A stretch of DNA of 64,000 nucleotides. It comes from an uncultured Candidatus Rokubacteria bacterium (lineage in GTDB: Bacteria > Methylomirabilota > Methylomirabilia > Rokubacteriales > DASRDR01). Shown here one piece after another: positions 1 to 64,000 of the stretch (position 1 is its first letter; every line of letters starts with the position of its first letter). The DNA lies in assembly GCA_963805625.1 (NCBI GenBank), contig CAWDVE010000010.1, positions 1,056,001-1,120,000 of the forward strand, in the 5' to 3' direction. Made by a program: the position numbers and the translations under genes. A model generated the notes under the pieces. It had not been told where the DNA came from and did no database searches. It worked only from the letters and a program-made list of their open reading frames with translations.

Positions 1-198
1 GTAGCGGTTGTCCCAGTGGTAGAACCACGGCTGGACGAAGACGGCGCGGGCGACACCGGCCTCGTCCATGTAGTCCATGAAGAGCTCGACGGAGGCCGTG
101 GCCTGCGCGCTGTAGCCGATCTTCATGGGACCCGGGTCGAGGCCCGCGGCGGTCCCGTCCCACACATGCAGGTGCGAGTCGACCACGGCGTAAGCCAC
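1..198 (-). CDS. Amidohydrolase family protein (Amidohydro_2-like), N-terminal part; runs off the window edge
   Basis: Manual translation from GTG at 198: MAYAVVDSHLHVWD...SVELFMDYMDEAGVARAVFVQPWFYHWDNRY. It has the D-x-H-x-H metal motif and the 'MDxAGVxRAVxVQP...DN' pattern. Not in the ORF track. Confidence 0.8.
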   Translation of the reverse strand, partial: MAYAVVDSHLHVWDGTAAGLDPGPMKIGYSAQATASVELFMDYMDEAGVARAVFVQPWFYHWDNRY

Positions 199-327
199 GA
201 AGACAAAGGGTAGCACGAGCATTCCCGAATCGGCAGCGGTCTACTGGTTCCCGGCTCGTGCGATACTGCCGCCACGCATCGCCGAGCGGCCGAGACGATG
301 TCCATTCACTCTGCGATCGGAGGTCCC

Positions 328-1296
328 ATGAGCGATCGGCGCGACGTGGTGATCGTCATCCCCGGGGATGATCCCCCGCAGATCCAGGGCTCCCCGCATC
401 TCGAACGCCTCCGCCACTACGGGGAGGTGCGGCTCCACACCGACCGGCCCGCCACGCCCGAGGAGAAGCTCGCGCGGGCGCGCGACGCCGTCTGTCTCGT
501 GAACACCCGGGGGGCGATCAAGTGGCCCCGCGAGGCGCTCCTGGCGTTGCCGCGGCTCCGGATGGCCACCGTGTGCGGCATCGGGACCGATTCCTTCGAC
601 CTCGTTGCGGCGGGCGAGCGGGGCATCGTCGTGTGCAACATCCCCGGCAAGACCGCGCCCATCGTCGCCGAGCACGCGTTCGGGCTCATGCTCGCGGCCG
701 CCAAGCGCGCCCACTTCCAGACCGCGGAGCTCAAGGCGGGTCGCTGGACCCGCATGGACAACGTCTATCTCCACGGCAAAACGCTCGGTGTCGTCGGGAC
801 GGGGGCGATCGGCGGCATGATGGCTCGTCTCGGGCGCGCGATCGGCATGGACGTGGTCGCCTGGACGTTCAGTCCGAGCCCGGCGCGCGCGGCCGAGCTC
901 GGCGTCCGTTACCTCCCGCTCGACGAGCTCCTGCGGACGGCGGACGTCGTGTCGCTCCACGTCCGGCTCACGGCGGAGAGCCGTGGCCTCCTCGGCCCGC
1001 GCGAGCTCGGCCTGATGAAGACGGGCGCCATCCTGGTCAACACGGCCCGCGGACCGGTCGTGGACACCGACGCGCTGGTGGCCGCGCTCCACGCTGGCCA
1101 CCTGGCCGGGGCGGCACTCGACGTGTTCGACACCGAGCCGCTCCCCGCGACGCATCCCCTGCTCGCCTGCGAGCAGGTCGTGCTCACCCCGCACAACGCC
1201 GATCAGACGCCCGAGGGAATGGACCTCCTGAACGCGGGCGTCGTCGACAACGTGATCGCGTTCCTGGAGGGGCGGCCCCAGAACGTCGTCGGGTAG
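328..1296 (+). CDS. D-isomer-specific 2-hydroxyacid dehydrogenase (SerA/glycerate DH-like)
   Basis: GVVGTGAIG Rossmann motif, NTARG, DVFDTEP, TPH. GGAGG RBS precedes ATG at 328. Confidence 0.9.
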   Translation: MSDRRDVVIVIPGDDPPQIQGSPHLERLRHYGEVRLHTDRPATPEEKLARARDAVCLVNTRGAIKWPREALLALPRLRMATVCGIGTDSFDLVAAGERGIVVCNIPGKTAPIVAEHAFGLMLAAAKRAHFQTAELKAGRWTRMDNVYLHGKTLGVVGTGAIGGMMARLGRAIGMDVVAWTFSPSPARAAELGVRYLPLDELLRTADVVSLHVRLTAESRGLLGPRELGLMKTGAILVNTARGPVVDTDALVAALHAGHLAGAALDVFDTEPLPATHPLLACEQVVLTPHNADQTPEGMDLLNAGVVDNVIAFLEGRPQNVVG

Positions 1297-1670
1297 CCCG
1301 CTCCCGGTGCCGCGCTACCAGCGGCTCGGTCTCCGGACCTGGGCCGCCGCGTGTTCGACCGCCCTCCGGGGCCCATGCGGCGTCGGCCGGTTCATCGCAA
1401 GCACCTTGTAGCAACCACAGCGTCCTATTGCCCCGTTGCCGGGCACGGAGGGACCGTGCCACGAAACCAGGGAATCGGGCCTGCTGCTTGCAGGCCCACC
1501 TGCAGGATGGCTGTGGTTCGTCAACGGCATCGGCGTGTCCGGCCGCGCCTATTAGCGCCGACACTACCCTCTCAGCGTCTTGCGAACTTCAGGTGCGTCA
1601 CCTTTGGGGCAGCGACCGTCCACACGAGCTCGGGCCCGTGCAGATCGGCGCCGGCGGGTTCATCGCGAAG

Positions 1671-1880
1671 TTAGACCACCGGGCGCGTGCCTACGAGGAC
1701 GGGCTGGAAGAATCGATCGTCCACCCGACGAACGCCCTGAAAGCCGACTACGCTCATGAGCTCGCCGACCTGCGCAACCGGGATCGCGAGATAAGAGCTC
1801 TTCAGGATGGTTGCGCATTCGTCAACGCTGTCCGCAGGCGTGATCTCAAACGAAAGATCATATCGCGGTCCCCGCCACGC
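1671..1880 (-). pseudogene. C-terminal remnant of a class I SAM methyltransferase-like gene
   Basis: Manual translation WRGPRYDLSFEITP...SSYLAIPVAQVGELMSVVGFQGVRRVDDRFFQPVLVGTRPVV* resembles methyltransferase C-termini. No start codon or N-terminus found. Confidence 0.45.
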
Positions 1881-1947
1881 TCGCTGACGCCATTCGCCTC
1901 GTCGTGGGCCGCGAAGACACGGGCTCTAGCTCGAGTCTGCGCCGGCG

Positions 1948-4656
1948 CTACCGGTGGCTCTCCGTCTGCAGTCGCCGCAGCGTCTCCTCCAGCTTTCGCA
2001 AGTCCTCCGCGAAGCCTGCGAAGTCGCCTCGACCGAAGCGCTCGCGCGCCCGGGTGAAGTGCTCGAGCGCCTCGGCCGCCAGCCGCGGCGGGATACCGCC
2101 CGCGGTCGGCGGCGCCCCGGCCGCCGCGGGCGCGCCGGCGGCCGCTGCGGGACGGGCGCCGAAGAGCTGCTGGAGCGAGGCTTCCAGTGTCTCGTCCATC
2201 GCGATCCGGTTCCCGTAGGCCACGATCACTCGCTTCAGCTCCGGCAGGCGCCCGCGCTCCGCCGCGAGGTAGAGGGGCTGGACGTAGAGGAGCGACTCCT
2301 CGATGGGGATCGCGAGGAGGCCCCCCCGGATCACCTGCGAGCCGGCCTGGCCCCACAGCGAGAGCTGCTGGGAGATGAACGCGTCCTGGTCGATGCGGGC
2401 CTCGACCTGCCGCGGGCCGAACACGAGCTTGCCCTTCGGGAACTCGAAGAGCACGAGCTTGCCGTAGTCCGGCGGGTCCGAGCGCGCCGCCAGCCACGCG
2501 ATCATGTTGTCCCGGCGCACGGGAGTGAACGGCAGGAGGAGGATGAACTCCTCGCGCTTCTCGGCGGGGAGCCGCATGATCGTGTAGTATGGCTCCATCT
2601 CCGTGTCCCGGCCCTCCGTCTTCCGGATCGGGACCGTCCAGAGGTCCTCCTTGTTGTAGAAGACCTGCGGATCGAGCATGTGGTACTGCGCGTACATCCG
2701 CGCCTGGATGCCGAAGAAGTCCTGCGGGTAGCGGATGTGGGACCGCAGGTCCTCGGGCATGGCCGAGAAGGGCCGGAACAAACCGGGGAACGCGCGCGCG
2801 TAGGAGGCGACGAGCGGCTCGTTGGGCTCGACGACGTAGAAGGCCACCGTCCCGTCGTAGGCGTCCACGGTCACCTTCACCGAGTTGCGGATGTAGTTGC
2901 CCACCCCGGGGGTTCGGTGAGAGTAGGGGAAGTAGTCGGTCGTGGTGTAGGCATCGACAAGCCAGACGATTCGCCCGGCGGTGGTGATGACCGGGTACGG
3001 GTCGCGGTCCACCCGCAGGAACGGCGCGATCTTCTGCACCCGCTCGGCGACCTGCCGGTGGTAGAGGATCCGGCTCTCGGGGGTGAAGTCGTCGGACAGG
3101 AGGATCTTGATCTCGGCGAACCGCGCCGCAAAGACGATACGGCGCCCCAGCGACCCGATGCCCACGCCGCCCGTGCCCGAATAGGTCGTGTAGACGTTCT
3201 GATCGCCCTGCGGGTAGTTCAGCTCGGGCGCGCGCATCTTGACCAACACGTACGCGTTCGCGACCTCGCCGTAGTAAACCTCCGGCCGGCTGATCTTGAG
3301 CGGGCCGACGGCCGCGGGCGGGATGTCCTTGACGAAGAACTCCGGCAGCCCCTCCCGCGTCACGCGGTTGACCGGGCCCACCACGGCGCCGTACCCGTGC
3401 GTGTACACGAGGTGCTCGTTGATCCAGATCCGGCTCGGAAGATGGGCGGACGACAGCTCGCGGACGGACAGCATCACCTGCCGGGACTCCCCGTCGAGCT
3501 GGTACCGGTCGTTGTCCACGTCGACGAACTTGTAGTAGGTGCGGATCTCCTGGAGCTGACCGTAGGAGTCGAGCGCGGGCCGGTGCTCCCACAGGCGGAT
3601 GTTCTTGATGGTCGTGTCGTTCTTGCGGAGGACGGCCGCGGTGAGGTTCTCCTCGGCCGGGAAGGGCCGAGACTCGATCCGGTCGAGCCCGTAGGCGCGG
3701 TTGGTGGCGGCGATCGTCCGCTCGATGTAGGGCCGCTCGGCCACGATCTCGTTGGGAGCCACCCGGAACCGCTGGACGAAGGCTGGATAGGCGGCCAGGC
3801 CGATCAGGCCCCCCGCGATCCAGAAGGCGAGCCCGACGAAGGCAAAGCGCAGACCGGGCCGCGTCATCTGGACCAGGCACAGAACGGCTGCGAGGCCGGC
3901 CAGGCCGATCATGGCGTAGAGTGCCGGGAGGCTGGCGTTGACGTCCGCGTAGCTGGCCCCGAACGATGCCCCGCCCGCGGAGAAGAGGAGGCCGAAGGCG
4001 TCCAGCGAGTACCCCCACGCCTTGACGACGAGGAATGCGGCTCCCAGACCCAGCAAGTGCCCTTTCGCCCACGGGGCGACGACGAGGCCTCGGGGCGTCA
4101 GCCGCGCGCCGCGAGAGAACACGTACACGGCGGCGACCGCCGCCAGGGTCACGGACAGGACCAGGGTGAGAAACTGGAACGCGCCGAGCAGGAGCGGGTA
4201 CGTGAAGACATAGAACCCGACGTCCCGGCCGAAGAGGGGCTCGGTCACGCCGAAGACCCCGGCGTTCCGGAACCGGATCAACGTCTCCCATCGAGCCGTC
4301 CCCTGTCCGCTCAGCATGAACGCGATCACGAGACAGCCGGGTAGCAGGAACTTCCGGTAGAGCGGCTCCACCTGGCGCCAGCTCGGGAGCTGGGGCAGAT
4401 CGTCCTCGCCGGCGAGCTCGACGAGCGGCCCGTGTCCCCGGCGCGTCGCCAGGAGATTGAGATAGAGCACCAGGAACGCCAGGACTCCGGTTCCCACGCC
4501 CAGCAGGATCTTCGTCGACAGGATGGTCGCGAAGACCCCCGAGAAGCCGACCTCGTCGAACCAGAGCCAGTCGGTGTAGAGCTCGACAGCCTGTCGGCCG
4601 AACGGCAGCACCAGGAACAGTACGACCATCCCGACGAATACGCCTATCCTTGCCAT
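1948..4656 (-). CDS. UPF0182 family membrane protein
   Basis: YTDWLWF, FGRDVGFY, APNE...ERPYI, HLVYTHGYG, NYIRNSVK and VIRGGLLAIPI motifs. Start at ATG 4656; the ORF track starts at 4695. Confidence 0.93.
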   Translation of the reverse strand: MARIGVFVGMVVLFLVLPFGRQAVELYTDWLWFDEVGFSGVFATILSTKILLGVGTGVLAFLVLYLNLLATRRGHGPLVELAGEDDLPQLPSWRQVEPLYRKFLLPGCLVIAFMLSGQGTARWETLIRFRNAGVFGVTEPLFGRDVGFYVFTYPLLLGAFQFLTLVLSVTLAAVAAVYVFSRGARLTPRGLVVAPWAKGHLLGLGAAFLVVKAWGYSLDAFGLLFSAGGASFGASYADVNASLPALYAMIGLAGLAAVLCLVQMTRPGLRFAFVGLAFWIAGGLIGLAAYPAFVQRFRVAPNEIVAERPYIERTIAATNRAYGLDRIESRPFPAEENLTAAVLRKNDTTIKNIRLWEHRPALDSYGQLQEIRTYYKFVDVDNDRYQLDGESRQVMLSVRELSSAHLPSRIWINEHLVYTHGYGAVVGPVNRVTREGLPEFFVKDIPPAAVGPLKISRPEVYYGEVANAYVLVKMRAPELNYPQGDQNVYTTYSGTGGVGIGSLGRRIVFAARFAEIKILLSDDFTPESRILYHRQVAERVQKIAPFLRVDRDPYPVITTAGRIVWLVDAYTTTDYFPYSHRTPGVGNYIRNSVKVTVDAYDGTVAFYVVEPNEPLVASYARAFPGLFRPFSAMPEDLRSHIRYPQDFFGIQARMYAQYHMLDPQVFYNKEDLWTVPIRKTEGRDTEMEPYYTIMRLPAEKREEFILLLPFTPVRRDNMIAWLAARSDPPDYGKLVLFEFPKGKLVFGPRQVEARIDQDAFISQQLSLWGQAGSQVIRGGLLAIPIEESLLYVQPLYLAAERGRLPELKRVIVAYGNRIAMDETLEASLQQLFGARPAAAAGAPAAAGAPPTAGGIPPRLAAEALEHFTRARERFGRGDFAGFAEDLRKLEETLRRLQTESHR

Positions 4657-4800
4657 GCTCCCCTTCGTCGTCTCGGAAGGGACGACCCGAGTCACCCCGA
4701 CCGCGATTGGTTGACCGCGAAAGCGCTGCCGGCCGCCGGCGCCTCGCCGGTGGACGGACCGGATTCAGCCGCCGGCCGATCGCCGGACGGCACAAGGACA

Positions 4801-5157
4801 CTAGGGGACGGGCGGACTCCGCGGGGCGCCCGCGGGGAGTGGACGTGACGCAAGGTCGTCTCGGAGGTTCCCCTCACCTGAGCAGCCGGCGAGATCGGAC
4901 GCCAGAACGGCCGGCGCGCACGCGGGCGGGAGCGCCGGCGCCGGCGGCCGCTGGACTGGGCGATCGTCCGCCGCGACGTCGAGCTGGGCTTGGCGATACC
5001 GCGCGAAGACGATCCCGGGGGCGCGGTCGACAGCGCCGCCCCGCCCCGTCCGCGGCATGGCGGCGGCGAGCGGGATCAGATAGACAAACAGACCCAGCAC
5101 CGCCCCCGCACGGGCGAAGGTCGTCGGCCGATGGCGTCGGGGTGGCCCGGAACGCAT
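4801..5157 (-). CDS. Small uORF protein with N-terminal hydrophobic segment and C-terminal RSPP motif (RAPP-like arrest peptide or DUF2946-like)
   Basis: MRSGPPRRHRPTTFARAGAVLGLFVYLIPLAAAMP...AGAPRSPPVP*. Co-oriented directly upstream of UPF0182. Confidence 0.5.
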   Translation of the reverse strand: MRSGPPRRHRPTTFARAGAVLGLFVYLIPLAAAMPRTGRGGAVDRAPGIVFARYRQAQLDVAADDRPVQRPPAPALPPACAPAVLASDLAGCSGEGNLRDDLASRPLPAGAPRSPPVP

Positions 5158-5282
5158 GCCCCGAAGAGTAGCAATCCCCGCCAGGGTTGACAATGCGAGC
5201 GCGTGATACCTTCGGAGCTAGCGCGCCCCTCGCCCGTCCGTTCCATCCCGTCAACCTCCGGGTGCTCCGAAGGGGAACCGCC

Positions 5283-5360
5283 ATGGACGAACACGAGATG
5301 CGACACTGGCTTCACCGGGTCCGGGGCGGGCATCGTCTCACGCCGGCAGTTCCACGACGA
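5283..5360 (+). pseudogene. N-terminal remnant of a Tat-type peptide ABC substrate-binding protein
   Basis: RBS then MDEHEMRHWLHRVRGG, a frameshift to GIVSRRQF (twin-arginine-like), then no continuation. Confidence 0.4.
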
Positions 5361-5609
5361 CCCTGGACGGGCCGGATCCCCAGAGCCTCATGGAGCAGTT
5401 CGCCTCCCGGGAGGTCTCGTCCAAGCAGAACCGCTGGCACGCTTGCCGCACCGGCGCCTCACGCCGCTCGGACGCCGCGGAGGGCCGGAAGGTGCAGCGG
5501 CCTTTGGTGACTTCACGACGTTGCCCTTGCCAGGACGGGGATGGTATGACTTCACGTCGGCCGCGACGCGTGACCCTCTAGCTCATGATCTCGACTCGGC
5601 CTCGTCGCC

Positions 5610-6233
5610 CTCGCCGCGCTGACGATCGCCTTCGGGGCCGGACCGGCCGAAGCCGCGGGGACCTTCCGGATCGCCATGGGCGTGGATCTCGACACGGTCG
5701 ACCCGCTCAGATGACGACGACCACCGTCGCGAACATGGTCGACTACGTGGCGGAGACGCTTACCGCGCTCGGCCCGACGGGAAGGCCCAGCCATGGCTCG
5801 CCGAGAGCTGGACGCTCGCGCCGGACGGGCTCACCCACACGTTCAAGCTCCGGAGGGGCGTCGTCTTCCACGACGGGACGCCGTTCGACGCGAAGGCGGT
5901 CAAGTTCACGTTCGACCGCCTGGAGGATCCCGCGATCCGCGTGCCGGTTCGCACGTCGCTCCCGCTCAAGGAGATCGAGGTCGTGGATGCCTCCACGGTC
6001 AAGATGACCCTGACTCGGCCGTCGGCGCCCTTCATCTCGGCTCTGGCGCAGACCACCACCGCGATCGTGTCGCCGGCGGCAGCCGACAAGAACGGGAACG
6101 AGCACAAGAACATCGTTCACACTGTCGGAACCGGGCCCTACGTGTTCAAGGAGCGGAAGAAGGGCGAAAGCTTCACGGTCACTCTGAACGACAAGTAGTG
6201 GGGCAAGAGGCCGAGCTACGATACGGTCGTCTA
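5610..6233 (+). pseudogene. ABC substrate-binding protein family 5 (DppA/OppA-like), degraded
   Basis: GTFRIAMGVDLDTVDP / QMTTTTVANMVDYVAETL / PWLAESWTLAPDGLTHTFKLRRGVVFHDGTPFDAKAVKFTFDR...VGTGPY. Two frameshifts, an in-frame TAG at 6196, and truncated. Confidence 0.85.
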
Positions 6234-6499
6234 CGCCCGCGCCATCGCGGCAGCCGATTCGGCTGGGTAGGCCTCGCCGGCCCTGGCGATCGATCCGCTG
6301 TAGCGACACCGGCACGCCGGGCACGCGGCCCGCTGGCGATATCCGGCTGGGCGCACCGGCCGTCGCAGAGGTACCATCGGAGAAGCGGCAGTTGCTCGCG
6401 GATTGCCCTCGTCTCGTGACGGCCAGCAGGCGACAGGGCTCCCGCGGGCGCCCGCGAACATCCGCACCCTCCGGCATCCGCTGGCAGAAGGAGCATGAC

Positions 6500-7387
6500 A
6501 TGGAAAGAAAGCAGGCGTCGGAATACCCGCAGGATCTCCTGGACCTGTTTCATGAGTACCAGCACGGCGAGATCACCCGTCGTGAGTTCTTCGATCGCGC
6601 CGCGAAGTTCGCCGTCGGCGGACTGACCGTGACGGCGATCTGGGAAAGCCTCAAGCCCAACTACGCGTGGGCCCAGCAGGTCCCCAAGGACGACATGCGG
6701 ATCACGGCCTCCTACGAGACAGTCCCCTCGCCGGGAGGCAACGGCTCGATCAAGGGCTACCTCGCTCGTCCGGCGCGGGCAGCCGGGAAGGTGCCGGCCG
6801 TGGTCGTCATCCACGAGAACCGCGGGCTCAACCCCTACATCGAGGACGTGGCCCGCCGCCTGGCGGTCCTCGACTTCGTCGCCTACGCCCCGGACGGCCT
6901 CACGTCGGTCGGCGGGTATCCGGGCGACGACGAGAAGGCCGCGGCGGCGTTCGGGACCGTGGACGGTCCGAAGATGGCCGAGGACTTCTTGGCCTCGGCG
7001 AAGTGGCTGAAGGCGCGCCCGGAGTCCAGCGGCAAGCTTGGCGCCGTCGGCTTCTGCTTCGGCGGCGGGATCGTGAACCAGCTCGCGGTGCGGCTACCCG
7101 AGCTCGACGCGGCAGTCCCGTTCTACGGCCGCCAGCCGAGCGCCGACGCCGTACCGGAGATCAAGGCGTCGCTCCTGCTGCACTACGCCGGCAACGATCA
7201 GGGCATCAACGCCGGGATCCCCGCCTACGAAGCGGCGCTCAAGGCCAACGGCAAGGCGTACGCGCTGTATGTCTACGAGGGCACCCAGCACGGGTTCCAC
7301 AACGACACGACACCGCGCTACGACGAGAAAGCCGCGAAGCTCGCGTGGCAGCGCACGACCGACTTCCTCAACCGGACGCTTCGCTAG
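6500..7387 (+). CDS. Dienelactone hydrolase family protein (YghX-like)
   Basis: HENRGLNP, GFCFGG nucleophile elbow, HGFHND, N-terminal TRREF. AAGGAG RBS before ATG 6500. Confidence 0.92.
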   Translation: MERKQASEYPQDLLDLFHEYQHGEITRREFFDRAAKFAVGGLTVTAIWESLKPNYAWAQQVPKDDMRITASYETVPSPGGNGSIKGYLARPARAAGKVPAVVVIHENRGLNPYIEDVARRLAVLDFVAYAPDGLTSVGGYPGDDEKAAAAFGTVDGPKMAEDFLASAKWLKARPESSGKLGAVGFCFGGGIVNQLAVRLPELDAAVPFYGRQPSADAVPEIKASLLLHYAGNDQGINAGIPAYEAALKANGKAYALYVYEGTQHGFHNDTTPRYDEKAAKLAWQRTTDFLNRTLR

Positions 7388-7598
7388 CATCCAGAGCAGC
7401 ATCCGGCCGGCGGGCGGGGCCCTCGAGCTCGGGGCGCCGGGAACCGCCGGATGTCGCCCGCGCGCGCGATCCGTGGCTCGGCCCGGCCCTCCGCGGCGTG
7501 ATCACGCTGCGGAGGGCCGAGGCTCGCGACACTCCAAGACGCCTCTCGCCCTCTGACCAGGGACCGGCCCCATGGCCGCGCGGCCGGCTGGGAGGCGG

Positions 7599-8357
7599 CT
7601 AGCGGTCGAGGAACAGGCCGCCGCTCAAATTCAGGTTCGCGCCGGTGACGTAGCTAGCCTCGTCGGACGCGAGGAAGACGACGCACGCCGCGACCTCGTC
7701 GGGTCTCCCCTCGCGGCCGAGCGGGATGTGGAGGCCCGGCAGGGTGGAGCCGGCGATGCCCCCCATGTCGGTCGTGATGAGCCCCGGCGCGACGGCGTTG
7801 ACGCGAATCCGGTGCGGCGCCAGCTCTCGAGCGAAGGACCGCGTGATCGACACCAGCCCGGCCTTCGACGCCGCGTAGTGGGCGCACGGGTTGATCCCAC
7901 CGCTCCACGCCGCGTCCGAGGCGACGTTGACGATGGCCCCACCCTCCCCGCGCTCCTGCATCGCGCGCGCCGCGGCCTGGGCGCAGAAGAACGCGCCCTT
8001 CAGATTCACGTCGAGAACCTGGTCCCACTCCCGCTCCTCAATCTCGAGGGCGGGACGCCGCTCGAAGACACCGGCGTTGTTGACCAAGACGTCGATGCGC
8101 CCGAACGCGTCGAGCGTCGCTCGGACCAGGCGTCTCGCCTCGGCCACCCGGCCCAGGTCGGCAGCGTGCCATGCCCCGCGGGCGCCGATCGCGGCGATCT
8201 CGGCGAGCACGGCGCGGCCGGCGACCTCGTCGCGGCCGTTCACGACGACCGCGGCACCCTCACGCGCGCACGCAAGGGCGATCGCCCGCCCGATCCCACG
8301 CGTGGCTCCCGTCACGACGACCGCGCGCCCGGCGAGCCGCTGACCGGCCGCGCTCAC
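7599..8357 (-). CDS. Short-chain dehydrogenase/reductase (FabG-like)
   Basis: TGATRGIG, NNAG, YAASK motifs. Confidence 0.92.
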   Translation of the reverse strand: MSAAGQRLAGRAVVVTGATRGIGRAIALACAREGAAVVVNGRDEVAGRAVLAEIAAIGARGAWHAADLGRVAEARRLVRATLDAFGRIDVLVNNAGVFERRPALEIEEREWDQVLDVNLKGAFFCAQAAARAMQERGEGGAIVNVASDAAWSGGINPCAHYAASKAGLVSITRSFARELAPHRIRVNAVAPGLITTDMGGIAGSTLPGLHIPLGREGRPDEVAACVVFLASDEASYVTGANLNLSGGLFLDR

Positions 8358-8480
8358 GGGCGACCAGACGGTGGGCTCACCGGGGCTTGCCTCGCGTGCT
8401 CGGCTTGCGCGGCGGACGCCAGTCCCAGCCGGTCTTCACCGGGCGTGGCTGGCGGGGCCCGCCGGACTTCCGCGTCCCCA

Positions 8481-9161
8481 TCAGGGCTTGCGGAAGACGA
8501 TCCGCCCCATGTAGGACTCGGCGGTGCCCTTGACGTCGTCCGAGTCGATGCCGAAGGACACGCCGCCGGGATCCTCGGACTCCTCGCCGTAGATCTGCTT
8601 GAAGTCCTCGCGGACGTCGCGCCGCTCGGTGACCCATTTCCCCAGGTCCGCCGGCCCCGAGCGAACCACGACGTAGGTCACCGTCCCTGTTTTCTCGCTC
8701 TTGAACACGGAACCCACCGGGGCCGTCGTGTCCCAGATGTAGCCGATGATCCGCGAGCGAAGCGCCTCCGGGAAGCGGGGCCAGATGACATAAAGCTGGG
8801 CGGCCTCGTCGTCCGTCGCCGCGCGCCGCGCGTCGGCTCCCTTGGGAAGCGCCGCGACCTTCCAGGTCCACTCGAGGATCGGCGTCTCGGCGAGCCGGAC
8901 CTTGCCTCGGATGTCCTTGTTGACGTTGGAGCTGTCGCTCGCGCTCTTCATCTGGACCACGCGCTGCCCGTCCTGCTCGACCACCGTGAAGTTGTACGTC
9001 GGGCTGCCCCAGTCCTGCTTCTGCCAGCCGGGCGGGATGCCCCTGGCGCCCACGGGGGCCGCCGACCAGTCCTCGATGACGACGACGTCCGCCGCCAGGA
9101 CCACCGCGGCGACGAACATGCCGGCAAGCGCGACCATCCGGATTCCCAACCCACCCCTCAT
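8481..9161 (-). CDS. DUF3047 domain secreted protein
   Basis: Signal peptide; PILEWTWKV, DDEAAQLYV, YIWD, WVTERRDVREDF and IDSDD patterns. Confidence 0.8.
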   Translation of the reverse strand: MRGGLGIRMVALAGMFVAAVVLAADVVVIEDWSAAPVGARGIPPGWQKQDWGSPTYNFTVVEQDGQRVVQMKSASDSSNVNKDIRGKVRLAETPILEWTWKVAALPKGADARRAATDDEAAQLYVIWPRFPEALRSRIIGYIWDTTAPVGSVFKSEKTGTVTYVVVRSGPADLGKWVTERRDVREDFKQIYGEESEDPGGVSFGIDSDDVKGTAESYMGRIVFRKP

Positions 9162-9324
9162 ACGGTACTCCCTCGTTCCCCCGCGGCCGCAGCTGGTCGC
9201 GTGCCGTGAATGGTGACCATCCCGCGGAGCGAGTCGTCTCGTCTCCAGCATACCGGACGGACCCCGATCCGTGGGGTAGCGAACGCACTGTCTGTCGGCC
9301 GAGGGGCGAGAGGTCGTCAGAGGC

Positions 9325-11370
9325 TCAGCGTGACTTGCGCCCGAGGGCGGCGAGCGAGGCCTCGGCCTCGTCGAGCTCCACCGTGCTCGGCGGCGTCCCG
9401 CCGAACCGCGCGCGCTCGTAGAGCGTCGTCACGCGCGTGAACGCCGCACCGGCCGCCGGCCCGAGATCGAAGACGCGGCCGCTGAACTCCCGCGCGGTCT
9501 CGCCGGTGGCCGGGCGGAGACCCCGCCGCGCCGCGGCCCGGAGAGCGCGTCGGTAGAAGCCGGGTGGGCGGCTCCGCGTCGAGCCGAGCCCGCCCCGACG
9601 GTGACACCAGGCCGCCCACGCGCCAACGGCGCCGACCGCCAGGACGATGGCCAGGGCGCCCGCGCGGCCCAGGCGAGTCCGCGTCTCCGGATCGAGCCCG
9701 GCCGACCAGCCGCGAAGCCTCGCCAGCCGGAACTGCACCGACTGGACGGCTCGGATCTGGTCGTGGAGCGTCCAGTTCACCACGTAGCGGTGCCACTGGA
9801 GCCGGAGAGAGTCGAGGTAGAGGAACGCCGGCGTCCGGTCCGCGAGCACGTCGACGGTCGCCCGCGGCGTCGGGTCGAAGGTCACCCAGCCCCTGTCGGG
9901 AACGTACGCCTCGACCCAGGAGTGCGCGTCGTAGTACCGGACGATGTAGTACTGGCCGTACGGGTTCCACTCACCGCGCTGGAAGCCGTTGACGACCCGA
10001 GCCGGGACGCCAAGGCTCCTGAGCATCACCGCCATCGCCGCCGCGAAGTACTCGCAGTGGCCGGCACGGCGGACGAAGAGGAACTCCTGGAGCGGATCCA
10101 GCTGGCTCACCCGCTCGATGTCGAGGGTGTAGCGGAACTGGGTCCGCAGGAAGGCCTCCACGCGCCGGGCAATCTCCGACGGCGTCCGGCTCGTGCCCGC
10201 GACCTGTCGCGCGAGCGCCGGGATCGCCGGCGCCAGCACCGGGAGCTGCAGGTAACGCTCGAGCTGAACGTCGTCGAGGGGCGGCGCCAAGCGCGCGAGG
10301 GCCGCGCTCCGCACCGACGGGCCCTCCACCTCGGACTCGACCGTGTACCGGAGCCGGGCGCCGGGGGACGCCGTGGACAGCGCGCCCATGTCGTCCATCG
10401 CCAGCACCGAGGTGGCCATCGACAGGCGGAGGACCCGCGCGGCCGCGAACACCACCTCGGAGCCGATCGGCTCGAGGAAGATCTCCTGGCGCAGGAACAG
10501 GCCGCTCCCCCGCAGGAGACCGACGTCGAAGCCGCCCGAGCTTGGCTTGACCAGACGCGTCTGGCGGGGATACCGGACGCTCCAGGCCTGCCCGTCGAAG
10601 GTGTCCAGCACGACGCCCCGCCAGCGAAGGTTAGGGTACCGGTCGGGCTCGACCTCGTCGGGCAGGTGCACGCGCATGACGACGTTCGAGTCTGTGAGGA
10701 TGCGTCCGTACGACCCGAGCTCCACCCGCTCGGAGAAGCCGGTCATCATCTGACCGAGGCGCGCGCGGAGCGGCAGGGTCGCCAGCCCCACCCGCGGCAA
10801 CAAAAAGAAGAGGCCCCCCGCCACCAGGAACACCGACACGGCCGCGACGCTCGCCAGCACGGTCACGTAGCGCGTGGGCACCGCCTCGGTCCCCGCCGGA
10901 AGTCCGGTGTGACTCTCGCTCACAAGGTGCTGGAGGAGCGCGATCCAGCTGAGCAGCCCGACGAAGGCGACGAACGTGAAGAGGAACCCCACCCCGAACG
11001 CCGACCCCGAGGCCGCGACGAGCATGAAGAACGCGAGGAACGTGACCGTGCGCGAATCACGGACGCTCTGGAGCGTCGCGAGCTTGTAGAGCACCAGGAA
11101 GAGCAGGAGCCTCACCAGGGCGTCGAAGACGCTGTCGGCGAGGTAGGCGATGTCCACCACGGAGGCCAGCGCCGCGAGGGGAACGAGGACCCGGCCGCCC
11201 ACCAGGCGCCCGGCCCCCGACCGCGGCTGGAGGAGCCAGGCCACCACGAGGAGCACCGCCACGAGCAGGACACCGCGCGAACCGAGGAACTCGGCCAGGT
11301 AGAGGGCGAACAGGCCGTCCGCGACGAGAAGGTAGAGCGTGATCCGGAGGGCCAGCGGCACCATCATCAC
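9325..11370 (-). CDS. Transglutaminase TgpA-like membrane protein (DUF3488 + transglutaminase + DUF4129)
   Basis: Multi-TM N-terminus; GHCEYFA, DAHSWVE and WVTFDPTP catalytic triad motifs. Start overlaps the DUF58 stop. Confidence 0.9.
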   Translation of the reverse strand: MMMVPLALRITLYLLVADGLFALYLAEFLGSRGVLLVAVLLVVAWLLQPRSGAGRLVGGRVLVPLAALASVVDIAYLADSVFDALVRLLLFLVLYKLATLQSVRDSRTVTFLAFFMLVAASGSAFGVGFLFTFVAFVGLLSWIALLQHLVSESHTGLPAGTEAVPTRYVTVLASVAAVSVFLVAGGLFFLLPRVGLATLPLRARLGQMMTGFSERVELGSYGRILTDSNVVMRVHLPDEVEPDRYPNLRWRGVVLDTFDGQAWSVRYPRQTRLVKPSSGGFDVGLLRGSGLFLRQEIFLEPIGSEVVFAAARVLRLSMATSVLAMDDMGALSTASPGARLRYTVESEVEGPSVRSAALARLAPPLDDVQLERYLQLPVLAPAIPALARQVAGTSRTPSEIARRVEAFLRTQFRYTLDIERVSQLDPLQEFLFVRRAGHCEYFAAAMAVMLRSLGVPARVVNGFQRGEWNPYGQYYIVRYYDAHSWVEAYVPDRGWVTFDPTPRATVDVLADRTPAFLYLDSLRLQWHRYVVNWTLHDQIRAVQSVQFRLARLRGWSAGLDPETRTRLGRAGALAIVLAVGAVGAWAAWCHRRGGLGSTRSRPPGFYRRALRAAARRGLRPATGETAREFSGRVFDLGPAAGAAFTRVTTLYERARFGGTPPSTVELDEAEASLAALGRKSR

Positions 11371-12479
11371 GCGGAGTCCAGGCTGATGCGCGTCTCTCGG
11401 AGCCAGCCGTCCGAGGCAAGGCCGGCGCCAGCGCTCGGGCCGGGCGGGACGTAGAGCGCCAGCGCGGTCAGGATGCGCCGCTCCTGGCCACGCCCTCGGT
11501 CGAGGGGCACGGCTCCCGCGGCGCCTGCCAGCTCCACGCCGGTGCCGTTGCGGAGGAGGTGGACGGCGAGCGATGCCGCCTCCGACAGCGCCCGCTCGAG
11601 GCGCATCCCGTCCGCCGCGCCCGTGCCGGTGAGCACGATCCGCGTGTCCTCGGTCGCGTCCTCCTCGAGCTCCCTCACGATGAGGTTCCCCGACTTGGCG
11701 GTGGTGGGCCAGTGGATCAGGTGCGGCTCGTCGCCCGCCCGGTACGCGCGTAGGTTGTAGAGGTCGTGCCCTCGGCCGCGCCGGCGAGCCGCGGCCTCGC
11801 CGTTCGCGGCCTCGCGGATCTCCCGCGGGCGCATCGGATGGACGGCCGGGAACACGAGGACCTCCTCGTCGAAGAGGAGCGGCGGGCCGATCTTGACGAA
11901 GAGCCCGAAGGGAAAGGCCGTGGCCGCGCGGAGCCTCGGAAGCCGCCGCCGGCCGCGGGCGGCGAGCGTGATCTCCCACCCCACGACCCGCTCGGTCCCG
12001 GCAGGAATCCGCGACACGTAGGCGAGCCGCCGGGGAGTCCCGAGACCCCGCCGGTCCTTCAGCCCGATGGCGCGGAGCCAGTCGTCGAGGGTGTGGCGAG
12101 GCCGCCAGGGGGCGAACAGCCCGCTCCGGCCCGGCAGCGGACGATCCAGCGCCTCGAGCGCGACCGAGTAGGACGCGAGCCGCCGCTTCCGGTTGGCCAG
12201 CACGATGGTGACGAGCGCGGGCTGGGTGGCGTGGATCGCGTCCGGCAGGGTCACGGTCACGTGGAGGCCGCGGATGGTGAGGTCCGAGAGCATGCCCGAC
12301 ACGATGATCAGGGCGAGAAGCATGGAGCAGAGGAGATACGCGAGGTTGTTGCCCGTATTCACCGCGGCGACGCCGAGCCCCACCGCCGCGAACACGCACC
12401 ACCAGCCGTCGCGGGTCGGGCGGATGGCCTTCGTCCGCCGCCACCACCAGCTCGCCAGGCGCCGCGCCAGGTGGATCAT
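11367..12479 (-). CDS. DUF58 domain protein
   Basis: NTGNNL, FPFGLF, LRAYRAGD..IHW..TAK. Lies between MoxR and TgpA. Confidence 0.88.
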   Translation of the reverse strand: MIHLARRLASWWWRRTKAIRPTRDGWWCVFAAVGLGVAAVNTGNNLAYLLCSMLLALIIVSGMLSDLTIRGLHVTVTLPDAIHATQPALVTIVLANRKRRLASYSVALEALDRPLPGRSGLFAPWRPRHTLDDWLRAIGLKDRRGLGTPRRLAYVSRIPAGTERVVGWEITLAARGRRRLPRLRAATAFPFGLFVKIGPPLLFDEEVLVFPAVHPMRPREIREAANGEAAARRRGRGHDLYNLRAYRAGDEPHLIHWPTTAKSGNLIVRELEEDATEDTRIVLTGTGAADGMRLERALSEAASLAVHLLRNGTGVELAGAAGAVPLDRGRGQERRILTALALYVPPGPSAGAGLASDGWLRETRISLDSA

Positions 12480-12537
12480 TCAGTGGTGGTCGAACAGTGG
12501 TGGTCGAACCTCTGGGGCGTCGTCTCGCGCCCCCCGG

Positions 12538-13482
<945 letters not shown>

Positions 13483-13622
13483 GGCGAGGATTATCGCATG
13501 CAGGGCCCGTGCCGGCCGGATGGTCTCGCCAGCGGCGACCGCCCCCTCTCTGATCCGGTGGATACGGGCGGCGATCTTCCCTCCCGTGGCGATTTTCCCG
13601 GCCCCAGGAGTGCGAGCCGGCC

Positions 13623-13974
13623 CTAGAACTGGGCAGGCTCGAGCGCCACGGCCAGGGCCTCGAGCCCACGGAGAGTGCTTGACGGTCGCCAGATCGGGCG
13701 CTCCGCGGCAAGGGTGAGTGCCGGAAATCGTCGTAACACGGTCCCGATCGCCACCTGAGCCTCCAGCCGGGCGACCAGGGCGCCGAGGCAGTAGTGGATC
13801 CCCGACCCGAACGCGAGATGGCGCGGCTCCGTCACGCCCGAGATCGAGCCGGTCGGGCTCGGCGAAGTGCGCGGGGTCGCGGTTCGCCGCGCCGAGAAGA
13901 CCGAGGACGGAACAGCGCCTGGTGGGGTACGGGTCCGCGAGGAACTCGGAATCGAGGAAGTTCAACTCGCGCAT
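13623..13974 (-). pseudogene. Cytochrome P450 remnant (internal deletion plus frameshift)
   Basis: N-terminal [17 protein letters not shown] is joined directly to [15 protein letters not shown], then a frameshift to the [13 protein letters not shown] heme motif and C-terminus. Confidence 0.88.
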
Positions 13975-14197
13975 GCGCGCCCTCCGACGGGGCGAGTGTA
14001 GCGCGGACGCCGATCCCGGACCGTCACAGAAGATTCACCGTCCGCTGACAACGCTGACATCGCGCCACGCAATGCTTGGGCGGCCGGTCCGCGGGGCCGG
14101 AGGAGGTACGCCATGGCGACGAGACCACTCCACGTCCTACCCCCGCACTGACGTTCCCCGAGAGCGGCCCGTCGCTGTCCCGGCAGTCCCGGGCCTG

Positions 14198-15136
14198 CTA
14201 GCCGAAGATCGCCTCCGGCAGGAACGCAGAGACGATCCAGTTCGGCGCGTCGACGATCTCGCTGATGCGGAGGTCGGCGGCGACGCTCGTGACGACGTAG
14301 GCCTCCTCGCGCGTGAGCCCGCGCTCCGCCACCAGGTGCTCGATCAGGTAGCGGACGGCCTGCTGGGCTGAGAGGAAAAGATCAGGCCCATGGGCCGTCG
14401 TCGCGAACTCGGCGCCACGGCTCGGCTGCGGCCCGGCGGTCCGGAACTGGGGCTCGCGGAGTGGGCGCCCCTGGCGGAGCCCGACCCGGAGCGTGACGCG
14501 GGCCGACATCTCGACGGCGCTGATGCAGACCTCCCCGTCGCCCTGGGCGCCGTGGGCGTCGCCGACGGACAGGAGGCCCCCCTCGACCCACACGGGAAGG
14601 TACACGGTCGTCCCCGCGGTGAGCTGCTTGATGTCCATGTTCCCGCCGTTCTTCCGGGGCGGCATCGTGGTGTGGCCGCCGGGCTCGTCCAGCGCGGTCC
14701 CCAGGACTCCGGGGAACGGCGCGAGCGGCACGGCCACGCGCGCGCCCGAATGCGCGTGCATCCGCGCGAACGCGCCGTCCTCGAGGTTCCAGATCTGGAG
14801 GAACGCGTCCGGGAAGTCGGCCTCCGGCAGGAGCCCGCGGCCGGGGCGGATGTGGGTCCACCCGAAGGGCGCCGGCTCCACCTCGACGATGTCGACAACC
14901 AGGACGTCCCCCGGCCGAGCACCGCGCACCGCGACCGGGCCCGTGAGCGGATGGCCCTTCATGGGCCCGCGCGCGGCCGTGTCCCGGCTCGTGGACGCGG
15001 GCGTGTAGTAGCCGTCCGCGGCGTCGCGCGTATCGAGGATGAGCGTGTCGCCGGGCTCCGCCACCAGGCGCGGCGGGATCGCGTTGTTCCATTCGTAGTG
15101 CACGACGGCGGCGTCGAGCCGGCGAGTCTCGGACGT
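14198..15136 (-). CDS. Acetamidase/formamidase family protein (start uncertain)
   Basis: GHPLTGPV, GGNMD, SVGDAHGAQGDGEV, ISEIVDAPN motifs. Confidence 0.9.
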   Translation of the reverse strand, partial: TSETRRLDAAVVHYEWNNAIPPRLVAEPGDTLILDTRDAADGYYTPASTSRDTAARGPMKGHPLTGPVAVRGARPGDVLVVDIVEVEPAPFGWTHIRPGRGLLPEADFPDAFLQIWNLEDGAFARMHAHSGARVAVPLAPFPGVLGTALDEPGGHTTMPPRKNGGNMDIKQLTAGTTVYLPVWVEGGLLSVGDAHGAQGDGEVCISAVEMSARVTLRVGLRQGRPLREPQFRTAGPQPSRGAEFATTAHGPDLFLSAQQAVRYLIEHLVAERGLTREEAYVVTSVAADLRISEIVDAPNWIVSAFLPEAIFG

Positions 15137-15213
15137 GGGGACCTCCTCCTCCTCGAGCGCGAGCGGGTTCGGGGCGCCCGACGCCCTCGTGGGCGCTAGT
15201 GTATCGTACCGGC

Positions 15214-16170
15214 GTGGCACGTCCCCTCATCCTCCTGTGGCTCGACGAGGCGGAGGTCTACGCGCGGGCCGTCGAGCGCGCGGGACTCGGCGGGCGCGTG
15301 GAGCTGGCTACCGTCAAGACTGGGGAGACGTCGGGGCCGGCCCTGCTGGGCCGCGTGGAGGGAGCCCTCGCGTGGCGGATCCCGCGCGGCACCTTCGCCG
15401 CCGCACCGCGCCTCCGCTGGGTGCAGACGCTCACGGCTGGCGTCGAGGGGTGGCTCGCGCGCGCGGACCTCCCGCCCGCGCTGACGCTCACCTGCGCGCG
15501 CGGCACCCACCACGTCCAGATGCCGGAGAACATCCTCGGGGCGCTCTTCCATCTCACGAAGCCTTTCGCGGCCGTCCAGCGCGACCAGGAGGCACGCCGA
15601 TGGACGCGCCGCGTCTCGGAGCCCCTCGCGGGCAAGACGCTCGGCATCCTGGGACTCGGCGCGATCGGCCAGGAGGTGGCGCGGAAGGCCGCAGCGCTCG
15701 AGCTGACCGTCATCGGGACCCGGCGCGAGCCGGCGCCCGTCCCGCACGTGGCGCGCGTCCTTCCCCCCGAGGGGGCGGGCGAGGTCCTCGGCGCGGCGGA
15801 CTTCGTGCTCCTCCTTCTCCCGGTGACGCCGGCCACCCGCGACTTCATGAACGCCGGACGGCTCGCCGAGATGCGCCCAACGGCGTGGCTCCTCAACTAC
15901 GGGCGGGGCGAGCTGGTCGTCGACGCCGACCTCGTCGACGCCGTGAAGCGACACGTCATCGCGGGCGCCGTCCTCGACGTCTTCCGGACCGAGCCCCTGC
16001 CGGACGACCACCCGTTCTGGACGACGCCCGGCATCACCGTGCTTCCCCACTTCGGAGGGCTCCACCCCACCCGCGACGAGCTGGTGGCCGCCCTCTTCGT
16101 GGAGAACCTCCGGCGGTTCCTCGACGGCGCGCCGCTCCAGCACGTCGTCGATCGCACACGCGGCTACTGA
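15214..16170 (+). CDS. D-2-hydroxyacid dehydrogenase (GhrA-like)
   Basis: GILGLGAIG, NYGRG, DVFRTEPLP, PH motifs. Confidence 0.9.
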   Translation: MARPLILLWLDEAEVYARAVERAGLGGRVELATVKTGETSGPALLGRVEGALAWRIPRGTFAAAPRLRWVQTLTAGVEGWLARADLPPALTLTCARGTHHVQMPENILGALFHLTKPFAAVQRDQEARRWTRRVSEPLAGKTLGILGLGAIGQEVARKAAALELTVIGTRREPAPVPHVARVLPPEGAGEVLGAADFVLLLLPVTPATRDFMNAGRLAEMRPTAWLLNYGRGELVVDADLVDAVKRHVIAGAVLDVFRTEPLPDDHPFWTTPGITVLPHFGGLHPTRDELVAALFVENLRRFLDGAPLQHVVDRTRGY

Positions 16171-16193
16171 ACGACATCGCGGCCGGCGACGCG

Positions 16194-17045
16194 GTGAACG
16201 TCCTGTCCATCCAGTCGAGCGTGGTCTACGGGCGCGTGGGAAACCGCGCCGCGGTGCCCGTGCTCGAGCGCCTCGGCCACGACGTCTGGCCGCTCGACAC
16301 CGTCGCCTTCTCGAACCATCCGGCGCACGGCACGTTCCGCGGGCGGATCGTCCCCGCCGCCGAGGTGGCGGCGCTGGTCGAGGGCCTCGCCGCCCGGGGC
16401 GTGTTCGGCCGCTGCGACGCGGTCCTCTCGGGTTATCTGGGCGAGCCGGCGACGGCCGCGGTGGTCGCGGACGCGGTCGTGCGGATGCGGGCCGCCCATG
16501 GCGGCGCACTCTTCTGCTGCGATCCGGTCATCGGGGAGGTCGGGCGCGGCGTGTACGTGCGCGCAGGGATCCAGGAGGCCATCCGCGACCGCCTCGTCCC
16601 CTTGGCGGACGTCGTCACGCCGAACCCGTTCGAGCTGGAGCTCCTCACGGGCGTGGCGCCCGCGACGCTCGACACGACGCGTGCCGCGGTGCGAACCCTG
16701 GTCGGCCAGGGGCCGGGTCTGGTCGTCGCTACCGGCCTCCGACTGGCCGAGGCGCCCGGCGAGCTGGCAGTCCTGGCCGCCACCCGTGACGAGGCGTGGC
16801 TCGTTCGTCACCCCCGGCGGACCGTGCGCGTCTGGGGCACCGGTGACGCCTTCGCCGCGCTGTTCCTCGGCGTCTATCTGGGCCGTCGTGACGCCCCGGC
16901 CGCGCTGGAGCATGCCGTCGCCGCGCTGGACGAGGTGCTCGCCGTCGCCGAAGCGCTGGACGCCGACGAGCTGCCGCTGGTCCTCGCCCAGGACGCCATT
17001 GTCCACCCACGCGCGCGCTTCTCGGCAGAGCGTCTCGGCGGGTGA
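16194..17045 (+). CDS. pdxY: Pyridoxal kinase
   Basis: VLSIQSSVVYGRVGNRAA, SGYLG, CDPV, TPNPFE, GTGD motifs. Confidence 0.9.
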   Translation: MNVLSIQSSVVYGRVGNRAAVPVLERLGHDVWPLDTVAFSNHPAHGTFRGRIVPAAEVAALVEGLAARGVFGRCDAVLSGYLGEPATAAVVADAVVRMRAAHGGALFCCDPVIGEVGRGVYVRAGIQEAIRDRLVPLADVVTPNPFELELLTGVAPATLDTTRAAVRTLVGQGPGLVVATGLRLAEAPGELAVLAATRDEAWLVRHPRRTVRVWGTGDAFAALFLGVYLGRRDAPAALEHAVAALDEVLAVAEALDADELPLVLAQDAIVHPRARFSAERLGG

Positions 17046-17121
17046 AGGGAGGCGCCCGTGGCCCCTCACCTCAAGTAAAGACTGAAGCTCGGTGTTCGAT
17101 CACGTCGTTCCGGGAGGAAGG

Positions 17122-18033
17122 ATGACCAAAGGTGAGATCGGATTCGTGGGGCTCGGCCGGATGGGGCTCCCCATGGCCCGGAACCTGGCCGCGGCCGGCT
17201 ACCGCGTCCACGTCCACGACGTCGCCCTGCCGGCGATGGAGCGCGCGGCTCGAGCGGCGGGGGTCGTGCCCCACGCCTCGGCCGGCGAGGTTGCGGGCGC
17301 GTCGGCCGTCGTGTTCACGGCCCTCCCGAACGATGCCATCGTGCGGGAGACCTACCTCGGCCCGGCGGGCCTCCTCGCCGGGGGTCGCCCCGGCCTCGTG
17401 ACCTGCGACTGCTCCACCGTTAGCCCCGGCGCCACGCTGGAGGTCCACCAGGCGGCGAAGGCCCGCGGGATCCATCACCTCGACACGCCGATGCTGGGGT
17501 CGTCGCCCCAGGCCGAGTCGGGCGAAATCTTCTTTATGGTCGGGGGTGACGCGGCGCAGATGCCGGTGATCCAGCCACTCCTCGACGTGATGGGGCGCCT
17601 CACCATGCACGTCGGGCCGGCGGGCACTGGCAACCGGATCAAGCTCCTCCACAACGCGCTGGGCGCGGTGAACGCGGTCGCGGTGGCCGAGTCGCTCGCG
17701 CTGTGCGACGCGGTCGGCGTCGACCCGCGGACCTACTACCAGGTGGTGAAGAACGGCGGCGGCATGGCCTACTCGACCTACTTCGACCGGCGGGTGCTGC
17801 GGGTGGTCGACGGGAACTACGACCCCACATTCACGCTCGATCTGATGCTCAAGGACGTGACCCTCGCCAGCGAGATGGCCGGGGACCTCCTCTCTAAGCT
17901 GCCGATCCTCCGCGAGACGCTGGCGGCGTACGCGGAGGGTCAGCGGCGCGGTGCCGGGCCGGAGGACTTCTCGGCGGTCACCCACGTCCTCGAGGGCCGC
18001 CTCGGCCACCGCCTCTTCGAATCCACGCCCTGA
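17122..18033 (+). CDS. NAD(P)-dependent oxidoreductase, 3-hydroxyisobutyrate dehydrogenase family
   Basis: GFVGLGRMG.PMA.NL, DCSTV, KLLHN, F.L.LMLKD motifs. Confidence 0.9.
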   Translation: MTKGEIGFVGLGRMGLPMARNLAAAGYRVHVHDVALPAMERAARAAGVVPHASAGEVAGASAVVFTALPNDAIVRETYLGPAGLLAGGRPGLVTCDCSTVSPGATLEVHQAAKARGIHHLDTPMLGSSPQAESGEIFFMVGGDAAQMPVIQPLLDVMGRLTMHVGPAGTGNRIKLLHNALGAVNAVAVAESLALCDAVGVDPRTYYQVVKNGGGMAYSTYFDRRVLRVVDGNYDPTFTLDLMLKDVTLASEMAGDLLSKLPILRETLAAYAEGQRRGAGPEDFSAVTHVLEGRLGHRLFESTP

Positions 18034-18045
18034 TTTCAAACTCCG

Positions 18046-18233
18046 GGGTCAGACCCCGATTTTGGCGTTCGGCACCGAGGTATCCAGTCTCACACTTGGG
18101 GGCCTGACCCCGGTTTTGGTTTCCCTCGGGGTCAGGCCTTGACTTCCCTACACTTCCCGACGCAACGCGAGATGCATGGAAATCAATTGCCTGACCCCGA
18201 GCGAGCCTCGATCAACGCCGGCGCTTCCGTATC
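18046..18233. repeat. Direct repeat copy A (about 190 bp; two REP-like hairpins plus a gene-end segment)
   Basis: Aligns by eye to 18736-18924 with scattered mismatches and indels. Contains GGGGTCAGACCCC...GGGGCCTGACCCC and GGGGTCAGGCCTTGACTTCC...GGAAATCAATTGCCTGACCCC. Confidence 0.92.
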
Positions 18234-18613
18234 ATCGCCGGCGTGACCGAGCTTGTGATGCCCACTCCGAGGCTCACCTCGAAGAGGGCGTTGCGTGCCG
18301 CGGACTGCTCGGCCACACCCGCGACGGTCTTCTGGTCCTCCGTAACCGCGATGAACCTGCCGTTGGCGTCGGGCCCGACGCGCTGGCCGCTGGTCACGGC
18401 GTCGCCGGCGAGGCATCTGTACGTGCCGATCACGCCGATGTTGCCCGAGTCCCCGTCACGGATGTCCTCGAGCGCCACGCCGTAGAGCACGTCGGTGTCT
18501 GCGGCGCAGGGCGCGATCCCGCCATCCGCGGAGAGCTTCACGGCGAAGCCCTGCTTGATTGTGGAGCCCGTCGTGTTCTTCTTCCGCTGCGTCAGGACCA
18601 GGAACTCTGCCAT
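18212..18613 (-). CDS. Phage capsid cement/decoration protein-like (DUF2190-like)
   Basis: 133 aa, Gly/Ala/Val-rich beta pattern (VLYGVALED...AGDAVTSGQRVGPDANGRFI...VAGVA) typical of DUF2190. AGGAG RBS. Confidence 0.7.
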   Translation of the reverse strand: MAEFLVLTQRKKNTTGSTIKQGFAVKLSADGGIAPCAADTDVLYGVALEDIRDGDSGNIGVIGTYRCLAGDAVTSGQRVGPDANGRFIAVTEDQKTVAGVAEQSAARNALFEVSLGVGITSSVTPAMIRKRRR

Positions 18614-18655
18614 GGTGGTTTCTCCTGTTTGCTCCGGGAGTTAGCGGCGCACGCC

Positions 18656-18735
18656 TCAGTGGGCCGCGCTCAGGTTCACGAAGGGCCCCTCGCGCTTCGC
18701 CTCACACGCGAGCTCGAAGACGGTGTCGTAGTCGA
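18656..18735 (-). pseudogene. 3' end of a truncated gene, possibly a phage protease/scaffold
   Basis: LDYDTVFELACEAKREGPFVNLSAAH* is cut off at repeat copy B and lies immediately upstream of the cement-like gene. Confidence 0.35.
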
Positions 18736-18924
18736 GGGTCAGACCCTGATTTTGGCGTTCGGCACCGAGGTATCCAGTCTCAAACTCGGGGTCTAGCCCC
18801 GGTTTTGGTTTCCCTCGGGGTCGGCCTTGACTTCCGTACACTTCGCGACACGCGACGCGAGATGCATGGAAATCAACGCCTGACCCCGAGCCGGGGCTTC
18901 GATCAGCGCAGGCGATTCCGCATC
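18736..18924. repeat. Direct repeat copy B
   Basis: Homologous to 18046-18233 at an offset of about 690 bp. Includes the last codons of the 176-aa gene. Confidence 0.92.
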
Positions 18925-19433
18925 GACACGTCGGCTTGTGACACAACCTGGGAACGGAACTGTTCCTGAGAGCGGAACTGTTCCTGGGATCTCGACGCCG
19001 AGGAGAACGTCGCCTCGATCAGGATGTCGTTGAGTGTCCCGGAGCAGGGGTCCAGCCGCAGCAACACGTCATCCTTGTCGTAGTCCCAAAACATGACCCC
19101 CGTCTCCCAGAAGACGTTCCGTGCGACCAGGCCGGTTTCGTCCATCGTGGACGGGCCATGGGCCACGGTCCCGGCTATGGCGTTCGTGACAGGAGTCCCG
19201 TCACCGTGCACGAGGAAGATGGCCGGTCTCGGCAGGTTGTAGAAGCTGCCCTCGAAGGTGAAGGCGTAGATCCGAGCCAGCTTCGGCTTGTCAGAGCCGG
19301 CGAACTTGAGCTGTTTGAGGAGGAAGCCGCTATCGCCCTTACCCGTCCCATACGACGACGAGCTCAGCGTCACGTCGTCCAGCTTTCGACCATACAGCTT
19401 GACACTCGATTCGCTCAGTAGGGTCTCTGCCAT
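18903..19433 (-). CDS. Hypothetical 176-aa protein with C-terminal tandem RSQEQF repeats; candidate YcaO/TfuA substrate or precursor
   Basis: GGAGG RBS; last gene of the YcaO-TfuA operon; 18-bp tandem repeat at 18948-18992. Confidence 0.8.
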   Translation of the reverse strand: MAETLLSESSVKLYGRKLDDVTLSSSSYGTGKGDSGFLLKQLKFAGSDKPKLARIYAFTFEGSFYNLPRPAIFLVHGDGTPVTNAIAGTVAHGPSTMDETGLVARNVFWETGVMFWDYDKDDVLLRLDPCSGTLNDILIEATFSSASRSQEQFRSQEQFRSQVVSQADVSMRNRLR

Positions 19434-19469
19434 GTCACACCTCCCTCAGCGTGTCCGCGATTGTGTCGG

Positions 19470-20744
19470 TCAGGGTGATCGCACAATTCCACCGCGGTCG
19501 CGGCGCGATGGGGCGAGCGACCTGGCGATGGGGCCGGGCCGAATCTCGCGCCAGGCGAAGCTCTCCCAGATGAGCCGCGCGAACCTGCCTCCCGTCAGGT
19601 AGCGGTCAACAGCTAACAATGCGTCGAGGACGTCAAAGTAATTGAGGTAGAGCGGCGACAGCCGTCGCCATACGTGCGCGAGCCCAGTTCCGAGATAGTC
19701 ACGCGTCTGCTGGAGCACCACCTTAAACGCTTCATGCCGGCCGTCGTAGGCAGCGGCGAACCGAGCCTCGATCTCTGGGTCGTCCACGGTGACTCCCGAG
19801 ACCCGGCCCGACGCGCGGTCCAGGTCGGCGCCGATGAGCCCAGCGTCGACGAGGAACTGCTGGTACACGTCAACGAAGATGTCGAAGATGGCACCCGTCA
19901 GCGGCTGAGACAGATCGTGGAGCGCGCACGAGATGTTCTCGACTCTGGAGACGTCTTCCACGTCAGACATGCACAGATCGTTGTCGGCGATCCGGATCTG
20001 GGCGGTCTCCGACAGTTCGCCGATACGGTTCAGCTCGCTCAGGTAATAGAGGTTGCCGGCGGAGCGTCGGAGAACGTGATCGAGCACCGCATGAAAGTGC
20101 AGGCATCCCACAAGGGCAACCAGGTCGGCGAAAGACTCGTGAAAACCGAAGAATTGATCGGTCCGAGCGTCCGGCGGGGGGGTTCCGACTTCCGAATAGA
20201 TCAGGAGGTGCCCCACCTCGTGGGCGAGCACGTCGAAGTTCTGCCAGTGGAGGCGCGGCACACCTCGCTCGTCCAGAGCATATCCAACCTCGATGAAGCC
20301 GAACCCGGACTGGGCATTCGCCCAGTCGATGTAGGGTATGAGCTCGAGGCGATTGTGGGTTCGTCGGAAATGCCACTCGATCCGGTGGCCAGCGTAGGCC
20401 TCCCAGATGTCCAGGACGCGCCGAACCGTCGCGTACATGTGTGCGGACCGGAATTCGGGACTGTCGACCTCCAGATGGTCGAAGTGCCCATCCGGGCCGG
20501 ACAAGGTGGGCGGAAAGGCGGGGCCGACGTATGGCGGCAAGTAGGGGAAATCGTAGGGACCGGGCTTTCCGATCGCGTCGACCACGTACATGCGCTCATC
20601 GGCGGGACCCGGCGCGATCGTCCCCGGTGCTCGAGCGATCCACACCCTCTCCGGCTCACGGAACGCCGCGAGCGCAGGGTCTTGCGCGAATAGCCAGAAT
20701 CGGGTGCCGCGTCCGAGGGTGATCGGGTCCCAGTGAGAGGTCAC
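19470..20744 (-). CDS. Zinc metallopeptidase, gluzincin (M4/M36-like), no evident signal peptide
   Basis: NA, DVLAHEVGH (HExxH), downstream FHESFAD (ExxxD), and a later H..S...TGA.FD segment. Confidence 0.8.
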   Translation of the reverse strand: MTSHWDPITLGRGTRFWLFAQDPALAAFREPERVWIARAPGTIAPGPADERMYVVDAIGKPGPYDFPYLPPYVGPAFPPTLSGPDGHFDHLEVDSPEFRSAHMYATVRRVLDIWEAYAGHRIEWHFRRTHNRLELIPYIDWANAQSGFGFIEVGYALDERGVPRLHWQNFDVLAHEVGHLLIYSEVGTPPPDARTDQFFGFHESFADLVALVGCLHFHAVLDHVLRRSAGNLYYLSELNRIGELSETAQIRIADNDLCMSDVEDVSRVENISCALHDLSQPLTGAIFDIFVDVYQQFLVDAGLIGADLDRASGRVSGVTVDDPEIEARFAAAYDGRHEAFKVVLQQTRDYLGTGLAHVWRRLSPLYLNYFDVLDALLAVDRYLTGGRFARLIWESFAWREIRPGPIARSLAPSRRDRGGIVRSP

Positions 20745-20747
20745 GCC

Positions 20748-22124
20748 TCACTCCTCGGGGTTGCGCGTGATACCGTCGGGCGTGTCGCCCCGCGTCACGT
20801 GGATCCATTCACGCCAGAGCGCCCGGTAGAACGACCCCGTGTCGGGGAAGCCGATGTCCACCGCGTGCTGCGCGATGTCATCGGGTACCGGGACGCCGAG
20901 GCGTTTCTCGAAGTACCAGAGCGTCAGCTCGAACTTCGTGCGCTCGTCGAGCTGATCCTCGACGGGGTCCGCTCCGGCCCGCGCGCGCCGCTTCATCCGA
21001 GCCCGCGCCGCGTAGCGCGTGTAGTCACCCCGGACGCGGAGATCATCCAGGAGATGGGCCTCGGCTCGTGGTCGGGCCAGCGCCTCCAGCTGCTCGATCC
21101 GCGCCTCCTCGTCGATCAGCCGGCCAAAGCTGGCGGGCGTGAGGTCGTTCTCTGCCAACCAGCGGTCGAGCGCTCCGCCGCCGAACAGGCCTAGGCGGCG
21201 CCGCAGTCTCGCAGCCGCCCGACGCCGAGCCTCATCGCTGGGCGCGAGCCCCTCCGACTCGCACTCTCGCAGCGTCGCCATCCGCATCAACCCCGCCCGT
21301 CTGGCCTCCACGTAGGCCCGGCCGTCCAGACGAAGCTCGTCGAGCAGCATTTCTGGCTCGAGCTCCAGTCGCTCGAAGTCCTGGGTGGCCCGGTTCCACA
21401 TCGCGCTCGCCTGGAACACGTATTCGACCCGAGCCGGCGGAGGATCGCCGACGAGAAAGTCCCTCATGGTCGTCAACATGGCAAGCGCGTCCAGCCGCTT
21501 CTGGTTGATAGACCCAGTCGGTAGCCAAGCGCGAAGCGCGTCGAGGTCCGTGACCGCGAGACCATGCTTGGCGCCGCAGGCCAGAAGCCGCTGGTACGAA
21601 CGATCGGGATAGAAGAGCTCCTTCGCGAGCCGGACGAGCATATCCCGGATGGTCGCCGAGACGACCCCCGCCTCCTGGGCTGATGCTAGCGTGCATCGGA
21701 TGTTGACCATGGCTTCGGAGAGGGGAACGAAGCCAACCTCGGCCGCACCGTGAACCACTGCGACCTCGTCGTCGTCTTCGAACGCCTCTGCCTGATAGGG
21801 CGCGAGGCTCCCGTCGCGATAGGCCTCGAAGATCCGGCCTATCCCCTTCATGCCGAATGCCGCGAGCTCGGCCGCTCGCAGAGCACCCATGCTTGCGCTC
21901 CCGAAGACATGGACACCCTGGGCCATCGCCCACAGAATTTCCTTGTGCCAGACGGATGGAACCTGCTGGAAATAGCCGTCGATGATGCCCAGGGCACGAG
22001 GTCGATGATGCGCGACCGCCCGATACACGTCTCCCTGCTGCGCCGGAGGCAGATAGACGGCATCCAGCACAGACCTCGCATCCGATACAGGGAGCGTGGG
22101 TCCGGTGAATACGCAGGTCGTCAT
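20748..22124 (-). CDS. tfuA: TfuA-like protein with C-terminal helical extension
   Basis: VFTGPT, PPAQQGD, IDGYF...SVWHKEIL, GSASMGALRAAEL, EDDDEVAV.H, LSEAMVNIR, QKRLDA. Overlaps the YcaO stop (ATGA). Confidence 0.93.
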   Translation of the reverse strand: MTTCVFTGPTLPVSDARSVLDAVYLPPAQQGDVYRAVAHHRPRALGIIDGYFQQVPSVWHKEILWAMAQGVHVFGSASMGALRAAELAAFGMKGIGRIFEAYRDGSLAPYQAEAFEDDDEVAVVHGAAEVGFVPLSEAMVNIRCTLASAQEAGVVSATIRDMLVRLAKELFYPDRSYQRLLACGAKHGLAVTDLDALRAWLPTGSINQKRLDALAMLTTMRDFLVGDPPPARVEYVFQASAMWNRATQDFERLELEPEMLLDELRLDGRAYVEARRAGLMRMATLRECESEGLAPSDEARRRAAARLRRRLGLFGGGALDRWLAENDLTPASFGRLIDEEARIEQLEALARPRAEAHLLDDLRVRGDYTRYAARARMKRRARAGADPVEDQLDERTKFELTLWYFEKRLGVPVPDDIAQHAVDIGFPDTGSFYRALWREWIHVTRGDTPDGITRNPEE

Positions 22125-23473
22125 GCCAGCCGACCACTCACGGCGCGGGCCCGCGGCCCTGGCACGTACTTGCCGCGCTCGCCGTCGTCGAGTCCCTCCA
22201 GGCCGGGGATTAGGACCCGAACGACCGGTATGCCCAGCTCCGGCTTGGTCAAGTTCACCGCGACGACTTGCCGAATCCCCACGGCGCGGAGATGTTCCAG
22301 AGCCCAGGTCACATCCTCGTCGAGACTATCCTGGTCGCGAGTGGGCACGTCGTGAAAGTCGCCGGTGGCCGTGTCGGCCGCCATCAGGCTGCGACATTCC
22401 TTCAGGCGTCGAGCGCGCTGCGCCGGCGTGTAGTCCTCTGCCCAGAAGTCGTCGCGGGAGCCAGCGATGTAGGTGGTGCGAGCCTGAGCGGCCTCGGTCA
22501 GCGCGCGGAGCAGAGCGATACCGCGCGCGGGATGGCAGCCGGCGGCGAACTCAGGGTCGGCGCCATCGTCGTCCCGCCCGAGCACCAGGCAGGTGAATGA
22601 CGCGATGCCGACATCGGAGGTGGTGTCCCACACCTTCACGGCAATGTCGGCGCGCGCGAACTGGTCGAGCACCCAGCGACATGCGTCGTCGTTGACAGTC
22701 TCGAGGTCCAGCGCGCGCCGTGACCTCCGGGGCGTGTGCTTCCACAACGCGCTCGCGTCGCGCTCGATCACCTCGTGTATCCCATGGCTGATGGCTTCGA
22801 GCATGTGGTTGCCTGATGCGAGCCCGTTCGTGTTAGCGAGAAAGCACCCGTGCGCGGGGCCACGAGGCATCGTGTAGTCCGTATGCACTAATTCGTATGG
22901 CACCCAGCACGGAGACTGGCTGATGAGATCTTCGCCCTCGATCCACAACAATGGCTCATCGTCGGTATAGGAGCTCGTCTTGGCGCGTGGGAGTGCGGCC
23001 ACGTCGATCAGGGGATGAGTGCGCCCGAGCTCGCGATACGTCCCTAGCTTGAGAGAGGAGGTGATGGTCTCGGCGTGAAAAGTCTCGACCGCTTCCATCA
23101 GCCCGGATGCCTTGGCCGCGGCCAGGTCCAGACCCTTGCCTTGGGACACGGCGATGGAACGAGAGTTCGGTCGGCAGACCATGACAACCGGGACACCGAT
23201 CCGATCGAGGCCGGTGATGTTGGCGACGCGGGTTATGCCCATCTGGGAGGCAAGCGGCCCGATTCGTTTCAGCGTATCCGCCGGGGCCACCGTTCGGTGG
23301 GTCCCGAGACGATGGGCCTTGACGGCTTCAGCGGTCGGTGTCGCGGCAGTTGAGCAGCCCCCTCCGAAGTGACCGGTCCCGTCCCCCTCCGCGCGCTGGG
23401 CACCACGAACGGCAGTCGTGGACGACCGGGGCAGGCCCGCTGCGGACTGGGGGCTCAAGTCAGGATCGTCCAT
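22121..23473 (-). CDS. ycaO: YcaO-like protein (TfuA-associated, thioamide-forming type)
   Basis: GITRVANITGLDRIG, SQGKG, ASGLMEAVE, NTNGLASGN, EVIERDA, RALTEAAQAR..IAGSRDD, VVRVLIPGLE. Start uncertain (ATG 23473). Confidence 0.93.
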   Translation of the reverse strand: MDDPDLSPQSAAGLPRSSTTAVRGAQRAEGDGTGHFGGGCSTAATPTAEAVKAHRLGTHRTVAPADTLKRIGPLASQMGITRVANITGLDRIGVPVVMVCRPNSRSIAVSQGKGLDLAAAKASGLMEAVETFHAETITSSLKLGTYRELGRTHPLIDVAALPRAKTSSYTDDEPLLWIEGEDLISQSPCWVPYELVHTDYTMPRGPAHGCFLANTNGLASGNHMLEAISHGIHEVIERDASALWKHTPRRSRRALDLETVNDDACRWVLDQFARADIAVKVWDTTSDVGIASFTCLVLGRDDDGADPEFAAGCHPARGIALLRALTEAAQARTTYIAGSRDDFWAEDYTPAQRARRLKECRSLMAADTATGDFHDVPTRDQDSLDEDVTWALEHLRAVGIRQVVAVNLTKPELGIPVVRVLIPGLEGLDDGERGKYVPGPRARAVSGRLA

Positions 23474-23486
23474 TGCGCCCCGCTCA

Positions 23487-26400
23487 CTAGGAGGTCGTCC
23501 CGGGTGCGGGAGTGGGAGCCAGCTCTTCAAGCAGCGCGCGTGCCTCGAGTAGGTCGACCGTGTCGAAACCCTCCCGGAACCACTCATAGACGGGGACCAG
23601 CAACCCACGTGCAGCAGCGTGTCGATCTCGTCGACGCTCGAGCATAGCCAGACTCATGGCCGCTCTCAGTTCGAGCGCTCGGGCCTTCTGCTGGCAGGCA
23701 ACTGACAGAGCCCTACGGAACTCGGCTTCCGCCTCGCTGACCCGCGGAGGCGACAACGCCAGGAGGGCCTCCCCTCGGCTCCGGTGGAGCTCCGCAGTCC
23801 AGTAGCACAGCCCCATCTGTTCCGTCTCGGCGAAAGCCTCGTCGAGCATGTCCAAGGCCAGCTCCGGCTGGCCTGCCTTGACGCACGCGGTGGCGAGCAT
23901 CTCCCTCAGGATCGGGAAGTCCTCGCCAGTGACCATGGCCTTCAGCTCGTCGAGTCCTTGACGCATATATTCGATGCCGCGCTCGGGCTCGCCCAGCTCG
24001 GCCAGCGCCCAGCCCTGGAACACCGTGCCCTTGACCCGATAGGCCGGGAATCCGTGGGCCTCCGAGTACTGGATGAGCTCATCGGCGCGGCCCTGGACGG
24101 TCCAGGCGTCGCGGCGATAGCGGTGCAGTAGCAGGCTCATGTCGAGCGCGTGTACGAGCGAGCCCGCATGCGCGAGACGGCGCGCCCACACCATCGCCTC
24201 CCCGCCCGCCGCGAGCGCCTGATCCGGGAACCCGAGCAGCCACAGCGAGAACGCGCGCTCCCCCGCCCCGCACACCTTCGGGTCGTGCCCGCCGTAGACC
24301 GCCACGTGGGCGCGGTAGTTTCCGGCGTCATACAGGCGCACGCCCTCGCGGACGTGCTCACAGCACTCTTCGTGCCGGCCCAGGTGGAACAGACTGGCCC
24401 AGAGACAGTGGTGGGCTTGAAGACTGAGGCCAGGGTCGCCCAGCCCGTCGGCCAGTGTCAGCAGTTTCTGCCCTATCTCGAGTCCCGTCTCGAAGCGTTC
24501 GGAGATACGCCATGCACCCCACATCGCGGTGAAGTGCTGGGGGGAGTCGGGGAGAGAAGAACAAAGCTCCAAGGCCCGGGCATAGGTCTGCGCCACCTCG
24601 ATCGTCCGCGGCCCTTTCGTGTTGATGAGCACGGGGCCCAGCGTGAGGAGCAGGTCGAGCTCCCCCCGTCGACGTTCGGTCGTTTCAGGAAGAGTGGCGA
24701 GGAGATCCAGCCCCTTCTTCAGGTGGGAGATCGCCTCCACGTTCGCTGACCGCTCACTCGCGCGTCGTCCGGCCAAGTGCCGATAGTGGAGTGCCTTCGG
24801 ACCGAGATGGGCCTCCGTGCAATGATGCGCGACCAGTTCAGGGCTCGCCTCCAGCGTCTCCGGAAACTGGGTCTCCAGCACCTCGGCGATCCGCGCATGG
24901 AGCGCCTGGCGCTGGGTGAGCAGGAGGCTTCCGTAGGCCGCGTCCTGGACGAGCGCGTGCTTGAACGAGTAGGTCGCACGGGGCGCTGTACCGTCGCACA
25001 GTATGAGCTGCGCGTCGACGAGCTCGTCGAGCGCCGCGTCCAGCTCGGTGTCTGGCATAGACGCTACCGCGGTTAGCAGCTCGTACGAGAATTGGCGTCC
25101 GATCGCGCTCCCGATCTGGGCAACCTTCGGGCCGGAAGCGAGCTGGTCAAGGCGCGCCATTAGTGAATCGTGGAGCGTCGCCGGGATCGCGAGAGGCGGA
25201 ATGGCGCCGGTGAGCTCGTACCGGTCTTCGTGTTCCTGGACCAGCCCGGATTCGAGCACCGTCTTCGTCAGCTCCTCGATGAATAGCGGCACGCCGTCCG
25301 TCTTGGTGACGATGTGCTGCAGGATCTGCTCGGGCAGGGACTTTCCGTTGGCCACCCGCCGCGCGATCTCGGCCGCTTCCGTCGGACTCAGCCGGTTCAA
25401 GGTGCAGCGCGTGACATGGGGCTGCCTGGGCCATTTTGGCGCGTAGCTCGGTCGGCAGGTGATGACCGCCAGCATCCGCTGGCTCCCGGCACGCTCCACG
25501 AGGACATCGAGCCACTCCTGCGAGGTGGGGTCGATCCAGTGCACGTCCTCGAACACCAGGAGCAAACCCGGCTCCTTGGCGAGACCCTCGACCAGGCTCT
25601 GAAGTGCGGCCAGTGTCTGTTCTCGTCGACGCTGCTGCGTCACGCCGACTGGCGCATAGCGATCTCCCGTCGAGACAGAGACGAGAGGGGCGAGCAACGG
25701 GACCATCGTCTCAACAGGGTGGCCGCACTGAGCAAGCAGCGCCTCGAGCCTCGCCAGCTTCCGCTCCATCGAGTCCTCACGCTCGAACTCGGCGAGGCGT
25801 TCCAATGCGGTACCGAGCGGGTAGAGTGCACTGTTTGCGTGATGTGGCGAACACTGGAGCAAGACGACTCGCTGCGGCTCTTGCGCGATCTGCTCTCCGA
25901 GATTCTGGATGATTCGAGACTTTCCGATCCCCGGCTCGCCGCTCAGCAGCACCACTTGCCCCTGACCGCTCATGGCATCGTTCCATCGCCGCATGAGAAG
26001 ACCGAATTCTTCCTTCCGGCCGACGAGCGGCGTGAGGCCGGCAGGGTGCGCGGCTTCGAATCGGCTCAGGGTCTCGTTCAGGTGCATGACCCGCCAAACC
26101 CGAATCGGGCGGGACATGCCCTTCAGGGTAGCGAAGCCAAGGTCCTCGCATACGAATCGGTCCCCGACCAGATGACGTGTTTCGTCGGTGATTACCACGG
26201 CGTTCGGGTCCGCCGCGGCCTGCAGGCGCGCCGCGAGATTCAGGGTCTCCCCGACCAGACCGGCCTCCTCCCCCGGGCGCCCGCCAGGAGAATCACCCGC
26301 GACCACCAAACCCGTCGCGATTCCCACGCGAACCGCCAGCTGGATGTTCGCAGCACCGATCGGCACCGGCCGAAGCTCCCTCACGGCTTCCACGATCCCA

Positions 26401-26876
26401 AGACCCGCCCGCACGGCACGCTCAGCATCATCTTCGTGCGCCATCGGATACCCGAAGTTCGCGAGAATGCCGTCACCGAGATACTGTGCGACGTGACCAC
26501 CAAACCGCCGGACTACGGAGGAGCAGGTGGTCAAATAGGTTCGGATGAGCCCCCGGAGGTCCTCTGGATCCAACTGGCCCGATATGGAAGTGGACCCGAC
26601 AAGGTCGGCAAACAGGACGGTCACACGTCTTCGCTCGGCCTGACGCGCCCCTGGGGAGACGCTGCGTGGATTCTGGGTAGCCGTGGACGGCGACCGATCC
26701 GGGGGCATGGGTGAGCCAAGGCCGTGAGCGAGCACGGCGCCACATTCCCCGCAGAACTCGAAGTGCGTTGGGTTCTTGAAGCCGCAGGCGGGACATGCGT
26801 TCCTCAGCAGCCGGCCACACCCGCCACAGAACCTCGACGAATCCGGATTGTCGAACGCACAGGCGGCGCACTTCAA
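23487..26876 (-). CDS. Double zinc ribbon + class III adenylate/guanylate cyclase + AAA/STAND-type ATPase + TPR-like protein
   Basis: Four CxxC pairs; FADLVGST, YLGDG, VRVGIATG, NLAARLQ; Walker A GEPGIGKS; Walker B FEDVHW; helical C-terminus. TTG start at 26876 after AAGGGGG. Confidence 0.92.
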   Translation of the reverse strand: MKCAACAFDNPDSSRFCGGCGRLLRNACPACGFKNPTHFEFCGECGAVLAHGLGSPMPPDRSPSTATQNPRSVSPGARQAERRRVTVLFADLVGSTSISGQLDPEDLRGLIRTYLTTCSSVVRRFGGHVAQYLGDGILANFGYPMAHEDDAERAVRAGLGIVEAVRELRPVPIGAANIQLAVRVGIATGLVVAGDSPGGRPGEEAGLVGETLNLAARLQAAADPNAVVITDETRHLVGDRFVCEDLGFATLKGMSRPIRVWRVMHLNETLSRFEAAHPAGLTPLVGRKEEFGLLMRRWNDAMSGQGQVVLLSGEPGIGKSRIIQNLGEQIAQEPQRVVLLQCSPHHANSALYPLGTALERLAEFEREDSMERKLARLEALLAQCGHPVETMVPLLAPLVSVSTGDRYAPVGVTQQRRREQTLAALQSLVEGLAKEPGLLLVFEDVHWIDPTSQEWLDVLVERAGSQRMLAVITCRPSYAPKWPRQPHVTRCTLNRLSPTEAAEIARRVANGKSLPEQILQHIVTKTDGVPLFIEELTKTVLESGLVQEHEDRYELTGAIPPLAIPATLHDSLMARLDQLASGPKVAQIGSAIGRQFSYELLTAVASMPDTELDAALDELVDAQLILCDGTAPRATYSFKHALVQDAAYGSLLLTQRQALHARIAEVLETQFPETLEASPELVAHHCTEAHLGPKALHYRHLAGRRASERSANVEAISHLKKGLDLLATLPETTERRRGELDLLLTLGPVLINTKGPRTIEVAQTYARALELCSSLPDSPQHFTAMWGAWRISERFETGLEIGQKLLTLADGLGDPGLSLQAHHCLWASLFHLGRHEECCEHVREGVRLYDAGNYRAHVAVYGGHDPKVCGAGERAFSLWLLGFPDQALAAGGEAMVWARRLAHAGSLVHALDMSLLLHRYRRDAWTVQGRADELIQYSEAHGFPAYRVKGTVFQGWALAELGEPERGIEYMRQGLDELKAMVTGEDFPILREMLATACVKAGQPELALDMLDEAFAETEQMGLCYWTAELHRSRGEALLALSPPRVSEAEAEFRRALSVACQQKARALELRAAMSLAMLERRRDRHAAARGLLVPVYEWFREGFDTVDLLEARALLEELAPTPAPGTTS

Positions 26877-26924
26877 GCCGAACCCCCTTCTTCGGGCAGC
26901 CGGCCTACTGAGGAGGTGGCGGTG

Positions 26925-26953
26925 ACAGTAAGGCAGCCACGGCAGCTTGTCAA
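26925..26953 (-). promoter_or_regulatory. sigma70-type promoter of the cyclase-YcaO-TfuA operon
   Basis: Minus strand reads TTGACA-17 nt-TACTGT, about 50 nt upstream of the TTG start. Confidence 0.65.
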
Positions 26954-27043
26954 GTCGACGTCTCACTATCGTCGCACGTTCCCATCGCCGTTTGGGATCA
27001 ATGGTGTCACGTCGACCCCGAAGACTGATGCGACTGCGACCGA

Positions 27044-27057
27044 TGATTCATGAATCA
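27044..27057. promoter_or_regulatory. Perfect 14-bp palindrome TGATTCATGAATCA, putative operator
   Basis: AT-rich perfect palindrome about 90 bp upstream of the -35 box. Confidence 0.4.
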
Positions 27058-27121
27058 AAAAGGCCTCCAATGCGATCCCTGCTCATCCCAGCAATCCGCC
27101 GCGCCAAGCCCCAGCGTATGA

Positions 27122-27140
27122 AAGTCAAAGTCTGACCCCC
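27122..27140. repeat. Single arm of the REP-like element (AAGTCAAAGTCTGACCCC)
   Basis: Matches the right arm of the 28495-28579 element. Encodes the GVRL* end of the M48-like gene. Confidence 0.75.
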
Positions 27141-28444
27141 ATCCGCTCGATGCGGGCGAGACGGCGCTTGAGCGTGGGGTGTAGGCCCATGAGTAGGCCC
27201 TCGCGCTCGGTGAACGTCCCGCGCTGGGCCCGCTGCCCGGTGGTCTCCACGATGAAAAGGTGCGCGACCCCCTCGCCGCCCGGGATCACCGCGCCGGTCT
27301 CTCCCAGGTGCTGGAGCCCGCGATAGAGCCCAGTCGGGTTGCGGGTGAGCTGGACCGCCGTCGCGTCGGCGAGGTAGCGCCGGCTCCGCCAGAGCAGGCC
27401 CACCGGTAGGCTCGCGAACAGTAGGAGGAAGCCCGTGGCGGCCGTGGCGAAGGCGAGCAGCGCGAGGAGCGGCGGGCAGATGCGGACGAGGATGCTCCCC
27501 AGCCGGCCGAAGTACTCGCGACCGAGTCCTGCCACCGGGTCGTCCCCGCCGCCCCCGGCCCCGAAGCGCTGCCGGTGCTCTCTGAGAAGCTGGATCAGCG
27601 CTCGGGCCCGTTCGGCCCGCGACTCCGGCGACTGGAATGTGCTCCGCAAGGGAAACGTGAACCACCGCCAGGCGACCCGCCGCGGAAGCCGCGCGAACGG
27701 AGCCAGGATGACGACGATCAGAAGCTCGAGCACATAGAGGAGCGAGTGAATCTGGGCCGCGCCTCGGAGATCCCCGTTCCCAATCGAGCCGATCAGATGA
27801 GCGAGGAGGCCCTCGGTCTCCTCGCGATCGAACTCGTCCAGGAGCCGCCGGCCGACGACGACGTAGCTCTCCGTCAGGTCCGTCCCGACGGCCGCGGCGT
27901 TCGCCACCTTGGCGTCGAGGAGACGCACCTCGGGTGCCGGGATCCCGGCGGCGATCGCCATCTCCTGGACCACGTTGACGAGCTGACGCTCCTCCAGGTC
28001 CCCGGCCACAGGTGGTCGGGCGCCGATCGCGAGGAGAGTGTGCCCCACCCCTGCCGCGCGCCACACCGACCGCACCGTCAGCCAGCACACGAGCGGGAGG
28101 AGGAAGCCGATCACCCAGACCGCGTCGCCGTCGCCCGGCAGGAGGCTCGGCAGCCGGCCCACGACCCCGAGCGGGGCCAGGCCCACGTCCCAGCTGGGGT
28201 GCGCGAGACCGGCTGTCGCAGGGCTCAGGAGCGCGAGCGCGCCGATGCCGAGGCAGAGCACCGCGGGAATGAAGACGAGGGCGAAGAGGACCAGGAACAC
28301 GTTGGCGACGAAGCCCACCGCGGACACGAAGCCGCACCCGCCCACGACCAGCGCGTAGGCGAGCGTCAGACGCCACGTCGCCCGGCGGTTCCGGGCCTGG
28401 AACTCGAAGAAAGGCGTGCGCTCGGTCGGGCGGGTCTCGGCCAT
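27125..28444 (-). CDS. M48/HtpX-like membrane protein with degenerate HExxH
   Basis: FFEFQARNRRAT, L.NVVQEMAIAAG, NAAAVG, EGLLAHLIGSIGNGD, YLADATAVQLTRNP, HP....RL. Confidence 0.82.
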   Translation of the reverse strand: MAETRPTERTPFFEFQARNRRATWRLTLAYALVVGGCGFVSAVGFVANVFLVLFALVFIPAVLCLGIGALALLSPATAGLAHPSWDVGLAPLGVVGRLPSLLPGDGDAVWVIGFLLPLVCWLTVRSVWRAAGVGHTLLAIGARPPVAGDLEERQLVNVVQEMAIAAGIPAPEVRLLDAKVANAAAVGTDLTESYVVVGRRLLDEFDREETEGLLAHLIGSIGNGDLRGAAQIHSLLYVLELLIVVILAPFARLPRRVAWRWFTFPLRSTFQSPESRAERARALIQLLREHRQRFGAGGGGDDPVAGLGREYFGRLGSILVRICPPLLALLAFATAATGFLLLFASLPVGLLWRSRRYLADATAVQLTRNPTGLYRGLQHLGETGAVIPGGEGVAHLFIVETTGQRAQRGTFTEREGLLMGLHPTLKRRLARIERMGVRL

Positions 28445-28494
28445 GTCCGGCTCCGCGCGATGATCGCGCCGACACCAAGGTCGCGCAAGCCGCC

Positions 28495-28579
28495 GGGGTC
28501 AGACTTTGACCTCCCGACATTTCTCACGCGCGGGCGGCGAGCGTGCGCTCGAATTGTCAGGAGGTCAAAGTCTGACCCC
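28495..28579. repeat. REP/MITE-like inverted repeat element
   Basis: GGGGTCAGACTTTGACCTCCCGACA ... TGTCAGGAGGTCAAAGTCTGACCCC, near-perfect arms of about 25 bp. Confidence 0.9.
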
Positions 28580-28605
28580 GGCATGCTACCCTCGCGGTCA
28601 CCTCC

Positions 28606-29907
28606 ATGGACACGCCGCCGACCAGCCTTCTTGCCCGCCTTCGCGACGAGTTCCCCGACTCGTCGGGCCGGCGCCTGCGCGCCTGGCTGGTGGCCGGCCG
28701 GGTGCGCGTGGGCGGCGAGATCGTTCGCGATCCGCGGACGCCCGTGGCCGCGGCCGATCGGATCACGCTCGGCCCGGCGCCGCCTCCCGCCCTCGCCGCG
28801 CCGCTCCGCCTGGTCCACGAGGACGAGTCGCTTCTCGTCATCGAGAAGCCGGCGGGGCTCCTCACGATCGGGACCGAGCACGAGCGGGAGCGCACGGCCT
28901 ACCGCATGGTGTGGGCCTATCTCAAGGGAGCGCGCCCCTCCCGCCGGCCGTTCATCGTCCATCGGTTGGATCGGGAGACCTCGGGCCTCCTGGTCATCGC
29001 CAAGACCCCGGAATCGAAGCAATACCTCCAGGCGCAGTTCTTCTCGGGCACCGCGGAACGGCGGTACGTCGCGATCGTCGAGGGTGTGGTGATGGCGAAC
29101 GAGGGAACGCTCCGCGACATCCTCGTGGAGGAGCGCTCGCTTCGCGTCAGGCCCGCCGATCCAACCCGGCCTCCGCCGAAGGGCCGGCGCGCGCGCATCG
29201 CGATCACCCGGTACCGCGTGATCGAGCGGCGAGCGGACGTGACCCGGGTGGCGCTCCAGCTCGGCACGGGCCGGCGTCATCAGATCCGCGTCCAGCTGGC
29301 GAAGCTCGGCCACCCGGTCGTCGGCGATGGCCGTCACGGCGCGCGCCGGGATCCGCTCCGCCGCTTGTGTCTTCACGCCACGCGACTCGGCTTCCGCCAT
29401 CCCGACACCGGGGTGCCGGTCCAGTTCGACAGCGCGCCTCCCGCCGCGTTCGCCAGCCTCGGGCGACCGGCAGATCGCCCGTCGCCGCCCCCTGCCTCCC
29501 GCCCGGAACGTCATGTGCGCGATACGATCCGCCGGCCCGCACAGCCCGGGCGGCGGCCGCCGCGCGCCGGCTCGGCACCGAGGCCATCGTGGGCGGAGCG
29601 GAGCTCGCCACCTCCAGCGCCCGGCCCGGGACGTGACGCGCGCGACGCGATCCGCCGGCCCCCCCAGCCCGGGCGGCGGCCACCGCACTACGGCCCTCCG
29701 CCAAAACCATCGTCGGCAGGACGCCGGTCACCACCCCCCCCGCCCGGCCCGGAGCGTGACGCGCGCGACGTGATGCGCCGGCCCGCACAGCCCGGGCGCC
29801 ACGCGATCCGCGGCGGCCCCGGACAGCCAGGGTGGTGGCCGCCGCGCGCCGGCACGGCGCCAAAGCCATGGCCAAGGGAACGACCACCGCGCCGACCCCC
29901 GCGTTGA
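28606..29907 (+). CDS. RluA/RluD-family pseudouridine synthase with Pro/Arg-rich repeat tail
   Basis: S4-like N-terminus, EKPAGL, VHRLDRETSG, TGRRHQIRV, GHPVVGD, LHA motifs. Confidence 0.9.
   Translation: MDTPPTSLLARLRDEFPDSSGRRLRAWLVAGRVRVGGEIVRDPRTPVAAADRITLGPAPPPALAAPLRLVHEDESLLVIEKPAGLLTIGTEHERERTAYRMVWAYLKGARPSRRPFIVHRLDRETSGLLVIAKTPESKQYLQAQFFSGTAERRYVAIVEGVVMANEGTLRDILVEERSLRVRPADPTRPPPKGRRARIAITRYRVIERRADVTRVALQLGTGRRHQIRVQLAKLGHPVVGDGRHGARRDPLRRLCLHATRLGFRHPDTGVPVQFDSAPPAAFASLGRPADRPSPPPASRPERHVRDTIRRPAQPGRRPPRAGSAPRPSWAERSSPPPAPGPGRDARDAIRRPPQPGRRPPHYGPPPKPSSAGRRSPPPPPGPERDARDVMRRPAQPGRHAIRGGPGQPGWWPPRAGTAPKPWPRERPPRRPPR
29502..29815 (+). repeat. 123-bp tandem repeat (about 2.5 copies) in the RluA tail
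   Basis: Units start at 29502, 29625 and 29748 and encode P(E/G)R..RD..RRP.QPGR. Confidence 0.85.
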
Positions 29908-30001
29908 CCCGCCGTGGCCCCTCCGCTACGCTCGCTGTGCGAGGCGACGGCGGAGACCGCCGCCCATACTCCACGGCACCCGAACGGCAGGAGGCCCGGT
30001 C

Positions 30002-30931
30002 ATGGCACAGGCAGCAGGCGAGCGAGTTGCGTACTTCAACGGCCGAATCGTCCCCGAGCGGGACGTGCGGGTCCCGTTCCGGGATCGCGGCTTCAAGTAC
30101 GGCGACGCGGTCTTCGACACGACGCGGACCTTCGGGCACCGCATCTTCCGCCTGAAGGAGCACCTCGACCGCCTCTATCGCTCGCTCCGTTATCTCCGCA
30201 TCGACCCGGGCATCGGGCTCGAGGAGCTCAAGCGGATCACCGAGGAGGTCCTGCACAAGAACCTCCCGCTCCTCGAGCCCGACGACGACTACTGGGTGAC
30301 CCAGCGCGTGACCCGGGGGCTCGATCCCTCGGACCGCGCGACATTCGGACAGTCGGGGCCGACCGTGATCGTCGAGTGTCTGCCGCTCCCGCTGCGCGAG
30401 CGAGCCGCCCTCTACCGTGACGGCATCCGGGTCGTCGTGCCATCCGTGAGGCGTGCCGCGCCGGACAGCCTCAGCGCCCGGACCAAGACGAACAACTACC
30501 TCAACGTGGTCCTGGGTGACCTCGAGGCCAAGGCCCGTGACCCCGAGGCCTGGGCCATCCTCCTCGACGTGAACGGGAACCTCGCCGAGGGAATCGGCAG
30601 CAACGTCTTCCTCGTCCGCGACGGCGTGATCTATACGCCGCGCGAGCAGTTCGTCCTGCCCGGGATCAGCCGGGAGACAGCCATCGAGCTCGCGCGAGAG
30701 CTCGGCTACACCGTCCACGAGCGGGACATCGACCTCTTTGACGCGTACAACGCCGAGGAGGCCTTCCTCACCTCGACCAGCCTCTGCGTCTGCCCCGTGC
30801 GGAGCTTCAACGGGGTGGAGCTGGGCGGGGGCCGGGTCCCGGGGCCCGTCACCCAGCGCGTCATCGAGGCCTACTGCCGCATGGTCGACTACGACTTCGT
30901 CGCCCAGTATCTCAAGCGGCTCACGCGCTAG
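30002..30931 (+). CDS. Aminotransferase class IV (IlvE/Dat-like)
   Basis: DRGFKYGDAVF, HLDRL, K...NYL, EG.GSNVF, LPGISR, EAFLTST motifs. Confidence 0.9.
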   Translation: MAQAAGERVAYFNGRIVPERDVRVPFRDRGFKYGDAVFDTTRTFGHRIFRLKEHLDRLYRSLRYLRIDPGIGLEELKRITEEVLHKNLPLLEPDDDYWVTQRVTRGLDPSDRATFGQSGPTVIVECLPLPLRERAALYRDGIRVVVPSVRRAAPDSLSARTKTNNYLNVVLGDLEAKARDPEAWAILLDVNGNLAEGIGSNVFLVRDGVIYTPREQFVLPGISRETAIELARELGYTVHERDIDLFDAYNAEEAFLTSTSLCVCPVRSFNGVELGGGRVPGPVTQRVIEAYCRMVDYDFVAQYLKRLTR

Positions 30932-30937
30932 CCCCCC

Positions 30938-31888
30938 ATGCGGGAGCTCTATCCCGAGATCGAGCCGTACCAGCAAGGGCACCTCAAGGTCTCGCCGATC
31001 GACGAGATCTACTACGAGCAGAGCGGCAACCCGAACGGGCGCCCCATCGTCTTCGTCCATGGCGGTCCGGGGGGAGGGACGGAGGGATTCCAGCGCCGGT
31101 TCTTCGATCCGGCGACCTACCGGATCGTCCTCTTCGACCAGCGGGGGGCCGGGAAGAGCCGACCCTACGCCTCCCTCGAGGACAACACCACCTGGCACCT
31201 CGTCGGCGACATGGAGCGCCTCCGCGAGGAGCTCGGGATCGACCGCTGGGTGGTCTTCGGCGGCTCGTGGGGCAGCACGCTCGGGCTCGCCTACGCGGAG
31301 AGCCACCCGGATCGCGTGCGCGGGCTGATCCTCCGGGGGATCTTCCTCGTCCGGCCCAAGGAGATCGCGTGGTTCTACCAGGAGGGCGCGAGCTTCATCT
31401 TCCCCGACGCCTGGGCGGCGTACCTCGAGCCCATCCCGCCCGCGGAGCGAGGCGACCTCGTCGCGGCGTACTACCGGCGGCTGACGAGCCCGGACGCGTC
31501 GGTGCGCGCTCGCGCGGCGCGCGCCTGGAGCGTCTGGGAGGGCTCGACGAGCAAGCTCACCCCCGACCCGAAGCTAATCGCCCGATTCGCGGGCGACACC
31601 TTCGCGGAAGCCTTCGCGCGGATCGAGTGCCACTACTTCGCCCACGGGTCGTTCCTGCGCCACCCGGAGCAGCTGCTGGACGACGTCCAGCGGATCCGCC
31701 ACATCCCGGGTGTCATCGTCCAGGGACGGTACGACGTGGTGTGTCCCATGGTCTCGGCCTGGGAGCTCCACCAGCGCTGGCCGGAGGCGGAGTTCCACGT
31801 CGTCCCCGACGCGGGACACTCCGCCCTGGAGCCGGGAACCGTCCACCGGCTGGTGGAGGCGACCGACCGCTTCCGCACCCTGCCCTAG
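30938..31888 (+). CDS. pip: Proline iminopeptidase
   Basis: HGGPG, FDQRG.G.S, GGSWGSTL, QGRYD, AGH motifs. Confidence 0.95.
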   Translation: MRELYPEIEPYQQGHLKVSPIDEIYYEQSGNPNGRPIVFVHGGPGGGTEGFQRRFFDPATYRIVLFDQRGAGKSRPYASLEDNTTWHLVGDMERLREELGIDRWVVFGGSWGSTLGLAYAESHPDRVRGLILRGIFLVRPKEIAWFYQEGASFIFPDAWAAYLEPIPPAERGDLVAAYYRRLTSPDASVRARAARAWSVWEGSTSKLTPDPKLIARFAGDTFAEAFARIECHYFAHGSFLRHPEQLLDDVQRIRHIPGVIVQGRYDVVCPMVSAWELHQRWPEAEFHVVPDAGHSALEPGTVHRLVEATDRFRTLP

Positions 31889-31932
31889 CCTCGTCCGGCC
31901 ATCGCAACGCCGTCGGACGGCGAGGACACCGC

Positions 31933-32181
31933 GTCGAGAACTTCACGCTGATGGGGGATCCCGCCTGCTGCTTCACGCTGGGGACCAACGACTTCCTGGT
32001 CGGCGGCGGCGACCGCTACCAGGCCCTGAAGGCGGCGGCCGAGGCGCCGGGAGCCCGGAAGACAGCCATTCCCGAAACGGAGCAGCAGGCCCTGATCGCC
32101 TGCGTGGATCGCGTCCTCGGGCGGCGCGTCGACGTGCCCGATCCGGTCAGGACCCCGCGCATCGTCCGCATCGGTGGCTAA
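31933..32181 (+). pseudogene. C-terminal remnant of a 5'-nucleotidase-like gene
   Basis: FTLGTNDFLVGGGDRY...EQQAL...PRI matches the 5'-nucleotidase C-domain pattern (NDFLxxGGDxY). No N-terminus. Confidence 0.6.
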
Positions 32182-32331
32182 GGGCCGCGGAGGCGGACAA
32201 GCGGGTCAGGCCGACGCCCGCGGACACGGCACAGCGAGCGCCTCGATCCGCTCCGCGGAGACCGGATGCGCGCGGATCCAGGGTGGTGGCGGGATGTCTC
32301 GGCCGAGCCGCTCCCCCTTGGGCCGGGCCGG

Positions 32332-34284
32332 TCAGGGCTCGGGCGGGAGGAGGCGAACCTCCTCGGGCGGCCAGGAGAGCGCGATCCGCGCGCCGCGCCG
32401 GAGCGTGGATCCGCCCGCGCGGCGTGAGCGGGTCACGGTGAGTCGCTCGCCTCCGTCGAGGCGAACCTGGCCGCGCTCGGTCGGCCCGGGATCGGCCACG
32501 TCCTCGACGACCCCCGCGAGCCCCTCGTTCCCCGCACCGGCCTCCGCAACGACCGCCGCGTCCGGACGGAGCAGCACGACCACGCGATCGCCGGCGCGGG
32601 CCGGGCTCCCCGCCGCGTCGATGCGCTGTCCCCCGGCGGTCCGGAGGAGCACGTTCTCGCCCGCGATGGAGACCACGACGGCGTCGAGGAGGTTCGACTC
32701 CCCCACGAAGCCCGCCACGAATGCGGTCGCCGGGCGCTCGTAGAGCACGCGGGGCGCCGCGACCTGCTGGAGCCGCCCCGCCCGCATGACCGCGACCCGA
32801 TCGGAGAGCTCCATCGCCTCGTCCTGATCGTGGGTCACGAGGACGACGGTGATGCCGAGCGCCCGGTGAAGCTCGCGGAGCTCCGCCCGCATCGTCTCGC
32901 GGAGGGCACGATCCAGCGCCCCGAAGGGCTCGTCCATCAGCAGCACGCGCGGCCGGAAGACGAGCGCCCGGGCGAGCGCGATCCGCTGCTGCTGCCCGCC
33001 CGAAAGCTGCCGCGGCAGCCGGTCCCCGTGGCCGGGCAGGCGCACCAGCTCGAGCATCGCACCCACGCGCGCGGTCACCTCCGCCTCGGAGGCCCCCCGT
33101 ACGCGAAGCGGGAAGGCCACGTTCTCCCAGACCGTCAGATGCGGGAAGAGCGCGTAGTCCTGGAACACCATGCCCACCGCGCGGCGATGCGGCGGCCGCG
33201 CCGACACGTCCGCGCCGTCGATCCGGACCGTCCCCCCGTCGGGCGCCTCGAACCCGGCGATCAGGTTCAGCACCGTCGTCTTGCCGCAGCCCGACGGCCC
33301 GAGGAGCGTCACCAGCTCACCGGGCTCGACCTCCAGCGCGAGACGGTCGACGGCCGCGACCGCACCAAACCGCTTGGTGAGATCGACCAGACTGAGGCGG
33401 GCGCCGTCGCGCCTCTCAGGATCGGGCCCTCGCGACAGCGCGCCAGCCGACGGCGCGCTCGGTGCCGGGGCCACCGCGGAATCCGGCACGCGATCGTCCC
33501 CCCGCCGTCCGGCGGCGCCGAATCTCGCCACGACACCGAGCAGGCCGAGAGCGCCGAGCATCTGGAGGGTCGCGACGGCGGTCAGGAGCGGGTTGAACTC
33601 GTCCTGGGTGATCGTGCTCCACATCTTCCGCGGGAGGGTCGTCGTGGCGGGGCCGCTGACGAACAGCGCGATCACGACCTCGTCGAAGGAGACGATCGCC
33701 GCGAAGAGCGTGCCCGCCAAAATTCCACGCCCCACGAGAGGAAGCGTCACTCGCCAGAGCGCCTGCCACGCCGTCGCGCCCAGGCTCCGGGCGGCGCACT
33801 CGAGCCGCGGGTCGAGCCCGCGCGCCGCCGCCTCGACGCTCAGCACGACGTAGGGTACGCCCAGGGTCGCGTGAGCGAGCACCAGCGCGACGAGCGTGCC
33901 GCCCAGGCCGATCGCCGCGAACCCCGCGTAGAGCGCGATCGCAACCAATAGGACCGGGACCATCACCGGGAGGAGGACGACGGTCCGGAGTGCCCGCCGG
34001 AGGCCCGCGGTCCCGCGCGCCCGGCCGAGGGCGAGGCCCGCAGGAGTACCGAGGAGGGCCGCCAGGAGCGCAGCCAGGACGGCCACCACGACGCTCGTCG
34101 CGGCCGCCTCCCGCCACTCGCGGTCGGCGAGTACCCGCCTGTACCACTCGAGCGTCAGCGCGTCCGGGGGAAAGGCGAGCCAGGTGGTCCTGGAGAGCGA
34201 CATCGGCACGAGGGCAAGGATGGGCAGGAGGAGGAAGGCGATGCTCAGCCCCGCCGCACTCCCCATCGCCAGGCGGAACGGCAC
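32332..34284 (-). CDS. Fused ABC permease (PotC-like) + ATP-binding subunit (PotA-like) with TOBE domain
   Basis: TM domain with EAA-like loop (LECAARSLGA) in frame with GPSGCGKT, LSGGQQQR, LLMDEP, VTHDQ. Confidence 0.9.
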   Translation of the reverse strand: MPFRLAMGSAAGLSIAFLLLPILALVPMSLSRTTWLAFPPDALTLEWYRRVLADREWREAAATSVVVAVLAALLAALLGTPAGLALGRARGTAGLRRALRTVVLLPVMVPVLLVAIALYAGFAAIGLGGTLVALVLAHATLGVPYVVLSVEAAARGLDPRLECAARSLGATAWQALWRVTLPLVGRGILAGTLFAAIVSFDEVVIALFVSGPATTTLPRKMWSTITQDEFNPLLTAVATLQMLGALGLLGVVARFGAAGRRGDDRVPDSAVAPAPSAPSAGALSRGPDPERRDGARLSLVDLTKRFGAVAAVDRLALEVEPGELVTLLGPSGCGKTTVLNLIAGFEAPDGGTVRIDGADVSARPPHRRAVGMVFQDYALFPHLTVWENVAFPLRVRGASEAEVTARVGAMLELVRLPGHGDRLPRQLSGGQQQRIALARALVFRPRVLLMDEPFGALDRALRETMRAELRELHRALGITVVLVTHDQDEAMELSDRVAVMRAGRLQQVAAPRVLYERPATAFVAGFVGESNLLDAVVVSIAGENVLLRTAGGQRIDAAGSPARAGDRVVVLLRPDAAVVAEAGAGNEGLAGVVEDVADPGPTERGQVRLDGGERLTVTRSRRAGGSTLRRGARIALSWPPEEVRLLPPEP

Positions 34285-34285
34285 G

Positions 34286-35143
34286 TCAGCGCCTCCCTGC
34301 CCCGACCAGGGCCTCCAGCCGGAGCGCCCGCTGAGCGGGTACGAGCGCGACGATCGTGGCGACCAGCAGCACCAGCCCGAGCGCGGAGGCGAGGGGCCAG
34401 TCCTGGGTCTGACTCACGTGGGCCTCGATCAGCATCGCGAGCGTCGTCACCTTCCCGCCCCCGAGAAGGGCGGGCGTGATGAAGAACCCGAGCGCCACCA
34501 CGAAGAGGAGGAGGCTGCCCGCGCCGACGCCGGCCCGCGACAAGGGCCACCAGACCCGCCGAAAGGCCTGCCACTCGGTGGCCCCGAGACCGGCCGCGGC
34601 GCGGAGGAGGCCGGGGTCGATCCCGCGCATGGCGCCGTACAGCGACAGGATCATGTACGGGAGCAGGACGTGGATCATCCCGATGTGCACGCCCACCTCG
34701 TTGTAAACGAGGGGCACCGGCTCCCGCACGACGCCGAGCCCCAGGAGCAGGCGGTTGACGGCGCCCTGGCGCTGCAGCAAGACCATCCAGGTGAAGCTCC
34801 GCGCGAGCACGCTGATCCAGAATGGCGCCACGACCAGGGCGAGCAAGAGCTGCCCGCGCCATCCCCGGGCGCGGGCGAGCGCGTAGGCGACCGGGTATCC
34901 GAGCACGAGGCACGCGAGCGTCACCGTCACGCTCAGCCGGAATGTCCGGAGCAGCGCGTCGCGGTAGAGCGGCGTCAGCAGGAGCTCGCGCCACGGCGCT
35001 CCGGTGGGAGCGGTCGGCGCCATTGTTGGCACGAGCCCCCAGACGAGCACCCGGGCGATCGGCCCCACGAAGACGACGACGAGGAAGGCGAGGAGCGGCA
35101 AGACCGGCCACAGTGCCAACCGGGTCGAGCCTCCGGGGTTCAC
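34286..35143 (-). CDS. ABC permease (PotB-like)
   Basis: LGYPVAY, PFWIS.L.R, AA.GLGA, FITPALLGG motifs. Confidence 0.9.
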   Translation of the reverse strand: MNPGGSTRLALWPVLPLLAFLVVVFVGPIARVLVWGLVPTMAPTAPTGAPWRELLLTPLYRDALLRTFRLSVTVTLACLVLGYPVAYALARARGWRGQLLLALVVAPFWISVLARSFTWMVLLQRQGAVNRLLLGLGVVREPVPLVYNEVGVHIGMIHVLLPYMILSLYGAMRGIDPGLLRAAAGLGATEWQAFRRVWWPLSRAGVGAGSLLLFVVALGFFITPALLGGGKVTTLAMLIEAHVSQTQDWPLASALGLVLLVATIVALVPAQRALRLEALVGAGRR

Positions 35144-35297
35144 GTCCCGAACCCGGTGTCTCCGGCGCGGCCCGCCGCGCCGGACTTCAGATCACGCGCG
35201 CGGGAGGAGCACCCGGCACGCGCGGCGACGACCTTCGATCTCGTTTGAGCGGGCGGCCTCGTCCCGACGGGTCGGGAGACGATCGGTCGACAGCCCC

Positions 35298-36386
35298 TCA
35301 GCCGAGGAAGGTCAGCCAGCGCTTGAGGACCGCGTCGATGTTCTTCGCCCACCAGGCGCTGTCGACCTGGACCTGCCGCTCCACGTTGCCGGGCGCAGTC
35401 GGGAGCAGGGCCAGCGTCTCCTTCGACATCTTCTGGTAGGCGAGGCGATTCGGGACCCCGTACGGGAACAGCTCGGCGAACTGCGCCTCGGGCTCGGGGC
35501 GCGTGTAGTGGGCCATGAGCCGCATGGCCGCCTCTCGGTTCTTGGCGCCCTTCGGCACGATCCAGAACGACTGCATCCACGCCCCGTTGTCGAACGTCCA
35601 GTCGACGTCGGCCCCGGCCTTCTTGAGGTCGATGAGCCGGCCGCTGAACCCCTCGATCAGGTCCACCTCGCCCCCGCGAAGGAGCGTCTGGATCTGGGCC
35701 GGGTTCTTGTACCAGACGTTCACGACGTCTTTCCGGCTCTCGAGGAACCGGAACGCGCGGTCGACGTCGAGTGGATAGAGCGCCCCCGGCGCGACGCCGT
35801 CGGCCAGGAGCGCGAACTCCAGCACGGGAACCGGCTGACCGTACATGGCGCGCCGGCCCGGAAATGCCTTCGGGTCGAAGAAGTCCTTCCAGGTGCGGGG
35901 CTGGCGGCCGGCGGGGAACTTCTGGCTGTTCCAGCCGAGCGAGTACGCGTACGCGACGGACCCGATGCCCCAGTCGCTCGCTGCGGACGGGAGCAGGTCG
36001 CCCCGCGGGATCACGGAGAAGTCGGCTCGCTCGAGCATGTCGTCGGCCGCCAGGCGCAGCATCATCTGGCCCTCGGCGTCCACGAGGTCCCACTCGACGG
36101 CCCGTGCCTGCACCATCGCGCGGATCTTCGCGATGTCCGGAACGCCCACCGTCCGGACCCGGATGCCGGTCTCGCGCTCGAACGGGTCGAAGAAGAGCTT
36201 GCGCTGCGCTTCGGTGTAGGTGCCGCCCCAGGTGCACACGACGACCTCGCTGCTCCCCTGGGCGCGGGCCGTCCGCGAGCCCAGCGCGAGGCCAGCTCCG
36301 GCCGTCACCGCTCCGGCACCCAGCGCGTGACGGAGGAACGTCCGCCGCCCGATACCGGTCCGATCCAGCGTTCCCCGCTTCGTCAT
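35298..36386 (-). CDS. ABC substrate-binding protein (PotD/F-like), Tat signal
   Basis: GRRTFL signal; WGG, EFALLADGV, LYPLDVDRAF motifs. Confidence 0.9.
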   Translation of the reverse strand: MTKRGTLDRTGIGRRTFLRHALGAGAVTAGAGLALGSRTARAQGSSEVVVCTWGGTYTEAQRKLFFDPFERETGIRVRTVGVPDIAKIRAMVQARAVEWDLVDAEGQMMLRLAADDMLERADFSVIPRGDLLPSAASDWGIGSVAYAYSLGWNSQKFPAGRQPRTWKDFFDPKAFPGRRAMYGQPVPVLEFALLADGVAPGALYPLDVDRAFRFLESRKDVVNVWYKNPAQIQTLLRGGEVDLIEGFSGRLIDLKKAGADVDWTFDNGAWMQSFWIVPKGAKNREAAMRLMAHYTRPEPEAQFAELFPYGVPNRLAYQKMSKETLALLPTAPGNVERQVQVDSAWWAKNIDAVLKRWLTFLG

Positions 36387-36532
36387 TCCGCCCTCCATGG
36401 CGTCAGCGCAGAGCGCGCCCCCGCGTCGCGGATCAGCCTAGCACAGCCGTCACCGCGCTCCGCGAACGTGCTCGTCATTGGCTGATCGCGTCGCGTCCCA
36501 ATTGGCCCCGCTGACGAGCCTGACCGGAAGGC

Positions 36533-37528
36533 TCACGAGAATCCGCCGCCGAGGCGCGGTCGAATGACGCGGCGGAACGCCTCGATCTCGCGCTCCGGCA
36601 TGTCGTAGCCACCCGCCAGCGTGTGCGCGGGGAACAGAAAGACGTGCTCCACGCCGGCCTCCTCGCGGGCGCGTAGCAGGCGGTCGGCGCAGTGCTCGGG
36701 CGGTCCGAAGAGGCCGAACGCGTCCGCGATCCCGGCGGCGAGATCCTCCGAGACGTCCCCGGGCGCCACCACGTTCGGAACCGGAAGACCGGCCAGGTGA
36801 AGCCAGTAGAGATTGGACGCGCTCGGATAGGTCAGCCACGGGTGCCCCGGAGCGAACCACTCCCGGGGCCAGTGCCGCGCTGCCGCCAGGCTCTCCTCGA
36901 TGGCGATGGTCGCGATGAACACGGTGCGGAAGCCGGCGAGCGAGCGGTCCGCCCGGCGAGCGCCCGCCTCGAGATGGCGACGGGCAGCGGCCACCGACTC
37001 CCGGTGGAGACCGACCATCAGGAGAGCGCCGTCGGCCACCTCGCCCGCCAGCTCCACCATGCGCGGGCCCGCGGCCAGCAGATAGACCGGGAGCGGTGAC
37101 GGTCCGAGGTTCCGGATCCGGCTCGGCGGGTCGCCGAAGGCAACCGACTCGCCGGCGAGGAGCCGGCGCAGCGCGACCACGGCCTGGCGCATCGTGTCCA
37201 CGGTCGCCCGGCGCCGCCCGACGCTCCGCGCCGAGAGAAAGCCCGGTGCGACGGTGAGACTGATCCGCCCCGGGGCGAGCTCGTCGAGACTGTGCGCCAG
37301 CGAGGCCAGCAGGACCGGATGACGAACGATCGGACTCGAGGTCGCCGGGTAGAGCCGCATCCGCCGCGTCCGCTCGGCGGCGAGCGCGAGAACTAGGTAG
37401 GCGTCACGCCCGCTGTGGGGATGATCGTGGACGCCCACCCCGTCGAAGCCGGCGTCCTCGCACCGCGCGATGACGTCCGCAACCTCCAGGATGGGGCGCC
37501 CGACGGGAACCCGGATGTCTACCTGCAC
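36533..37528 (-). CDS. LLM-class flavin-dependent oxidoreductase
   Basis: LAAERTRR, RHP, APGR, PVYLLAAGPRM..LAGEVADG motifs. Confidence 0.85.
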   Translation of the reverse strand: MQVDIRVPVGRPILEVADVIARCEDAGFDGVGVHDHPHSGRDAYLVLALAAERTRRMRLYPATSSPIVRHPVLLASLAHSLDELAPGRISLTVAPGFLSARSVGRRRATVDTMRQAVVALRRLLAGESVAFGDPPSRIRNLGPSPLPVYLLAAGPRMVELAGEVADGALLMVGLHRESVAAARRHLEAGARRADRSLAGFRTVFIATIAIEESLAAARHWPREWFAPGHPWLTYPSASNLYWLHLAGLPVPNVVAPGDVSEDLAAGIADAFGLFGPPEHCADRLLRAREEAGVEHVFLFPAHTLAGGYDMPEREIEAFRRVIRPRLGGGFS

Positions 37529-37627
37529 TCGGGCCTCGTCTCAATCCCACTGCCGTTCGAGCTGACCAACGGCGAACCGGCACGAGGCCCCACGGCGCTT
37601 CGCCGACACACGCCGATGGCGGCAGGC

Positions 37628-38788
37628 TCAGGACACGTCGGCACGGCGGACGACGGTCCGGTCGAGGTCGCCGATGCGCGGCACGCCGGTGAGCGCGAGC
37701 GCATGGTCGACCTCGTTCGCGAGGATCTCCAGCGCCCGCCGGACACCGGCCGATCCCCCGACCGCCAGGCCGTAGAGGTACGGGCGGCCGACCATCACGG
37801 CCTTCGCCCCCAGCGCGAGAGCGCGAACCACGTCCGCCCCGCGCCGGACGCCGCCGTCCAGCAAGACCTCCATCCGGCCGCCGACGGCGTCCACGATCTC
37901 CGGCAGGGCTTCCACCGTCGCGGGACAACCGTCGAGCTGCCGCCCGCCGTGGTTCGAAACGACGAGCCCGTCGACGCCGTGCTCGGCTGCGCGCCGGGCA
38001 TCCGCCACGGTGAGAACCCCCTTCAAGAGGAGCGGGCCGGACCAGAGTGACCGGAACCACGCGAGGTCGGCCCAGGCGATCGACGGATCGACCTGCCGGT
38101 TGGCCACGCCGGCCAGCGTCACGACGTCCGTCCGCGGCGCGCCCGGCATGCCCACCAGGTTCGCCAGCGTGAGCCGCGGCCCGAGGAGCACCCGGCGCAC
38201 CCATCCCACTCGCCGGAGGGTGTCGACGAGGCTCCGTACCGTCACGCGGGGCGGGACGGTGAAGCCGTTGCGGAGGTCCCGCTCGCGGCGGCTGATGACC
38301 GGCACGTCGACCGTGAGGAGGAGGGCGCGGTACCCCGCCGCCCGGGCTCGCTCGACGAACGCCCGCGTCAGGTCCCGGTTCTGCCACACGTACAGCTGGA
38401 ACCACAGCGGCCCCGGCGCCCCCGCCGCCACCTCCTCGATCGAGCAGCTCGAGTGAGTGCTGAGCGTGTAGATGGTCCCGGCCTCGTGGGCCGCGCGGGC
38501 GGCCGCCACCTCACCCTTGGGCCAGCAGAGCCCGGCCATGCCGGTCGGCGACACGAGGACCGGGGTCGCCACGCGCTCGCCGAGGATGACGGTCGCCTGC
38601 TCACGCTTCGAGACGTCCACGAGGACGCGCGGCTGGAGGAGGAGCCGCTCGAACGCTGCGCGGTTCCGGGCCACCGTCTGCTCGTCGCCGGCGCCGCCCT
38701 CGACGAAGTCGAAGACCGCGCGGGGCAGCCGCCGCCGGGCGACGCGGCGCAGGTCGTCGATGGTATAGGCCCGGGCCAGGCTCCTCAT
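37628..38788 (-). CDS. FMN-dependent alpha-hydroxy acid dehydrogenase (LldD-like)
   Basis: FDFVEGGA, WFQLY, LTVD, LKG, SNHGGRQLD, DGGVRRG motifs. Confidence 0.92.
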   Translation of the reverse strand: MRSLARAYTIDDLRRVARRRLPRAVFDFVEGGAGDEQTVARNRAAFERLLLQPRVLVDVSKREQATVILGERVATPVLVSPTGMAGLCWPKGEVAAARAAHEAGTIYTLSTHSSCSIEEVAAGAPGPLWFQLYVWQNRDLTRAFVERARAAGYRALLLTVDVPVISRRERDLRNGFTVPPRVTVRSLVDTLRRVGWVRRVLLGPRLTLANLVGMPGAPRTDVVTLAGVANRQVDPSIAWADLAWFRSLWSGPLLLKGVLTVADARRAAEHGVDGLVVSNHGGRQLDGCPATVEALPEIVDAVGGRMEVLLDGGVRRGADVVRALALGAKAVMVGRPYLYGLAVGGSAGVRRALEILANEVDHALALTGVPRIGDLDRTVVRRADVS

Positions 38789-38827
38789 GTGCGCGGTGAT
38801 GATACCATCGCCTCCCGTGAGGTTCGT

Positions 38828-39274
38828 ATGAGTGGCCAGCGCTTCGGGGAGACCGTCGAGCTCACCTGGCAGGGTGGCCTCCGCTTCGAGGCGCGCGCCG
38901 GCGACCACACGCTGGTCGTGGACAGCGAGCGCGGGGCCGGCGTCTCTCCGATGCAGGCGCTCGCCGTGAGCCTCGCCGGGTGCATGGCGATCGACGTCGT
39001 GGACATCCTCCAGAAAGGGCGGTTCGCGCCGGAAGGGGTGCAGGCCCGTCTCGAGAGCGAGCGCCGGCCGGAGCCGCCCCGCTACATCACGCGAGTGGCG
39101 CTCCACTTCGTGGTCCGGGGCGCCGTAGCCGCCGACCGCGTCGAGCGGGCGATCGAGCTCTCGCGCGAGCGCTACTGCTCCGTGTGGCACAGCCTCCGAC
39201 CGGACATCGACTTCCGCACGTCCTTCGAGATCGTACCGAGCCCAGAGCCTGGCCGTGGTGTCACAGACCGCTGA
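38828..39274 (+). CDS. OsmC family protein (YhfA-like)
   Basis: SPMQ...LAGC..IDV..IL, LS.ERYCSV motifs. Confidence 0.88.
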   Translation: MSGQRFGETVELTWQGGLRFEARAGDHTLVVDSERGAGVSPMQALAVSLAGCMAIDVVDILQKGRFAPEGVQARLESERRPEPPRYITRVALHFVVRGAVAADRVERAIELSRERYCSVWHSLRPDIDFRTSFEIVPSPEPGRGVTDR

Positions 39275-40082
39275 CCCCTCGGCGTTTCACGCCTTCGAGC
39301 GGACCGGATGGGAGAGCATCCCCCGGGCGTACCAGGACGCCTTCGGCACGCTGACGACCCAGGCGATCGAGCCGCTCCTGGACGCCGCGCGCGTGGGCCC
39401 GGGCGTCCGCGTGCTCGACGTCGCGACGGGGCCGGGCTACGTCGCGGCCGCGGCCGCCCAGCGCGGTGCCGCGGTCGTGGGGGTCGATTTCTCGGCGGCG
39501 ATGCTGGCCGAGGCTCGCCGGCACCACCCCGGGATCGAATTCCAGGCGGGCGACGCCGGCGCGCTCCCCTTCCCCGACGCGAGCTTCGACGCCGTCGTCA
39601 TGAGCTTCGGCCTCCTGCATCTCGCTCGCCCCGACCAGGCGCTGGCCGAGACGCATCGCGTCCTCCGCCCCGGAGGCCGGGTCGGCTTCACGGTCTGGGC
39701 CAGGCCGGAGGAGGCGGTCGCATTCGGCATCGTGCTTCGCGCCATAGAGCGCCACGGCCGCCTCGACGTGCCGCTCCCACCAGGACCTCCCTTCTTCCGC
39801 TTCAGCGACCCGGAGGAGTCCCGCCGAGTCCTGCTCGGGTTGGGCTTCCGGACGCCGGAGGTGGTGATGGTGCCGCAGGTCTGGCGACTTCGGTCTCTCG
39901 ACGCGCTCTTCGACATCATGCGGGACGGGACGGTCCGGACGGCCGGGCTCCTGCGCGCCCAAACGCCCGAGGCACAGAACGCGATCCGCGCCGAGATGCG
40001 GGACGCGGTCCGCGCCTACCGGCGCGGGGGCGAGATCGAGCTCCCGATGCCGGCCATCCTCGCCTCCGCCGCCAAGCGCTGA
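39255..40082 (+). CDS. Class I SAM-dependent methyltransferase
   Basis: VLDVATGPG, GDA..LPF.D.SFD, RVLRPGG motifs. Confidence 0.9.
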   Translation: MVSQTADPSAFHAFERTGWESIPRAYQDAFGTLTTQAIEPLLDAARVGPGVRVLDVATGPGYVAAAAAQRGAAVVGVDFSAAMLAEARRHHPGIEFQAGDAGALPFPDASFDAVVMSFGLLHLARPDQALAETHRVLRPGGRVGFTVWARPEEAVAFGIVLRAIERHGRLDVPLPPGPPFFRFSDPEESRRVLLGLGFRTPEVVMVPQVWRLRSLDALFDIMRDGTVRTAGLLRAQTPEAQNAIRAEMRDAVRAYRRGGEIELPMPAILASAAKR

Positions 40083-40114
40083 GGGAGGCGGAACTCGACC
40101 GCCCGCCGGACTCG

Positions 40115-41233
40115 TCAGCCCGCCAGCTGGCGGATGACGAGCTCGCGGTGGTAGTCGGCGTCGCCCCAGGTCGCCTCGAGGGTCTTCGCGCGCTTGAAGT
40201 AGAGATGAAGGTCGTACTCCCAGGTGAACCCGATCCCGCCGTGAACCTGGATCGCCTCGCCGCACACCTTTCGCGCGGCCTCGCTCACGTAGGCCTTCGC
40301 CACCGACGCGGCCATCGCGCCGCCCTCGGGGTCCGCATCCAGCGCCCAGGCCGCGTAGTAGGTCGCCGCGTGGGCATTCTCGACCTCGAGGAGCATCTCG
40401 GCGCACCGGTGGCGGATGGCCTGGAAGGAGCCGATCGGCTGGCCGAACTGCTCCCGAACCTTCGCGTACTCGACCGACATGTCGAGGCACCGCCGGGCCG
40501 CGCCGAGCATCATGGCGGCCGCGCCCGTGGCGCCGCGACGGAGGAGGTCGTCGAGGATGCGGCCGGCAGCGCCCGCTTCGCCGAGGCGCGCGCCGTGGTT
40601 CGCCCGCACTCCCTCGAGCCGGACGGTGGACCATCGCATCCCGGGGTCCATGGCCGGCACCGGTGAGACGTCGAGGCCGTCGGCCCCCGCCTCCACGAGA
40701 AACAGCGAGAGCCCCTCGGGGCCTCGCGCCGGCACGAGAAGCAGATCCGCGACGTGGGCCCACGGGACCCACTGCTTCACGCCGGTGAGCCGCACCCCGC
40801 CCGGAGCAGGCTCGGCCCGGGTCGCCGTCGCCTCCGGGCGCCAGTCCAGCTCCCCGTCGAGGAGCGCGACGGTGGCTCTCGCGGCCCCGCCGGCGATGGC
40901 GGGCAGCCAGCGTGCGTGCTGGGCGGGGGTCCCGACCGCCTGGATGCCCTGGGCCGCCACGACGGTCTCGAGGTACGGACCCGGGAACGCGACGCGCCCC
41001 AGCTCCTCAAGGACGATGGCGGTCTCCACCATGCCGAGGGCGCTCCCGCCGTGGGCCTCCGGAAGCGCGAGGCCGAGCCAGCCGAGCCGCGCCAGCTCCT
41101 TCCAGAGATCGTCGCGCTCCCCGCGCGGATCGTCCCACAGCGCGCGGACGACGGCCGCCGTCACGTGCTCGTCGAGGAACGCGCGGGCGGTGCCGCGCAG
41201 GAGCTGCTGGTCCGGGCTGAGGGCGAAGTCCAC
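40115..41233 (-). CDS. Acyl-CoA dehydrogenase family (likely partner subunit)
   Basis: YAKVREQFGQPIGSFQAIRH, QVHGGIGFTWE motifs. Confidence 0.9.
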   Translation of the reverse strand: MDFALSPDQQLLRGTARAFLDEHVTAAVVRALWDDPRGERDDLWKELARLGWLGLALPEAHGGSALGMVETAIVLEELGRVAFPGPYLETVVAAQGIQAVGTPAQHARWLPAIAGGAARATVALLDGELDWRPEATATRAEPAPGGVRLTGVKQWVPWAHVADLLLVPARGPEGLSLFLVEAGADGLDVSPVPAMDPGMRWSTVRLEGVRANHGARLGEAGAAGRILDDLLRRGATGAAAMMLGAARRCLDMSVEYAKVREQFGQPIGSFQAIRHRCAEMLLEVENAHAATYYAAWALDADPEGGAMAASVAKAYVSEAARKVCGEAIQVHGGIGFTWEYDLHLYFKRAKTLEATWGDADYHRELVIRQLAG

Positions 41234-41242
41234 GCGGCGCTC

Positions 41243-42451
41243 CTAGGACCGCACCCGGTCGGCGCGAGCCTCCTTCGGCAGCCCGAGCACCCGCTCACCG
41301 ATGATGTTCTTCTGGATCTCCGAGGAGCCCGCGTAGATCGTCCCCGCCCGGGACCAGAGGAATGCCGTCGCCCAGGTGCCCGGCTCCCCCGAGGAGGTGT
41401 CGACGTCCGTGAAGCCGTCGGCGGCGCCAGTCATCGCCTGACCCCAGGGCCCCAGGATCTCCTGGACCCACTCGTGGTAGCGCTTCTCGAACTCGCTGTA
41501 GGAGAGCTTCGTGATCGACGCAGCCGGACCCGGGGACTCACCCTTCTCGAGGGCCGAGAGGATCCGCAGCGCCGCGTAGCGCTGGACCTCGAGGTCCACG
41601 TAGATCCGGGCGAGCTTGGTGCGGACCCCCGGGTCCTCGACGAGAGGCCGACCGCCCCGCTGGAGCGTCCGCACCGCCCGGAGCAGCTGCCGGAACGCGG
41701 CGGCGTAGCGGGTCACGCGCGCGAGCGAGTTGCCGCCCCTCTCGTAGGAGAGTGTGGTCTGCGCGATCGCCCAGCCTTGCCCGAGCTGGCCGACGAGGTC
41801 CGTCTTCTCGACGCGGGCGTCGCTCATGAAGACCTCGGAGAAGTGCGCGCTCCCGGTGATCTGGCGCAACGGGCGCACCTCGACCCCGGGCTGACGCATC
41901 GCGATCAGGAAGCACGAGATGCCCTTGTGCTTCGGGACGGCGGTGTCCGTCCGCGCGAGGAGCAGCCCCCAGTCGGCGACGAGGCCGCCGCTCGTCCAGA
42001 TCTTCTGCCCGGTCACCACGAAGTGATCGCCGCGATCCTCGGCCCGCGTACGGAGGCTCGCCAGGTCCGAGCCCGCGTTCGGCTCCGAGTAGAGCTGGCA
42101 CCAGAGCTCCTCCGCCGTCAGGATCTTCCTGAGGTAACGGCGCTTCTGGGTCTCGGTGCCATGCACGATGATGGTCGGCCCCACGATCGCGATGCCGAGG
42201 GGGTTGATCGGCGCTGGCGCCCCGGCGCGGGCCATCTCGTCCGCCACGATGGCCTGCTGGAGGGGGGTCGCGCCGCGCCCCCCGTACGGGACGGACCATC
42301 CCATCCCCACGTAGCCCGCGTCGTAGAGCTGGCGGTGCCAGGCGCGCCTGGCCTCGAGAGCGGCGGGTTCCTCCTGCGGGACGTTTGCCTCGAGCCAGCG
42401 CCGGGTGGCCTCGCGGAAGCGGAGGTCTTCGGGCGAGTACCTGAGATCCAT
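41243..42451 (-). CDS. Acyl-CoA dehydrogenase family
   Basis: WCQLYSEPNAGSDLASL, GQKIWTS, IYAGSSEIQKNIIGERVLGLP motifs. Confidence 0.92.
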   Translation of the reverse strand: MDLRYSPEDLRFREATRRWLEANVPQEEPAALEARRAWHRQLYDAGYVGMGWSVPYGGRGATPLQQAIVADEMARAGAPAPINPLGIAIVGPTIIVHGTETQKRRYLRKILTAEELWCQLYSEPNAGSDLASLRTRAEDRGDHFVVTGQKIWTSGGLVADWGLLLARTDTAVPKHKGISCFLIAMRQPGVEVRPLRQITGSAHFSEVFMSDARVEKTDLVGQLGQGWAIAQTTLSYERGGNSLARVTRYAAAFRQLLRAVRTLQRGGRPLVEDPGVRTKLARIYVDLEVQRYAALRILSALEKGESPGPAASITKLSYSEFEKRYHEWVQEILGPWGQAMTGAADGFTDVDTSSGEPGTWATAFLWSRAGTIYAGSSEIQKNIIGERVLGLPKEARADRVRS

Positions 42452-42636
42452 GCGTCGCCTCCCCGCCAGCCCTCGGCCAGCTGCCTCCCACGATATGCGG
42501 GCGGGACCCGCGGCGCCAGCCTGAGACGGAAGGCGGACGGGCCTCGCAGGAGGGGATCGTATCAGGTACGGCGGCCGCGTGAAGAGGGCTGCCGCGCGGC
42601 GGCCTGAGCTCGGTGTGCCAGGCCCGACGAGGGGGA

Positions 42637-45075
42637 TCAGGCCGGAACGGCCTCCGCCACCGAGGACCGCCGGAGCATCACGTCGGCCACCTCGGTCGCG
42701 GTCGGCCGGCCGAAGAGGTATCCCTGCCCCTGGTCGCAGCCGAGGCCCCGCAGCTCGGCGAGCTGCTCCTTCGTCTCGACACCCTCGGCCACGGCCTTGA
42801 GCCCGAGCGCGCGCGTGAGGCCGACGACCGCGCGCACGATGGCGGCGTCTCCGCGGTTCGCGGGCAGGCCGGCCACGAAGGAGCGGTCCACCTTCAGCAC
42901 GTCGATGGGGAACCGCTTGAGGTAACCCAGGCTCGAGTAGCCCGTCCCGAAGTCGTCGATGGCCAGCCGGATGCCGATCGCCTTCAGGTGCTCGAGGGTC
43001 TTGACCGTGGCGTCGGCGTCGCCCATCGCGGTGCCTTCGGTGATCTCGACCTCGAGTCCCGAGGCGTCGAGCCCCGACTCGGCGAGCACCTGCCCCACGT
43101 CCTGGACGAGCCGCGGGTGGCGGAACTGGCGCGGCGACAGGTTGACGGCCATCACGAGATCGAGGCCGATCTCCGGGTCGGCCCGCCAGAGGGACGCCTG
43201 TCGGCAGGCGGTCTCGAGCACCCACCGCCCGATCGGCAGGATGAGGCCCGTCTCCTCCGCGATGGGAATGAACGAGCCCGGCGGGATCAGGCCGCGCTCG
43301 GGATGCTCCCAGCGAACCAGGGCCTCCAGCCCCACGATGTGGGCGGAGCGGAGGTCCACTTGGGGCTGGTAGTGCAACCGGAGCTCGCCCCGATCGAGGG
43401 CCCGGCGCAGCTCGGTCTCCATCTTGAGCCGGCCCTTCACCGTCTCGCGCATGCTCGACTTGAACACCTCGAAGCAGGCACGGCCGTTGGCTTTCGCCCG
43501 GTACATGGCGATGTCGGCGTTGCGCAGGAGTCCTTGGGCGGTGGTGCCCTGGTCGCGCCCGCCGAGGGCGATCCCGATGCTGGCGCCCACGAAGATCTCT
43601 TGGTTCTCGATCCGGAACGAGCCGCGGAACGCCTCGATGATTCGCTCGGCGACGAGGGCCGCGTCCGCGCTCAAACCGACGTCCTCGAGCAGCACGGTGA
43701 ACTCGTCGCCACCGATGCGCGCGATGGTATCGACGCGCCGGAGGCAGCCGCGGAGGCGATCGGCAACCTGGACCAGTAGCTGATCGCCGTGGTCGTGCCC
43801 GAGGTTGTCGTTGACCAGCTTGAAGCGGTCGAGGTCGAGGAAGAGCACCGCGGCGAACTTTCCCCGGCGCGCGGAGCGCTCGAGCGCCTGCTCGAGCCGA
43901 TCCATGAACAGCATGCGGTTCGGCAGCCCCGTCAGCTGGTCGTGAAGCGCCCGCTGCACCAACTGCGCCTCGAGGGACTTGTGCCGGCTGATGTCCCGGG
44001 CATTGAGGACGATGCCGCGCACTCCGGGCTGGTGGAGCAGGTTGGTCCCCTTTACCTCGAGCCATCGCCACGAGCCATCGCGGTGCTGCCAACGAAGCTC
44101 GACCGACCGCGATCCGCGCTGTTCGAGCAGCTCGGCGTGGAAGACCTGCGCGCTCTGCGCGTCCCCCTCGTGGACGAGCGCCCAGCCGCGGGTCCCGACC
44201 AGCCGGTCAGGTTCGTAGCCCAGGACCGTTTGGACCGCGGGGCTCACGTGTCGGACCGTGCCATCGGGCTCGAGAACGAGGATGACGTCCGCAGCGTGCT
44301 GCACCAGGGCCCGGAAGCGCTCCTCGCTCGCACGGAGCCCCTGCTCCTCGGTCGCCAGCAGGCGATAGGCGCGCCCGAGACGGAGGACACGGAAGCCGAG
44401 CCAGCCCACAGCCGCGCCGCCGAGGCTCGCGAGGACCGCGACGCCCACCGCGAGGGCCCGATGGGTCCGCTCCAGCACGCCGGCATACGTCCCGGCGGCA
44501 AGCCCGGTAGCCTGGCTCACCTCTTCGAGCCCGGCGCGCGGCGCGACAGCCCGAGCCTGATCGAGGCGTCCGGCGAGGAGCAGCGCGAAGGCCTCGTCCA
44601 CCGCGACCTGCTGCACCTGCACTGCGGCGCGCACCCGGCCAGACGCCCGGGGGCCGCCGTCCAGGCGCAGGATCCGGTCGAACGCGCCGATGTGTCTCTC
44701 GTCACGATCGAGCGTGTCCAGGTCGAGGGTGAGATGCTGCCGCGCCTCCCGCAGCCGGCCGGCGAACTCCGCGCCACGGCGCGGGTCGAGGATCGCCTGG
44801 CGCTTGATGACGTGTTCCTGACCGATGCGCTCCTCCACCTGGGACATCAGGAGAAGCGCACGACGGTGAGCCACAGTCTGCTGGACGAGGAGGAAACCGC
44901 CGGCGACCGAGAGCGCGGCGACGGAGAGCGCGATCACCAGCGCGAGACGAGCCGACCGGTCGACTGTCCGCCCGACGGGCCCATCTTCGGGCCGCCGGGA
45001 ATCGCCTGCTCCCTCGGGGCCCGCAGATGATACCCGCGCGGCTTGGAACGGCCAGCGGCGAACTCTGCCCTTCAC
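42637..45075 (-). CDS. Membrane-anchored PAS-GGDEF-EAL diguanylate cyclase/phosphodiesterase (start uncertain)
   Basis: Two TM segments, PAS domain, intact GGDEF, EAL and DDFGTGYSS. Confidence 0.92.
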   Translation of the reverse strand: MKGRVRRWPFQAARVSSAGPEGAGDSRRPEDGPVGRTVDRSARLALVIALSVAALSVAGGFLLVQQTVAHRRALLLMSQVEERIGQEHVIKRQAILDPRRGAEFAGRLREARQHLTLDLDTLDRDERHIGAFDRILRLDGGPRASGRVRAAVQVQQVAVDEAFALLLAGRLDQARAVAPRAGLEEVSQATGLAAGTYAGVLERTHRALAVGVAVLASLGGAAVGWLGFRVLRLGRAYRLLATEEQGLRASEERFRALVQHAADVILVLEPDGTVRHVSPAVQTVLGYEPDRLVGTRGWALVHEGDAQSAQVFHAELLEQRGSRSVELRWQHRDGSWRWLEVKGTNLLHQPGVRGIVLNARDISRHKSLEAQLVQRALHDQLTGLPNRMLFMDRLEQALERSARRGKFAAVLFLDLDRFKLVNDNLGHDHGDQLLVQVADRLRGCLRRVDTIARIGGDEFTVLLEDVGLSADAALVAERIIEAFRGSFRIENQEIFVGASIGIALGGRDQGTTAQGLLRNADIAMYRAKANGRACFEVFKSSMRETVKGRLKMETELRRALDRGELRLHYQPQVDLRSAHIVGLEALVRWEHPERGLIPPGSFIPIAEETGLILPIGRWVLETACRQASLWRADPEIGLDLVMAVNLSPRQFRHPRLVQDVGQVLAESGLDASGLEVEITEGTAMGDADATVKTLEHLKAIGIRLAIDDFGTGYSSLGYLKRFPIDVLKVDRSFVAGLPANRGDAAIVRAVVGLTRALGLKAVAEGVETKEQLAELRGLGCDQGQGYLFGRPTATEVADVMLRRSSVAEAVPA

Positions 45076-45137
45076 AGGCTCTCCCACGCAGAGGTTGAGG
45101 GCTCCCGGGATCCTCCGGGACACCGTGCGGGGGTAAG

Positions 45138-45152
45138 GCAAGTCTCGTGCCT
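45138..45152 (-). promoter_or_regulatory. Putative sigma54 (-24/-12) promoter
   Basis: Minus strand reads AGGCACGAGACTTGC (GG-N10-GC), close to the TGGCAC-N5-TTGC consensus, upstream of the GGDEF-EAL gene. Confidence 0.6.
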
Positions 45153-45360
45153 GGGGAAAGCACCCGGAAAGGGGTGGGGGGGAGGAGATTCGGGCACCGA
45201 TTGACCCAAACTCCCTCAGCCGAGACTGGAGGGAGGGATCGGAACTCTCTATGGGGACTGACAATCTGACGTGTGACGAAATGCCGCGACCGGCGCCGAA
45301 GATCGTCACACACGAGACACCCCATCAGGCCCGCCCGCGCGCCCAGGGTCCGGGGCGGGG

Positions 45361-45627
45361 TCAGAACGGCGGGGGCAGCCCAGGGATCCCAAGCAGGAGT
45401 CCGAGTCCCCAGCCCGCCAGGACCACGCCCACAGCCGCCGTCATCGCCCGGCCCCAGGCGACGACCTTCTCCACGAACATGACCACGGCCAATGCCAGCA
45501 TCCAGCCGAGATGGGCCCCGCCGACCGCGAACATCACGAGCATCAGGGCCCAGCAGCACCCGACGCAGTACAGACCCACGGCTCCAGGCGGTCCCCGACA
45601 GGAGAAGGGGCGGACGTGGCGGCCACG
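45361..45627 (-). pseudogene. DUF2182 membrane protein remnant
   Basis: GLYCVGCCWALMLVMFAVG...WML...MFVEK C-terminus is fused almost directly to a short N-terminal stub. Confidence 0.75.
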
Positions 45628-45634
45628 TTGCCAG

Positions 45635-45853
45635 CTAGGCGGCGAAGCGGAACGAGCCCTCGACCGCGTTCCGGTTCACGAAGGACCACTCCATCCCGTG
45701 CTCCGGAATGTGAACCTTGTGGTAGGTCGCCTTGGCCACGTACGCGGGCGAACCCGGGATGGTCGTGAAGATCGTGTTGCTGAGCGTTGTGGGGTTGCCC
45801 TTGGCGTCGACGTACGGCGCCATCGCCGCTTCCACCTTGTCGCCGATTTTCAT
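45635..45853 (-). pseudogene. DUF1326-like protein remnant (C-terminal about 70 aa)
   Basis: TTLSNTIFTTIPGSPAYVAKA...GMEW...NAVEGSFRF. Adjacent to DUF2182, as in the usual gene pair. Confidence 0.6.
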
Positions 45854-46018
45854 GGTGGAAGCATTGCGCCCCCGTCGAACGGCGCTACTCTACGGCCGCG
45901 CTTCGAAGGCCGTCAAGGGCCGCCGCCAGCTTGACACGCGCGCGGCCCGGCCGTATCTATGGGGCCTTGTGCAGAGGCATCGCGTGAGCCAGGAGACCCT
46001 CGGATCGAGGCGGTGCGC

Positions 46019-47230
46019 GTGAGCGACCGGTTCGATCTGGCCGTGGTCGGAGGGGGGATCGTGGGGCTCGCGACGGCGCGCGCGCTCCTCGCGGACCGCC
46101 CCGGCCTTCGCCTGGTGATCCTCGAGAAGGAGGCGCGGCTTGCCTCGCACCAGACCGGACACAACAGTGGCGTCATTCACTCCGGAATCTACTACAAGCC
46201 CGGCTCGCACAAGGCGCGGCTCTGCGTCGAGGGCGCCCGGCTGATGAAGGAGCTCTGCGCGCAGCGCGGGATCCGCGTCGACCCGATCGGCAAGGTGATC
46301 GTCGCCACCTCCGAGGCCGAGCTGCCGCGACTCCAGGCGCTCTTCGAGCGCGGCACCGCCAACGGCGTCCAGGGCCTCAGGCTCCTCGACAGGGACCACC
46401 TCCGCGAGATCGAGCCTCACGCCGTGGCCATACGCGCGATCCACTCGCCCACCACCTCGATCGTCGACTACGGGGAGGTCGCCCAGGCTCTCGCGCGGGA
46501 GCTGCTCACGCAGGGCACCGTCATCCGGACCGGATCCCGGGTCAGCGCGATCCAGCGGACCGACGAGGGGTTCGACCTGTCGACCGGATCCGGCCCCATC
46601 CAGGCGCGCCGGCTCGTCAATTGCGCTGGGCTCTACTCGGACATCGTCGCCAGGCTCGCCGGCGCCCGCCCCGGCGTGCGGATCATCCCGTTCCGGGGGG
46701 AGTACTACATGATCCGGCCGGAACGGCACGATCTCGTGCGCGGCCTGATTTACCCGGTCCCCGATCCCGAGTTCCCCTTCCTCGGTGTCCACTTCACGCG
46801 CACCGTCCACGGCGACGTCGAGGCGGGGCCGAACGCGGTGCTGGCCTTCGCCCGCGAAGGCTACCGCTTCGGGCGGATCCATCTGCGGGAGCTGGCAGGC
46901 ACCCTCGGCTATCGGGGCTTCTGGTCGATGGCCCGTCGCTACTGGCGGACCGGAAGCTACGAGATGTACCGGTCGCTCAGCAAGGCGGCGTTCGTGCAGG
47001 CCCTCCGGCGACTCCTGCCCGAGATCGGACCGGCCGACATCACCCCCGGCGGCGCTGGCGTCCGTGCCCAAGCCGTGGCCGAGGACGGATCGCTGGTCGA
47101 CGACTTCCGCATCGCCAGGTCCACGGCTGCGATCCACGTCCTGAATGCGCCGTCTCCAGCAGCCACGGCCTCGCTCGCCATCGGCCGCCATATCGCGGGG
47201 CTCGCCAGGGAATCGTTCGTCCTCGGCTAA
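46019..47230 (+). CDS. lhgO: L-2-hydroxyglutarate oxidase
   Basis: GGGIVG, HQTGHNSGVIHSGIYY.PGS.KA, FRGEY, PFLGVH, GVRAQA, NAPSPAATAS motifs. Confidence 0.93.
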   Translation: MSDRFDLAVVGGGIVGLATARALLADRPGLRLVILEKEARLASHQTGHNSGVIHSGIYYKPGSHKARLCVEGARLMKELCAQRGIRVDPIGKVIVATSEAELPRLQALFERGTANGVQGLRLLDRDHLREIEPHAVAIRAIHSPTTSIVDYGEVAQALARELLTQGTVIRTGSRVSAIQRTDEGFDLSTGSGPIQARRLVNCAGLYSDIVARLAGARPGVRIIPFRGEYYMIRPERHDLVRGLIYPVPDPEFPFLGVHFTRTVHGDVEAGPNAVLAFAREGYRFGRIHLRELAGTLGYRGFWSMARRYWRTGSYEMYRSLSKAAFVQALRRLLPEIGPADITPGGAGVRAQAVAEDGSLVDDFRIARSTAAIHVLNAPSPAATASLAIGRHIAGLARESFVLG

Positions 47231-47340
47231 CCGCCACCGTGGGACGCGGGTGACGCCGGGCGACGCCTCCGCGCTGAGGCCGGGGGAGTTCGAACCGGCG
47301 CCACCCACCGCGCCAGGTCCCAAAGCCAGTTCGAGCGGCG

Positions 47341-48273
47341 CTAGTTGCGCGGCGGCGCGACCCTGGCTGCGAGGAACCCGGTGACCTCCGCGATCGCGTC
47401 GGCCCGAGCCTCAAGATCGGTCCCCACGGTGGCACCACAGCAGCCGCCGGGCTTGCTGTGGTTGCGCACTTCCGGCCGGTAGCGGAGGGGCGTCGCCGGT
47501 GCGTCGAAGCTGTGGTGGGCGCCAGGGTACACCTTGATCGCGATCGGCGCGCCGGCCGCCTGCGCCCGCTCGACGAGCGCCATGCACGGCGCGGCCGGCG
47601 TCCAGTCGTCGAGGGCGCCCACCAGAACGTAGAGAGGCGCGTAAGGGCGAAACTCCGGCCCTCCCGGGTAGTTCCGGGTGCAGTTCGGGTAGAAGGCGAC
47701 GGCGGCGCGGAAGTCCCGCTCGGCCGTGCCCTGGTCGAAGAGCACGCTGAGGGTGGCCGCCGCCCCGTTCGACCAGCCGAGGAGCCCGATCCGGTCCGCC
47801 TGCACGTCGAGCCGGCCCTGGAGATAGCGCAATGCGCCCCGAGCGTCGTCCGCGCGGTCGCGCACCGGCGAGAGAAGGTGACGGCCGGTGCACACCTCGT
47901 CGATGCCGCGCGTCGTGAAGCTGTCCACCAGGAGGGCGACGTAGCCGAGGTCGCGTAGGTGCTCCGCCCAGAACCGGAGCTTCCCCTGGATTCCTCCCGC
48001 AGGGGTCCGGAGACCCGTGCAGCCGTGAAGCAGGACGAGGGCCGGGAACGGTCCCGCGCCCTCGGGCTGGAAAAGCACGCCTTCGAGCCGGGCGGCAGCC
48101 CGGCCGTCATGTGGCTCGCCGACGAAGCTCACGAGCTCACCCGCACCGGACGCCGGGGAACTGGCCACCGCGTCACTGCGCGGTGCCCGGCCCGCCGCCG
48201 CGAGGCCGATGGCGCCGCAGGCGGCGGTCACGAGTGCGGCAAGCCAGGACGCCACGCGCGGCGCTCGCCTCAC
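47341..48273 (-). CDS. Secreted dienelactone hydrolase-like alpha/beta hydrolase
   Basis: HGCTG, GWSNG, FYP.C, DDWTP, HHSFD motifs; signal-like N-terminus. Confidence 0.85.
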   Translation of the reverse strand: MRRAPRVASWLAALVTAACGAIGLAAAGRAPRSDAVASSPASGAGELVSFVGEPHDGRAAARLEGVLFQPEGAGPFPALVLLHGCTGLRTPAGGIQGKLRFWAEHLRDLGYVALLVDSFTTRGIDEVCTGRHLLSPVRDRADDARGALRYLQGRLDVQADRIGLLGWSNGAAATLSVLFDQGTAERDFRAAVAFYPNCTRNYPGGPEFRPYAPLYVLVGALDDWTPAAPCMALVERAQAAGAPIAIKVYPGAHHSFDAPATPLRYRPEVRNHSKPGGCCGATVGTDLEARADAIAEVTGFLAARVAPPRN

Positions 48274-48593
48274 TGCATCGGCGAGTAGGGCGTTGGCCGC
48301 CAGATCTCGCTCCGGATCCGCGCGATGATGGGACCGTCCTGCTCCGACTCCGCGCGGACACGCTGCCACTCGGGATCGGCCCCGAAGGTCGCCCAGGCTC
48401 GCTCGCGGTGCCCGAGGTCGTCGAACCGGACTACGTAGTGGAGCACGTTGGAGATACCGATGACCACGTCCCAGAATCCAACGACCTCGATGCCGTGCTT
48501 CCGGAAAAGCCCGATGGTGTGGTTCTGGAACCGGGCGTGCATGGCCGGCATGCGGCCGGGAACGACCTCGTAGCTGCGCAGCTCGTAGATCAC
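48270..48593 (-). CDS. NIPSNAP family protein
   Basis: IYELRSY...PGRM...RF...F.KHG...DPEW...PTPYSP pattern. Confidence 0.9.
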   Translation of the reverse strand: MIYELRSYEVVPGRMPAMHARFQNHTIGLFRKHGIEVVGFWDVVIGISNVLHYVVRFDDLGHRERAWATFGADPEWQRVRAESEQDGPIIARIRSEIWRPTPYSPMQ

Positions 48594-49198
48594 CGGTCGA
48601 ACTCCTGTTCGGCGTGTGGCGTGGGCGTGAAGGACACGAGGGTCCGCGCCGCGCGAAGCGCGCGGCGAAGGCCGGAATCGAGATGCAGCGTCGCGAGCTC
48701 GTCCCACGTGAACCACCGGAGGGCCCGGGCCTCCGCGGCCAGGCGGCGCAGGCTCGCACCGCGGGGCGCGACGACGAGGTACCGAAGATCGAGATGGCGG
48801 TGTGTGGGATCGTCACCGCGGGCCGGGATGGGATGCACGTCGACGTCAAGCGGCCGGGGCGCCGACGTGTGGAGGGCCAGCCCCTCGATGCCCGTCTCCT
48901 CGCGCGCCTCCCGGAGGGCGACCACCTCACCCTCACGCTCCCCGGACTCCGCATGGCCGCCGGGCTGGAGCCAGCGCCGAAGCTTCCGGTGGTGGAGCAG
49001 GAGCACCCGGTCCCCCGTCGCCGACACGACCACCGCACTACCCGTGAGATGCCCCTCGACGATGCCGCGATCGAAGGGATCGGGATGGCGGTCGAGGAAC
49101 GCCAGGATCTCGGAGAGGTCGCTCGCCTCCTTCGCGTCCGCCGGAGCGTGCCGTCTCAGCAGGGCGTGAAGGGGTGAATCGCCCGGGACCTCGGTCAC
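48590..49198 (-). CDS. NUDIX hydrolase
   Basis: GHLTGSA, HRKL..WLQPGGH, ALREAREETG, HLDLRY motifs. Confidence 0.88.
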   Translation of the reverse strand: MTEVPGDSPLHALLRRHAPADAKEASDLSEILAFLDRHPDPFDRGIVEGHLTGSAVVVSATGDRVLLLHHRKLRRWLQPGGHAESGEREGEVVALREAREETGIEGLALHTSAPRPLDVDVHPIPARGDDPTHRHLDLRYLVVAPRGASLRRLAAEARALRWFTWDELATLHLDSGLRRALRAARTLVSFTPTPHAEQEFDR

Positions 49199-49305
49199 GC
49201 CGCTCGGCCCGTCGCCGGACCCCACGACCTGCTCGACACTCGCGACGTGAAGGCGCTCCCCGCGGACGATCACGATCTCCAGCACGGTAGGGCGGGGGCG
49301 CGGCG

Positions 49306-49830
49306 GTGTCAACAACATCACGCGAGCTTCCGCCCGTGTGGCACACTCGGACCGTGGGACTGGGCCGCACCACTCGCTTCGCGCCATTGCCCGCCGGCGC
49401 CCGGCGCGTCAGCGTGATGCGGGCGGGCACGGTCGGCGTGAAAGCCCTGGCGCCTTCCGATGAGCTCCTGGCGGAGTTCCAAGCCCGGAAGCGCGCGCTG
49501 ATGCGCGCCGGCGCGACCGGCGACGCGGCCCACGCCGAGGCGCACCGGGCGCTCGGCTATCGCGAGCGCTTCCTACGAGAGATTTGCGGCCGGCCGGACG
49601 CGCTCGCCGCCCTGCGCCAGCTCATTGCCGAGGCCCGCACCGGGGACGTCTACCTCATGTGCATGTGCGGCTACCAGACGCCCGGGCGCGCGTGCCACAC
49701 CTACGCGCTCCTCGACCTCGCCCGCGAGCTAGACCCCACGGTCCGAGAGCTGACCGAGCCCGCCCCGCGACGGCTGGCCTCGACCTCTGAGCAGGCTGCC
49801 CGACGTGGACGGCGCCACGGCGATCGCTAG
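49306..49830 (+). CDS. DUF488-like protein
   Basis: VSVMR, LAPS.ELL, YRERF..E, LMC.C.....CH pattern. Confidence 0.55.
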   Translation: MSTTSRELPPVWHTRTVGLGRTTRFAPLPAGARRVSVMRAGTVGVKALAPSDELLAEFQARKRALMRAGATGDAAHAEAHRALGYRERFLREICGRPDALAALRQLIAEARTGDVYLMCMCGYQTPGRACHTYALLDLARELDPTVRELTEPAPRRLASTSEQAARRGRRHGDR

Positions 49831-49848
49831 GACGGCCTGACCCCGGCG

Positions 49849-50175
49849 CTAGCCGGGCGCCGCGCCGCGGCAGATCTCGCAGGGACACCACTCCCGAAGC
49901 TTGTGGAACGTGTAGATCCCGGTCGCGTGGCCGTCGCTCCACCGGACTCGGATCGCGTACCGGCCCACCAGCGTGACCTCCTCGGCCCGGATGTCCGCGC
50001 GGACCGAGCGCGGGTCGAGCAGGCGCTGGCCGGTCAGCTCGTGCACGCAGCCGGCGCACGGGCACCGCTCGCGGAGCATCTTGTTCGGGAAGACGCTCCG
50101 GTGGCCGTCGGACCACGAGACGTGGATCTCACGGTCCTCGATCCGGCGGATCTCGACCGGCGACGCATCAGGCAT
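49849..50175 (-). CDS. DUF971/GBBH-like N-terminal domain protein
   Basis: WSDGH...LR..CPCA.C...VGRYAI...WSDGH.TGIY pattern. Confidence 0.88.
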   Translation of the reverse strand: MPDASPVEIRRIEDREIHVSWSDGHRSVFPNKMLRERCPCAGCVHELTGQRLLDPRSVRADIRAEEVTLVGRYAIRVRWSDGHATGIYTFHKLREWCPCEICRGAAPG

Positions 50176-50214
50176 TGTTTGAGGATCCCCCCCCGAGCCC
50201 GTATCCTACCAGCC

Positions 50215-51450
50215 GTGGCGCCCGTGCCCGGCCGAACCGTGGTCGCGTGGCTGCTCTACGACTTCGCCAACTCGGCCTACGTGGCCGTGATCCCCGGTAC
50301 CGTCTACTCGAAGTACTACGCCCTTGCCGTCGTCGGGAACGAGCACGGCGAGGGCGACTTCTGGTGGGGTCTCTCCGTGACGATCTCCATGGTGATCGTC
50401 GCTCTCGCCTCCCCGCCGCTCGGCGCCATCGCCGATCACGCCGGGGTCCGGAAGCGGTTCCTCGGACTCCTGACCTATCTCTCGGTGGGGGCGACGGCCC
50501 TCATGGCCACGGTGAAGCCGGGTGACGTGGTGTGGGGCCTCCTGCTCGCCGTCGTCGGGACGGTGGGCTTCGAGGCCGCCATCGTCTATTACAACGCGTA
50601 TCTCCCTGACCTGGCCGACGCGTCGTGGCGGGGCCGGCTCTCCGCGTACGGGTTCGCCACGGGCTACGCGGGCTCGGCCCTCGCGCTGGCGGCCGCCCTG
50701 CCCTTCGCGCTCGGGGGCTGGTATGGCGGCGCCTTCCTGACGGCCGCGGCGCTCTTCGGCCTCTTCGCCCTGCCCGCCATGCTCTTCCTGCCGCCAGATC
50801 GGCCCGGAAGCCTCTCGCTCGGCGGCGCCGTCCGCATCGGCTTCACCGAGTCCCGCGACGCCCTCCGGCGGATCCTCCGGCTCCCCAACCTGCGAGGCTT
50901 CCTCCTCGCGTACCTCTTCTTCGAGGACGGGACCAACACGGTCGTGTACTTCTCATCGGTGTTCGCCGGTCACACCCTCGGCTTCGCCACCGCCGAGGTG
51001 ATCGGCCTCTACTTCGTGGTCCAACTCTCGGCCCTGGCCGGCGCGTGGCTCTGGGCGCGGCCGATCGACAGGTGGGGGCCGAAGGTCGTGGTGATGACCA
51101 CGCTCGTCCAGTGGTGCCTCGTCGTGCTGGCCGCGTACTTCGTGACGACGAAGGGCCAGTTCTACGTGGTGGCGATCTTCGCGGGGAGCGGGCTTGGGGC
51201 CATCCAGGCCGCGTCGCGCACCTTCATGGCGAGCCTGATCCCGAAGGGGCAGGAGGCTTCGCTCTTCGGCTTCTACTCGCTCTGCGGCAAGACGGCCGCG
51301 GTGATGGGCCCGGTGATCTTCGGGACCGCGTCCCTCCTCACGGGCGGGAACCAGCGCGTGGCGATCCTCGCAGTCGGCCTGATGTTCGTCGCCGGCCTGA
51401 TCCTGCTCGCTCGCGTCCGGGCCGGCGGCCCGGCGCCCGCGCCGGCCTGA
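50215..51450 (+). CDS. MFS transporter, UMF1/Atg22-like
   Basis: W.LYDFANS, YNAYLP, SR.FM..LIP, FGFY motifs. Confidence 0.88.
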   Translation: MAPVPGRTVVAWLLYDFANSAYVAVIPGTVYSKYYALAVVGNEHGEGDFWWGLSVTISMVIVALASPPLGAIADHAGVRKRFLGLLTYLSVGATALMATVKPGDVVWGLLLAVVGTVGFEAAIVYYNAYLPDLADASWRGRLSAYGFATGYAGSALALAAALPFALGGWYGGAFLTAAALFGLFALPAMLFLPPDRPGSLSLGGAVRIGFTESRDALRRILRLPNLRGFLLAYLFFEDGTNTVVYFSSVFAGHTLGFATAEVIGLYFVVQLSALAGAWLWARPIDRWGPKVVVMTTLVQWCLVVLAAYFVTTKGQFYVVAIFAGSGLGAIQAASRTFMASLIPKGQEASLFGFYSLCGKTAAVMGPVIFGTASLLTGGNQRVAILAVGLMFVAGLILLARVRAGGPAPAPA

Positions 51451-51472
51451 GGGCGCGGTCGGGGGATTCCGC

Positions 51473-53914
51473 TCAGGCGCGGATCCGGGCGCCCTGCGGA
51501 TCGTACAGCACGTCGGGGGCGACCTCGGCGGGCACTCGCTCTCCGAAGACCTCGACCTCGAGCGGCGTGCCCACGGCCCCGGCGAGGTCGACCGGCAAGT
51601 ACACGAGACCGATGTTGCGGCCCACCGTGTAGCCGTAGCCGCCGCTCCGGAGCCGTCCCAGCACCTGGCCGTCCTTCCACACCGCCTCCCCGCCGTAGAT
51701 CGTCGACGCGGGGTCGACCGTCACCGTCGCGAGCCGACGCGTGACGCCCGCGGCCTTGACCCCGAGCAGCGCCTCGCGCCCGATGAAGTCGCCCTTCCCC
51801 AGCCGGACGCAGAAGCCGAGGCCGGCCTCGTAGGGGTTGTCCGACGGCGTGATGTCAGCGCTCCAGTAGCGATACCCCTTCTCGAGCCGGAGCGAGTCGA
51901 GAGCCTTGTAGCCCACTGGCGCGACGCCCTCGGGCCGGCCGGCCTCGAGGAGCGCGTCCCACACGCCGCACGCTCTCGCGGCCGGCACGTAGAGCTCCCA
52001 GCCGAGCTCCCCGACGTAGGTCACCCGCTGGGCCCAGACGTCAGCCGGACCGATGCGGATCGAGCGCGCAACGAGATACGGGAACGCGGCGTTCGACACG
52101 TCGTCTCGACTCACGCCCGCGAGGACGCGCCGGGCGGCCGGGCCCCACAGCCCGATCACCGCCAGCTCGTCGGTCGCCTCGCGGACCTCGACAGAGCCGT
52201 CACGCGGCAGGTGCATGCGGATCCAGCCGAGGTCGCCCGGGACGAACCCCGATCCCGTCACCACGCGGAAGCGCTCGTCGGCCAGCCGGATAACGGTGAC
52301 GTCCGCCTCGATTCCCCCGCGCGAGTTGAGGAACTGCGTGTAGACGACGCTGCCGGGCGGCTTCCCGATTTCGTTGTCAGCGAGGTGCTGGAGGAGCGGC
52401 AGCGCACCCGGCCCCCGGACGTCGATCTTCCCGAACGAGGTCATGTCGAGCAGGCCGACGCGCTCCCGCACGACGCGGTGCTCCTCGCCCACCCGGTCGA
52501 AGAAGGCGGGGCGCCCCCATCCCCACGCGCGCTGGTCCGCCCCGGCGCGCCGGCCGGGCCGGCCCGGCTCGAAGTAGAGGACGCGCTCCCAGCCGTTCTT
52601 CTCGCCGAACACGCCCCCGAGCGCCAGGCACCGTCCGTCGAGCGGCGAGAGGCGCCGCTCCCGCACCGACTCGTTCTCGTCATGAGGATAGCGGAGCATG
52701 TAGTAGTAGCGGTAGGACTCGCGCGCCCGCTCGGCCGCGTACGCACGGTCCTCGTACACCGGACCGAAGCGCCGCACGTTCATCTCGCTGACGTCGTAGG
52801 GAGGCTCTCCCTCCACGAGCCACTCCGCGATGATGTCGCCGATCGCGGCACCCGCGCCGAAGCCCGTGTGGGAGAGCCCGGCCGCGGCCCAGAAGCCGGG
52901 CACGCCGGGCACCGGTCCCAGCAGGGGCCGGCTGTCCGGGGTGATGCCCTCCGGCCCGTTCGTGAGGTGGGCCATCTCCGCCCGGCCCAGGACAGGGACG
53001 CGCCGGATCGCGCCCTCCATGATCTCGCCGAAGAGCTCCCAGTCTGACGGGAGGAGCCGCTGGGTGAAATCCCACGGCACGCCGTCCACCGACCAGGCCA
53101 CCGGCTCTCGCTCAAAGCCCCCGATCAGGAATCCGCCGACCTCTTCGCGGAGGTAGACCAGATTCTCCGGATCGCGGAGGCAGGGAGTCGCCCGCGGCAG
53201 CTCGTGCCCTGGGATTGGCTTGGTGGCCAGGTGCTGGTGGACGAGGGGCGTGATCGGCAGACTCACGCCCGCCATCGCGGCCACCTGGCGGCCCCACATC
53301 CCGGCCGCGTTGATCACCATCTCCGCGCGCACCCGGCCGCGGTCGGTGACGACGGCCGCGACGGCGCCGTCCCGCGAGCGCTCGATGTCCGTCACGCGGA
53401 CTCCGGTCTCGATCGTCACCCCGAGCGCCCGGGCGCGCCGTGCGAGCTCGGTCGTCGCCCCGCTCGGGTCGATCCACCCGTCCCCAGGCAGGTACATGGC
53501 CCCGTGGAGGTCGTCGGGGGACATGAGCGGGAACAGCTGAAGGGCCTCGGCGGGCGAGATGGTGTCGACGTCGAGGCCGAGGGCGCGCGCCGTCCCGACC
53601 TGCCGCCGCAGGAAGAGCCACTGGTCCCGGCTCGAGGCGACCCGCAGGCTCCCGACCTCGTGCCAGTGCTCGGGTGAGCCCGGCTCCGTCTGGAGGCTCC
53701 GGTAGAGGCGGATCGAGTACTGCCGCATGCGCATGATCGTCGGGGAGGTGTGGAAGTGCGTCACCATCCCCGCGGCGTGCCACGTCGACCCGCTCGTGAG
53801 CTCGCCCTTGTCGAGGAGCAGCACGTCGGTCCACCCCTTGCGCGCCAGGTGGTAGGCGATGCTGCAGCCGGCAATGCCGCCGCCGATGATGACGACCCGC
53901 GCCTGGTCTCTCAC
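51473..53914 (-). CDS. FAD-dependent oxidoreductase with GcvT domains (dimethylglycine/sarcosine dehydrogenase-like)
   Basis: IGGGIAG, SGSTWHAAG, NGPE..TPD, YVGELGWE, LRLEKGY motifs. Confidence 0.92.
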   Translation of the reverse strand: MRDQARVVIIGGGIAGCSIAYHLARKGWTDVLLLDKGELTSGSTWHAAGMVTHFHTSPTIMRMRQYSIRLYRSLQTEPGSPEHWHEVGSLRVASSRDQWLFLRRQVGTARALGLDVDTISPAEALQLFPLMSPDDLHGAMYLPGDGWIDPSGATTELARRARALGVTIETGVRVTDIERSRDGAVAAVVTDRGRVRAEMVINAAGMWGRQVAAMAGVSLPITPLVHQHLATKPIPGHELPRATPCLRDPENLVYLREEVGGFLIGGFEREPVAWSVDGVPWDFTQRLLPSDWELFGEIMEGAIRRVPVLGRAEMAHLTNGPEGITPDSRPLLGPVPGVPGFWAAAGLSHTGFGAGAAIGDIIAEWLVEGEPPYDVSEMNVRRFGPVYEDRAYAAERARESYRYYYMLRYPHDENESVRERRLSPLDGRCLALGGVFGEKNGWERVLYFEPGRPGRRAGADQRAWGWGRPAFFDRVGEEHRVVRERVGLLDMTSFGKIDVRGPGALPLLQHLADNEIGKPPGSVVYTQFLNSRGGIEADVTVIRLADERFRVVTGSGFVPGDLGWIRMHLPRDGSVEVREATDELAVIGLWGPAARRVLAGVSRDDVSNAAFPYLVARSIRIGPADVWAQRVTYVGELGWELYVPAARACGVWDALLEAGRPEGVAPVGYKALDSLRLEKGYRYWSADITPSDNPYEAGLGFCVRLGKGDFIGREALLGVKAAGVTRRLATVTVDPASTIYGGEAVWKDGQVLGRLRSGGYGYTVGRNIGLVYLPVDLAGAVGTPLEVEVFGERVPAEVAPDVLYDPQGARIRA

Positions 53915-54444
53915 TGGCCTCCCCGCGCCCGCATGGCGAGCGGACGACCGCTCCATTCTTCCCACGCGGGCTCAGCCCGTCAATGCGGAAGGACCGCGGA
54001 AACGGTGAGCGCTACCCAGCGACGGCCCGGTGAGGTGCGGAGCATGCCCGAGATCTGCCCGGACCGCGTAGGCGACGTCGAGAGCCTGCCGGCACAATTG
54101 GTTCGCTGTCCGATCCGCCGGGCGCTCACCGACGGCCTGCCTCCCCACTCCTCTACCTTCTGGGCTCCTGCTCGGAGCGGATGACAGGTATCTGGCACAG
54201 ACCTCCTCGCCGAGATGTCCGGCTACCGCCACGGCTGAAAGTTCACCGGGAGGCTCGCCGACCTGGCGCTGCCCACCCACAGGCTCGGCGACGCCATGGT
54301 TCGCTTCTATAGCCGCCCCACCAACGCGGAGACTGAAAGGGAGCGACGCAGGCGTCCGTCTGCTGGTCACACGGTAATCGCCATGGAGAGGATAACGACA
54401 TATTCTCGGTCCATGGGAGCCAGGGGAACTGGGAGGGCTGGGCG

Positions 54445-55239
54445 ATGATCCCGCGTGTGCTCGTGGTGGGAGCCCTGCTGGCTGCCTGGGTGACCGCCCA
54501 GCTCGGGGGTCCCGCGCTTCCGGGCTCCGCGAGCTCGGTGGCCCCACCCGCCCGACAGGTGCGATGGGAGGTCGTCCGCAGCTCCCCCCATGACCCCGAC
54601 GCCTTCGTCCAGGGACTCGTGTGGCACGACGGGGGGTTCTTCGAGAGCACGGGCCTCCTCGGTCGGTCGACGCTCCGCCGGGTCGAGTGGCCGAGCGGTC
54701 GGGTGCTGCGAAAGGTGGCGCTACCGCCGGACGTGTTCGGTGAAGGTCTCGCCCGGGTCGGCAACCGACTGGTCCAGCTCACGTGGCGATCCGGGCGGGG
54801 GTTCGTCTACGACCTGGCGACCTTTCGACTGCTCCACGAGTTTCGTTACGAGGGCGAAGGATGGGGGCTCACTCATGACGGCAGGAGTCTCATCCTGAGC
54901 GATGGAAGCGACGTCCTCACCTACCTCGACCCTCAGCGCTTCGTCTCGACCCGGAAGCTCGCCGTCACCTGGAACGGTCGACCGGTGCATCGGCTGAACG
55001 AGCTCGAGTTCATCGATGGCGAGGTGTGGGCCAACGTGTGGCACACCGATGTCATCGTCCGGATCGATCCGGCATCGGGTCGGGTCTCGTCCTTTCTCGA
55101 CATGTCCGGGCTCCTGCCAGAGGACCGGCGCCCCGAGGGTGGGGCGGTGCTCAACGGCATCGCCTACGACCCGGCCACGCGGCGGGTGTTCGTCACCGGC
55201 AAGCTCTGGCCTCTCCTCTTCGAGATCCGCGTCCGCTGA
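54445..55239 (+). CDS. Glutaminyl-peptide cyclotransferase (bacterial/plant type)
   Basis: PHD..AF.QGL, ESTG, FGEG, QLTW, EGWGL, LNELE, LNGIAYD, TGK.WP motifs. Confidence 0.92.
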   Translation: MIPRVLVVGALLAAWVTAQLGGPALPGSASSVAPPARQVRWEVVRSSPHDPDAFVQGLVWHDGGFFESTGLLGRSTLRRVEWPSGRVLRKVALPPDVFGEGLARVGNRLVQLTWRSGRGFVYDLATFRLLHEFRYEGEGWGLTHDGRSLILSDGSDVLTYLDPQRFVSTRKLAVTWNGRPVHRLNELEFIDGEVWANVWHTDVIVRIDPASGRVSSFLDMSGLLPEDRRPEGGAVLNGIAYDPATRRVFVTGKLWPLLFEIRVR

Positions 55240-55334
55240 CCGGATCTCCGGCCGCCCCAGCGGGCAGCGTGGCGCGAGAAGGACGGCCCTCCCCACTCCT
55301 GGGCTGAGGCCACGACGCGCCTCCGGCGCCAGGC

Positions 55335-55460
55335 CTAGGCGACGACCGGCATCGGCAGGTACACGGCCGCGACGGTGAGGAGGCCGGCCGCGATCGGGCG
55401 CTGGAGGAAGATACCGTAGTCGCTGCGAGAGATGATCACCGCACGGCGGAAGGCCCGCTG
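55335..55460 (-). pseudogene. C-terminal remnant of a TctA-like tripartite tricarboxylate transporter permease
   Basis: Manual translation RAFRRAVIISRSDYGIFLQRPIAAGLL...* resembles the TctA C-terminus. Confidence 0.55.
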
Positions 55461-55461
55461 C

Positions 55462-57186
55462 TCACCGTCGCCGCCACGCCTGGGTCCGTCGCTCGAGCCA
55501 CCGCGCGAGCACCGCGTGTATCGCGCGGGCGCCCACGTTCGTGTAGAAGATCATCATTGCCATCGCCGCCGCCGCCGCGACGTCCCCCGTGTCGTCCATG
55601 TTCAGGACCGAGACCGATGCTAGCTCCGTGCTGGGCCCGTACAGGAACACCACTCCGGACACGGTCGCCATGGCGTTCACGAACAGGTACATGCCCGTGT
55701 CGAGGATGGCGGGCAGGCACACCGGCACGGTGACCTTCCAGAACGTACGATATACGGGCTGCCGCAGCGACATCGCCACGGTCTCGAACTCGGGGTCCAT
55801 CTGCTTGAGCGCGGTCAGCGCCGTGAGGTGCGCCACCGTGTAGAAGTGGACGACGGTATTGATGACGAGGATGGCCATCGTCCGGTAGAGGCCATTGAGC
55901 GGGTTCCGGGGGTCATTGAAGAAGAAGATGTAGGCGAGGCCGAGCACCATGCCCGGCACGGCCATGGGCAGCATGGCGAGGAACTGGAAGCCCGTCCGTC
56001 CCCACCGGAACCCCCGCCCCTTCTCCACGACGTAGGCGCCCACGAACACGACCACGATTCCCACCACCGCGGTCAAGAGCCCGAGGCGGATGGAGTTGTA
56101 GTAGGACAGCCAGCCCCCACCACCCTTCCGGTCGAAGTCGTAGTTGGCGAGCGTCAGCGACAGGTTGTAGGGCCAGAACTTCACGAGGGCGCCAAACTGC
56201 GAGATCGCGATGAGTCCCACCAGGAAGAGGCCGATGACCGTGCAGCAGGCCAGCATGGCGCCGTCGAACGCCGGGTTCGGCTTGGGGACGTAGGGCACGG
56301 CCCGAACGGTCAGGAGGGCGACCTGCCGCCGCTGGACGAGCCGGTCGACCAGGAAGGCACAGCCCGCGGGCAATAGGAGCAGCACGCTCACCACGGCACC
56401 CATCTCGAAGTTCTGCTGACCGATCACCTGCTTGTAGACGTCCGTGGCGAGAACGTTGTACTGCCCACCGATGACCTTGGGCGCCCCGAAATCCGTGATG
56501 ACCATCACGAAGACCACGAACATGGCGCTGATGAGACCGTAGCGCGCGCCCGGCAGGGTCACCGTGAAGAAGATGCGGCGCCGGGTCGCCCGCAGGGCGA
56601 CGGCGGCCTCGTACAGCCGGGCGTCCGCCAGCGACAGCGCCGTGACGATGATCAGGAGCGCGTGCGGAAAGGTGAAGAAGACCTCCGACATCACGATTCC
56701 GATGGGGCCGTAGATCGAGTGGCCCAGCAGAAAACCCTTGACCAGGCCCTGGTTGCCGAAGAGGTAGACCAGGGCCAGCCCAGGCAGGAGCGACGGGACG
56801 AGGATGGGTATCAGGGCCACCGTCTTGAACAGGGGCTTCCAGGGCAGGCAGCTTCGTGTCAGCGCGTACGCGTAGAGGAAGGCGAGCGGCACCGTGATGG
56901 CGGTGCTCAGGAGCGCGACGAAAAGGCTGTTGCTGATCGACTGGGCGAGCGCGGGAGTCTCGAAGTAGCGCGCGTAGTTCGCGAGGCCGACGAACGCCCC
57001 GTTCGGATCCTCGACGCTCTTGGCGAGCATGATACCCAACGGCAACGCCAGGGTCACGACGAGGTAGAGGCCGATCAGCGCGAGGAGCCCGCGCATGAGC
57101 CAGTCGTCGCGCGAGGCTCGCTGCTTGACGACGGCGGCGGGCACCCCGGTAGGGCCGACGGCCGTCGCCGCGCTCACTTGAGCCAC
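55462..57186 (-). CDS. Putative 2-aminoethylphosphonate/iron-type ABC transporter permease (duplicated TM domain)
   Basis: DARLYEAA, TDFGAPKVIGGQYNVLATD.YKQVIGQQNF, TQAWR C-terminus. Confidence 0.85.
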   Translation of the reverse strand: MAQVSAATAVGPTGVPAAVVKQRASRDDWLMRGLLALIGLYLVVTLALPLGIMLAKSVEDPNGAFVGLANYARYFETPALAQSISNSLFVALLSTAITVPLAFLYAYALTRSCLPWKPLFKTVALIPILVPSLLPGLALVYLFGNQGLVKGFLLGHSIYGPIGIVMSEVFFTFPHALLIIVTALSLADARLYEAAVALRATRRRIFFTVTLPGARYGLISAMFVVFVMVITDFGAPKVIGGQYNVLATDVYKQVIGQQNFEMGAVVSVLLLLPAGCAFLVDRLVQRRQVALLTVRAVPYVPKPNPAFDGAMLACCTVIGLFLVGLIAISQFGALVKFWPYNLSLTLANYDFDRKGGGGWLSYYNSIRLGLLTAVVGIVVVFVGAYVVEKGRGFRWGRTGFQFLAMLPMAVPGMVLGLAYIFFFNDPRNPLNGLYRTMAILVINTVVHFYTVAHLTALTALKQMDPEFETVAMSLRQPVYRTFWKVTVPVCLPAILDTGMYLFVNAMATVSGVVFLYGPSTELASVSVLNMDDTGDVAAAAAMAMMIFYTNVGARAIHAVLARWLERRTQAWRRR

Positions 57187-57318
57187 GGCACGGCTCCCCG
57201 TGGGGCTCCCGACATGGCGTCACCATAGCCGAGGCGCGGCGGGCGCCGCAATGGGCCCGCCATCGGCACTGAGTTCGGCCGCCGTCGCCGGTGCGGTGCT
57301 ACAATTCCGGCCCGCAGC

Positions 57319-57825
57319 ATGCGTCCCGTCGGAGCCTCGTGCCAGGCGGTGCGACTCGGCGCGGCGGTGGCGAGCCTCGCCATGGCCACCGCCTTCTACT
57401 GCTGGCCCGTCGTCGGTCCGTCCCCCACTCGCAGCATCACGAGCGACCTCGCCGCCGACACGTATCCCTGGCGCCGATACGTGACGCAGGAGCTGTTCCA
57501 GGGCCGGCTGCCACGCTGTTCGAGGTGGGACGATCCGGATCGTGTCGTGCTGCGGGTGCGCGCCGCCGAGGCCGGTCCGCTCGTGCTGAGCGACACCTAC
57601 TATCGCGGATGGACCGCGACGGTTGACGGGCGACGCACGCCCATCCTCCGCGCGAACCTGCTCTTCCGAATGGTGTGCGTGCCCGCCGGCGATCACGTGG
57701 TCGAGTTCACGTTCCGTCAGCCCAGGTTCCACCTGGGGCTCGGGATCACGGTCGCCACGGCGATCGGCGCACTCCTCATCGTGCTGGGACCCGTCGCGCG
57801 TGACCGGACGGCCTGGCCTGACTGA
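57319..57825 (+). pseudogene. YfhO-family membrane protein collapsed by internal deletion
   Basis: N-terminal YPWR.....L..GRLP is joined in frame to C-terminal LVLSDTYYRGWTATVDG...RAN....V.VPAG.H.VEF. Only 168 aa. Confidence 0.7.
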
Positions 57826-57848
57826 TGTCCAGGGGAGGTTCTCGACCG

Positions 57849-58763
57849 ATGGATCCGTCGACGATCGCCGGAATCTGGCCAATCCTCTACGCCTTCTTCG
57901 ACACCGGGGGACGGATCGACCGCTCGGCCATGCGGCGACAGATCGACGCCTGCGTGACCGGGCACGCTCACGGCGTCGCGGTGATGGGCCTGGCCACCGA
58001 GGTGGGCAAGCTCGACGTCCGCGAGCGGCGAGAGCTCCTCGAGTGGGTCGCGGAGGACCTCGGGGAGCGGGCGCCCCTCGCGGTCACGGTGGCCGAGCCG
58101 AGCGTTCACGGCCAAGCCGAGATGGCGCGCGCGGCGGAGCGCCTGGGAGCGGGCTGGGTGATCCTCCAGCCGCCCCCGGTGGCCGGGCTTCCGGAGATCG
58201 AGTACGTGCGATTCCTCGGCGCGGTGGCCGACCGGGTCTCGCTGCCCGTCGCGGTCCAGAACGCGCCCGGCTATCTCGGGGTGAGCCTCTCGAACGCCGG
58301 GCTCCGTGAGCTGTCCCGCCAGCACCCGAACGTCTGCCTGCTGAAGGGCGAGGGCCCGGCCGTGGTGATCCGCCGCCTGATCGAGGAGACGCAGGGCGCC
58401 TTCCGTGTCCTGAACGGACGCGGCGGCCTCGAGCTCCCGGACAATCTCCGCGCGGGCTGCGTGGGACTGATCCCCGCCCCGGAGTGCTTCGACGTCCAGG
58501 TCCGGATCTTCGAGCTGATGCAGAGCGGGCAGCCGGCGGACGAGGCGGAGGCGGAGCGGCTCTACCGTGGCATCCTGCCGCTCATCGTCTTCCTGATGCA
58601 GTCGGTCGAGAATTTCCTCTGCTACGGCAAGCGGCTGACGGCGCGCCGCCTCGGGCTCGGCGAAGTGCACGACCGCCCGCCGGCCCTGCCGCCCACCGTG
58701 TTCGGTCTAGCGTCCGCCGAGCGCTACGCCGCGGACCTCGGACCCTACGGCGTCAGACCTTGA
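57849..58763 (+). CDS. Dihydrodipicolinate synthase (DapA-like) family protein
   Basis: TIM-barrel pattern: G.ATE..KL...ER, QNAP, LKGE, NGRGG.E. Confidence 0.85.
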   Translation: MDPSTIAGIWPILYAFFDTGGRIDRSAMRRQIDACVTGHAHGVAVMGLATEVGKLDVRERRELLEWVAEDLGERAPLAVTVAEPSVHGQAEMARAAERLGAGWVILQPPPVAGLPEIEYVRFLGAVADRVSLPVAVQNAPGYLGVSLSNAGLRELSRQHPNVCLLKGEGPAVVIRRLIEETQGAFRVLNGRGGLELPDNLRAGCVGLIPAPECFDVQVRIFELMQSGQPADEAEAERLYRGILPLIVFLMQSVENFLCYGKRLTARRLGLGEVHDRPPALPPTVFGLASAERYAADLGPYGVRP

Positions 58764-58832
58764 TTTCCCGACATCTTGTAGGCGCGCCGAGCCCTCGCAC
58801 GCGGAATTGTCGGGAAGTCGAAGTCTGACCCC
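58749..58832. repeat. REP/MITE-like inverted repeat element
   Basis: GGCGTCAGACCTTGATTTCCCGACA ... TGTCGGGAAGTCGAAGTCTGACCCC. Same family as 28495-28579; lies between convergent genes. Confidence 0.85.
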
Positions 58833-58837
58833 ACGCC

Positions 58838-59872
58838 TCAGATCGCCCGGAGCCAGGTGTCCGAGAGCGTGTACCCCTCCGGGAACGGATCCTCGGGGTC
58901 GCAGCCGTACTGCCCGATGTCGGTGACCCATCCCCGGCCCGCGACGGTCGTGATCACGGCCGGCTTCCGTCCGACGCGGGTCGTGCCGACGATCTCGGCC
59001 AGGAAGTGACTGCCGATGACGGACTCATGGTCGAACGGCTGCCCCTTGCGGATCTGCCGCCGGGCGTGCATCACGGCCAGCCGGGCGGACGTTCCCGTCC
59101 CGCAGGGCGAGCGGTCCAGCCGGCCCGGCGAGACGACGACCGTGTTCCGCGCCGTCAGGCCACGGCCCTTGCGGCGGAGGGGCCCCATGAACTCGGTGAT
59201 CGTCACGTCCCGGATCTTCGGATTCTCGGGGTGCACGACCCGGAGCTGCTCGCGCGCGGCCTCCCGGATCTTCTCGCCCAGGCCGCAGATGTCACGCGCC
59301 TCGTCCGGCGTGATCCCGAACCCGAGCCGCGCGGCGTCGACGAGCGCGTAGTGCATCCCGCCGTACGCCACGTCCATCGTGACGGTGCCGATGCCATCGA
59401 CCTCGACCATGGCATCGAGGTGCTGGACGAAGGCCGGAACGTTGCGGAACTTCACCTGGAGGACCCGGCCTCCCTCGCAGCGGCAGGTCACCTCGATGAG
59501 CCCCGCCGGAGCTTCGAGGGTGAGCCGCGTCTCCGGCTCCCGCATCGGGAGGATGCCCGTCTCCAGGATCGCGGTCACCGTGCAGATCGTGTTGGAGCCT
59601 GACATCGGCGGATACTCCGTCGACTCCATGATGACGTACCCCAGCGCCGCCTTCGGGTTGCGAGAGGGCAGGATGAGGTTGGCGCTGTGGACGGCCGCGC
59701 CGCGAGGCTCGTAGAGGAGGAACTTCCGCAACCCGTCGTCGTGATGCACCAGCCACTGCATCTTGTCGAACATGGTCCGGCCGGGAACGTCGATGACGCC
59801 GCCCGTCACGACCTTGGCGTACTCCCCCTCCGCGTGTACCCCGACCACGGTCAACGTCCGCTTCCAGCGCAT
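58838..59872 (-). CDS. Proline racemase family protein (Ser/Cys active-site pair)
   Basis: HAEGE, EPRG, MSGSNTIC, DVAYGG, DRSPCGTG motifs. Confidence 0.92.
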   Translation of the reverse strand: MRWKRTLTVVGVHAEGEYAKVVTGGVIDVPGRTMFDKMQWLVHHDDGLRKFLLYEPRGAAVHSANLILPSRNPKAALGYVIMESTEYPPMSGSNTICTVTAILETGILPMREPETRLTLEAPAGLIEVTCRCEGGRVLQVKFRNVPAFVQHLDAMVEVDGIGTVTMDVAYGGMHYALVDAARLGFGITPDEARDICGLGEKIREAAREQLRVVHPENPKIRDVTITEFMGPLRRKGRGLTARNTVVVSPGRLDRSPCGTGTSARLAVMHARRQIRKGQPFDHESVIGSHFLAEIVGTTRVGRKPAVITTVAGRGWVTDIGQYGCDPEDPFPEGYTLSDTWLRAI

Positions 59873-60047
59873 GAACCCTCCTCGCGCATGTGTGCGCGCG
59901 CTCCGGTCTAGCAGAAGCGCCGCTCCCGCTCAACCCCCTCGGTCAAGGCTTGTCGCCAGCATTCGAGACTCCTATGATGCGGTTCGTGCACCATCGGAAG
60001 CTCCCGGGTGGGGGGCCAGCCCGCTGGGCGCCCTCTCGCGCCGCCTG

Positions 60048-62198
60048 ATGGTGCGGGCCGGTCTCCTCCTCCTCGTCCTGCTGCTGGCCCTGCCGTCGGC
60101 CAACTACCAGATCTTCGACGGCCTCCCGCTCTCGCGCGCACCCGAGTTCCTCGGATTGGCGCTCCTGATCCCGCTCCTCGTCAGCCGTGGGCTCCGCCGC
60201 CTCCACGGGCGCTGGATCGGGCGATGGCCGCGGACCGTCCAGGTGGCGCTGGTCGCCGCCGCCGTCGGCGCCCTCGGCCTGAAGGTCGTCCTGCTGGCCT
60301 CCGGCACTCACCAGGGCTTTCTCGCGTGCTACCGGTCGCCTCTCGAGGCGCCGTCCACCGGCCCTTGCGAGCGGTCGTTCGAGAGTCCGTTCTTTCGCTT
60401 CTCCGTCACGCGCCTCGACCGCACCATCGACTTCGGCGAACACGACTGGGACCTTGGCTTCCTGAACACCGTTCGCTTCGACCGCCACTACGAAGGGCTC
60501 GGGGGTCGGCTGCGCCAGCGCCTTCCGATCGAAGCGTTGTGGCGAGGCGCCGTGCAACGGCCGGAGCCCTGGGTCGCACGCATCACCTACGTGGGCGAGG
60601 CAACCATTCTCCTCGACCCCGATGGCCCCGCGGCGAACCGCACCTCCACCACGCTGCCCCCGCACTACGGCACCCCGGCAGTGATCTTCGTGCCGGTACC
60701 CGGGGGTCAGCACGCCGTCTGGGTCGACTACCGCTTCGACGACGACTCGACCTGGGGCGGCCCCCCGCCGGTGGGCGCCTGGGCCACCTTCCAGATGGAG
60801 CGAGGCCGGGGTCCGGGCGGCCGTGAGCCCGGAGCGCCGGTCACCCCGATCCGACCAGCGTGGCCGTGGCGAGCGGCGGCGGCGGCGGGCGACGCGGCCA
60901 CCGCCGCCCTCGCGATCTCCGTCCTGCTCTTCTACCTCGGCCTCCTGTGGCGCGACGCGTGGCTGCTGGCACTGGTCGGCGGAGCGACACCGCTGGCCGA
61001 CCGATTCGACCCCGCGGGGCTCCAGCTCTCGAGCAGTTTGGGGCTCTGCTTCGTGCTCGCGCTGGTCGCCGGCCCCGTGCTAGGACGGCGCTGGCGCCGG
61101 CGGCTCGTGGGAGCCTTCTTCGCGACCCTCTACGTCACGTGGTTCGTCACCCTGCGGACGTTCCGACGCCTCGACGTCGTCACGCTTCGGGAGTGGGCGG
61201 GCGATCCTCTCTTCTACGAGTCCCAGGCTCGCTCGATCCTGGACACGTGGTCGCTCGAGGGCGGGGAGCGCATCTTCGTCTACCAGCCACTGTTCCGGTA
61301 CATCCGGTTCGCGGAGCGGCTGGTCCTCGGCGAGGGCGACGGGCTCGTCAGCATCCTCGCGCTCGCGGCGCTCTACTGGGGGCTCTGCTGGGCGTTCGCC
61401 CGTCTCTGGGCCCGCCCCCGAGCCGACGGACCACGGATGATCGTGTTCGGAGGAGCGGCCCTCCTGATGCTCGCGCTTGCCAGCACTCCGCCCGTCGTGT
61501 TCTTCGTCCAGGCGAGCCTGTCCGAGTACCCGACGTGGAGCTTCCTCGCCCTGCTGTTTCCGATGCTCGTCGTCAGCCGCTCGCCGGTCCAATGGCGCGC
61601 GGGAGCCATGCTGGCAAGTCTCTCGCTTCTGACTCGATCGAACCAGGCTCCTGCCGTGCTCGCCCAGCTCGGCGTCTTTGCCTGGCGCACCTTGAGGCTC
61701 AGGCCCCGCGCCACGCTGGGCGCCCTGACTCTCGCCGTGCTAATCCTCTCGCTTCCCGCCTGGCACAACCTCTACTACGGCGGGCAGCTGGCGCTGACCG
61801 GCAAAAGCCAGCCGCACCTTCTCAGGCTCTCGCCCGCGACGTGGCCCCGGATACTCGACGACGCGGCCGTCCTGAGGAAGGCGCTCAACCAGCTGGACCA
61901 CGTCTTCTACATCAATCCCGTCCACGACCCGCCGCCTCGTGGCGACGAGCTCTCCCGGACCGCCATGCGGGGCCTCCAGGTCCTCTGGGCGGCGACCTGC
62001 GTCCTCGCGCTCCGGCGACAGGGCTTCGCGCGGGGCACGAAGTTCTTGCTCGTCGGCCTTCCGCTGCTCTACCTCGGGGTGCATCTCATCTACGTCGTGG
62101 ACGACTACTACCCCCGCCATATCATCGCCGGCCACCTCGCCATGGGTCTTGTCACGCTGAACGCGGTAGGACGAGGGTGGCCGCGGCGCCCCGCCTGA
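60048..62198 (+). CDS. Polytopic membrane protein, GT-C glycosyltransferase-like, with an extracytoplasmic beta domain
   Basis: Many TM segments; GDP..YE...R.I, YQP..RY, LSEY, R.NQ, YYPRH motifs; soluble domain of about 190 aa near the N-terminus. Confidence 0.6.
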   Translation: MVRAGLLLLVLLLALPSANYQIFDGLPLSRAPEFLGLALLIPLLVSRGLRRLHGRWIGRWPRTVQVALVAAAVGALGLKVVLLASGTHQGFLACYRSPLEAPSTGPCERSFESPFFRFSVTRLDRTIDFGEHDWDLGFLNTVRFDRHYEGLGGRLRQRLPIEALWRGAVQRPEPWVARITYVGEATILLDPDGPAANRTSTTLPPHYGTPAVIFVPVPGGQHAVWVDYRFDDDSTWGGPPPVGAWATFQMERGRGPGGREPGAPVTPIRPAWPWRAAAAAGDAATAALAISVLLFYLGLLWRDAWLLALVGGATPLADRFDPAGLQLSSSLGLCFVLALVAGPVLGRRWRRRLVGAFFATLYVTWFVTLRTFRRLDVVTLREWAGDPLFYESQARSILDTWSLEGGERIFVYQPLFRYIRFAERLVLGEGDGLVSILALAALYWGLCWAFARLWARPRADGPRMIVFGGAALLMLALASTPPVVFFVQASLSEYPTWSFLALLFPMLVVSRSPVQWRAGAMLASLSLLTRSNQAPAVLAQLGVFAWRTLRLRPRATLGALTLAVLILSLPAWHNLYYGGQLALTGKSQPHLLRLSPATWPRILDDAAVLRKALNQLDHVFYINPVHDPPPRGDELSRTAMRGLQVLWAATCVLALRRQGFARGTKFLLVGLPLLYLGVHLIYVVDDYYPRHIIAGHLAMGLVTLNAVGRGWPRRPA

Positions 62199-62221
62199 TC
62201 GCGCGCGCCAAGCGCCTTTCG

Positions 62222-64000
62222 TCAGGTCCGGTCGGCGCGCCGCACGTCCAGGAAGGTGCTCTGGTAGGTCGCGCCCCCGCCGAGGTCGCTCAGCCGGTCC
62301 CCGCAGAGGAGGTTGATGGTCCCCGACAGCGCCTCGCCCACCGGCCGCTGCCCGGGGACCAGCACGACTCCCGGCGCGACCTCGTCGGAGACCCGGAGAC
62401 GCATGCCCACCGTGCCGAGATCGTTGAAGAGTTCGACCCCGTCACCCGGCTGGAGCCCGCGCCGCCCCGCCTCGACGGGGTGGAGGATCACGACCGGCAC
62501 GCCTTCGCGACGCCGGAGGGCGTGGTTACCCGTGAACGCCGTGTGGCTCTGAAAGTACCCGGGTGCCGTGAGCAGGCGCAGCGGCCACCGCTGGCCGAGC
62601 GCCGTCTCCTCGGCGTCCTCATGCCAGTCGGGCATGGGTGACAGCCCCTCGGCCGCGAGGGCCTCCGAGTAGAACTCGAGCTTTCCCGACGGCGTCCGGA
62701 ATCGCTGACCGTGCGGATAGGGGTCGATCTTGACCGGGCCGGCGTTCCGGAGCACGTCGGGATCGAGGCTCGCCGCCGGCCCCGTCGCGCCGACGAAGGC
62801 CGCGCGGACCAATTCCGGCGTGGTCATCGAAAACACCGCGTCGCCAACCCCGAGCCGACGGGCCAGCTCCTGAGCAAGCCTCACGTTGGACCACGCCTCG
62901 CCCTGAGCCGGCACCGCCTGCGGGGCGAACTGCACGTAGTAGGCCCCGTACGCCCGGAAGAGGTCCTCGGTCTCGAGATACGTCGTCGCCGGCAGCACCA
63001 GATCGGCGTAGCGAGCGGTGTCGGTGAGGAACGGGTCGTGAACGACCGTGAAGAGGTCCTTGCGCATGAGCCCCCGGCGGACGGTCGCGGCGTCTGGGCA
63101 CGTGACGGCCGGGTTGTTGGCCGAGACGAAGAGGGCCCGGATCGGCGGGTCGCTCAGCTCGAGGAGCGCCTGCCCCAGCCGTGAGTGGTTGACCAGCCGC
63201 GTCGCGGCAGGCCCCGACGGCCGGCGCACCGCCTCGAACGAGAAGCCGAAGCCACCGACGGTCGCCAGCAACGCGCCGCCACCGGGCTTCCCGTAGGCGC
63301 CGACGACGGCGGGCAGACACGCGACCGCCCGCACGCCCTGCCCACCCTGGCTGCTCCGGGACATCCCGAACCCGATCCGGATGTACGGCGCCCGCGCGCG
63401 GCCGTAGAGATGGGCGAGGCGCTCGACGTCGGCGTGCGGCAGCCCGGTGATCGTGGCGACCCGATCCGGGCCGAATCGGGGCAGGACGTCCCGCTCGAGC
63501 CGGTCGAACCCGACCGTCTCACGCGCGAGGTAGTCCCGGTCCGCCAGCCCGTCCCGAACGAGCACGTGCATGAGGCCGAGGGCGAGCGCGGCGTCGGTGC
63601 CGATCCGCGGGGCGACGTGCCAGTCGGCCTGGGCCGCCGTGCGGCTCCGCCGGGGATCGATGACCACGAGCTGCGCTCCCCGCGCCCGAGCTTCCTCGGT
63701 CTTCGCCCACGCGTGGACCGCCGTTGTGACTAGGTCGGCGCTCCAGGAGATGATCAGATCCGAGTGGACCATCGCCTCCGGGTCCGCCCCTCCCACCGGC
63801 CCGCACGTCATCTCCCAGGCAACGTCGGCACACGTGTCGCAGATCGTCCCGGCCTGGAGGCGAGTGGTGCCGAGGGCGTGGAATAGGGCCATCGGCACCC
63901 AGCGGTTGAACTGACCCTGGTGCGCGCTGTAGCAATAGCCGAGGATCCCGAGCGGCCCGTCCTCGCGGCGGATGGCCAGCCAGCGCTCCACCAGCTCGGC
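62222..64000 (-). CDS. Molybdopterin-dependent oxidoreductase (partial, starts beyond the window)
   Basis: IDPRRSRTA, GTD.ALA, NPAV..P, DPFLTDTARYAD.VLPA, TPSGK.EF motifs and C-terminal dinucleotide-binding domain. Confidence 0.9.
   Translation of the reverse strand, partial: AELVERWLAIRREDGPLGILGYCYSAHQGQFNRWVPMALFHALGTTRLQAGTICDTCADVAWEMTCGPVGGADPEAMVHSDLIISWSADLVTTAVHAWAKTEEARARGAQLVVIDPRRSRTAAQADWHVAPRIGTDAALALGLMHVLVRDGLADRDYLARETVGFDRLERDVLPRFGPDRVATITGLPHADVERLAHLYGRARAPYIRIGFGMSRSSQGGQGVRAVACLPAVVGAYGKPGGGALLATVGGFGFSFEAVRRPSGPAATRLVNHSRLGQALLELSDPPIRALFVSANNPAVTCPDAATVRRGLMRKDLFTVVHDPFLTDTARYADLVLPATTYLETEDLFRAYGAYYVQFAPQAVPAQGEAWSNVRLAQELARRLGVGDAVFSMTTPELVRAAFVGATGPAASLDPDVLRNAGPVKIDPYPHGQRFRTPSGKLEFYSEALAAEGLSPMPDWHEDAEETALGQRWPLRLLTAPGYFQSHTAFTGNHALRRREGVPVVILHPVEAGRRGLQPGDGVELFNDLGTVGMRLRVSDEVAPGVVLVPGQRPVGEALSGTINLLCGDRLSDLGGGATYQSTFLDVRRADRT

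Follow-up and report, generated by a model that had tools for sequence, protein, structure and literature searches.

Thioamitides of the thioviridamide type are encoded by a short precursor gene together with genes for a LanD-type decarboxylase and a kinase/dehydratase. Two other kinds of locus pair a sensor with a small partner: the RRNPP systems of Firmicutes, in which a fast-diversifying peptide precursor is encoded beside a TPR sensor whose output domain can be exchanged, and NLR-amyloid pairs, in which a STAND sensor and the small protein next to it have a motif in common. In Streptomyces varsoviensis, the thiovarsolin precursor VarA carries one to five imperfect repeats that are processed by VarY (a YcaO) and VarT (a TfuA) to short linear thioamidated peptides, and the authors note that the var cluster has no protease of its own (PMC6511847). 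The YcaO and TfuA of methanogens modify a whole protein, McrA, to give a thioglycine (PMC5589413). Those TOMM clusters that encode a kinase/cyclase fusion (TIGR03903) combine an azoline-forming YcaO with NHLP-type precursors that have a protein-like leader (PMC2887384).

Layout of the locus

The window, a stretch of 64,000 nucleotides from an uncultured Candidatus Rokubacteria bacterium, contains a cassette of five co-oriented ORFs, all on the minus strand, encoding a cyclase-STAND-TPR protein, a YcaO, a TfuA, a thermolysin-fold peptidase and a protein of 176 aa. The features of the locus are as follows.

18046..18201, no strand assigned: 155-nt direct repeat, copy 1
18212..18613, minus strand: phage cement protein-like gene between the 155-nt repeats (PF09956, 39.6 bits, cut-off 24)
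18736..18890, no strand assigned: 155-nt direct repeat, copy 2; a local insertion outside the conserved cassette
18903..19433, minus strand: 176-aa putative precursor (family alignment, structure model and tail statistics)
19470..20744, minus strand: predicted cytoplasmic thermolysin/M36-fold zinc metallopeptidase (gluzincin) of 424 aa (motif and predicted fold)
20748..22124, minus strand: TfuA with a C-terminal extension of about 230 aa (PF07812, 153 bits)
22121..23473, minus strand: YcaO of the TfuA-associated type (PF02624, 276 bits)
23487..26876, minus strand: sensor cyclase of 1129 aa (Pfam DZR, Guanylate_cyc and AAA_16)
26925..26953, minus strand: putative sigma70-like promoter, TTGACA-N17-TACTGT, from the sequence

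An earlier note on this DNA had described five tightly packed genes on one strand, and the ORF positions and all four junctions agree: a 13-nt gap separates the cyclase stop (23487) from the YcaO ATG (23473), YcaO and TfuA overlap by ATGA (22121-22124), 3 nt lie between the TfuA stop (20748) and the peptidase GTG (20744), and 36 nt between the peptidase stop (19470) and the ATG of the small gene (19433). The cyclase most likely starts at the TTG at 26876, behind a purine-rich site, rather than at the GTG at 26966. The promoter that the note had placed upstream is present as a motif (26953-26925), within a stretch about 81% conserved in two relatives (L134 and L002), but its -10 box matches the consensus at only 3 of 6 positions and a promoter scanner made no call. 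The reported dip in GC content was real but modest: 0.654 in the cassette block vs. 0.722 and 0.721 in the flanks and a contig mean of 0.686, with 8% of 274 8-kb windows equally low. An Rfam search of 17900-27300 gave no family match, copy 2 of the 155-nt repeat included.

The two direct repeats are 90.5% identical and are the only two copies in the genome. The cement-like gene between them is shared with the closest relative (L130), is missing from the same site in two others (L131 and L096), and occurred near the cassette in none of 80 GTDB loci and one of 80 metagenome loci; it was rejected as a sixth cassette member and regarded as a lineage-specific passenger.

Conservation and the enzymes of the cassette

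With the small protein as seed, co-occurrence was assessed in 60 GTDB loci with full flanks. Of these, 57 contained the peptidase, 58 a cyclase (57 within 1.5 kb), and 42 each YcaO and TfuA. The 18 loci missing YcaO and TfuA comprised 15 rhizobial ones and three that also lacked the peptidase; in one Mesorhizobium genome that keeps the core, a TfuA match was found nowhere in the genome. In the reverse direction, a peptidase-seeded search of 400 randomly drawn genomes of one class gave 10 strong matches, accompanied by the small gene in 10, TfuA in 10, YcaO in nine and a cyclase in eight; at one peptidase-seeded locus (L230), both YcaO and the sensor were absent within about 8 kb. Most loci keep the same gene order, ycaO-tfuA-peptidase-small, and the distribution is patchy (2 of 60 relatives; 2 of 250 genomes of the phylum). 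The wide co-occurrence that the earlier note had proposed to check was thus found from both seeds. As a five-gene unit, its proposal stands in part: the set is widespread, but YcaO and TfuA are optional, cyclases of two further lineages occur in place of the STAND form, and two loci have a regulator other than a cyclase. The constant core consists of the small protein, the peptidase and a TPR sensor, and YcaO and TfuA are dispensable in rhizobia.

No description of the cassette was found in the open-access literature searched, nor any characterised pathway with this layout, as the note had expected. The closest listing is Supplementary Fig. S4 of Malit et al. (2021; PMC8120280), in which a Rhizobium TfuA-YcaO family is given as AAA family ATPase, YcaO, TfuA, hypothetical, hypothetical, the same order as in the window and in a distant Rhizobium copy (L090). 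Judged by this listed order, that family is probably the cassette family; there, the two hypotheticals are left uninterpreted and a separate short peptide is called the precursor (Malit et al., 2021; PMC8120280).

YcaO and TfuA are adjacent and intact, with Pfam scores over the cut-offs and motifs conserved relative to the structures 6PE3 and 6XP8. Ranked against solved structures, YcaO matched MJ1094 (6PE3) best, at 118 bits, ahead of LynD (77), TruD (74) and MusD (71), which suggests that, among solved structures, it is closer to the thioamide-forming archaeal enzyme than to azoline-forming ones. A genome search returned it as the only YcaO. TfuA matched 6XP8 with 125 bits, and S78 and K209, which we take to be the catalytic Ser/Lys pair, are invariant among 35 cassette TfuAs. 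Its C-terminal extension, for which a search gave no match, was detected in 51 of 80 loci, compared with 57 of 80 for the TfuA domain. The McrA thioglycine system (PMC5589413) provides the nearest solved relatives of both enzymes and has a protein-sized substrate, as the cassette would have; it differs in that the cassette TfuA has the extension and the repeat at this locus lacks Gly. Scores were below the cut-offs of the methanogen-specific models TIGR03266 (251.9 vs. 365) and NF033432 (206.5 vs. 235.2), and a genome search for McrA (PF02249), with positive controls, found no match. That the locus does not belong to the McrA pathway, as previously claimed, is therefore upheld; its separation from the thioamitides holds as well, since no short precursor, LanD-type decarboxylase or kinase/dehydratase gene was found among the five genes or their recurring neighbours and the repeat units contain no Cys.

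The peptidase has an HExxH motif and a downstream Glu ligand (E203), and H175, E176, H179, E203, D207 and H276 are invariant across the family. Foldseek matched its structure model (pLDDT 88.6) to M36 and thermolysin (M4) peptidases (E 5e-6 to 7e-6, probability 1.0), in agreement with the earlier assignment as a gluzincin. It matched no Pfam or NCBIfam family, and hence is not a member of Pfam M4 or M36, and no hydrophobic signal segment was found in it.

The sensor cyclase comprises a double zinc ribbon, a class III nucleotidyl cyclase, a STAND-type AAA_16 ATPase with a Walker A at residue 313, and a helical TPR-like C-terminus. The cyclase domain keeps D91 and D135, presumably the two metal-binding Asp, and N213 and R217, presumably the transition-state Asn and Arg, and so has the residues by which an active class III nucleotidyl cyclase would be recognised. 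The usual base-specifying Lys is Gln here (Q131) and the residue varies across the family, so that the enzyme may use either ATP or GTP. The protein falls among cyclases that belong to cassettes and is separate from 15 of the 16 paralogs in its own genome. With 41 cyclase ORFs across the 7.27-Mb genome, the probability of a cyclase lying here by chance was estimated at a few percent. Cassettes recruit three cyclase lineages; the zinc-ribbon/STAND form made up 14 of the 70 nearest cyclases, and the catalytic D, D, N and R are conserved in all 14 STAND-type cyclases and in 55-58 of 60 others. In the two cyclase-less loci, a TolB-like/TPR protein adjoins the small gene (E 1e-91 to 1e-95), probably with a DNA-binding head. 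A Crp-type gene occurred in nine of 80 GTDB loci, in seven of them less than 600 nt from a core gene, and a scan for Crp-like sites gave no convincing enrichment (8 vs. 3.4 expected; 2 vs. 3.2 expected). The output may be cAMP or cGMP read by Crp-type proteins.

As in the TOMM kinase/cyclase clusters (PMC2887384), a cyclase-ATPase-TPR protein adjoins a YcaO pathway with a protein-like leader. In contrast to them, the window cyclase lacks a Ser/Thr kinase domain and scores below the TIGR03903 cut-off (582.7 vs. 705.75 bits), the YcaO is of the TfuA type rather than a cyclodehydratase fusion (TIGR03604, 135 against a cut-off of 219), and the putative precursor has no NHLP match and no Cys in its units.

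The small protein and its repeat tail

The small protein consists of a conserved folded domain, approximately residues 1-148, followed by a disordered tail of RSQEQF-type hexapeptide repeats (pLDDT below 50 at residues 149-169). In the window, the tail reads RSQEQF-RSQEQF-RSQVVS, with RSQ at residues 148, 154 and 160. The family forms 602 clusters at 50% identity, and its cultured carriers include Ruegeria, Leisingera, Skermanella and Rhizobium strains. No match was found to Pfam or NCBIfam families or to the sequences of solved structures, and for the N-domain none by Foldseek at E 0.001 or better; its best structural match, to T4 gp31 in a GroES-like test, was weak (Z 3.5, rmsd 7.6, 91 aligned). 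Atlas matches of the protein all scored under 0.9 and serve as leads only.

Of 312 unique tails, 254 contained tandem repeats and 58 none that could be detected; among 1560 shuffles, 34 gave repeats. The natural repeats represent 129 distinct units of 5-8 residues in 2-10 copies, with about 22 copies in one distant member; none of the units contains Cys, and 101 contain Ser or Thr. Some Gly/Ser/Tyr-rich tails appear aggregation-prone on inspection. The protein evolves fast, at 53-55% identity where the cassette enzymes retain 72-90%. It has the arrangement of a precursor, with a conserved leader-like N-domain and a variable repeated core, but the leader is protein-sized, unlike known ones. The proposal that it is the substrate gained from these data: it is the sole conserved candidate, and its tail resembles multi-copy core peptides. 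Like the thiovarsolin pathway (PMC6511847), the cassette has a YcaO-TfuA pair adjoining a precursor with a variable number of repeats; it differs in the folded domain of about 145 aa that has no family match, in the 129 repeat units, in the dedicated gluzincin and almost obligatory TPR sensor or cyclase, and in the lack of a recurring VarO-like gene.

Covariation was examined by Mantel tests; the partial correlations are weak, carry no correction for multiple testing and are confounded by the joint inheritance of the genes. With these reservations, tail similarity tracked that of the peptidase, with partial r of 0.19 and 0.46, and, in the TPR-type lineage, that of YcaO (partial r 0.31, p 0.006; 0.22, p 0.023); it did not track the cyclase, and tail and TPR domain showed no covariation (partial r -0.06, 0.04 and -0.23). 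A released peptide matched in sequence to the TPR domain is thus not supported. For the folded domain, partial r with the catalytic domain of the cyclase was 0.27 and 0.33 in the two lineages (p 0.003), and with the TPR region 0.13 (p 0.053) and 0.46 (p 0.003). This pattern points to a sensor that would engage the folded domain of the small protein, not the peptide sequence. A complex prediction for the TPR-type cyclase of a relative and its small protein (L009), made from 49-row alignments, scored 0.00 and weighs neither for nor against an interaction. Tail-like 5-mers shared with the cyclase in 70 loci were no more frequent in cognate than in non-cognate pairs (0.232 vs. 0.248 per 100 residues), and a signalling pair of the NLR-amyloid kind was rejected.

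Possible functions of the cassette

On balance, with little more than even confidence, we read the cassette as a RiPP-like system that combines a precursor with several thioamide cores and a dedicated protease, and that is coupled to a TPR sensor and a cyclic-nucleotide output. The 176-aa protein would be the multi-core precursor, YcaO and TfuA would convert backbone amides of its repeat tail to thioamides, and cleavage of this tail by the thermolysin-fold peptidase would yield short peptides; we infer all three of substrate, modification and release of free peptides. The TPR-bearing cyclase likely links the cassette to a cyclic-nucleotide signal, and the sensor, whose ligand is presumed, would either switch the cassette on or read its product. 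A 145-residue leader with invariant residues exceeds the size that a leader needs, which counts against the RiPP-like reading. Because YcaO and TfuA are absent from 18 of the 60 loci, the module can do without thioamidation. No cassette protein carries a signal segment and no exporter recurs among the neighbour clusters, which is awkward for an extracellular peptide, and the absent covariation between tail and TPR domain counts against a sequence-specific peptide receptor. The cassette resembles RRNPP systems in having a TPR sensor with exchangeable output next to a fast-diversifying precursor, and differs from them in this missing covariation, in the lack of an export signal or recurring transporter and in an output that is mostly a cyclase.

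It is rather unlikely that the cassette is an intracellular switch in which the small protein itself does the work: its folded domain binds and controls the TPR sensor or cyclase, thioamidation protects or marks the tail, tail proteolysis flips the switch, and the peptides are by-products. The covariation of the folded domain with the catalytic domain and TPR region, the constant trio with optional YcaO and TfuA, the cytoplasmic nature of all proteins and the lack of a recurring exporter fit such a switch. However, that covariation may stem from co-inheritance alone, a single domain would need to bind cyclases of three unrelated lineages as well as a regulator of another kind, and 129 homogenised units in up to 10 copies (about 22 in the distant member) exceed the needs of a cleavage tag.

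We consider it improbable that YcaO and TfuA act on another substrate, housekeeping or from the cassette, or form azolines or amidines at Ser or Thr, leaving the repeat protein to the peptidase only. The retention of tail repeats in the 15 rhizobial loci that lost both enzymes would agree with this, as would the Ser or Thr in most units and the whole-protein modification described for methanogens (PMC5589413); against it stand the fixed gene order, the tracking of YcaO by tail similarity in the TPR-type lineage, the absence of McrA from the genome, the lack of Cys in the units, the affinity of YcaO to thioamide-forming structures and the intact TfuA.

Phage or conflict sensing, also raised in the earlier note, was not borne out, and a defence system that relies on the STAND cyclase to detect infection, with the modified peptide or the protease as effector, is very improbable. 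The STAND-TPR architecture, patchy distribution, fast evolution of the small protein and cement-like gene behind the cassette would suit it, but the STAND form is confined to a minority of cyclases and the cement-like gene is nearly absent from other cassette loci. PADLOC, applied to six window proteins, returned only a domain-level match of the cyclase to PycC, with no effector match among the window genes that would indicate Pycsar or another known anti-phage system. It also matched 11 of 110 proteins encoded next to the cassette in about two dozen loci; those named by NCBIfam were Crp or FtsK and the others resembled shared ATPase or enzyme domains. The flanks were mostly housekeeping genes and no copies were found in viral contigs. 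Scarcely probable, finally, is a structural tail, a beta-solenoid or amyloid-like polymer nucleated by or signalling to the STAND/TPR protein: many pentamer units resemble pentapeptide repeats (PF00805 matched three members) and some tails seem aggregation-prone, but the period ranges from 5 to 8 even among close relatives, single-copy tails exist, the predicted tail is disordered, and cognate cyclases share no excess of tail-like 5-mers.

Under the precursor reading, the cassette may, tentatively, be a Gram-negative signalling circuit of a new kind. In it, a fast-diversifying repeat code, carried by a protein-sized precursor whose domain matches no known one, would be thioamidated and clipped by the dedicated protease, and a TPR sensor with exchangeable output (one of three cyclase lineages or a probable DNA-binding head) would read the product and answer through a cyclic nucleotide or through transcription; the role of thioamidation would then be to mark a signal, not to make an antibiotic. 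Most TfuA clusters are proteobacterial and the characterised products actinobacterial, according to Malit et al. (PMC8120280), and the small protein gives the many orphan YcaO-TfuA clusters of Proteobacteria a concrete candidate substrate, one that is protein-sized and that short-peptide finders probably overlooked. A single enzyme set acting on more than 100 different cores would help in the production of thioamide peptides. Should the link to the sensor prove right, the cassette would also suggest what might feed into some of the many TPR-bearing cyclases of rhizobia and roseobacters.

Organization and co-occurrence of the cassette

The five co-oriented, tightly spaced genes reported in the earlier note were confirmed in the sequence, on the minus strand of window 18903..26876, with intergenic distances, in order of transcription, of 13, −4, 3, and 36 nt.

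Genes of the cassette in order of transcription
Gene 1, minus strand: protein of 1129 aa comprising a double zinc ribbon, a class III cyclase, an AAA_16 ATPase, and a C-terminal helical region
Gene 2, minus strand: YcaO
Gene 3, minus strand: TfuA with a ~230-aa extension
Gene 4, minus strand: 424-aa protein
Gene 5, minus strand: 176-aa protein (the small protein)

Neither the 424-aa nor the 176-aa protein matched a family in Pfam or NCBIfam. The promoter-like TTGACA-N17-TACTGT proposed for these genes is present at 26953-26925, but a promoter scanner made no call there. The proposed low-GC block was likewise found (0.654 vs. 0.72 in the flanks), but 8% of the contig's windows of this size (274 in all) were equally low. 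The small gene is patchy among the kin of the host (2/60 relatives, 2/250 phylum genomes). After the cassette (18046-18890), a phage cement-like gene (PF09956) is flanked by two 155-nt direct repeats, which are 90.5% identical, unique to this pair in the genome, and without Rfam match. The closest relative (L130, same RSQEQF tail) carries an intact diverged copy of the cement-like gene (79% nucleotide identity), and the gene is absent from the same site in loci L131 and L096.

The cassette is real, widespread, and uncharacterised. Among the best 80 of 229 stretches of GTDB genomes, 60 loci had full flanks (at least 9 kb upstream and at least 5 kb downstream), and conserved co-occurrence, which the earlier note had made a test of its proposal, was borne out by peptidase in 57, YcaO in 42, TfuA in 42, and cyclase in 58 of these, 57 of the 58 cyclases being within 1.5 kb. 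Because the host genome holds 41 cyclase ORFs per 7.27 Mb, chance adjacency would amount to a few percent, an arithmetic estimate over related, non-independent loci. Against seeding bias, a peptidase profile was run in reverse against a random sample of 400 genomes from one class and against the centre genome, and matched 12 of the 401. The small gene lay directly downstream in all 10 strong non-centre matches (two being distant members), accompanied by TfuA in 10, YcaO in nine, and cyclase in eight; one of these contigs stops 40 nt past the small gene, and the peptidase-seeded locus L230 lacks both YcaO and sensor. The eleventh non-centre match was weak and sits at a contig end. Gene order in the metagenome loci (80 of 323 looked at) was as in the GTDB loci.

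Enzymes and sensor recruitment

Among solved structures, YcaO best matched MJ1094 (118 bits), an archaeal enzyme that forms thioamides; LynD, TruD, and MusD, which form azolines, were more distant (71–77 bits). TfuA aligned to the methanogen structure 6XP8 (125 bits), with S78 and K209, a Ser/Lys pair that we take to be catalytic, invariant in 35 cassette copies. Both proteins scored below methanogen-specific cut-offs, and a search of the host genome found no McrA; its six ThiS-family genes lie outside the cassette. In three loci (L057:1173-4001, L225:8327-10909, and L074:5772-8414), YcaO and TfuA matches share one open frame, possibly as fusions or else as frame artefacts.

The 424-aa protein, with invariant H175, E176, H179, E203, D207, and H276, a model (pLDDT 88.6) matching M36 fungalysin and thermolysin, and no signal segment, is a cytoplasmic gluzincin. 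A distant paralog (E 2.6e-12) lies elsewhere in the host genome (G000:C10:2139879-2141405). The cyclase retains D91, D135, N213, and R217 and is probably active as a nucleotidyl cyclase; Gln occupies the usual base-specifying Lys position, so that either ATP or GTP may be preferred. Across the 7.27 Mb of the genome, ORFs for class III cyclases numbered 41 and cNMP-binding matches 17, an unusually rich cyclic-nucleotide network.

Small protein, peptidase, and TPR sensor make up the constant core. YcaO/TfuA are missing from 15 rhizobial full-flank loci, which have the order cyclase-peptidase-small protein; among five genomes of this kind, TfuA occurred elsewhere in four and was not found in one Mesorhizobium genome. 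In one Rhizobium genome, the complete set of five genes occurs a second time, there with a distant small protein. In the only two full-flank loci without cyclase, the small gene is adjoined by a protein that shares its TolB-like/TPR part with the ~590-aa cyclases described below and whose head we read as SARP-like and DNA-binding, so that a cyclase or TolB-like/TPR protein is near in 60/60.

Sequence comparison indicates that the sensor was recruited more than once. In midpoint-rooted FastTree trees, with unlinked cyclases drawn from only four genomes, window-like STAND-type cyclases clustered separately from 15 of 16 host paralogs, 39 cyclase-TolB-like-TPR proteins of ~590 aa formed one clade containing none of 19 tested unlinked cyclases, and 16 rhizobial cassette cyclases were nested within unlinked ones. 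One host STAND cyclase (G000:C7:43372-46749) falls inside the cassette-linked clade and has no cassette genes nearby. Crp-type genes occurred in 9 of the best 80 of 229 loci, and GNAT genes formed two neighbour clusters (16 and 12 loci). Other rhizobial YcaO-TfuA loci (L092:5269-9737, also L091, L094, and L095) adjoin a SARP-like TPR regulator of 610–660 aa, and L092 has, upstream of ycaO, a different 120-aa protein with a C-terminal segment repeated twice; TPR and SARP genes are listed for clusters of this type in Figs S1 and S3 of Malit et al. (PMC8120280). These loci may be a parallel sensor-plus-repeat-precursor family.

The small protein and its repeat tail

At 50% identity, the family of the small protein falls into 602 clusters. 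It has a conserved stretch of about 145 residues that is predicted to be folded, and residues 149–169 are modelled as disordered; a fold search gave no clear structural relative (best Z 3.5), which is not proof of a new fold. From 345 family sequences (eight without anchor motif), 312 unique tails were kept. Tandem repeats were found in 254 of these (vs. 34/1560 shuffles) and were not detected in 58, with periods mostly of 5, 6, 7, or 8 and 2–10 copies. None of 129 distinct units contains Cys, and 109 contain Gly. Units are homogenised inside each protein, yet unlike among close relatives: the same chromosomal site carries RSQEQF in the window, RSGAAF in L131, and RSGLVA/RSGMAA in L096. In three relatives, identity was just 53–55% for the N-domain vs. 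72–90% for the enzymes.

The host also has an isolated 3′ fragment from another gene for a small protein of this family (L099, G000:C21:330374-330640); it carries about five RSDLAA-type repeats, has none of the cassette enzymes around it, and is probably a remnant. The locus L229 encodes a distant 383-aa member (6857-8005) ending in ~22 copies of the hexapeptide MASRAA, within a complete STAND cyclase-YcaO-TfuA-peptidase cassette. Many members of 260–410 aa (P0200-P0295) have large N-domain insertions; that of P0037 is visible in the alignment.

Proposed mechanism and relation to known systems

Most likely, the small protein is a multi-core precursor: YcaO/TfuA would put thioamides into its tail, the gluzincin would cleave it, and the cassette would be coupled to the TPR sensor with cNMP as output. 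By analogy, it would work like thiovarsolin biosynthesis, in which a precursor with one to five repeats yields short thioamidated peptides (PMC6511847). Partial Mantel tests, run on two independent lineages of 35 and 18 loci (nominal p values, with co-inheritance as a confounder), related the tail to the peptidase in both (r 0.19, p 0.04; r 0.46, p 0.003) and to YcaO in one (r 0.22, p 0.023; 0.09 in the other, not significant), with no tracking of the TPR region, nor any in a subset of 27 loci. By the same tests, the folded domain was related to the cyclase catalytic domain (r 0.27 and 0.33, p 0.003), to the TPR region (r 0.13, p 0.053; r 0.46, p 0.003), and to the peptidase as well within the STAND lineage (r 0.33). 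This split, weak but consistent, favours the tail as enzyme substrate and disfavours a simple peptide-receptor code. It also keeps alive a protein switch, in which the small protein would itself be the working part, its folded domain acting on the sensor and tail proteolysis flipping the switch. A secreted peptide as product is counted against by the lack of a recurring exporter among the neighbour clusters and of signal segments in the cassette proteins. A role in defence, in line with the conflict (e.g. phage) sensing suggested in the earlier note, is poorly supported. A test of an amyloid reading came out negative.

Tests for membership placed the cassette in none of four known families: thioamitide, McrA, TIGR03903-TOMM, and Pycsar. 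Cyclases near YcaO clusters have received brief mention before (PMC8939145; PMC2887384, which also speaks of a large kinase; and PMC8120280, Figs S13 and S22). For a Rhizobium family, Fig. S4 of the last (Malit et al., 2021) gives the order AAA ATPase, YcaO, TfuA, then two proteins called hypothetical and a short peptide predicted as precursor; to judge by this order, it is probably the same layout, left uninterpreted there. A search confined to open-access literature gave no account of the precursor family, of the peptidase, or of a coupling to the sensor. The cassette stands as a variant of multi-core YcaO-TfuA systems, and may, though less likely than not, represent a new type of signalling circuit.

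Follow-up and report, generated by a model that had tools for sequence, protein, structure and literature searches.

In NHLP/Nif11-leader RiPPs, a protein-sized leader precedes a hypervariable C-terminal core, and a C39/PCAT exporter forms part of the system. Nif11-type TfuA clusters are mentioned in PMC8120280, a survey of proteobacterial clusters whose main text is without cyclases or repeats; its supplementary cluster figures may depict clusters of the kind described below. For the YcaO-TfuA pair, the described chemistry is that YcaO uses ATP to activate a backbone amide, while sulphur from a ThiS-type carrier is delivered by TfuA (PMC13063428, PMC13174530). Four known YcaO-TfuA classes are set out in PMC13174530 together with that paper's own, and none of them, as outlined there, matches the system described below. 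Cyclases, YcaO and TfuA also occur in PMC8939145, where the passages concerned mention them only beside ATP-grasp enzymes. Thiovarsolin from Streptomyces varsoviensis (VarA/VarY/VarT) is derived from a repeated-core precursor (PMC6511847). A literature search, mostly outside subscription journals, returned no paper describing the operon considered here.

This study examined a 64,000-nucleotide stretch (the window) of an uncultured Candidatus Rokubacteria bacterium (assembly GCA_963805625.1, contig CAWDVE010000010.1), in which a YcaO-TfuA operon ends in a gene for a protein with a short tandem-repeat tail. Combined, the results make it rather probable that this protein is a multi-core precursor that is thioamidated by YcaO/TfuA and cut by the protease of the operon, in the manner of thiovarsolin but with a folded leader.

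The repeat-tailed gene

The operon consists of tightly packed genes on the same strand, in the order STAND-type class III cyclase, YcaO, TfuA, HExxH..E metalloprotease and the repeat-tailed putative precursor (P0001), a member of an unnamed family recognized from its ORF and homologs. The P0001 gene (18903-19433, minus strand) encodes 176 residues and is preceded, on direct reading, by a GGAGG ribosome-binding site at 19440-19444 (minus), 6 nt ahead of the ATG. Residues 1-148 (18990-19433, minus) form an N-domain predicted to be folded, beta-rich with a closing helix according to AlphaFold2 and the conserved residues, which is likely a recognition or leader domain; it is followed by the putative cores, an RSQEQF tandem of 2.5 copies at residues 148-162 (18948-18992, minus), and by degenerate final units with a basic end (VVSQADVSMRNRLR; 18906-18947, minus). 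In the translation of the minus-strand ORF, the C-terminal end of P0001 is SASRSQEQFRSQEQFRSQVVSQADVSMRNRLR / SRSQEQFRSQEQFRSQVVSQADVSMRNRLR. The 15 codons at 18948-18992 read RSQEQF RSQEQF RSQ, with copies that differ silently at third positions; TRF reported an 18-bp unit at 18947-18986 (2.2 copies, score 66), and none of 200 shuffled tails reached the periodicity score of the real one. Exact terminal tandems, defined by a unit of at least 6 aa within the last 40 residues, are rare, occurring in 4 of the 10,960 ORFs of at least 150 aa across all frames of the source genome. The gene is regarded as real on the strength of its relatives, namely 40 homologs at 34-69% identity in a word search and 605 clusters (at 50% identity) in a profile search at E<=1e-3.

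The AlphaFold2 model of P0001, built from 147 sequences, has a mean pLDDT of 77, with blocks at 65-95 within residues 1-140 and a value near 49 in the tail; an earlier model from 41 sequences had a pLDDT of 67. An earlier note on this DNA had described the ORF, the RSQEQF tail and the 18-bp tandem with correct coordinates, and its impression of a folded-looking N-domain agrees with the predicted fold of residues 1-148. It had cited NHLP and Nif11 leaders as precedents; the N-domain is not of either kind, with no such match in Pfam (P0001) or NCBIfam (147 family members). P0001 was unmatched in Pfam (none at E<=0.1), NCBIfam, PHROG and PADLOC, Rfam gave 0 matches at E<=1 over 17500-28600, and promoter and terminator counts around the operon were no better than chance.

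Directly downstream of the P0001 gene lies a lone gene of phage-cement type (18212-18613, minus; PF09956, E 7e-10), set between direct repeats of about 160 bp (~18736-18900 and 18046-18202) that are 91% alike and have internal inverted arms. Within the source genome this long repeat is confined to this site; the arrangement of gene and repeats recurs in one metagenome contig (L132) and in 0 of the best 80 of the 229 genome loci. The precursor gene has another copy in the source genome, truncated at its 5' end and with an RSDLAA-type tail (L101:8042-8677; G000:C21:330374-330673). This copy is without YcaO, TfuA and protease, and its neighbours are an ORF resembling a primase/ATPase and repeat proteins of FG-GAP-like type (labels by eye).

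Operon partners in the window

The gene next to P0001 (19470-20744, minus) encodes a 424-aa zinc metalloprotease identified by motif and homologs, with HEVGH at residues 175-179, E203/D207 and no signal peptide. Residues H175, E176, H179, E203, D207 and H276 are invariant across 62 homologs, and the protein, which matches ACE, M36, M4 and M12B weakly, aligns with the ACE zinc site; it is predicted to be a gluzincin-type protease (HExxH plus downstream Glu, ExxxD) of no named family. A hydrophobic N-terminus was seen in 0 of the 62 protease homologs and 0 of the 147 precursor family members.

The tfuA gene (20748-22124, minus; PF07812, E 3e-45; solved relative 6XP8, E 3e-35) overlaps that of a stand-alone YcaO of about 400 aa with conserved Glu motifs (22121-23608, minus; PF02624, E 6e-82), whose true start is likely downstream of 23608 and whose nearest solved relative is MJ1094 (6PE3, E 5e-33), ahead of LynD (1e-20). 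Both Pfam domains score above cut-off, and the YcaO and TfuA scores are under the MCR-specific NCBIfam cut-offs (251<365 and 206<235). The ATP-binding motifs of YcaO are intact, with the Glu residues of MExxE and ExxxxxxExxERD present in 56-57 of 57 homologs, as are the motifs of TfuA (HKE His and Glu in 60/60, Lys in 55/60; SMGALR Ser in 60/60), whose conserved Lys and Ser are taken here to be catalytic. Six ThiS-family genes are present in the source genome, outside the operon.

At its C-terminus, the window TfuA carries a SurA-like, TIGR04500-related domain of about 220 aa (~20751-21416). These additional residues occur on most operon TfuAs and are absent from 7 of 7 stand-alone rhizobial TfuAs. 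Of 51 homologs, 33 have an extension that matches TIGR04500 (best E 4e-9, all under cut-off; in the window E 0.08 and 12 bits against a cut-off of 180), and SurA_N_3 and SurA N-domain look-alikes surface as leads. MirC, a TIGR04500 protein with a SurA-like chaperone domain, is described as required for synthesis of the graspetide rosaritide (PMC13097080); by way of this requirement and the TIGR04500 kinship, the extension points to peptide maturation.

The first gene (23487-26966, minus) encodes a 1159-aa protein with a Zn-ribbon, a class III nucleotide cyclase, a STAND ATPase and a TPR-like region, its true start likely being downstream of 26966. It scores 583 bits against TIGR03903, under the cut-off of 706. 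Both Asp residues and the N...R motif are kept and a Gln stands at the site that is usually Lys, these positions being presumed to be the known class III sites. PADLOC returned just the generic cyclase domain (PycC) and a weak mad8 match over the operon, and a defence system reading was dropped on this result. Amyloid-motif signalling, a further idea, was set aside, as by eye no tail-like repeat is present in the N-terminus of the window cyclase. An upstream M48 peptidase was found at 1 of the best 80 of the 229 genome loci and was placed outside the system.

The GC3 of the operon is 0.78-0.81 versus 0.90-0.94 in three flanking genes, and the precursor gene is present in 3 of 61 related genomes, the source genome counted; the operon is therefore likely an acquired island. 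Further upstream, a 123-bp tandem repeat (29468-29819; ~2.4-2.9 copies) lies in the Pro/Arg-rich tail of ORF 28606-29907, which by eye is pseudouridine-synthase-like.

Family and N-domain fold

Homologs of the precursor were found in 229 stretches of species genomes and 291 of metagenomes. Named hosts are mostly Alphaproteobacteria, and the cultured ones include Ruegeria, Leisingera, Skermanella and Alsobacter. Viral contigs held no homolog, and a phage origin of the family was rejected on that ground.

Profile comparison of P0001 with PDB sequences gave a best E of 0.15, and the best ESM Atlas score was 0.84, a lead only. For two P0001 models, Foldseek returned nothing at E<=1e-3 in PDB or BFVD and a VIA fold search gave best Z scores of 2.9 and 3.3, limited matches that do not prove the fold new. 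The best structural match was the GroES-like T4 Gp31 (Z 3.3, rmsd 8.5, 93 residues aligned); a profile comparison of the N-domain with 24 GroES sequences was negative (probability 0.2%) and lent GroES ancestry no support.

The first loop of the N-domain spans 34-260 residues and reaches at least 90 in 45 of 135 proteins. Among 14 long homologs that were scanned, 4 have a first loop matching families of phage head-decoration or fibre proteins (phrog_2647 at E 4e-12 in P0088); domains resembling phage head-decoration or tail-fibre proteins were noted in the loops of P0088, P0156, P0131 and P0038, with similar inserts in operon loci L075 and L078, and other homologs have helical or Pro/Thr-rich inserts there. 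A very divergent homolog (L214:4357-5577, minus) with 24 RAAMxx units also contains an acidic linker and one additional small domain; it belongs to a STAND-YcaO-TfuA-protease operon and shows that the family extends beyond the reach of the profile.

Repeat tails across the family

The tail survey covered 185 proteins, 181 of them with a readable tail. Tails were significantly repetitive in 153 of the 181, with periods of 4-10, 1.6-10 copies (median 4) and 103 distinct units; many of the 28 non-repetitive tails resemble a single unit and a few look frameshifted. At the genome loci, repetition was seen in 67 of the 76 tails that could be read, the pattern failing on 5 of 81. Copy number across the family is about 1-24. 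Repeat residues are 21% Gly, 18% Ala, 16% Ser and 12% Arg and are also rich in Val, with 0.1% Pro and no Cys, and units include SGAKV, SGAGV, GANL, GYNV, GANAR, GMNAR, SGAHARI, RADLSA and RSDLAA. The flanking Arg residues had been proposed in the earlier note as possible cleavage points; as Arg is missing from many units (e.g., the first four of these), cleavage at Arg does not hold for the family in general. In L004, L079, P0056 and P0119, the tail reads as a repeat in a shifted frame, through sequence error or a genuine frameshift.

What is conserved in the repeats is plainly the peptide and not the DNA, because silent sites between copies are saturated; a low non-synonymous rate was also obtained but, being circular, is given no weight here. 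Between neighbouring copies, 900 of 1454 same-residue codon pairs differ (62%) versus 936 (64%) expected if independent, these counts coming from related loci and hence not being independent of one another; within the window 4 of 9 pairs differ versus 4.6 expected. In the distant L214 homolog, 20 exact RAAMAS copies are encoded by 19 different DNA sequences. Recent DNA slippage as the source of the repeats was ruled out by the same saturation.

Conservation of gene order

Among the best 80 of the 229 genome loci, a protease gene lies upstream of the precursor gene in 75 (two of the five misses being contig ends), a cyclase gene is nearby in 74 (the remaining six being short contigs), TfuA is present at 57 and YcaO at 55, and a GNAT is encoded in 27, i.e. 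in 27 of the 59 TPR-cyclase loci. With 5 of the 80 excluded as cut short upstream, YcaO is present in cis at 55 of 75 informative loci. Among the best 80 of the 291 metagenome loci, some of which recur from the genome set, a protease was present in 56 of the 60 that extend 400 bases upstream, and YcaO plus TfuA in 16 of the 18 that extend 4.5 kb. A less biased sample took 251 genomes evenly across the class to which one rhizobial host belongs; 8 of them contained the precursor and 10 the protease, one of the latter being partial at the end of a contig. A homolog follows 10 of 10 full-length protease genes of this sample, one of them seen only on excising the region (E 3e-4), and YcaO plus TfuA precede 9 of 10, the centre genome included.

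The earlier note had asked for homologs with a conserved N-domain and a variable tail and had named, among the ways in which its proposal could fail, that homologs lack repeat tails or that they occur mostly without YcaO/TfuA. The proposal came through both, as the N-domain is conserved, the tails vary in unit and copy number, and most homologs stand behind YcaO-TfuA-protease. The expected company of YcaO and TfuA needs amending nonetheless: the constant partner is the protease and not YcaO. Comparison of the trees of the N-domain, the protease, YcaO and TfuA gave correlated distances (rho 0.62-0.76, the N-domain and protease forming the best pair), which, for sequence-derived distances, shows joint inheritance by shared descent and not binding.

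The conserved neighbours are the cyclase, the protease, the GNAT and a Crp-like regulator, and no transporter or exporter, C39 peptidase/ABC included, is conserved within 10 kb. By clustering, 9 of the best 80 of the 229 loci have a Crp/Fnr-type cNMP-binding regulator in the neighbourhood of the operon (loci noted: L003, L011, L018, L025, L035, L037, L038 and L062), and this regulator may read the product of the cyclase.

Two subtypes can be distinguished. The first comprises 16 loci, the window among them, and has a STAND cyclase upstream, R-x5 hexapeptides, a basic end (14/16) and no GNAT; the second has a cyclase-TPR protein, mostly 5- or 7-mers, an acidic end and the GNAT in part of its loci. 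Since the STAND/hexapeptide subtype forms a single clade on the protease tree, the match between cyclase type and tail type counts as one event. Co-evolution of the two types was not retained, there being a single independent pair only, nor was an association of GNAT with period 5 (two pairs, not significant). A distant operon with the same order of five genes (L090:3046-10123; L215:5384-12365, two genomes; L213) has a short TfuA and a short, single, unrepeated tail, and one rhizobial genome holds both this distant subtype and the YcaO-less type. At L046:2838-9578, a second YcaO-TfuA pair lies inverted between the protease and precursor genes.

YcaO is absent in cis from 20 of the 75 informative loci, 16 of which represent one rhizobial clade that keeps the cyclase, the protease and the repeats. 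TfuA was found elsewhere in 3 of 4 YcaO-less rhizobial genomes examined, in a separate YcaO clade, and YcaO was not found in 3 of 5 searched genomes with YcaO-less loci, whose assembly completeness is not established. The genome of L047 keeps the repeat tail, and neither YcaO nor TfuA was found in it. In L024, L026 and L078, only the precursor gene and the cyclase are still together, and two of these three genomes carry cognate enzymes elsewhere (L098, L212). In 14 of the 16 YcaO-less rhizobial loci, the precursor is followed by a protein of about 112 aa that matches nothing in Pfam or PHROG (L013-type loci, ~10560-10950, plus strand).

Proposed mechanism and alternative readings

In the proposed multi-core pathway, P0001 would be the substrate of YcaO/TfuA. 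Its folded N-domain would be recognized by the enzymes of the operon, the repeats would be thioamidated with ATP and ThiS-derived sulphur, and the TIGR04500-like TfuA extension may serve as a chaperone or substrate-delivery module. The protease would then release hexapeptide units, here of the RSQEQF type, and in the TPR-cyclase subtype the GNATs could acetylate the units. Several results count against a precursor: 20 of 75 loci are YcaO-less, 28 of 181 tails are non-repetitive, no exporter is conserved, and the domains inserted in the first loop would be dispensable to a mere leader.

As exporter and signal peptide are not conserved, it is tentatively proposed that the peptides remain intracellular and that the TPR/STAND cyclase reads them, thioamidation being a dispensable tuning step. 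The fullest version must be called somewhat doubtful: a widespread intracellular peptide-signal system in which a precursor whose folded leader has no known fold carries 1-24 lineage-specific peptide copies that YcaO/TfuA thioamidate, the GNAT acetylates in one subtype, the gluzincin releases and the TPR/STAND cyclase reads, giving a cyclic nucleotide.

Alternatively, P0001 could be a scaffold or regulator in its own right, with a tail modified in place or trimmed and a product other than a free peptide. A conserved fold of 148 residues, one loop of which accommodates entire inserted domains, speaks for such a role, as do the weak GroES-like topology (T4 Gp31, Z 3.3), which would suit an oligomer, the archaeal MCR-type enzymes that are the nearest solved YcaO and TfuA, the precedent for a YcaO reading a tertiary surface (PMC13063428), and the combination of YcaO action on folded proteins such as MCR and uL16 with the lack of an exporter here. 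A dedicated protease almost always adjoins, however, and exact short repeats whose unit and period are free to change across the family are the pattern of a multi-core precursor; with the GroES profile comparison negative (0.2%) and viral contigs without a homolog, the scaffold is judged unlikely. A protease-gated switch is less probable again. Here the tail would be a bait or timer, the protein would hold the cyclase or inhibit the protease until cleavage frees it, and thioamidation or acetylation would set the rate. The protease, precursor gene and cyclase are indeed the minimal set left after YcaO/TfuA loss (16 loci), and precursor gene and cyclase alone remain together in three loci (L024, L026, L078), but two of three reduced-locus genomes have cognate enzymes elsewhere (L098, L212); the joint change of cyclase type and tail type is one evolutionary event, and up to 24 exact copies suit stoichiometric product formation.

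Two readings concern the tail chemistry and shape. Cyclodehydration of repeat Ser/Thr to oxazolines by YcaO, or amidine formation, in place of thioamides is very improbable: Ser makes up 16% of repeat residues and LynD/TruD are detectable relatives (E 1e-20), but a TfuA with intact motifs adjoins nearly every YcaO locus, E1/ThiF partner and dehydrogenase are absent among the conserved neighbours, and the repeats are without Cys, several units also being without Ser/Thr (GANAR, GMNAR). That the tail is a structural element, a pentapeptide-repeat beta-helix, is hardly credible, given that period 5 holds in only 63 of 153 repetitive tails (periods 4-10, median 4 copies) and that the window tail has period 6, 2.5 copies, a pLDDT of about 49 and no PF00805 match, against which stand some tails that pass or near PF00805 and pentapeptide NCBIfam models that match up to 9 of the 147 members.

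As a multi-core precursor, the family is a substrate candidate for an extensive group of YcaO-TfuA clusters in proteobacteria. Its predicted core units, over 100 of them distinct, occur in cultured hosts, and precursor finders restricted to 20-120 aa (the RiPPER default described in PMC6511847) would overlook such proteins. If the cyclase link is true, orphan TPR/STAND cyclases would gain a ligand and thioamides a role in signalling, and the full peptide-signal system would tie RiPP chemistry directly to second-messenger signalling. The scaffold, if true, would extend the set of thioamidated proteins by one whose fold is unassigned.

Comparison with known systems

Of the features of a YcaO-TfuA thioamidated RiPP, those present are the adjacent ycaO and tfuA genes, their intact motifs and a co-travelling candidate precursor (55/75 loci; 9/10 in the even sample). 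Azol(in)e-forming YcaO systems differ, as the YcaO here is stand-alone, without an E1/ThiF partner or fusion and with no Cys to act on in the repeats, and the window tail is no pentapeptide repeat protein (PF00805), the period-5 A(D/N)Lxx run being absent. The NHLP/Nif11 RiPPs share the protein-sized N-terminal part before a hypervariable C-terminus and a TIGR03903-like cyclase fusion nearby, but here there is no leader match, no C39/PCAT exporter, and tandem exact repeats instead of one core. The MCR thioglycine system (MJ1094, 6PE3; TfuA, 6XP8) supplies the nearest solved enzymes, and uL16, as described in PMC13063428, is a precedent for in-place thioamidation of a folded protein and so for the scaffold; in contrast to both, the present operon co-encodes a repeat-tailed protein and a protease. 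As described for rosaritide, MirC/TIGR04500 likewise provides a SurA-like chaperone domain needed by a peptide-modifying enzyme (PMC13097080), whereas here the domain is fused to TfuA and, at 12 bits versus a cut-off of 180, is only a related one.

Thiovarsolin shares the arrangement of a stand-alone YcaO and TfuA beside a repeated-core precursor, here a putative one. As described in PMC6511847, its cores number one to five repeats, and many non-repetitive tails here resemble a single unit; its products are short and N-acetylated, and GNATs occur in 27 of the best 80 of the 229 loci here. By the same account, VarA is a short peptide found in a size range of 20-120 aa, whereas P0001 has 176 aa with a 148-aa folded domain, and thiovarsolin is without a dedicated protease, endogenous peptidases and an acetyltransferase being presumed, whereas the present operon encodes its own gluzincin. 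The TIGR04500-like TfuA extension and the cyclase are present here and are not thiovarsolin features, APR/GPR repeats are replaced by RSQEQF, with Pro at 0.1% of family repeat residues, and neighbours of the VarO/VarL/VarS/VarP type are absent. Because there is no APR/GPR core and no var accessory gene, and because the leader is folded and the protease its own, the system as reconstructed here would work like thiovarsolin but falls outside the thiovarsolin family.
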